A DNA stretch of 64,000 bases from Hamiltosporidium tvaerminnensis FI-OER-3-3 (Eukaryota > Fungi > Microsporidia): contig CM061247.1 of assembly GCA_022605425.2 (NCBI GenBank), positions 1,116,001 to 1,180,000 of the forward strand, given 5' to 3'. Every line of letters begins with the position of its first letter. The stretch's first letter is position 1. Both the position numbers and the translations under genes were made by a program. The notes under the pieces are model-generated. The model saw only the letters and a list, made by a program, of their open reading frames with translations. It did not search any database and was not told the DNA's origin. Positions 1 to 64,000 of the stretch are shown piece after piece.

Positions 1-12900: not shown

Positions 12901-13684
12901 GAATTGAGTAGAATAGAAATATCACAGCAAGTATGATATAAAATTTCTAAATATCAATAGTAAACAAGAAATGTTTTTTATTTAAATTTAGATGTGTTTT
13001 TTATTTAAATTTAGATGTCTTTTTTATGATCTTTTATTAAAATAAAAAGTTTTATTCTCTTTATAATTTTATACTGGTTTAATTAATTTAATTAATTCAA
13101 AAAAATAATAAACTTTACTTTGATAATTGATTAAAATAGTATAATTTTCGCTTTGAATCTTAAATAAACAGATATAAATTGAAAAAATTAAGAAGTAGAC
13201 TTTTTAGATTAAAAAAGAGTGTTTTAAAATCGGAAAATTTTTAATTTATCTGAAAAAGTTACTAATTAGTTAGGCAAAATGATGAGTTTAAGTTATGGTA
13301 ATGATTCAAATTTGTTTTGAATATATGAAATACTAAAAGAATATTTACAAAATCATAAAAATTATTATCAAAAAAAAGGAATCAAAATACTATCATGTTC
13401 ATACAAAAAATTATGGTATAAAGATTCTGTTTTGGCTCTTATAGGTTGCAACGATTATATATATAGTCTTTCTACAAAAAGCTAAAAACTTATAGTACAA
13501 AAATGTAGCTTCGATCCAAATGAATTGATTTTCAGCTGCTAATTTCATGTATGATCAATGAATACTTATTTTTCATTCTATATTCTCGAAAATAAATACA
13601 TTGAAATAAATTATATCGTTTTTTTAATAAACTATTGCAAAAAGACAATTAATTTTATAATAAAGACTTTAAATGTTTATTTAC

Positions 13685-13970
13685 TTATATTTTCCATTCC
13701 TATTTTATACCTCAGTCTCAAGGAGGAACAAATGGAAGTTCCCTAGGTGTTTCTTTTAATCTATTATAACTCGGGATTATAGGAGATTGGTTTATAGATC
13801 CAGTGTAGGTCATATCTCACTGTAATGTCAATAATGATTTTCACACATTCATTGCCATGATGATGGCTTTTAATGTGGTTATCTTCCTTCCAGATTATAT
13901 ATTATATTTTTAGAAATATACTTTTTGTTCAAAATAGTATTTACATCTTTCATATTTTAAAATATGCACT
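13685..13970 (-). repeat. Dispersed repeat family C, copy 1
   Basis: The reverse complement matches 46820-47120 (ctacact.gatctata, tataatcccgagtta, ttaaaagaaaca, ggaatggaa). Confidence 0.7.
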
Positions 13971-16326
13971 TAATTAGTCAGTTTTATTAGAATTTATAAG
14001 AAAATTCACCTCATTCCCTATGTTTTCATTTATAACGTACGAAGTCTTTCGTTTGGTAAAAGATTTTGGGATGAATTCTATATCTTCTAGACACTGTTTT
14101 GGAGATTACTTCAAAATTGTTTATTTTCCGAAACTTAGCATACAAAAATTTGTCTTTTTTATAAGTTAGTACAAAATACTGGTTTTTAAGATCATATTTT
14201 TATTTGGTTCCTTAGCAAGGACTTTCGCAGTATGGCTTGTTTTTAATTTAAGAAATAATACATATAAGAACATTAAATTGTACCTAAAATAACTATCCTC
14301 AACACCGAGAGATACAAAAGAACTGGAATTAATAAATAAGTAAAGATTACTGATTTTTTAGAATTTTCTGGATTCGGCGAACAAATTACGTTTTTGATAA
14401 TTTACTCAGATTAATTTTATTTTATATATTTGTTTGATTATTTCCTTTGTGAATTTAACTGATTAATATATTTATTTATACTTTTTGAATACTACTCGAT
14501 ATAGTTTCTATTAGATTACATTTTAAATTAAATAAGCCTTAAAATTTGTATCTCCTAATATGAGTAAATTAGAAAAAATAAGTTATAAAACTTTATAAAA
14601 TTCTATTCATTGAAATCAACTTTTTGTTTTGAGAGATAATCATAATGCCATGATTTGGAGCTTTTAGATCAAAAAAATATTAAAATTAAGCTTTTATATA
14701 ATTTAAATTCCCAATCAAATTAATACACAATTCATTTCTGTTTCTTATTACTTTTAATATTTTTAACGAGATAAATGATATTTGATTGAAATTAAATATG
14801 GTTATTTTCATTAATAATACAATGAATTTCCGTGATTGCAAAATATTATCAATAATATTCAATAAAGGTATATTTATAGTCTTCATATTTTGACCAAAAT
14901 CAATTTTTAATTTTTAAATGATTAAATATAATAAAATTAGACAGCAGAAAGGTATTATATATTCAAAAAAAGTGTTTTATTGAGTTAAAATAACAAAAAA
15001 AATGTTATTAACGAAGATAGTCATTCCGATCTGAATTTATGTTTTTACACAAAGCAAAATACCAAAAAGGAAGCTATATAGCCTTCAATAGATCAAAAAT
15101 ATACATTGTAAAATATTCAACTGAAGATAACATTATTTGTGTTATTTGTGATTTATTATATGATATATGTAAACTTGTAATTATCCTAATTTAGAAAAAG
15201 TGCAATTTAATAGAATCACATTAAAATTGACAAAATTTAATTTCTATGAATAACTTGAAAATTTTTGGTAACTAAACTAACATGAAAGAAAATCATCAGA
15301 AATATTTGAGTAAACCCGCTGGGGTGTTATACAATGATTCATTTGTCTAATTAATATTTACCTTCAAATCTTTATAGAAAAATTCAATAAGTTAACTAAA
15401 AAATCCAGAGTAAGAGTATAAAGCGGCGGAAACGTGTTAATTATATTACAAGAGCTTTTCTTCTTATTAACAACGATTTTTTGTATGGCTTTATAGAGCA
15501 TTAGCTGTAAATTTAGAATTATTTCTCGAACCCAGATACTACTAGACTGAACTCATATACAAAAGCCATTTACAGGTTAATTCCATCCATATGAAAAATA
15601 TAGAATGGTGTGCACCTCGCGTAATAAAAAGCCCTCACATATCATACAAGCAGCTATATATTAATTGTAATACTGTTTGTAAGAAAGGCGATATCATGCT
15701 TCTTAAAACGATGCAGACCGGGTAAACTGATTATGAATCGTTCTTTTTAATTTGTACTTAAGTCTAGAAGTGTGATGGTTAAAAAATTGAATTTATTTCC
15801 GATAAAACGGGTTGGATTCTATTGGTACACTCGTTATTCATTTAATAAGAAAATTTAACGTCACAATTGCTCTCTGGATAGTCAAAAGTAAGGGTGAGAA
15901 TTTGGAATCGCAATAATAAAATGCAAGCTTTAATTTACTCTTTAATTGTGCTCTAATCACTAGAAAAGAACAAGCTTAAAAATTGATTCATGGTTTGATT
16001 GGTACAAGTTTATTCCACCGTAAAATAAAAAAATAAACGAATGAATATTTTTCTATTATTAAATTAAAATGTTTGTGAAATCTCAAATATATATTTATAT
16101 ATTTATTCCTTTAATAAAGCCGATTTATTAATATTAAAAACTAACAATTTTAAAATATATTCATAGATTTTGATGGTATTGTTTTTTTTATCTGAATGGT
16201 TTACAGGTTTGTTCTTAAGAATATAAATGATTATTAGAAAACCATTTTTTTAATTTATCAATCGATAAAACAAATTTTGAATATTTAATTATTTTATTTA
16301 AGAAAATTACATTCCCACCTAATCAG

Positions 16327-18677
16327 ATGAATATTTTAAAGAATTCTAGGAAGATGAACAACTTTGAGGATTTAAAGTTGTATTTCATGTTTAATATGTT
16401 GTATTATTTAATTTTATTTCAATTCATTATTGCAAATAACTTTACATATAGTTTCGAACGAAATGGAAATTTAGAGATTTTATTTTTCAGAATAAATAAA
16501 GAAGAAAGCGCTTTTAATACATTGGCACCTAACTTTTGTGATCTATATATAAGTTTTCATGAATCATTCGAGTCTAACCATGAAAAAACACGTGTTTTTA
16601 CGTACAAAAAAACAATTTCATCGGTTTTGAGATTTTGAATGATTTTATAACCTCCTCTAAATCTCTCCATAAGTACGAACGAGGAATAATTCAATGCAAT
16701 TTTGAACTATCATATATTCTTAGATTATCTAAAGATATAGCAGAAATTCCCTGTGTGTTAAATAATTATCAATTTAGTTGCATTCTGGCAGTCCTCAAAC
16801 GGTTAAAAGCCGTAGAAAATAAGAGACTATTTGAATTTATAAAATTTTTAATCATTACTGATTTTTTTTTATATAATAATTGTTTAAATATTCAGGAAAT
16901 ATTTGATTGGGCTTTGTCTCTTGAAATAAATGTTCAAAGTTCTAACATTATTTTATCAATAATTTTCAATTTTTTAATGCTTGCACATGTTTTTTATGAT
17001 GGAAATTTAATTATATTAGAGAATACAAGCGAAATATATGATTTAAAAGTTTTTGATACTCAAGTTTTGTATAAAAGTCTATTAGTTAATAATATAAAAG
17101 TATTCTATAGTTTAGAAAATGCTTTGAAAAATCCACAAATTTTAGAAACCTTTAAATCCATGTTTTTTATGCTTAATATAAGATCCATTATACTATATAA
17201 TAATCAAAGATCGAAAATTTTAGAATCGGATTTTGAATTTCCTATGTTCAAAATTGATGGTATAAAATCTATAACCATCATAGACTTTAGGGAATTTTCT
17301 TCTTCACTATTTTTAAAAAGACTTAGAAAGCATATTAGAAAAGATCTTGAAGTTTTAAAATTTCAAAATACATATATTGATATAAGTACTCTTACCACAA
17401 TTTTAAAAGATCAGCGGTTTAAAAAACTGGTACTGAATAATGGTGGCATACCCGTATTTTTTCATCTATCAAATAATTTTACAGGTTTGAATCAATCATT
17501 AAAATGTATTGATTTTAGAAATGTTACAGTAGATTTGGATTGGTGGAAAAAATTTTTTATGGAGGCAAATGTTGATAAAATAATTATTCATTTTTCAATT
17601 CAATTCGCACAAGACGCTTTTATAATGGCGTTTGGTTTCGTTCCGTTTCCATCATCCAACAATGTTACATACTTTAAAGTTATATTTGATAATCCTCAGA
17701 TACCTACAAGTTTTTTTGGATCACTATCATGTCTCAAGAATTTACGTACTTTGAAAATTTCTAAATATTTAGTGAGTGAAGCCATACATTCTCGTCTATT
17801 TGAGGTGATTGAAAATTTTAAAGTATTGAAATGTCTTGTCTTGCGCAAATATGGTTATTCAAAAAAATATTATATTTCCTTGTTTAAGAATCCTGCAATC
17901 GAAAATCTTCATTTGGAGAGTATTTTCCAAGATAGTGAAATTTTTATAGTAGATTTTCTTAATTATTATAGTTCTTTGACCAAGCTTGTTTTGATAAACA
18001 TTATGATCTGCCAATCTAGCTTTATAGAAATATTCGAACTAAAAAAATTGACAAGTTTAACATATAGATCATGCATTGTGGAACCCAAAATAAATTCTGA
18101 ATCACTTTGTTTAAAATCAAAAAATATCAGTTTATTAACAATTAACAGTAATAATTTAAATGATTTTAAGACCATAGACTTGTTAAGTAATCTCGAAACG
18201 ATAGAAAACTTGAATCTTTCCGTATGTAATTTACCATCTGGTTATTTATCGAAATTGAGTTTGTTATGCAATCTTAGTTTAAAAATACTTTCATATGAAT
18301 TCAACAGCTTAAATTTAAATGATTTGCAAAGAATGGGTAAACTTGAAACCTTAGAAGAATTAAATCTCCGTGGATGTAAATTCATACGGATTAATTTTTG
18401 CAAATTAAATTGCGAGTGTAAATTTTTATATTCTTTAAAGAAATTAGATATTTGGCTTGTTAGAATCAATAATGAAGATCTTAAATTTATATGTAATTTT
18501 AGAAATCTACGGAATTTAACTCTAGCTCTTTCCGGTTTAGATTTATATGCTTTAGAGGACTGTCTGATTCTTTTAAAAATCTATCAATTTTCTACTCATG
18601 TAAATATAGCCGATCGGGGGTTCATAAAACTATTCGGGTGTCTTAATGAAAAGGGTATTAGAGTAATAAGAATATGA
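16327..18677 (+). pseudogene. LRR protein gene (LRR-2) split by a single frameshift; pseudogene or sequencing error
   Basis: ORFs 16327-16638 and 16635-18677 are collinear with the intact paralogue at 24501-26861. Adding one A to the A7 run at 16606-16612 gives YKKNNFIGFEILNDF, matching the paralogue's YKKENFICFGLFDNF. A CCC motif lies upstream. Confidence 0.88.
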
Positions 18678-21600
18678 GCATATGAAAAATTTAAGTCGCT
18701 CATTTTCTATCGAGGTAATTTGTTTTTCGAACAAGTCCATTCATTAAAGGCGCATTTATAATATTCAACCTTTTAAAACCAGCTACAATTTTTAGTTATA
18801 ATCCAACCAATCAAAGCTCTATAAAAACTATATGCTTATTTCCACTGGTATAATACGTTTCTTTGCTAGTTATTGTATTTAAATGCTAAGATAAAAAAAT
18901 TCTCGGTATATTAGAACAATAATTAAAGTTGTAAATGGATTTTATTTACTTAGATAGGCTGGAAATTAGGATTGTATAATTTTTACAATATCTTGATGTA
19001 TTTTTTAAAAAAATTATAGAAGTAAGGCAGTATTTGTAATTTAACCTCAACGGTTTTCTAGAGAAACCAATATAATTTTTGTCAGTGAAATGATTTCAAA
19101 TTATAATTACGCGTTCTAAATCATAAAAATTAGTAAATACCTATATATACGAGAATTATATACCAAGTTTATCTTGTCGAACCCATTTAATATCATTTTT
19201 GATTAAAGCTATATCCTCTTCTTTTATAAATTTAAAATAATTAGATTCATATTGTACTTTAGTTTCAATTTTATAATACTTGCTTTTTTGCTTATGATTA
19301 TTAATGCTTAAGATTAAATAATTTTGAAAATTTTTTGCCGTATTGCGAAAATAGCTACAATGTTTATGTTTTCATTGTTAATAGATTCATTTGCATATTA
19401 AGAGCACAAAATGGTTTAATTTCGACTCTGATATAATTTCTTTATACGTTAATATTAATTAAAATCATAGAAATATTCTGCTTAAGCCCGATATAATGCC
19501 ATAGATTCAAGAAAGTATTATATATATGTTGCGGTAATTTAAATAATTAGGAATTATGAATAATGCCTAAAGCGAATGGCAAATTTGAGAAATTTTTTAT
19601 TTTATTTAAAAACTAGAAAATCAGACATATTAAAAATTAGAGGGATTTCAGCAAAATAATCTTAAAAACAAGCTAAAAAATTGCTTAAAACTCTAATTGG
19701 ATATACGCTACACATAAAAATGTTGCATTCTGTGAGTTTGAATCCTAGATGGCAATAAAGGCTGCACCAATGCAAGAAACATTATGACATTTGTTCTAAA
19801 AATAAAGGTGTCAATCTTTTTAATTTAATCACTAAACATAAAATCTTTAAACAGGTTTACCTGACGAACCAAGCTACAATATGTAATTAAAACTTTTTTT
19901 GCATTGAAAAAATTTCAAAGGTCGAGATTTCGTTAAGAAGATGTGCAAGAAAATCATTCAAAACAGGTACCAAGGTTATAATGATGTTGCTGTTAAGTTG
20001 GATTAATATCTGACAAATACAAGTGCCTTAATGTAAAAGGCATCGTAACTCACAATGCTTCGAAAAATGTAACTGCTCTAATTAATAAGAGCGCTTGGAT
20101 TAGACATATTTTATAAATTTCCATGTTTTTTAGTTATTAGTACTTTGTTCAATAGTTTTTTTTTACTTAAGTAATATTTTCTCTTATTTTTGTAGATTAT
20201 GAAATATTATAAAATTCCTCAAATTGCCGATTTTCTTTGGGCATTTATAATGCCCAAGTATCTAAAGTGCCTGCTTATATACAATATTTTTTTAAAAACC
20301 ATTCTATACATTATGATTCTGAAATAAATCGTTAAACATGCTATATTCTTATATTTTTAAAGTCATCAAAAGGAGATCTCATTCAAATACCTAGTAAAAA
20401 CCCGTTTCTTCCCGCATATTAAGGATCATTTAATTTGTTTTAAATCGTTAGTTCATTATATGCATTTATACGTAAATAGTTCTGAGGCGTTGCACAAAAT
20501 TCAAATGTATTATTTTGGCATATAAATCTAGATTTTAGAATGTTAATCCGAAATAACTTTTAGTTATAATTTCATTCGTTTTTAAGAGCAAATATAACGG
20601 CATCAAAAAAAATTTGGCCGCAATAAAAAAATTAAAATAAAAGCTGTAATTGAAGCCGATGGAATTAATAGACGTTAAGATCGACAAATTGCAAGAAATC
20701 ACTGTCGACCAAGTTCTTAGTTCCTTTCTCCGATAAAAAATTTATACATCAATCAAAACATATAACAAATGCAAATCCAGAGTATTGACACAAAACGTCG
20801 TTTATTACTCCAAGTTCCTTTTTGTCAAAATCTTTGCGGGTCAACTGCGTTCGAATGGCGAACCTCTGTATTTCATTCATTCACAAAATAGATAAGCTAT
20901 AGTCCCTGTACATAAAAAATCATTCCAAAACAGGCAAACTTAAAGAATAAAACCGAATTTTGTTAATTTACCGACGAATTTAGAAAATATTTCGATTTGT
21001 TATCAGGTTTTATCGTAAACTCATATGAAGTTTGTCTTACACGAATCTAGAATCTTTGGAAATCTTGGCCCGTGATAATGGAGAAACAGAAAAGGGTGCC
21101 AAAGGTATAAGAGCGCCTAAAATTTCGCACCTTTTAATCGAAACATAGTTCCTAGCCGAATCTGCAGAGCAATATCTTCTCTAAAATCAAGGAACTCACA
21201 AGGAAAGAAATAGAAAACAATAATTCGAACTCGAAACTATAAAGAATTTTTTCCAATACAAAACACCAGCAAATTTCTTCAAATGGGAGGATAAACCAAT
21301 CTTGTGTACCTGAGTAAATTAAAAGCGCCACGCATATCAAACAAGCAGAGTTGGCATGTTATGACCAAAAAATCACAAATAAAAGCCGAGATTTTTTGAA
21401 ATGACCCAAACACCAAAATTTTTTGTTTTTAAACGATAGACTTATCAAAAATTATGCAAGATTTAAATGTGAATTTAAGCAATATAAATTTTCCTTGGGG
21501 CTTTGTATATGCACAACTGGTCTAGAATTCTATTTTTACCCATCTAACATCTATGAAAGCAGGAAGCAGCTCTGAATTGAATTTTTCTCAAGTTGTTTCG

Positions 21601-21899
21601 AAATCGATTATATTTTGGGCTATTACGAGGGTAGAAACCCCTGGTATTCAGTTACGATAAATAAATATTGTTTTTAGTCCTCATTATTCAACAATAATAA
21701 TGTATAAGTTGAAAATGGTACGTATGTACTATTTTTATAGATATTTTTCTGAGGGTTTCTTACAAATAACTAGTTATAAATATGATAAATTGGCTCATAA
21801 ACAGAAAATCTGCTTATATTTAAGCAATATTGAATTTTATGAGAAAAAAAAACATGCAACAATTTACATATTTATCTATGATATTATATGGCCAGTTAT

Positions 21900-24366
21900 G
21901 TTTAGCGAAAAATATTGAATCAATTGGTGTTATCATAGGCTAATTGAAGGATACGAAATTCTTTCACAAAAATTTGACACCAGACCAATAACCTATATGT
22001 ATAACCTTAAAAACCAATACAAGGTGTTTTATAAAATGCTTCTAGGTTAAATTGGATGTGGGATAGTTGCGGGCCGAAAATCTATAAAATACGCTGAGAA
22101 ATGTGTAAGGAGCAAAAGAGGCCTTAACATTGTTTCTCGTATATAGGATTTTGTAAAAATTCTAAGGCCAACTAATTTGAAGTTAATAAAGCATCAATTA
22201 TGTCGATTATTTGTATTTTGCTAAATGTTTCAAATGCAAAATTTACTCATTTGAATTTTATAATGTTAAAGTAAAAAAAATGCAAATTGTAAAAATTTTG
22301 TAGCAGCTGGCCGGAAAAAAATATAAACGAAAAAATTGTTTTGAAACCTCCGAAAGAAGTCTATACCGCTTTATAATTTTATAATGGTACACTAACGCAA
22401 CAGTTCAATGATTGATGCTTAAAAATTATAGTCTAGTATGAAACTACATATTGGATCATTAAAATCCTTTGTTTTTTTAATAATTTAACCTCCTAGCTAA
22501 AAACGAAACAAATATCGGAAAGTACATTAGGTGGTAAAAATGTTCTTAAAGTTTATAAAAGTGACAATAATGAAGAGATTTAAGCCAGAAATAATACATG
22601 TTGAAATACTGTTACACTTCTTGAACCATTCAGTGTTAAAAAATCCAAGAAAAACTTGCCGAAAAAAAGGTGTTTCAATATTTGTTAAATATGTAACGCC
22701 TAAACTAAACAAAAAAATCAAATGAGTTGTTTCTACAGGGCGAGGTGCAAGAAATATCTAAATATATTTTTTAATACGCAAATTAGGCAACGAACTATCA
22801 TTTTAAACCATTTCAGCATCTGTCTTATCACTTCTCAAAGCGAGATAATACAATTATTTTGTCTTAGTAAAGAACATAATATATTTCTGGCCAAGAATAC
22901 AAAGAAAGTCTATAGCTATTCGTAATTCACTTTGAAAAAATCTGATGGAATTTAATTTAAAGTAACAAATGCTTTACGCTTTAAATTTTTTTTAAAAAAA
23001 ACAATAAATATTAGCTTGAAGAGCCGCACCTCACCTAAACCGGCAACTGCTAATAAACGCATATTACAGACATAATAATCTTATGCTAAACAAAATGCGT
23101 ATAAATATGAGAAGAAAAGATTAAAGGATTAGAAATGCAAACCAGCTAACTTATTTAGCGAAATAGAACATAAAAATTGCATTCACTGATATATATGAAG
23201 GAATAAATTCGTTACGTGGTGTTGGTGACTTTACAAGCTGATTAATGAAGGAATTTTATGCAAAAATGAAACAATGCTCAGCAACTTCGGGATCAAATGT
23301 ATTCTGGGAAGAAGATGATTTACGTCAATATTGGGATTGGTCTAGAGCAGTGGTTCTTAACTTTTTAGGTGACCTGCACCCCTCCCCCAATTCAAAGGTG
23401 CTTTGGTTTTGTCCAAATTTGTTTTTTTTTTAAAAAATATACATATTGTCTATCTTTGTATGGGTTTAAGCCTTTGATAGGGGCTTATGTTGAATCCTTA
23501 AAAATACCTTCCCGCACCCCCGGTTAAGAACCGCTAGTCTAGAGAGATGATAAATCACTTGGCGAAGAGATATGGGTAAATGCTTGGAGATGACTAGATT
23601 AAGCGTATAGCTAAAAGGTTTGAAGCATAAAGGCCGTCGATTGAGAATAGTTTAAATATATTTTTTAAAGAACTTTAGATTCACTCTTTTTAAGAAATTG
23701 TTGAAAACGAATATTCGAAGTTAGAGTGGACACCTGGATTGTTTCTGATATAAAACCTCAAAATAATACACAGGGAAAATATATTTTAGATAAGATAAAA
23801 AGCAAGAAATGCATATTGAAGCAGCATTCCCTTTGCGATATTTATAACCTAGTGACAACTAGAAATAAGAAGAAGTATAATATATTGGACAGAGAGTCGC
23901 TTCTTAGTAATAAATTTTCCAAGGATAAAATTTCTTATTTGATTGCCTAGAATGGTATTATGAAAATAGACTATAAGATCTATTTTAAAAGACTAAAGGT
24001 ATCAATGAACATAAAGACATACTTTTAGTTTAAAGAACATAAAAAGATAGTCAAAACATATTACTTTGAACGACGTAAAGCATTTGAATGTGAACTTAAT
24101 GACGAAGAATACCGAGGAAGGAACTTGTTATGTGATATTGAGGTAGAGGAATAGGTAGCCTATACCTCTTTTGAGGCGATTGGAGAATGAACAAAATGTT
24201 TTAAACAATTTATTATAAAATGTTTAAAAAAATATTTCAGAAGGTGTAATCATAGTAACCGTTTCGAAAATAAACACAATGTAACTTCTGATTTAGAAAA
24301 GGAATAAAAATGGTTAAAAAAAGTATCTAACGGCAGAATTATTATTAATCCAGATTTAAATAAATT
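21900..24366 (+). mobile_element. Old R4/Dong-like LINE relic, copy 3 (RT to RLE), interrupted by a MITE
   Basis: RPITYMYNL (~21983) resembles RT motif RPITCL. The degenerate knuckle region NVFWEEDDLRQYWDWSR/EMINHLAKR matches copy 1 NVFWGVEDVCQHCNTSRESVEHLATR. Further matches are VRVDTWIVSDIK (~23720) and A*NGIMK (like TWNGIV). The shared 3' motif aatccagatttaaa is at ~24347. Confidence 0.75.
23348..23536. mobile_element. hAT (Charlie/Buster-type) MITE, 189 bp
   Basis: TIRs CAGTGGTTCTTAAC and GTTAAGAACCGCTA (2 mismatches). There is a perfect 8-bp TSD GTCTAGAG at 23340-23347 and 23537-23544. Removing the element restores the LINE reading frame. Confidence 0.93.
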
Positions 24367-24500
24367 AGAATATTTTCATTTTCTACTAGTTAATTTTGGT
24401 TATTGGTTAGTACAGCATGTCCTAGAAAATGAATTTTTAGAAATTTAATTTTTTTAAAAATATATTAAATGTCACATACCCCTTCGAAAATATAAGCAAT

Positions 24501-36889: not shown

Positions 36890-37095
36890 GCTTTGGCCAC
36901 TTTCCGTAATACCGCTCACCGGTCTTTTTCCAATGGGTTTGTTTATTTTTTCGGGTTTAGTGCCAAGGATGTTTTTAAGGATGGGTTGTTAGCCTTACGG
37001 CTAACCCAACCTGAAATACCAGCCTCTTTTAGTCGCCTCTTACAACAAGCAATGAATACTCAAAGTCAATTCTGATTCAAGCATGCTGGGGAAAA
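36890..37095 (-). other. GC-rich structured segment, possibly the 5' UTR of an RTE-type LINE relic
   Basis: Hairpin GGTT(GG)GTTAGCC-GTAA-GGCTAACAACC with a GNRA loop (36984-37011), and a second hairpin GTTGT-AAGAG-GCGAC followed by TAAA (37028-37046). The RTE assignment is from recall and is unverified. Confidence 0.5.
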
Positions 37096-39949
37096 AACTA
37101 GGTATATATAACCAAATTAACCGAAAGGGTAGTAATTTTTCTACTTGTTTAAATCGAAACAAAAAATATAATATTTGGCAGCAAAGGTTCAAAATTTATG
37201 ATCAAAGTTATGATTGTGTATGAATAATTTCATAAAGATAATCTGGAATAGTTACCGATTTAGAAAATCTCAATGAATCGAAATCTCTCAACCTGTATAA
37301 TATATTTTATTTGAAATTATTCAGATTTTCTCAAACATATTTTGAATATTCATTCTATTTGAAAAAATTTATTTATATAATTACAATTTAATATGACATA
37401 ACCCAAAATGCCACACTTAAAGCATCTTAATGTTTTAAATATGATTTCACATAAGAGGTTGGGAATACTACCATTCAGTCAATGTATCATAATTTGAAGT
37501 ATTTTTGACATATAAATCTATTTCATACTTTCATTTTCCTATTTTATTTCTAAATCATTGCTTTATAAATATTAAATTTATGCAATTTACTAAAAAGAGT
37601 GTCTGAAAAAAAATTCAGTATTGAAGAAAAACAAATTTAAAAACTCGCACTCCACATTGATTGTGTCATAAAGTTTAATTGTGAGCAAAATTCCAGACAA
37701 GAATTATAATTAAATTTTCTACCTCAATTCTTTTTGATACAAACCACCGATTCGCCATTTAGGAAAAACCATACTAAAAACACAATTCCGGGCTATACCT
37801 ATAGTCTAATTTACACTCATACACAAGACATTATTTACTAAGTCAAATGCATAATAACATACGAACCTACACCCTAAACCTTACTTTGTTCAAGATAACC
37901 TCTTTTTAAGTTGAATTTTCTGGGAAAAATCATCGCATAACGTATTGAATTTCATTACTCTAACTCTACCCAACGAAACCGGCCAAGGACACTGCTGAAA
38001 ATGTTTGTTTATGTAACTTCTCACCAATATAAAGACCGGAGATTGTTATTTTTTAGGAATGTATACAAAATAGAAGGTATATTATAAAATCTGGCGATTC
38101 TTCCTTGTTTCTTCAGGGAAACTTGATTTTGCCGTAAATCTCGATATGTTAGAAAAGGTGGAACGCGATAAGGTAGAAACTAAATAATGCATCAGATGAA
38201 ATAAGAGAGATCTGGAATTTCAATTGTCTTGCAGAGCCATAATTATTTCTTGATAACACAATATACACGGCCATACGAAATTATGATGTGAGTAACATAA
38301 AAATTATATGTCAAAGAATAAACGAGAAGGAGTTTTTGCTTTATAAACTTTCTAATAGAATGAATGATTCAAATTTTTTTCTTCTAAATAAAAAAGTATT
38401 TAAATATGCAGTTTTATGCATCTAGTTCAAAGCGAAAGTCGCGAAAATTATAAAGCTGCGCAAATTTACTAATTCAAAAAAATACACATAAAGGCCTGAA
38501 TTCGCCGTGAAGTAAAACATAAAAATTAAAGTTTTTCAAATATACTTTTAAAAATATTATTGAATGGGCAAGTGACGGATCGAACTTGTTCTTTCTCAAG
38601 AAAATCGTTTCGGGTAACTTACGTGAAAATTTAATTAAACTTGATTTAAAAAAATGATCTTTATGGGACTTTGGTGTAAAGAATTTGTCTTTGAATATTT
38701 TTTTTAAAAAGCTTATGCCGTATATAGGTATTAAGAAAGTCTGAAAAGCAACATATTTGAGATTTTTTGAAATAGACTTGATCAAGGGTCATTTTAATGT
38801 ATAAAATCAGGTAATCGAAAGGAAAATACAGAATCATAACTTTTAATTTACAGTTGTAAACATCAATGATATCGTGATCATGCCGTATTTTTACATGTAT
38901 TTATATCAAATACTTAGTTTGCAATGTTTTTGATCTTTGATAGATGTAAATTTAAATGATTTTCTCCCTGGAGAAAAGCTTTTGGAATCGAGGTATTTGT
39001 AATTTATACCTTAGAATGACCCGACTCTTTGGAAATATATCTAAGATATTGTGATGGTACTATAACTTTAAGTAATATTTCAACTTGAGTTGTTTTGCTG
39101 TAAGCAACGTATTATATCTAGGCTTATTCTTGAATAGGCTCTGATGAAAGACAATCATTTATATTACAAACCTTACTATTTTTGTGAAAAAAAAACTTAT
39201 ATCAATGGTAATAAACCAAGAAATAAAGGACTAAAATACTAGAACAGAAACTTTTTGAGCTAAAGGGTTGGAAAGAGCAAAATATTGAGTCCTTTCAAAC
39301 CTTGTGCGATAGGTTAAGACAAAAAAATTAACGTAAAACTTTTTAATATTAAAATATCATATTCTATATTCATTATGTTTAGTTAAAAAAACGCATTACA
39401 AAACCGAAACTGTCTGGTTCTTTTTTATAATTCATCATGTCGCCAATATCAAAATTGAGAATTCAAATATCTGTAAATTTTAAAAAAATTAAAGCCAAAC
39501 AGTTTAACAAAGAATTTTGGGATTCAATAGTGTTTTTAGACTGATTTTTGTGTTATGAACTCATTTTTGAATTCTAAGTTCGAAACAAGAACTATGAAAT
39601 GAGTCAATATATACAGAAAGCGAATTTGAAGTTGCCTTTCTTAATGTTTATTGCACATTCTGATTCTTTTTATACGCGGGATAGACATGTATTAATAACA
39701 AATTGGGTATATTATTTCTTTTCGAAGGATTTTGCATAAGATTACAGCAGGATTTAGCTAGAATGATAATAGATGTGAAAGCACTGCAATTTTCTAGAAA
39801 GTCTTTATGTCAATAACTATTTAGAAATAATCGAATGTAGAAAGAAATACATGTATTGTTTTATTAATTCCCGTAAATGTAGTTATATTAGAATTTTGAA
39901 AACTTGTGAAACTAAAAATAATATGAAAATATAGTTAATGCACTTTATG

Positions 39950-41100
39950 AAAATGCCATATCGTCAATCAACTATAAATAGTAGTAGTTTGACTTGAACT
40001 GAATATTTTTTCAGTTGGAGGAATTAGAATGTGGAGATTGTAAGCAAAAAAAAGAAAGCCTATTAAGACTAGTGTGTAAAAGGCATCTCTATTTACTTGA
40101 GTTGGAACCATGAGTGGGACTTAAGCCTGTAAAGAAATAAGCTAGCAGAACAGGTGCTTGTGCAACTCATTAGTCGATTGGAATGAAATAAATGCATATC
40201 TATTCCAAGAGCAGCAATCTAACATAAAAAATTATAATAAAACACAACTTAGATTGTTAAAGGTCTTTTTTTAGATTAAACATAGGTAAAAAGTATGAAT
40301 TACAAGATATTATAAAAAAAAACTTTACTCGCAAGTTTTTATATTTCAATAGAACGAAGAAAATAATATTTAGAATTATTAATGGTTGATAGGATTTGCT
40401 CATAAGTTAAACCGATTCTTCAAAACACTATGCGAAAAAAGATAGGGTCACTGGTGAGACAAACTTTGTAATATTCAGGTCGAAATATAGTTTAGGGTAT
40501 GTAATGGAATTTTCAGAATTGTAAAAAACTTTATAAAAAAGTTAAACCACTCGGCTAGTTGATGTAGGGAAATACATAGGTAAACTAATTGTATGCATAA
40601 TGAAATTTATCGTGTATACATATATTTTCCAATAATAAATATAATTTTAAGTTTTGAAAACGAATAAAGAGTTAGGTATTATATGAAATCTTTCGGGATA
40701 AATGTTTAAAAATTAGTCTAAACAAGGATGGAACTTGATGCCTATAGATATTAAACGACAAAATAATTTATGACTGTAGAACTTACATAAATTTTTAAAG
40801 ATTGAGGGTTTTATTTCATAGAATTGATTGCTAATTGTTAAAGCAAAACATCTAAAAAACTACGAATATTCGTGGTTAAACTAGGTCTTTTATACAAGTA
40901 TAAAGGTAATGATTCTTGTGAATAGTTATCATGTTATTGTAAAAAAACAAAATGAAAATAAATTCAAGGAAGTTTAAATGGTTCTATAGATAGAAGTATA
41001 CGTTCAATCAATGGTACCCAACGACTTTATAAAACATTTCATCATCGATGAAGAGATTTATACACAATAAAAAAGCTGACGAGATCTGTTAAACAGCATA
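39950..41100 (+). mobile_element. Decayed Ty3/gypsy pol relic (RNase H-integrase)
   Basis: Motif remnants in the expected order: ASRTGACA (~40141, like TDAS..G.GAVL), KNYNKTQL (~40226, like NYS.TE.E), FRSKYSLG (~40475, like F.I.Y.PG) and SINGTQRLYKT (~41004, like SNG..ER..KT). Confidence 0.5.
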
Positions 41101-42843
41101 AAAGGTGATTATAGGCGACACTGTGAGAAAGATACATCTTATACCTTTCCATATTAAAAAACTAACGAAGAAGGCAATCTTTATTACCAATCATTAAAAT
41201 TTATTAGTCTAAAAATGTAAATAAAACAATATAAATCAAAGATGGACACAAAATATAGAAAAACAGTCCGATATAAGGGAATAATCAATTAAAACAAGAA
41301 GTGAGGTAAACTTTATTACGTAAAAGCAAAAGAAAAATTTTTTAATCGTTAGTATATTTTTTTTATTTTACAATATTCTATCATATAAACATATTTTAGA
41401 TTGTTGCTGAATTAATGTCATAAAACGAATGGTTTAATCTAGTTCTAGCATTTAAATTCTATATAATGGTACATTAAAATACATTTAAAAGCAAAGAATG
41501 CCTAATTGGCTTCTATAAAAACTAAGATTTTTATGATATTCTTTGGCAATTAAAAGTTTTAATTTGAAACTTTTTAGCAAAAATTATTAGTTCAGGTACT
41601 TTTTAGAAGACTAGGTCGTGTATAGAAAAGTATTCTTAACAAAAAATAACTATAGAGCTAGGATCTTATTTTTTTGCATAACAAATTCTATTTGATATTT
41701 TATAATCAATTAAACTTTAATTATTGCTGTCTATATATTAAAAGATAGTTATTTGTACTTTTTTATAGATTTTTTTTCATAACTCTAACATGATTATTGT
41801 GAATTTTGAATATATTGCTTAGGTTCATATATATATTATAGCTTATAATAAACTTAGAGCTAAATTCTTTTTCATTGCAAGCATAAAAAAAGCGATTTGT
41901 TTCAATAAATTATCGAAAAATAATATTTAATAATTGAATATAGTTCAAAGTATTTCAGATAAAAAAAGCTAATGTAATAATTTTTCACAGAAATAAAGTC
42001 TCATAATATAATAAAGCAATTTTATAAACTATGAGTTGGTAATATAATATACCGATGAATTGCTCAAGTTGTGACTCTTGTTTAGCATGGAGTTTAATGG
42101 AAAAGTGAATGTGATATAACATATAGAAAAAAAACAAGAAAAATCTAAATTTTTAAAAAACTACAGATAGATTCTGGGTATTATGATTATGAAATATCCG
42201 TAATATATTGAAAATTTAGATAATGTACTACCAGGGAAAAAATTTTTATCAAAATTCCCTGATTTGAAGTTAAGTATATTTCTAATAACTTTATAAATAA
42301 CTTTAATATTTTAGTAATATATATATTGAAATGTTTATTATATTCTGAATTATCAGCCAAAATCATCTAACTAGTGTTAAATCTGATGGAATAATATAAT
42401 AAAATATTTGTCTCGCGATGAGTTCGGTTATATTTGCCCTTAGAACAAATATCTATTGTTTGCAGCGAAGACTAAACTGAAACTTAAATTCAAGAATATA
42501 TAATAATCTAACATTTTTTTCTTAGCAAAGATGTGCATATTTTGAATAGATGATTTTTAAAAAACCCGCAGATATTCAAGCCAATCATTCGTAATTCCAA
42601 CTTTATATTTTTTAAAGAATCCAAAAGGAACAGAATGTATTTAATAACTAGAAATGAATTTGCACGAAACGCTTCTTTTTACTTTAAAAAAGAAAAATAA
42701 AAAGATTTTCTTAACATTATTTTACGTTTAATGTTATAAAAAACCCAATTAGAAATTATTTTATAATATCTATATTAGAATATAATACCTGATAAAAGAT
42801 TTACTTGGTAAAAAAAATAACCAAAACTTGTTCTTTAATTTTT

Positions 42844-44763
42844 TTAAGTGGATTTTCTTTGAAGTTTCAAACGCATCTCCGGTCTTAAATATTGATTTAA
42901 AAGCACTATTGAAACAAAAATAATCGCAGCAGTTATTCCAAAAAATAAATAAGTCATTAGTTTTATATCAATCTCTTCTATTTCAAAAAAACCTCCTAAA
43001 ACGGATTTTAATTTATCTAAAGACCATGTTAAAGATGGAAAATATTTGCTATTTGAAAATATTTTTTTATCAATGGAATCAATACATTTCATTGAAAAAA
43101 TATATCTTATATCGTAAAAAGGCACTAATGCAAATATTCGAAATATTTTTATGTATTTAAATTTAGCAGTCTTTTTCAGATAAAAATGCATCAAAGCCAA
43201 TAGATGAGGTGAAATCGAAGTGCTTAGCGAAAATATCATGTTCAAAATTGATGGGAAAGCAGTATTATTTGCGATTGTACCAATTAAAAGTAACAACGGC
43301 AAAAAACTGAAATAAGATATTGAAGAGAATAAATAAAAGTGAGAATATAGAAAATCTCCAAAGTATAATTTAAATATACCAATAAAAAGTCCAGTACTTA
43401 GTATATTTAAAATAATTTGATAAAATAAAACTGAAGTATAATATGAGATGGTTGTAAAACTTCGCACGCTTATTTCTCGTTTAATACAATTTCTTTCATT
43501 CAGAAAAGAATGCGATACAGATCCATTAAAAACAGACGAAAAGACGGATTGAGCATTGATCAAAAGAACAGAAATGATTATTCTTTCGTATTCCCTTTTA
43601 ATGGCTAGTTCATTTGAATCGAAGTAAAAATCTCTAAGCTGTAATGCGTTTGTGTGATCTATTTGTAAAACGATACTTAGTAATGCTTGTACGCTGTATT
43701 CACGCCATTTAGCGTAAATACAATCAATGTTTATTATGCCAAATGCTAAAAGTGCGATGAAAAAATATAATAAATATTGCAAACTATTTGTACCGAAAAA
43801 ATATAATCTAAATCTCCTTTCGAGAAGAATTAATACGTGAAAAAAATTTGGGAAAAACCCGTTATAGAACATATTTCTTGTAGCTTCTTTTGTTATTTTA
43901 TATTCTTCTTGATTTCCCAATGTTTCTGTAATCATTTTATTAATAGAAGTAAGATTCTCAGGTATTTCTTTATATTCTTCTCTAAATTTAAGTATTTCAA
44001 TCGCGAATTCAGGTTCTGAACAAAATTCTCGTTTTATAAAACCAAATGATTCTGCCTTGGATTTGAACTCTAGCGCTGTATTATTATAAACTGTATTTCC
44101 GTTAAACAATAGAATTAATCGATCAAAAAGAAGAAACATTTCGTATGATGGTTGATGTATTGTAAATATAATCGTAACATTGTTTTTTTCGGCTATTTTT
44201 TTAAATAATTTTATTATATCTAATGCATATGACGAATCAAGCCCGCTGGTAGGTTCATCAAGTAAAATTATTTTAGGATCTGTAACAAGTTCAACTCCTA
44301 TCATTGTTCTCTTTCTTTCTCCACCTGAGATACTTTTTGTCCGATTATCGGCTACTTTCGTTAGATCTAAACTAGTTAGGATTGCATCAACTTTATCTTT
44401 TACTTTAATGTTCGTATTCTTGAGTCTAAATTTGGCTGAATATGTTATGGTTTGTCTAATAGTAAGATCGTCAAAACAACAGTCATCTTGATCTACAAAG
44501 GCAACATTATTGATCCAATCTGATTGTTTTCTTTCGGATTTATTACATGTAATCACTCCAGATGTTCTGCTGCCATCCGGAATTCTTCCTGCTAATGCTT
44601 TGAGTAAAGTAGTTTTTCCAGATCCACTTGGACCCATTATAGCGCACAATTCACCGACTTTAGCTTCTCCGTATGCATTTTGAACCAACTTTATATATTT
44701 CTTGTCTATACTTTTGTTTTTATTAATTAATTCAATATTTAAATTTTTCCATTCAACATTCAT
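42844..44763 (-). CDS. ABCG-family (White/BCRP-type) half ABC transporter, NBD-TMD
   Basis: Walker A GPSGSGKT, signature ISGGE, Walker B ILLDEPTSGLD, H-loop TIHQP and a C-terminal multi-TM domain. Start context is CCCCtt-ATG. Confidence 0.97.
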   Translation of the reverse strand: MNVEWKNLNIELINKNKSIDKKYIKLVQNAYGEAKVGELCAIMGPSGSGKTTLLKALAGRIPDGSRTSGVITCNKSERKQSDWINNVAFVDQDDCCFDDLTIRQTITYSAKFRLKNTNIKVKDKVDAILTSLDLTKVADNRTKSISGGERKRTMIGVELVTDPKIILLDEPTSGLDSSYALDIIKLFKKIAEKNNVTIIFTIHQPSYEMFLLFDRLILLFNGNTVYNNTALEFKSKAESFGFIKREFCSEPEFAIEILKFREEYKEIPENLTSINKMITETLGNQEEYKITKEATRNMFYNGFFPNFFHVLILLERRFRLYFFGTNSLQYLLYFFIALLAFGIINIDCIYAKWREYSVQALLSIVLQIDHTNALQLRDFYFDSNELAIKREYERIIISVLLINAQSVFSSVFNGSVSHSFLNERNCIKREISVRSFTTISYYTSVLFYQIILNILSTGLFIGIFKLYFGDFLYSHFYLFSSISYFSFLPLLLLIGTIANNTAFPSILNMIFSLSTSISPHLLALMHFYLKKTAKFKYIKIFRIFALVPFYDIRYIFSMKCIDSIDKKIFSNSKYFPSLTWSLDKLKSVLGGFFEIEEIDIKLMTYLFFGITAAIIFVSIVLLNQYLRPEMRLKLQRKST

Positions 44764-46819
44764 AAGGGGATTTCTCTTTTGACTATAAATATATTATTTT
44801 AGTAAAAAAAATATAAGCGTTATTATCTCACTATCTTCACTAAATTTTTTTATCGTACGGATATTTCCCTTTTATAGTAATTTAATTTTAATCAACCAAA
44901 AAAAGGATGATTTCATCAAATTGCAAATAGGTTATGTTATCTTAATCTAAAAAATCTCTGTATAAGCTTTTTGGAAATAAAACTTAATCTATATTTTAAA
45001 TAAACGATATAGAAAAAAATCTATTGTAATTAAGACTTTTATAAAAAAAATGCAATTCCCAATTCAATATTTTGCAATTAGATGTTTAGTCTGAGTTCTT
45101 TATTCGGCGTGTCTTTGCCTTTCCTTTCATTATATTTATTCTTGTGGTTCACATCAAACTTTTAATCTACGTTATTTTATAAATATTTTGTCGCTGATTA
45201 CTTATCGATCTCTTTGTATAATAATTTTTGTCGTTTCTATACATATGTAGTGGGTATATGTGTTCTAATATCTAGGCTTCTTTTATGGCTCTCTATGTGC
45301 TCATTCGTATTCTCATCGGCATTTAGCATGCTTTAATCTGCCTTTTTAAACGTAAGAATTAGACTCAGATATCTTTATGAAGCCAGAAGACTATTTGCAT
45401 GTTTTTATTCATAACCGTAGATTCGGTTTTATAAAAGCAAATTGGTATTCGTTGGCAAAATGGTAGCTGTAATATTCCACTACATAATTATAGGTTATTG
45501 AATTACCTTATAAAATATAAAATTATATTTATTAAAACTCGAATGGTGGAAGAAAGAAAAACCAAGAATCGGAATATAAAATTAAATAAATCTTTCGTCG
45601 ATCAAAACAACCCTTTGGTTACTCGGGTTAACAATCTCTTTAATTCGAATGGTATAGCCTGCCAGCATCAAAGATACCTTTTATCTAGGTGCCTCGAAAG
45701 AGGTCACGACAGTAGCGTATTCTAAACATGCAAATTATTTTGAGAATTTTTAAATAAATTTGTTCTTTAGGCAGTTCAATTTTGTAATTTTTTTTTCTTT
45801 TTTTAGTAATATCTAGCCAGAAGATATAATTTTATTATAAGCATACAAAATATTACCTTTGATCTTATTATAAATAAGAAATTCATATGAATTTTCAAAC
45901 AATAAATACATTTAAACTTGTCTGATTACACTTTGAACACTGCTTAAGAATTCTAATATAGATGTGCCTTTTTTATCAGCGACATTTGAATAATTTTTAA
46001 AAGAATCGAATTGAAAGGCAAATAAAATATTTGAATTACCATGAAGCTAACATTATGCTTGTAATTTCGAAGTATTGGGTTTTTTGTAATTTAATAAGTA
46101 TTAAATGTATATTTTAAAAATCTTTTATTTGTTTTTTCTTTATACATTCTTATAACGGATTAGCAAATCATTTTATTGTTAATAGTTTTATTTATATATT
46201 TCAGGACGATCCGAAAGCATATTCAGACACCTAATTATATATTATTGGTCTACATATGATTTTTTTGCCTTTATTTTTGTTTTTGAGGTTGTTAGATCGT
46301 TTTGGGCTTTAATTTTTCCAGTTTAACATCTATCTTAGGGTCTTGGCTACTAATCGTTCTAAAAATGTTCAATAAGAAACATCATTAATATGTTTAGAAG
46401 TTCTACTTTTTGAAATTTTATTCTAATAGAAGATTAATTTAAGGCACTAACGAGATTTTATCCTGAAACCGAAAAAATTTGCACAAAATTTGAAATGAAA
46501 GCACATATATAAAAACAAATTTTATATTTGGGCTTAAATCATATATTTGTTAGTTCATTTGGGCTTATCGAATACTCCTTATGATAATCATTGGATTAAA
46601 GTCAATATTGTATAATATGAAAACACTTTGATTGATTTGAAGGCGTATACGTTATCGAAGACGATTTGCTCCGTTTTCAATAAGCGCTCGTTATTTTTTA
46701 AAAAATTTTTACTTTTTAAAATATCCTCTTTTTTTTAAAAAATCTCGTTTTTTTGGCATAGCCTTATTCTCTGTTCGTTTCCTGCTAATTTTATACTTCA
46801 CCTGGCGACATTATTTTCT

Positions 46820-47120
46820 GCGTATTTTAACTAACCATACGATCTGAATAATTATTTTGTAAAAAGTAAATTAAGACTTGATAAATATACACAGGGTGGA
46901 GTGAAGATAGCCATATTAAAAACTATCAGATTGGGAACGAATGCGTATAATTGGTGTGAAAATCAATGTTGCAATTTTAATCTGATATAAACTACACTTG
47001 ATCTATATGAATATCTCGTATAATCCCGAGTTAAAACATATTAAAAGAAACAAATAGAAAAATTCTATTTAATCCTCCTCGACACCGGGAGGTAAAAGAG
47101 GAATGGAATAAGTAAGTAAA
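46820..47120 (+). repeat. Dispersed repeat family C, copy 2
   Basis: Inverted homologue of 13685-13970. Confidence 0.7.
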
Positions 47121-47231
47121 AATATACCCCATGAAATAATTTTGTTTATTTTCTTTCTTCTTTTAGGGTTTGTATGACGAGAAAGTCTACAAAATAAAAA
47201 ATTTTCTAAAAAGAAGTTTAGTTTTTTTTCA

Positions 47232-47712
47232 TGTAACCAAACCGCTGATTACAGCTGAACTCGTAAGCATTTGACATGTAAATACATGAAAACTTTGCAT
47301 ATATCATTCGTAGAGAAGACTTGGCGCCAGGGGGATATAAAAATATAAACCTTTAAAGTCAGGAAAGTTAAGATGCAGGTTATACTCGTTGGTATGATAT
47401 TGCAATATTGAGATGAAATCCATATAATTCGGAAGATATATATTAGCCGGAAGTTTATGGGATCCGAATATGTAGAGTAGGTTAGTATGTTGAATTCTTT
47501 TGGAAAGCTCAGGTTGGTTTCGATCTACAATCACACTCCATGCAACTAACAAAATGAAGTTCGGACAACTGCCTCGTCGTTTAAGTCGGTATACACATTT
47601 TTTAGAAGAAAGGCCTTGGGATATAGGTATCGTAGGATGTACCAATGAAGTGGATGAGTAGCAGTTATTTAGAGAACTAGATGTGGGTTAAAGTCATGAA
47701 AACAATATAACA
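47232..47712 (-). mobile_element. LTR-like repeat, copy 1 (481 bp), preceded by a degenerate polypurine tract
   Basis: The minus strand reads TGTTATA...GTTACA and is preceded by AAAAACAGTGGCAAG. It is homologous along its length to 52012-52488 (caactgcctcgtc, gttggtatgatatt, gtcatgaaaaca, taacacttgccac). Confidence 0.65.
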
Positions 47713-49871
47713 CTTGCCACTGTTTTTCAAAAAGACTTGATATTTTTAAATAAGAATGTTATTTTCTTTAATATTTGAAAATTTCTTATCACATGTAAAA
47801 ACACTAATCTTTCTTAAAAAATACACGCGTTTTCACATGAATATTATGTTTCGGGGTTCTTTTTATCATTTAATATAATATTGTTTCGAAATTTTAATTA
47901 ACTCTCACAAAATTCAATTCAAAAAAGATAATTTCTCCATTGATGTAAATAAACAATGGTGATAACGGAAAAAATTTGGGGATGGCAGTAGAAATATAGA
48001 TGTATTTCTTAGGAAATTTTAATATTATTATTTGGCTATGATTCATTATATTCATAATATAAAAATATTACATCTCAATGTCTTTATTTTCGACTTCTTT
48101 TTTTGACTGATTCAAACATTTTAAAAACGAGTTATTATCTAGATCAAAAAAATATTAGGAACTTGAATATATGTGAATTGTATAGCCTGCTCTTTTAATT
48201 TTTTATAGATGAGTTTTACATGAATTATTTGATTCATTAATAATTTAAAAGAGAAATATAGACGCACCTAAACAGATACGGCTGCTAATTTCTTCGAATT
48301 TTATGCTGTATTCAGTAAGAACGGGTGTAAAATATCTTTGAAGTTAGGAAAGAACGTAAGTATGTTTTTTACGATATAATTTGCAAATAAAAAAATTTTA
48401 GACTTACATTTTTGTTGTGAGGATACTTCCAAATTTATAGAATAAAGAGATTGTGTAATATTTAGAAAATATGAAAAAAGACTAAAATAGAAGGATGAAT
48501 CTAATAGAATCATCAAATTGAAATTACCAGGTTAAAAACCTACTCTCTTCCACGAAAAATGCAAGAAAATATCTGAAAAATCTGTTGCTATATTGAATAA
48601 AATAATAAATATAAAATTTCCTGATATAAAAAAAGCATATTTATATTAAACTAACTAAGTCATAAGATTTAATTTATAAAAAAACTGTATTTGTTTAAAA
48701 CTAAAAGCACTTATAAAAATTCTATTACTTTGGTGAATCGGAATTTAAACACATGGTTTTACAAATATATAATAACTTTGAATATTGTCAAAAATCACCA
48801 GATAGTTTTTTTTAGTCGATTCCTAATCATACAGACTATTTATGGATTAAAATTGTTAAAAATGGATTTAACCAACACTTTGCAGACCTAGAAAAAATTC
48901 TCGGAAAAATTAGATTACATTTTACACTAATTATCGATAAATTTCTCTGGTTAATTATACAACAAATAATAAATTCAACCAAAGAGTTCAAATGGGTTTT
49001 CCAAATAATCATAAGCGATAGATACTAAAAATACTCAAATATACTTTTTGTCTGCTTGTTGCGGACATAAACTATCTTGGAGAATCTAAATATAAACCCT
49101 TAAATTTTAGATTCTTAAGTAATTATTGAAAGCGGCCTTCATATAAAATATATTCTAATTAAAAATATTCTTTACATAATTAAATCAGTAATAAAAGTAA
49201 GTTGAGGTGTAACAATTGTAATTTCGACTCTCTCAATTTCTAAAAATGTGTTGGTTTAAGTATCTTTTAATTTACAAGACTGAAGTAAACCATGGTAAAT
49301 TAATATTCAAACTATTTGAAACAATTTTTTACACTTTTAATTTTATATGAATAGTTTCCTATGTAAACTGCGAATTTTTAAATAATAATATGCAAAAAAA
49401 TATTTTATAATTTGAGCAATATCAAGATTGTTAAGTGTTAATTTCTAGGTGATTCATAGCTAATAACAAGAATCTTGAAGAATACGTGACATTGAAATCA
49501 AAATATCCATCATAGGTCCAATAAAAATAGAAGTTTTCCAAATATAATTCCCGAAAAAAGTAAAAATATATACTCTTAGATCACTTTAGATATTTTTTTA
49601 CTGAGTATAATGACAAAAAGTTTGGAATAAAAATATTTATACTCCTAGAAAACCAAATATACCAAATTAAACCCCTTAAAATATTTTCTTCTATTGCTGT
49701 AAAGATTCAATATACTCAATAAGTAGAATAGACAACCTCAATTGTGACTTATAAAACTAAAAACACCCAAAGTTTTTTTTAAAAAAAATAAAAAAAGATA
49801 AAAATATGATGAATAAAATATTAAAAGAATCAAGAAATTTCTCTATCAAAAAAACCTAAATTTAAATCTTT

Positions 49872-49955
49872 ATTTAAAAGTATCACATCATTTCAAAATA
49901 GGGAAGTGTTATATTTGTTTTCATGACATTAACGCAAAAAGACCTAAATTTAAAT
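49872..49955 (+). repeat. Truncated third copy of the PPT/LTR start, inverted relative to the other two
   Basis: atttaaaagtatcacatc...AAAATAGGGAAG|TGTTATATTTGTTTTCATGACATTAAC is the reverse complement of ~52462-52525. Confidence 0.8.
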
Positions 49956-50092
49956 AAAATATCCCTCGTTATATTATATTGACTAATAAATACTTAAAGC
50001 ATTATTTTTTCTGTTTTTTTTAGTGGATATTTTATTAGAAAAATGCCCAAATATTTTAAAAAAATATAAAAAGATTTAAAATTTGTATACCG

Positions 50093-50797
50093 ATGGAAAA
50101 TAAAATAAAGCAAAAAACAGATATAAATGAAGATACATTTGTACAAAGAGAAGAGCCAACATTACTAGGATACCAGAAACTAAACAATTCAACTTATACA
50201 ATAGATTTGGATTCACCAGAGCTCAGAAATATTATAGATTTAGATTTAACAATATTAAATGAAGATCTAGAAAATAAAATATTTACGATGTTATACCATT
50301 CAAGAGAAATTGATTTACAAAAATGTGAACAAAGTAAAAATGAAGAGTTGGAATTGAAAAGGTATTTTTTGGACAGTCAACTTTGTTATTCGTGTGGGGA
50401 AACAGGACATACAGAAAGAAAATGTCCCAAAAGAAATACATTGGTGTGTATCCTTTGTAGTAGAACAGGGCATTACAAATATAATTGCCCAATGCTGGTT
50501 TGTATAAAGTGTCAAGAGTGTGGACATCGTGCCAATGCGTGTCAAGAAAGAACCGATAGGCGTAGATTTATGATGTGTAGACAATGTAGCGGTGAACATA
50601 ATATAACTGAGTGTCCAAGAAAATGGAGAAAATATTTTTATAACAGAAATTTAAATAATAATGTTCCTGTTAACAAAGCATGTCCTCTTTGTTGCGGTAA
50701 GAATCATTTTATTGATGATTGTAATGTCAAAAAAACCAAATTTTCTATTTTTACTTCTGATTTTAGAAGACAGACAACTTATTTTCCTAAAAAGTAA
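50093..50797 (+). CDS. AIR1: Air1/Air2 (ZCCHC7)-like zinc-knuckle subunit of the TRAMP complex
   Basis: Five CCHC knuckles (CYSC, CILC, CIKC, CRQC, CPLC) and KWRKY between knuckles 4 and 5, matching the Air IWRxY motif. Start context is CCG-ATG. Confidence 0.85.
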   Translation: MENKIKQKTDINEDTFVQREEPTLLGYQKLNNSTYTIDLDSPELRNIIDLDLTILNEDLENKIFTMLYHSREIDLQKCEQSKNEELELKRYFLDSQLCYSCGETGHTERKCPKRNTLVCILCSRTGHYKYNCPMLVCIKCQECGHRANACQERTDRRRFMMCRQCSGEHNITECPRKWRKYFYNRNLNNNVPVNKACPLCCGKNHFIDDCNVKKTKFSIFTSDFRRQTTYFPKK

Positions 50798-52011
50798 AAT
50801 TTAAATCTTAATATTTATCTTAGCATTATTGTAAAAGAATCTTTTATAGGAAGTAAAATTTTGGTTTATTTTTACGAAAAGTCTACCGTATTAAATAAAA
50901 CTAGGCAATATTTTATACTGTTAGATGTTTGGTTTATTTTTTAATAGTTTATTGACATTATATGGTATATTAGCACTTTTTAAAATATTTTATGTTTGCT
51001 ACTATCATAAATAATACAAGGCATTGGATTGATTTTATAATAAAACAATTTCCTAAAACAAAGGATTTCTATTCTTAATATTGTCGTCTATTTTTTTTAT
51101 AAAATTCTTGATATTTAATCTCTTTTTCTATCTTTTTATTTGGTGTTAGAATTCCGTGATTTTTAGATAAAAAATCAGTCCTTTATATTTAGAGTCTTTA
51201 GTTTTTTAAAATAGTTTTCCAATTATCTTTCTGTGTGCTGCAATAGAATTACTTCTATATACACAGTCTTATTAAAAAGTTGACAAATTTTTAATTATTT
51301 CCTTTATTTATTATTGTCTTCGAATTTCATTCTTTGTATTGAACATAGTTACAAATAAAATTTTTGTACATCAAAACAAAGTATTTCTTTTTCGTGATAT
51401 GTATTAGGAAAAACTTCATGATGTTGCTATTGTTATATCTTACAAAAAAATATCATAATCTTTTTTTAAAGTTATTAGAGATTTTATTTGTATTCAGACA
51501 TCCTGTTTTTTTCTAATTTTTTTTCTAGATTTTACAATTTTAAACACATTCGTTATGAGATATATTATATCTACGCAAAAATTCCGTTGCGAGTTCATAT
51601 TTCTTTTTAAGATAATTTTAATCGATCAATTCATCATGATCGTAACAAATGTCTTTTTCCTCATGTAAAATCAGTACAAAATACGTGCAATAATTTAAGT
51701 AATTCGAAATATTTTAATACTGTGAATGAAAATTAAACTATAACATGAAACAGCTAAAAATTGAAAGCGAAATAAATTACAACAAATATTTTTTTTAATT
51801 TAATTTATGTTTAGTTGTGGAGGGAGAATAACAACAACAAAAACTATCTGCTTGGCAATGAGTATATGAAATTGGTGTGAAGATCATTCTTTGAATTTTT
51901 CATAAGGAATAAAACCACAATAAGGTTCGGGTTATTGTGTGGGATTTTATGAAGAAGAGAAGGTCTACGAAATTGCTAAACTTTTTCTACAAATTTATTT
52001 TATAGTATTTA

Positions 52012-52488
52012 TGTAACTAGATCAGATACCAAGGCTGAACATGTAGGTAATTGCCATCTAAAAGCATGGAAGCCTAGCCTTGCTCACTCGGGTTAGAACA
52101 CTTAGCGCCTGGGATATATAAAATTAAAAACCGGGAAAGCTAAGTAGCAGGATATACCTGTTGGTATGATATTCCACTGTCAGTCGGACCTCATGTAATT
52201 CGCTTAGATATATCTTAGAAGAAGTTTATTGAATTCTTAAATTTTAGACTAACTGGAGTGGTTCATTGTCTCGGGCGCCCAAGGTTGGCCTCGACCTTCG
52301 ATCGCAATCCATGCAAAGTATATTAACGAACTCTGGGCAACTGCCTCGTCTTTTAATTGGATTCTACACACCTGGTAGATGAAAGGCTTTGAGACGTAGG
52401 TATCGCAGGCGGTACTGATGGAGTGTTGGAAAACAGTTATTTATGTTAAACCTAGAACTGGGTTAATGTCATGAAAACAAATATAACA
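52012..52488 (-). mobile_element. LTR-like repeat, copy 2 (477 bp)
   Basis: TGTTATA...GTTACA termini on the minus strand, preceded by AAAAATGTGGCAAG. Homologous to 47232-47712. Confidence 0.65.
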
Positions 52489-53030
52489 CTTGCCACATTT
52501 TTAAAAAGATGTGATGCTTTTAAATATAGAGTAGTCTTTTTATTACTTCTTCACTTAAATTATTTTAAAATTCCAAAAGTTTTTTATGGATAATTGGAGT
52601 AAAAAAAATTTATGGGTTTAGAAAAATTGATTATCAAAAAAAGTAGATAAAATATTTTCTTGTTTCATAGGCAACAAAAAAAATCCCAAAATCGGTAATC
52701 AAAAATTAAAAAATAAAAAAAAGATAAAAAAGATAAAAAAGAAAAAGATAAAGAAAAAGAAAGATAATATTAAAAATAATTATACTAAGAATAATAGAAG
52801 TCAAGCTCAACATATAATGTATGAATTAAGAAATAAATTAAACAAGCAATGATTTAAACATAAATAAAGCAATTACAAAAAGCTTATTTAGAATTATCTT
52901 TTTTAATAAAAAAAACATCTCAAATGTCAAAAAATATAAATTAAATTAGCTGTCTAATTCTTATAAAATTAGAATGAGAAATATAAAATAAATTAAAAAA
53001 AATAAATTATATTTCAAAGTAAAAGCTAAT

Positions 53031-53295
53031 ATATGAATTATAAAATAAATTAAAAAATAAATATTAGAATCTTAACATATGAATTATAAAATAAATTAAA
53101 AAATAAATATTAGAATCTTAACATATGAATTATAAAATAAATTAAAAAATAAATATTAGAATCTTAACATATGAATTATAAAATAAATTAAGAACTAAAT
53201 ATTAGAATCTTAACATATGAATTATAAAATAAATTAAGAACTAAATATTAGAATCGTAACATATGAATTATAAAATAAATTAAGAAATTAAATAT
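53031..53295. repeat. 46-bp AT-rich minisatellite, about 5.7 copies
   Basis: Unit atatgaattataaaataaattaaaaaataaatattagaatcttaac starts at 53031, 53077, 53123, 53169, 53215 and 53261 (partial). Confidence 0.95.
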
Positions 53296-53674
53296 TCGAA
53301 AGTAGAAGATAAGAAATAAATTAAAATAAATAAATTAAATTAGAAATTGAATTTAAATGTAGGAAATATAAACAAAGAAATTATTTTAATTTAAAGAATA
53401 AAAAAAATTCTCAATCGTTCTATTTATAATTTCAAGATTTAAAATAAAAATAGTAAATAAATAAAAATAAAAATTTAAATAATTTTATGGGTTTTTAATT
53501 CCCATTTTCATACACATTTTTTGATAAAAAAAATTATATTTTTTGTTTAATCGTTTCCTATCAAAATTATGAAAGAATTAATTGATAATTTATTCATTCT
53601 ATGGTTTAATATCTTGACATTTCCTTTTTAGCATAAATTAAAAAATTATAAATAAAAAAAAATTATAAAAATGC

Positions 53675-56600
53675 ATGAATTTTATGTGGAGACGTGGATT
53701 TCTGAGTGGAGTATATAAAGATGTAAGTAAGTTATCAGAACCAAGAAGTATGAAGGCTATATTAGGATATACTGTACTTGTATGTGCATTATATGTATTT
53801 AAATTCTTCTTATATGCTAAATCATGTATGAATATGAATAATTTTGTGATTGAAAAAATTTCTTATGATTTTGAAAAAAGCAATCTTATTAGATTTGATG
53901 CAAGAATAAAGAATTCAAAGATGCCTATAAGTTGTTCTGTTACAGAAATATCTGTTGATGTGTATTTGGATAACTGTGATCAGAAAATCGTGACATTGAA
54001 AATGAAAGATTGTTTTTTAGCAAAGGAATGTGAAATAAAATACAAAGATTTTATTGTTTTAGAACGAGAAAATAATTTTGATTTTAAAAAAATTACAAGT
54101 TGGTCTGAAAACAAAGGTGGACTTATTTTTGATGTTTCCAATGTTTTCAAAAGAAAAATTTTATTTTGGAATTTTAAATATAAAATCCAAAGGAAAGTGC
54201 CTTTAAAAATATTTGGAGATGAAAATTTTGAACCTTTTGATGTGAAAAGCATAAAAGTTTTACAGACGAAGGATTGTTTAATTTTGGCTCCAAATTTTTG
54301 TGTTTTGACTTTTCCATCTTTTTTAGAAATGAGAATTCCTTCTTTTGAATTTGCAGTTTTAGCAAATGAAATACCAATTTTTAAAATAAAATTAAGAAAT
54401 TCAGGGATAAAAAGTGAAAAAATTATAAATTGTTCATTGATTTTTGATAGAGAATATTTAGAAAATCTAAAAAGTTTTATTACAAGTACAATTGATGGTA
54501 ATGGATTTACATTAGGATTTGGTAATTTTAGTTATATGAATCATCACAGCCATACTTTGTTATATTTAGAAAACTTTTTAAAAGCTTTTAAATTGAAAAA
54601 TCAAAGCAAAAAAGAAATTTTTTTTACAAATAATGTTCCATTTACACAATTATGTGTCAAAAGTGTCAACACTGAAAGTATTACTGGAACATTAGAAATT
54701 CACAGCACTTTTTTAGATAATTTTTTAGATTCAAAACATATAATAAATAAGATTGAAATACCCGAGACATTTTTTGATGTCGATGTAGGTGAAACGAATG
54801 TTGGTAATTTGGTGGCAAAAAATATTAAAAAACCAGAATATTTACATTTTGAAATAATATTGTATCCGAAGGACTTAAATCTCTTTTTTAATACTTTTAT
54901 AATGCCTGAGGATTCTACCTTAAGAATACATTCGAAACAAGTGAGTTTTATTGGTGAAATTATTTCAAATGTAAATTTTTTATGGGATTTTAGAACAAAT
55001 ATTGGATTAAATAAAATAAATTTTACAGAAGATTTTCATGATGGAAATGGAATGAAACCAAATTTATTTCAAATGAAAATGGAATGTTTAAATGATGATA
55101 AAAGAATAACTGAATGGGAAATGAATTTATTATTACCAGAGATTTTAAATAATAGAGAACGTGTAAAACTTAAATGGTGCGATCTCAATTTGAATTTTAC
55201 TGTGGCAGAATTTAATTTTGATTTTTTTATTTCTTCAAATGAAGTAATTTTTATAAAAGATTTTAGGAGTAAAAGTGAAATTTGTAGAGGAAATTCTCCT
55301 TTAAATATTCATTTAAAACTTGAAAATACCGTAAACTACCAAGGATGCACTCTTATGTATTCAACAAAACAATTTATTAAAAAATATCAAAATTTGAAGG
55401 AAAATAAATTTAAGAAAAATCGAATACGAAATTTCTTTAGAAGCAGAAGAAATAATCAACATAATGATTTTGATAGAGATTCTTCATTTGAAGGAATATT
55501 TATAAATTTCTTGGAACATATCAAACCGAAACTGTGTTTTTATAATACCGAAACTGAAAATTTGAGTCTCATAAATTCTTATTTTGACAAAATTTTATCT
55601 GAAAAACACATAAAATTTTTTGGAATCGAAAGTATTTTTTGTGAGGAACCAAATTTTAATTTAGAAAAAATAATGAAAAAAGCGAAATTTAAATTTAATG
55701 ATTTGGAAAGTTTAACCAAGGCTTCGTTTTTAGTAACTTTACTTGGAAAAATAGAACAATTTACCGATTACAACATAAAATTTGAAATAATTTTTAAAGA
55801 ATTAAATTTTTTAATTTGTGACAACAGTTTAGAAGAAAAAAGTAATAAACCACAAACCCATGACATAAATAATAATATATTAGCTAACCAATTTAATTCT
55901 TTAAGAATTACAATTCCTAGTTTGATTTTAAGTTTTAATATTTCAGATTCCAAACTCAACAATTTAAAATTTGTTGATGAAAAAAATGAAAATTCTTTTT
56001 TAACATTTTTTGAGATTTTTTTAAACGAAAAAGATATTTTTATTCCTGAAAAGATTTCATTTTGTTCTGAAAATAATTTTAATTATTTTTCAAATGTTTT
56101 AAGTAAAATAATTGGATGTTTTGAATTTATTAGACCGAAATCTTCACAAATAAATTTTGTAAAGAGAAATTTAGATCCGATTACATCTTTTACTGAAGAG
56201 AATATGTATGTATGTCTCCATGTAATCTATAATTCGTTAGATAATGTAAATCCATTGCATCCTTCATTTGGTTTGACAAATAAGTGTGTTTTTAAAGTAA
56301 CTTTTTTTATTGTTTTACCTGAAGATTCTATTACACAAAGAAATAAAGCGACTCAAAACGAATTTGGATTTAAATGGCCAGGTTTTGAATTTTCAGTTTA
56401 CGATGAAAATGAAATATCTGATATTTCCAAGGTAATTGTATCTCCAGGTTCAATAATTCTTAGAAAAGAAGGAGATGAAAATAAAAGCGTACAAAAAATG
56501 AGAAAATTTACAATTTCATTTGAGATATATTCAAAGATTTATGAAGGAAACAATTTTATTTTATCTTTTAAAAAAATGGATTCAAGTTTTGAAAAATTTA

Positions 56601-58342
56601 GAACAAAAATATCAAAAAATAAGATAAAAACACTAACAAATTTGTTATTGAAAGGACGAGACGCAACATTTTCATCAGAAAACGAAGATTTAGGATTTTC
56701 TAAATATTTTAAAGAATTAAAAGAAATTCTTATAAATTTTTTAAATGATGACACGATCGATATAAATTTGAAAAATAGTATTTGTGATACAAAAATCAAA
56801 GTAGAAAGTGCGGGAGATACAAATCTTGATTGTGTTTATAAAAATATGAAAGTTTATAATTATTTTTTAAGAAATCAAATAAGTAAGAGGCTTGCTGTTT
56901 TATTGTCTAAAATAAGTTTAGAAAAATATTCAAAAAATATTATTTTTAATGTCCATGCTGAGTTACTCAAACCTTTGGATTTAAATTTAGGATTTTTACA
57001 AAAGAAAATTAAGGATGGAAAACTAAGAATTGGTGTGATTCAAAATATTGATTATGATTCACTTCAAAGTTCAGATGAAGAATTTGTCACGGCAAGAGAA
57101 GAAAGTGGAATATCAAATGAAAGTTTTGTTACTGCAAGGGAAGAAAGTGGAATATCAAATGAAAGTTTTGTTACTGCAAGGGAAGAAAGTAGTCAAGATT
57201 TTGTCACAATTAGAGAAGAAAGTAACAAAAGTTTTGCTACTTCAAATGAAGGAAGCCAAAGTTTTGTCACTGCAAGAGAAGGAAGCCAAAGTTTTGTCAC
57301 TGCAAGAGATGAAAGCCAAAGTTTTGTCACTGCAAGAGAAGACAACGAATTTTCAAATGAAAGTTTTGTTACTGCAAGAGAAGAACTAAGCAGCCAAACA
57401 ATTATCGATGATTATGAAACAATAAGAAGAACTACCGACAATGAAACCCCAAGAAATTCAATATTTGACAGACAATCACTGAGCAGAAATCTAAATATCG
57501 GTGGTTCTTTAATTACCAATAAAAATAGTGAAACCGACATTTTTTTTACTCCAAATTCACAAACAGATTTTGAAGAAGGAAGCTCTACAGATTCAGAAAA
57601 TACACCAAATCGCCCACCTTTAAACGATTCATTTACAGACGAACCAAATCTTTTATTCAGTATTTTTATTTATTTGCACCAAGAAAACAACTCACTTAAA
57701 ATAAAAATTCCAAACGAAAATAATTTAGATTCTTCAAATGAATTATCCTATTGCCAATCCAAACTCCTAGCTGCTTGCTCTACACTTCTAAACATTTGTA
57801 AATCTTTTAATCCAACATTTTCTTTGGATATTAAAAAAAGAATCAGATTTACACATTTCAAAAACAAAAATATTTTATTTCGTATTGAACATGAAGGAAA
57901 AACAATGGTAGAATCTGTATTAAACGAATGGGAAACCTATATAAATCATACAAAACTTACTTTTAAAATAGATCCATATTTTTTTGAAAATATAATGAAT
58001 ATTCAAGAATTTAAAATAATAATTTTTGAAAATAAAAATGTTATTTTTGAGCAAAATATAGAAATCGACCAACTCACCAAATACAGACTTCTTACTTTTT
58101 CTTTGAAATATATTTTTAAATTTATAAAAGCATATTTTCCAAAATTAAATCGAACATCATTTTTTAATGGTTTGGAATATTTAAAAAATGGGACTGTAAA
58201 TGCATTTAATTATACTTTTAATAAAAATAATTGGGAAAATATTAAAAAAATTGGAAATAATGTTGTAAATTCTACGTTTTATAGAAATAAGTTAGATTAT
58301 TTGAAAAGTGTTGGAAATAGATTTTTAAGTTTATTTTATTAG
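53675..58342 (+). CDS. 1555-aa protein with an N-terminal TM anchor, beta-rich body and acidic FVTARE repeat array
   Basis: Uninterrupted 4.7-kb ORF with TM segment ILGYTVLVCALYVFKFFLYA and alternating hydrophobic beta-strand patterns. No family was recognised with confidence. Confidence 0.9.
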   Translation: MNFMWRRGFLSGVYKDVSKLSEPRSMKAILGYTVLVCALYVFKFFLYAKSCMNMNNFVIEKISYDFEKSNLIRFDARIKNSKMPISCSVTEISVDVYLDNCDQKIVTLKMKDCFLAKECEIKYKDFIVLERENNFDFKKITSWSENKGGLIFDVSNVFKRKILFWNFKYKIQRKVPLKIFGDENFEPFDVKSIKVLQTKDCLILAPNFCVLTFPSFLEMRIPSFEFAVLANEIPIFKIKLRNSGIKSEKIINCSLIFDREYLENLKSFITSTIDGNGFTLGFGNFSYMNHHSHTLLYLENFLKAFKLKNQSKKEIFFTNNVPFTQLCVKSVNTESITGTLEIHSTFLDNFLDSKHIINKIEIPETFFDVDVGETNVGNLVAKNIKKPEYLHFEIILYPKDLNLFFNTFIMPEDSTLRIHSKQVSFIGEIISNVNFLWDFRTNIGLNKINFTEDFHDGNGMKPNLFQMKMECLNDDKRITEWEMNLLLPEILNNRERVKLKWCDLNLNFTVAEFNFDFFISSNEVIFIKDFRSKSEICRGNSPLNIHLKLENTVNYQGCTLMYSTKQFIKKYQNLKENKFKKNRIRNFFRSRRNNQHNDFDRDSSFEGIFINFLEHIKPKLCFYNTETENLSLINSYFDKILSEKHIKFFGIESIFCEEPNFNLEKIMKKAKFKFNDLESLTKASFLVTLLGKIEQFTDYNIKFEIIFKELNFLICDNSLEEKSNKPQTHDINNNILANQFNSLRITIPSLILSFNISDSKLNNLKFVDEKNENSFLTFFEIFLNEKDIFIPEKISFCSENNFNYFSNVLSKIIGCFEFIRPKSSQINFVKRNLDPITSFTEENMYVCLHVIYNSLDNVNPLHPSFGLTNKCVFKVTFFIVLPEDSITQRNKATQNEFGFKWPGFEFSVYDENEISDISKVIVSPGSIILRKEGDENKSVQKMRKFTISFEIYSKIYEGNNFILSFKKMDSSFEKFRTKISKNKIKTLTNLLLKGRDATFSSENEDLGFSKYFKELKEILINFLNDDTIDINLKNSICDTKIKVESAGDTNLDCVYKNMKVYNYFLRNQISKRLAVLLSKISLEKYSKNIIFNVHAELLKPLDLNLGFLQKKIKDGKLRIGVIQNIDYDSLQSSDEEFVTAREESGISNESFVTAREESGISNESFVTAREESSQDFVTIREESNKSFATSNEGSQSFVTAREGSQSFVTARDESQSFVTAREDNEFSNESFVTAREELSSQTIIDDYETIRRTTDNETPRNSIFDRQSLSRNLNIGGSLITNKNSETDIFFTPNSQTDFEEGSSTDSENTPNRPPLNDSFTDEPNLLFSIFIYLHQENNSLKIKIPNENNLDSSNELSYCQSKLLAACSTLLNICKSFNPTFSLDIKKRIRFTHFKNKNILFRIEHEGKTMVESVLNEWETYINHTKLTFKIDPYFFENIMNIQEFKIIIFENKNVIFEQNIEIDQLTKYRLLTFSLKYIFKFIKAYFPKLNRTSFFNGLEYLKNGTVNAFNYTFNKNNWENIKKIGNNVVNSTFYRNKLDYLKSVGNRFLSLFY
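57071..57385 (+). repeat. Coding tandem repeat encoding (E/S/D)FVTARE x9
   Basis: Core ttttgt(t/c)actgcaag recurs at 30-42 nt spacing, always in frame. Seven units read FVTAR(E/D), plus FVTIREE and FATSNE. Confidence 0.95.
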
Positions 58343-60155
58343 AAATTGGAAATAAATTTGTAAATTCTACGTTTTATAGAAATGTTCCTCAATAGATTTA
58401 CATCGTTTTTAATAGAAATGTTTCTTAAAAAAAAAACAAGTTGTTTGCTAATGATATGATATACAAAGAAGTAGATAAATAATTATCTTAAAAAAATAAT
58501 ATGATTGTGTATAATTTTATATGGAAAATAAACCATAGAATATTTTACGAAGTTAATCAACAAATAGAAATACAAAAAAATCATTACAAAGTAAAAACTT
58601 AAAATTTTAAGTTTCTTAAAAAAGTAAATGTAATAAAAAAGAAGTTATAGTTTATTTTATAATTTTGTTAATTTTTTTATTATTTTTTTATAAAATATTT
58701 TATAATTGTAGAAGTAGGGTATTACTAAAGAAGAAAAATATTTTTAGTTAATTATAGGGTTAATAAATTTCTAATAACTGTAAAAATAGGTTTCTATTGA
58801 AGAGTAAATTATTTTTTTATTTAAATTATAACGGTTTGTAAGCCTTTTATTAGTATGGAAGTAGGTTGTTGGTAAGAATAAATTATTTTATTAATTATAG
58901 AATTAGTATTTCTAAATATTTGGATAATGATATTCCTTATTCTTCTATTTTAAATATTTACATAATTTTATTTTGATACTTCTTATTGTTTCAAATCATG
59001 TTCATACTTAAGTCTCTAAATATTTAATTAAATCTTTCGGATATTATAGATTCTACTTTTAAATATTCTTATTCTCACTTGATTTGTGAGTTTTTAATCA
59101 CATTCTAAAATATATGTTAAGAAATCATAATTTGTTTCTTTTCTGATTTTAGATGATGTAGAAAGTGTCTCTAAAGTGCTATAGACTGAATATATGCCTC
59201 TATTTAATTATTAATATGGGTTTTTAAATCAAATACTGTGATATTTAAAAAAAATGAAATCCAAAGTTATAAAATAAAGGATTATTTCAATACAAGATAT
59301 ACAAATCAGTGAAAAGTTATATTTCTAAGTTTTTTTTGTTAAAATCCAAATAAAATATCTGTTAGCGTGGCCTCTACTGTTTGAATATGCGTTTATAATT
59401 ATTTGTGTAAAATGAATATAATGAATTTTTATTCCGAATTTTGACATCAGTTTTTAATCTGGTATTCCTTTTTATTTCACATAATCACACATTCAAGAAT
59501 TTACGAATTTTAGAATTTAAATGAGGTTGATAAATATTTGGGAATTATACTCATTATAAATCAGTAATATACATTGAACAACCATATTATGAGTCTAATA
59601 TACTCATGTCTGTATATTTTTTCATGTTTAGTTGCCAAAAGCCTAAAGAATTTTTTAGAGTTTTCATGATGTTTCACTTTGCTTGAATACAACAAAATAC
59701 ATTTTTATCCTGGATATAACAGAAGACTGCTTGGTTACATACTTGATACTCGCTTTTTTAAGCAAATTAGAAGAATTGCTAACAATTATAACTCATTCTT
59801 CTAGCATTATAGAACTTTAATGCAAATTTCTGTTTCTTTTTTTTAAATAAATTAAGGAAGGATAAAAAAATTTTAATTACTAAAAAATTATTAGAACTAT
59901 TGACAAATAAAAGAAAATTTTGTATTTATTAAGTAAAAAGCAATAAAAAATTGATTTTTTGTCACAAATTTATATGAAATAAATAAAAATTCAGCAAATT
60001 TATATCAATACATAAGAAAAATACAAATTCATATGAAATAAATAAAAAAGAATTCAAATTTACATCAATGTTTAAATAAATTCAAACAAACTTTTATTAA
60101 ATTTATATGAGAGAATGCAAATTTATATCAAAGTTCGTAAAAATGTAAATCAATT

Positions 60156-60842
60156 TTATTTTTTTAACTTCATAGTAACCAAAGAATTTTTTACAGAAGA
60201 TATTTCGGATTTTCTTTCAACTAATGTTTCACTGTCGTATAATTCATATTCTTTTTCAGTGTATTTCTTCATATAAATAATAAAATCATTGACTGTTTTT
60301 TTAGAACTAATTTGAATTTTAATTCTTCTGCCAGACAATAAAACTTTAAAAAAAACATCTCCGTCTTCATCTACAATGATAGAATCTGGACATTCAATTT
60401 CTTTTTCTTTTTTTCCAGAAAGTGTATGGGATGTTCCTGTAAAGTGTTCAACCTTAACTTTATATTCCTCATTTTCTCTGTCATTAAAAACAACCTCAGC
60501 TGTTTCTCCATCCTCTCCTAAAATATTTCTGTCAAATTCTCGATTATCTAACATTTTTTTAAGATCGCGATTTTCTTTCTTTTTGTAGTCGTAAAACACG
60601 TCTTCTACCAGAATTCCATTCTTGTAAACAGTAATTGTCTTTATTTTTTTATTGTCGCCTCCTTCAACCATCAGTCCACTTCTGTATCCACCTACATACA
60701 AATCATTACCTTTCTTCTTTTTAATTGCGGTTATGGCTTTTTCTGCATCGTTTTTACTTTCCAGTAATGCCTTTTCTGCCACTTCTTTTGTACATTTTGT
60801 AGCTTCTTGTACTTTTCGTACCAAATAAAAATCTGAGTTCAT
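60156..60842 (-). CDS. SHP1: Shp1/p47 (UBA-SEP-UBX) Cdc48/p97 cofactor
   Basis: N-terminal UBA-like helices (VQEATKCTKEVAEKALLESKNDAEKAI), YVGGYRSGLMV, SEP-like ITVYKNG, SHP-box-like FTGTSHTL and a ubiquitin-like C-terminus. CCCC lies 6 nt upstream of the ATG. Confidence 0.85.
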   Translation of the reverse strand: MNSDFYLVRKVQEATKCTKEVAEKALLESKNDAEKAITAIKKKKGNDLYVGGYRSGLMVEGGDNKKIKTITVYKNGILVEDVFYDYKKKENRDLKKMLDNREFDRNILGEDGETAEVVFNDRENEEYKVKVEHFTGTSHTLSGKKEKEIECPDSIIVDEDGDVFFKVLLSGRRIKIQISSKKTVNDFIIYMKKYTEKEYELYDSETLVERKSEISSVKNSLVTMKLKK

Positions 60843-62106
60843 GAATATGGGGTACTCATGTAAATTTAAGGAGAAGTCTGAAAATACAAACCAATTAAAT
60901 TTTATATTTTTTCGATAAAAATTTACTGTTAAAAAAGTAGATTTTAATGATTAGAATAAATTTTCTTGGATTTTTTTTAAATAATTTATAATTATAACTT
61001 TTTTTTGCAAAAGATTTACATTTTGAGGTTTTTAATTGAAAGATTTTTAAAAAAATTTATTATTATAACTTTTTTTTGTAAAAGTAACTCTTTTTGAGGT
61101 TTTTAATTGAATATATTTTAAGATGGGAAAATTGAAATTTTATTTTGTTTTTTGTAAATCTTTAGTAGGATTTTCGTACTTTTAACAGAAATAAAAATTT
61201 ATTTTCCTATCCCAATTAAAGAAAAATAACCCAAAAATAATTTTTAAATTATAAAAAATATTTCATTTCTACCACCAACCCTTTTTTTTAGATTCGAGTA
61301 AAAAGGAAAAAATTTTAAAATTATTTTTTTAAGAAATACTAAAATATTTATTTATATTCTTGTGTTTTATGTTAATTTTTTATAATAAAAATCTATGATT
61401 TGTAAATTTGTTTCAATTATTAAAATACATTTCTGAAGCCTTTTTTTAAATACAAATCTTTATTTTCTATTCATTTATTAAGTCTTTTTATTATAAGTGA
61501 GTTAAATTTATTTTAATTTTTTTTTTAGTTAAAATTAAATTTCAATGGATTTACAATTAAAAGTATCAAAATTATATTTTTATTTTTCTTTCTACTCATA
61601 TAAAACTACAGTAAAAATTTATTTAAAAATTCTTCTTAATTGAAATTAATTCTATGGTAAATTAATAAGTGTAAGTAGTTTGATTAAAGGTTGTAGCGCT
61701 GCGGAGTTAGTTAGTTAGTTAGAGTAGTTTGATTATTTTTAGGTGAATATTAAAAATAATTATAAAATTTATAAGATAAGATTTAAGTGGTTAAAGAACT
61801 GGGGAAATATTCGAAAAATTAAAATAATTATTTTTTTAACTTAAAATTAAAAAAAATATTCAATTTTATTTAAAATATTTAAATTTAATAAAAAAAAATA
61901 AGTGAAATATTTATTTTAAGTGTCGTGTAAGGTGTAAAAGATTGTACATTTCATAAGTGATAAATTTGTTTTTACTGTACTCAACTGTAAAAGATATAAA
62001 TATTTTATTTTAAAATATTTTTTTGAAAAGCAAATAAATTTGATGAAAGGAATAAAAACGACAAAAAAATAATAAAAATATATTAAATTTAATTAATTTA
62101 ATTAAT

Positions 62107-62529
62107 TTAATGTTTTTGGTTTCCTTTCATTCTTCTCGTTTGCACCTCATTGTTTGAAATTTCACTTTGTTTTCTGTTTTTTCTCTCTTCAATAATATGT
62201 TGCAATCTTTTTTGAAAATTTATTGGTAATTTTCTCTGGGAATTTATTTTTAGTTTTTCTTCATCAATTACGTCTACGGCTGTTTCCTTCGGTTTAAAAT
62301 TTAATCTTCTTCGTACTTTGGAAGTAATATTATGTCTTAATAGGTTTCTTTCTTTTTCTCGATACTGTTTTCTAAGAAGTTTTATATCGCTCATTTTGTC
62401 GCACATTTGTTCCATTGTATAATTGTGATCAGTATTTTGAATTTGATTAGAAGGTGTCTTTATATATGGAGAAGAAGCTATTAAAAGACATTTAAAAATC
62501 AGTGTAAACGTTTTTATGTTAAATAGCAT
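62107..62529 (-). CDS. Small basic protein (140 aa) with putative signal peptide
   Basis: N-terminus MLFNIKTFTLIFKCLLIA followed by a K/R-rich charged region. Start context is CCT-ATG. Confidence 0.75.
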   Translation of the reverse strand: MLFNIKTFTLIFKCLLIASSPYIKTPSNQIQNTDHNYTMEQMCDKMSDIKLLRKQYREKERNLLRHNITSKVRRRLNFKPKETAVDVIDEEKLKINSQRKLPINFQKRLQHIIEERKNRKQSEISNNEVQTRRMKGNQKH

Positions 62530-64000
62530 AGGAGTCCAAACATTTATTATATTTATATTATTAATTAGGGTATTTAGGTTTAATTAATTACCAGATAAAA
62601 AACTTTTTATAATTTAATTAAGATTACAATATATTTTATCTTGATTAATACTTTTTTTGAACATTTATTCTGTCACTTCCGATTAATTTAAATAAGGAAA
62701 GACAAATTATATTTTTACACTTCATTTCTAGAGTAAAATCAATTCCAATACTTCTCTATTTATACGTAAATAAGGAAAATAATTTATATTTCCAATAGAA
62801 ATTTATAAGAAAGACTTTGATACATAAGTATTTAATATTATTAATATCAAAATAAATTATATTTCTTGATTTCATATCATAAATTTAATTACATTTTTAT
62901 CTTGGCTGAAATATTTTTGATAGATTAATCGGTATTTGAAATTACAAGTGAAAAAACTACGATTAGAAAACCTTTTTTTATCTTTTTAAGAAATCTTTAG
63001 AAATATTTTATCTTTTTGTGTGTAAATAAATGTATTTCTATCGTTGAAAAATATTTACTGATTAGGTTTTTAGAAATATCTTCTCGTTTTTCTAAAAAGC
63101 AGAATAAAAAAGGTATTTAATTACTTAAATATTAGTTAATATATAAACTCAGTTCTTTAAATATGAAATTTATCCAAATATTTTGTACAATAAATGTTTC
63201 ATTAAAGAAATTAAATTTTTGATTTTTATTCATATTAATTACAAGAAGCTTCGTTTACTTTTATTAGTCACATTCATTTAACTTGTTGACATTCAACTGA
63301 CATGAAAATATTTAATGTAGATTTATAATTTTACTATAGAGTAATTCAATTTATTTGAATAAAGTCTTTGATTTGCTTGAAGAATACGTTTTGGATTCTG
63401 AATCCTCTTTTTTAACTCAAATATTAAGGAAAAATAACAATTTATGGAATTCTGCTGATTTATTGCGATTTATATTTAATTAATGGATTATTGTAAGTAT
63501 TAAATTGGTTTTTGTATTAACTGCACAGAAATGTTTTATTTAAAATATTTAGAGTTAAAAATAATTTGTTAAAGATTTTGACCTAAATATCAGTTTTTTC
63601 TTTTTTATTAGAAAAGTAATTTATTTAATAATTTTTAATAAATATTTTTTATTATATAATCAACCAGATTTGGATATATTTGAATTAAATGCACACAAAT
63701 TTTTTGTATAAATCAAATAACTTTATTTAAATAAAAAAATTCTGTTTTATAAATCATATTTTCAATGTTATAAATCTTTCAGTAAAAAAACCTGTTTTTT
63801 TGTCAAATAAAATTGTCACTTAGCATTCAAATAAATTTCAAAAAATTTGTAAGCCTTTGAATCAATTTAATGTAAATTTCAACTTTAAATATGATGTATA
63901 ATTGATGATATATCTTCATTCAAGTTAACAATGGAATACAAAAAAGAATATTACGGTAAGAAAATGATACTAGGACTTATTTAGAATTCTTTGAATTTAA

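What the first reader, a model, noticed from the sequence alone, without database searches (positions are those of the whole stretch)
57071..57560. Tandem array of nine phospho-FFAT-like motifs in a giant membrane-anchored protein: candidate multivalent VAP/ER tether
Seen: SSDE-EFVTARE, then SNE-SFVTARE x2, DFVTIRE, SFATSNE, SFVTARE, SFVTARD, SFVTARE, SNE-SFVTARE, plus downstream DDYETIR and TDIFFTP. All lie in an acidic, Ser-rich, probably disordered insert built by in-frame DNA duplication. Known: the FFAT core is EFFDAxE with an acidic upstream tract; S/T at position 4 defines phospho-FFATs that bind the VAP/Scs2 MSP domain, and Chlamydia IncV uses tandem FFATs to tether host ER. Inference: the repeat keeps F2, T4, A5 and E7 while the linkers vary, suggesting a phosphorylation-tunable, high-avidity VAP-binding array. 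It could build contact sites with parasite or host ER. I know of no such array described in microsporidia.
Basis: partly seen in the sequence, partly recalled or inferred. Interest (0 to 1): 0.85.

Follow-up and report, generated by a model that had tools for sequence, protein, structure and literature searches.

The report
FFAT-like array on a LEA-2 rod
A water-flea parasite carries nine to eleven weak copies of an ER-docking signal near the far end of a long membrane-anchored protein of a predicted lipid-carrier family; the array points away from the parasite's own cytoplasm, so it either grabs the host's ER or is a chance look-alike.

Summary
The array is real: nine in-frame units (57080-57382) in a 1555-aa protein of the microsporidian Hamiltosporidium tvaerminnensis, 9-11 units in other assemblies. 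On a published FFAT score unit 1 reaches the cut-off (2.0), seven are weaker (3.0-3.5), one is degenerate. The DNA unit is unique in the genome and the core varies mostly synonymously. The carrier protein is probably a type II membrane protein of tandem LEA-2 domains (Tag1/DUF3712-like; feature and fold searches agree, all at moderate scores) ending in amphipathic helices. Basic residues before the anchor in four orthologues, and family precedent, put the array outside the parasite cytosol, so binding the parasite's own (intact) VAP is unlikely. Best reading (0.4): a surface-exposed lipid-binding rod whose array recruits host VAP by avidity after phosphorylation. Close rival (0.35): a lumenal protein with an incidental minisatellite. 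Orthologues from other microsporidia lack any FFAT, so the conservation criterion fails. No binding, location or expression is shown. The scan had noted the lipid-scaffold idea on this window; no such array was noted elsewhere.

The parts
53675..58342 (+). ORF, 1555 aa, single-copy, probable type II multi-LEA-2 (Tag1/DUF3712-like) membrane protein
53675..53755 (+). 27-aa N-terminal tail, basic; predicted to face the parasite cytosol
   Evidence: K/R excess before the anchor, strong in four orthologues, weak in this protein
53756..53812 (+). only predicted transmembrane segment (aa 28-46); signal anchor, cleavage not excluded
   Evidence: Kyte-Doolittle 2.06; no other segment at or above 1.6
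53828..55015 (+). three tandem LEA-2-like beta-sandwich domains (aa ~52-182, 190-312, 320-447)
   Evidence: model of the Binucleata orthologue, pLDDT 64; top VIA hit 3BUT Z 6.8, 117 of 125 aligned, rmsd 6.0; Atlas DUF3712/Tag1/LEA_2
55052..57037 (+). further beta-rich region, probably more LEA-2-like repeats (inferred, not confidently modelled)
   Evidence: strand/helix pattern of a low-confidence model; weak internal profile similarity
57038..57664 (+). acidic S/T-rich insert (aa ~1122-1330), absent from orthologues of other genera
57080..57100 (+). unit 1, EFVTARE after LQSSDE: best motif, FFAT score 2.0 (1.5 with T4 phosphorylated)
57122..57382 (+). units 2-9 (14-, 11- and 10-residue spacing); scores 3.0 x4 and 3.5 x3; unit 5 is degenerate, probably an in-frame deletion hybrid
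57410..57430 (+). DYETIRR: not an FFAT (6.5); resembles unit 4 at DNA level; YxxI sorting/LIR-like shape
57539..57559 (+). IFFTPNS: independent weak phospho-FFAT-like site (4.0; 3.5 phosphorylated), similar in shape to the IncV non-canonical motif
58103..58336 (+). C-terminal basic amphipathic helices (aa 1477-1554), also at the C-terminus of all four orthologues
   Evidence: hydrophobic moment 0.51-0.60, top 1% of windows in each protein

Best explanation
The protein is a type II membrane protein: a short basic tail in the parasite cytosol, one anchor, then a long chain of LEA-2 domains (predicted lipid-binding grooves) ending in amphipathic helices. It travels through the parasite's secretory pathway to the cell surface, where the rod projects into the host cytosol. 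In Hamiltosporidium a loop near the far end gained one passable FFAT-like motif that was multiplied by unequal crossing-over; host kinases (T-x-x-E fits the CK2 consensus, from my own knowledge) phosphorylate T4 and the neighbouring serines, and 8-10 individually weak motifs bind host VAP by avidity, holding the tip at host ER so that the rod can tether it and perhaps take up lipid. Shown: array, scores, copy-number variation, single anchor, charge bias. Supported by prediction: LEA-2 chain, type II orientation, amphipathic end. Inferred only: surface location, phosphorylation, VAP binding, lipid transfer.
For: All eight sites scoring 3.5 or better in the protein lie in the array; unit order is more FFAT-like than permutations (P 0.001-0.02); in ~20,000 other residues of this genome only the real ORP motif scores 2.0 or better. 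The DNA unit occurs only here and lacks the core of the genome-wide minisatellite family. F2 and T4 show three synonymous and no replacement changes; the core has 7 synonymous against 3 replacement changes without two hybrid units (P 0.002 against neutrality). The carrier is a predicted lipid-transfer fold (bioRxiv 2021.03.12.435176), the kind of protein in which FFATs usually sit. Precedents: IncV (PMC9286742), TgVIP1 (PMC12669045); multimerised weak motifs gain ER targeting (PMC3261905).
Against: Seven of nine units are above the 2.0 cut-off; orthologues have no FFAT; V3 and R6 are as conserved as the FFAT positions; the synonymous excess is not significant when the hybrid units are counted (P 0.08) and equals the gene-wide ratio (P 0.73). 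Tag1, Vac7 and TMEM106B are vacuolar/lysosomal with lumenal LEA-2 domains. This genome has many coding minisatellites, and a Glu-rich protein elsewhere has three sites at 3.0-3.5. No paper on the parasite-host interface of Hamiltosporidium was found; in E. intestinalis host ER is not selectively recruited (PMC10667486). No RNA evidence.
Confidence: 0.4

Rival explanations
1. A Tag1-like protein of the parasite's vacuole or secretory lumen (or a spore-stage surface that never meets cytosol). The array is a lineage-specific coding minisatellite in a tolerant loop, at most an acidic or glycosylated spacer; the FFAT match is incidental.
For: Family precedent is lumenal; type II charge bias; no FFAT in four orthologues; copy number drifts 9-11; most units score 3.0-3.5; coding repeats are common in this genome; four units are preceded by an N-x-S sequon.
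Against: Permutation and background statistics; synonymous bias in the core while the first four linker codons of the 14-mers diverged by replacements; unit not part of a DNA-level repeat family; co-occurrence with a predicted lipid-transfer fold.
Confidence: 0.35
2. The array is a selected multivalent ligand, but for something other than VAP: for example Atg8/LC3-type (F/Y-x-x-I/L after acids), adaptor mu-subunit (YxxI/L) or another phospho-dependent partner.
For: The insert also holds YDSL, FVTI and YETI after acidic residues; R6 and V3, irrelevant or suboptimal for FFAT, are retained.
Against: Only one of nine units has the large hydrophobic residue these motifs need at the fourth place; A is optimal for FFAT position 5.
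Confidence: 0.15
3. The bulk of the protein faces the parasite cytosol (opposite or hairpin anchor) and the array binds the parasite's own VAP at an internal ER contact site.
For: The parasite has a VAP with the K-F-M binding strand and TT motif kept, and an Osh1-like ORP with a canonical EFFDATD; the charge bias is weak in this particular protein (+2 before, +1 after); sequons are neither enriched nor depleted.
Against: Four orthologues show +3 to +7 before and -1 to +2 after the anchor; characterised eukaryotic LEA-2 membrane proteins are type II.
Confidence: 0.1

Closest known systems
Tag1 / DUF3712 (PF12505, PF22786, PF26174) tandem LEA-2 proteins of fungi; LEA-2 superfamily (3BUT, TMEM106B, Vac7)
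   Same: One N-terminal anchor with basic residues before it, followed by tandem ~125-aa beta-sandwich domains with the five strands-helix-strands order; nearest Atlas clusters and top structural hit belong here.
   Different: No Pfam match at sequence level; adds C-terminal amphipathic helices and, in Hamiltosporidium, an acidic repeat insert; no FFAT and no microsporidian member is mentioned in the defining paper.
Phospho-FFAT motifs (STARD3, MIGA2, FIP200, PTPIP51, Kv2; PMC7705450) and the AKAP110 FFAT-like motif (PMC3261905)
   Same: F2, T4, A5, E/D7 with S/D/E-rich flank; unit 1 has the same score (2.0) and nearly the same pattern as AKAP110's DFLTASE.
   Different: V at position 3 in every unit, thin acidic tract before units 2-9, 9-11 copies instead of one or two, untested, not conserved beyond the genus.
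Chlamydia IncV and Toxoplasma TgVIP1
   Same: Membrane-anchored pathogen proteins with FFAT-like motifs meant for host VAP; IncV has serine-rich flanks activated by host CK2.
   Different: They have two motifs, one of them strong, proven binding and a known host-facing location in a vacuole membrane; they have no LEA-2 chain.
Bridge-like lipid transfer proteins (VPS13/ATG2, RBG superfamily; own knowledge)
   Same: Overall layout: anchor at one end, long beta-rich body, amphipathic helices and FFAT for docking.
   Different: Fold evidence points to LEA-2 sandwiches, not RBG repeats; anchor orientation is opposite; a continuous groove was not shown.

Membership tests
FFAT / phospho-FFAT motif | Core with F/Y2, D/E or S/T4, A/C/S/T5, acidic 7 and acidic flank, score 2.0 or less | tested here: met
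   Unit 1 only (2.0); units 2, 3, 6, 9 score 3.0, units 4, 7, 8 score 3.5 (matrix, reproduces 16 of 17 published scores)
FFAT / phospho-FFAT motif | Located in cytoplasm | tested here: inconclusive
   Predicted outside the parasite cytosol; exposure to host cytosol unknown
FFAT / phospho-FFAT motif | Key residues conserved in orthologues more than their neighbours | tested here: not met
   No motif at or under 2.5 in four orthologues; within the genus V3 and R6 are kept equally
FFAT / phospho-FFAT motif | Extended, non-helical context | tested here: inconclusive
   Acidic low-complexity composition; the insert itself was not modelled
FFAT / phospho-FFAT motif | Position 4 phosphorylated and binding to an MSP domain depends on it | not testable with these tools
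   Needs peptide pull-down and phosphoproteomics; the phospho-FFAT matrix of PMC7705450 was not held
Tag1/DUF3712 tandem LEA-2 proteins | Single N-terminal anchor, type II orientation | tested here: met
   One hydrophobic segment and positive-inside bias across the family; prediction only
Tag1/DUF3712 tandem LEA-2 proteins | Tandem LEA-2 fold after the anchor | tested here: met
   Three-domain model of the Binucleata orthologue pLDDT 64; 3BUT top hit Z 6.8, below the tool's Z 8 caution line; Atlas features 0.89 with 198 shared and ten of ten best named hits in one clan; Atlas structure TM 0.29-0.37 to LEA_2 and DUF3712. Moderate scores that agree
Tag1/DUF3712 tandem LEA-2 proteins | Pfam DUF3712/LEA_2/Tag1_C match | tested here: not met
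   No Pfam family for the protein or its orthologues; own-genome search with PF12505 blank, with no positive control
Tag1/DUF3712 tandem LEA-2 proteins | Vacuolar location; lipid-binding groove | not testable with these tools
   Models too weak to measure a groove; lipid binding is itself only predicted for the family
Genome-wide 27/30-bp minisatellite family of Hamiltosporidium (earlier scan notes) | Shared 8-base DNA core; many loci | tested here: not met
   Core absent from the array; exact unit pattern only at this locus

The most novel reading that the evidence does not exclude
Microsporidia have turned a fungal lumenal multi-LEA-2 protein into a surface-anchored lipid bridge that reaches through host cytosol and docks on host membranes with terminal amphipathic helices; Hamiltosporidium added a copy-number-variable, host-kinase-activated array of phospho-FFATs that captures host VAP. 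It would be the first host-ER tether named in microsporidia and a LEA-2-based rather than RBG-based bridge.
Probability: 0.22. Interest if true: 0.85.

Novelty: new variant of a known kind. Interest (0 to 1): 0.58.

Why it matters
How microsporidia obtain host lipid and whether they engage host ER through VAP is open: the full-text searches found no paper linking FFAT or LEA-2 proteins to microsporidia, and a review of pathogen contact sites does not mention them. This gives one named candidate and a cheap test (phosphopeptide pull-down), and separately an unannotated microsporidian branch of the Tag1/LEA-2 family on which the predicted lipid-transfer role of LEA-2 domains could be tested. If binding fails, the finding reduces to a coding minisatellite in a newly assigned family.

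Tried and rejected
Pfam scans of the protein and orthologues: nothing. PDB sequence search with the family profile: nothing. Full-length Atlas search: no hit. Model of aa 1-1125: pLDDT 37, Foldseek meaningless, VIA gave only 3BUT at Z 4.0 for the first domain. Foldseek of the better model returned generic Ig-fold chains. N-glycan sequon counts were uninformative on topology. Internal profile comparisons were weak (best D2-D3 E 4.5e-4, probability 33%); the D7-D8 hit is an artefact of overlapping orthologue segments, and the region after the insert could not be aligned significantly to orthologues. Gene neighbourhoods of orthologues share nothing with the window. Rejected: assembly artefact (five assemblies), DNA-level minisatellite family, RBG/VPS13-type identity (the genome's VPS13_N match is another locus), DYETIR as an FFAT. 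The Slee and Levine 2019 and Di Mattia 2020 matrices were not available; the 'phospho' score is my own variant (position-4 penalty set to zero).

Full report
Observation. The stretch lies in a 1555-aa ORF at 53675-58342 (+). Its only close relatives are proteins of Hamiltosporidium tvaerminnensis and H. magnivora, microsporidian parasites of Daphnia. Other assemblies have 11, 11, 10 and 10 units, always in frame, so it is a real variable-number repeat, not an assembly error; contigs of four public runs cover the locus and break inside the repeat. The gene is single-copy and outside the array shows 36 synonymous against 22 replacement differences among isolates, i.e. purifying selection. No RNA run holding it was found.

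How FFAT-like is it? I rebuilt the scoring table of Mikitova and Levine (PMC3261905); it reproduces 16 of 17 published scores. Unit 1 scores 2.0, the published cut-off and the score of the AKAP110 motif that gave weak ER targeting in that paper. Units 2, 3, 6 and 9 score 3.0, units 4, 7 and 8 score 3.5, unit 5 worse; removing the position-4 penalty (my stand-in for phosphorylation) lowers each by 0.5. The two downstream sites score 6.5 and 4.0. All eight sites at or under 3.5 in the protein are in the array. Permuting the residues of a unit gives an equally good array in 0.1-2% of trials; shuffling the insert gives a best site of 2.0 or less in 2.8%. In 45 other ORFs (19,961 residues) the only site at or under 2.0 is the canonical motif of the parasite's ORP, but 11 sites reach 3.5, three of them in one Glu-rich protein. 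These tests are post hoc and the copies are not independent, so they show a better-than-chance match, not function.

Is the peptide selected? The DNA unit matches exactly only at this locus and lacks the core of the genome-wide minisatellite family noted earlier in the scan. Among 13 distinct core haplotypes F2 and T4 vary only synonymously (3 changes), position 1 only among E, D and S, position 7 only E/D. Leaving out two hybrid units (unit 5 looks like an in-frame deletion joining a core to the SNE linker; unit 4 resembles the downstream DYETIR sequence) the core has 7 synonymous and 3 replacement changes (P 0.002 against neutrality); counting them, 7 and 11 (P 0.08). The first four linker codons of the 14-mers diverged mostly by replacements (hand count). 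However V3 and R6 are kept as well, so selection on FFAT positions specifically is not shown.

What is the protein? A search of cluster representatives found four orthologues at 23-26% identity: Binucleata daphniae, Conglomerata obtusa and two from unnamed sequencing runs. They are 1176-1364 aa, lack the acidic repeat and have no FFAT better than 3.0. Pfam gives nothing. A model of the first 400 residues after the anchor of the Binucleata protein (pLDDT 64) shows three similar beta-sandwich domains; the top structural hit is the archaeal LEA-2 protein 3BUT (Z 6.8, rmsd 6.0, 117 of 125 residues), the structure Atlas returns LEA_2 and DUF3712 clusters (TM 0.29-0.37), and the language-model search returns DUF3712/Tag1/LEA-2 clusters in all top rows (0.89, 198 shared features). 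Each score is moderate, but they agree, and they match the description of Tag1 and DUF3712 proteins as type II proteins of tandem LEA-2 domains with a predicted lipid groove (bioRxiv 2021.03.12.435176). The evidence is from the orthologue and the N-terminal third; the rest of the body is inferred from its strand pattern and weak internal similarity. All five proteins end in amphipathic helices in the top 1% of hydrophobic moment.

Topology decides the question. There is one hydrophobic segment (aa 28-46). Net charge before versus after it is +5/0, +3/-1, +7/+2 and +7/-1 in the orthologues and +2/+1 here, which by the positive-inside rule means N-terminus in the cytosol and everything else, array included, translocated. 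That agrees with Tag1, Vac7 and TMEM106B. The parasite does have a working-looking FFAT system, a VAP that keeps the TT motif and K-F-M strand and an Osh1-like ORP with EFFDATD, but its MSP domain would be on the other side of the membrane. The array could meet VAP only if the protein reaches the parasite surface (or is shed) and faces host cytosol. I found no paper on the Hamiltosporidium-host interface; direct contact of stages with host cytoplasm is described for another cladoceran microsporidian, Neoflabelliforma dubium (PMC9911548), while in E. intestinalis host ER is near but not selectively recruited (PMC10667486).

Mechanism. Best reading (0.4): a surface-anchored LEA-2 rod whose distal array, phosphorylated by host kinases, binds host VAP by avidity and holds the amphipathic tip at host ER for tethering and possibly lipid uptake, in the manner of IncV (PMC9286742) and TgVIP1 (PMC12669045). 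What tips it above chance is the meeting of an FFAT-like array with a predicted lipid-transfer fold, plus the synonymous bias. Rival (0.35): lumenal Tag1-like protein with an incidental minisatellite. Others: a different linear-motif partner (0.15); cytosolic orientation and parasite VAP (0.1).

Comparison and verdict. It works like (if at all) a pathogen FFAT tether; as to membership, the motif meets the score in one unit, fails conservation and is untested for binding, so it is FFAT-like, not an established phospho-FFAT. The protein is a probable divergent member of the Tag1/DUF3712 LEA-2 group without a Pfam match. No paper in the held library links FFAT or LEA-2 to microsporidia. New variant of a known kind; interest 0.58; the most novel case (LEA-2 lipid bridge with host-VAP array) has probability about 0.22.

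Noticed in passing
L001:1345-1815 (-), G000:C8: Minimal VAP/Scs2 (about 152 aa: MSP domain directly followed by a C-terminal anchor, almost no linker); K50/K52 equivalents are R/R, K94/M96 kept.
   Followed up: partly
L009:307-2487 (+), G000:C14: Osh1-like ORP, 726 aa, with canonical EFFDATD (score 1.5) and a second weaker site KFYDFET (3.0).
   Followed up: partly
L010, G000:C2:1466340-1469912: The VPS13_N match lies in an open frame of only ~700-750 aa that contains about 15 copies of a 10-aa HPVNN-type repeat; no FFAT at or under 3.0. Short or split VPS13, not examined.
   Followed up: no
L018:338-1615 and 1599-2672 (+), G000:C2:~405-407 kb: Two adjacent Glu-rich ORFs with several F-V-S/T-x-x-E shaped sites (three at 3.0-3.5); useful as a measure of chance FFAT look-alikes, possibly one frameshifted gene.
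   Followed up: partly
window 53027-53345: Homogeneous 46-bp non-coding minisatellite (about 6-7 copies) 330 bases upstream of the gene, preceded by an A-rich tract at 52697-52779.
   Followed up: no
window 5856-8486, 16635-18677, 24501-26861 (+): Three related-looking leucine-rich-repeat-like proteins; the last has one FFAT-like site IEEQI-EFFTIKE scoring 2.5.
   Followed up: no
window 50093-50797 (+), 60156-60842 (-), 42844-44763 (-): Neighbours: zinc-knuckle (Air1/2-like) protein, SEP-domain p47/Shp1-like protein, and by sequence an ABCG-type half transporter; none shared with orthologue neighbourhoods.
   Followed up: partly
P0009 (Conglomerata obtusa) aa ~570-690: This orthologue has its own acidic/Asn-rich insert at a different place, without a scoring FFAT (best there 4.0); its best site, EYFDAKT (3.0), lies in a predicted strand.
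   Followed up: partly
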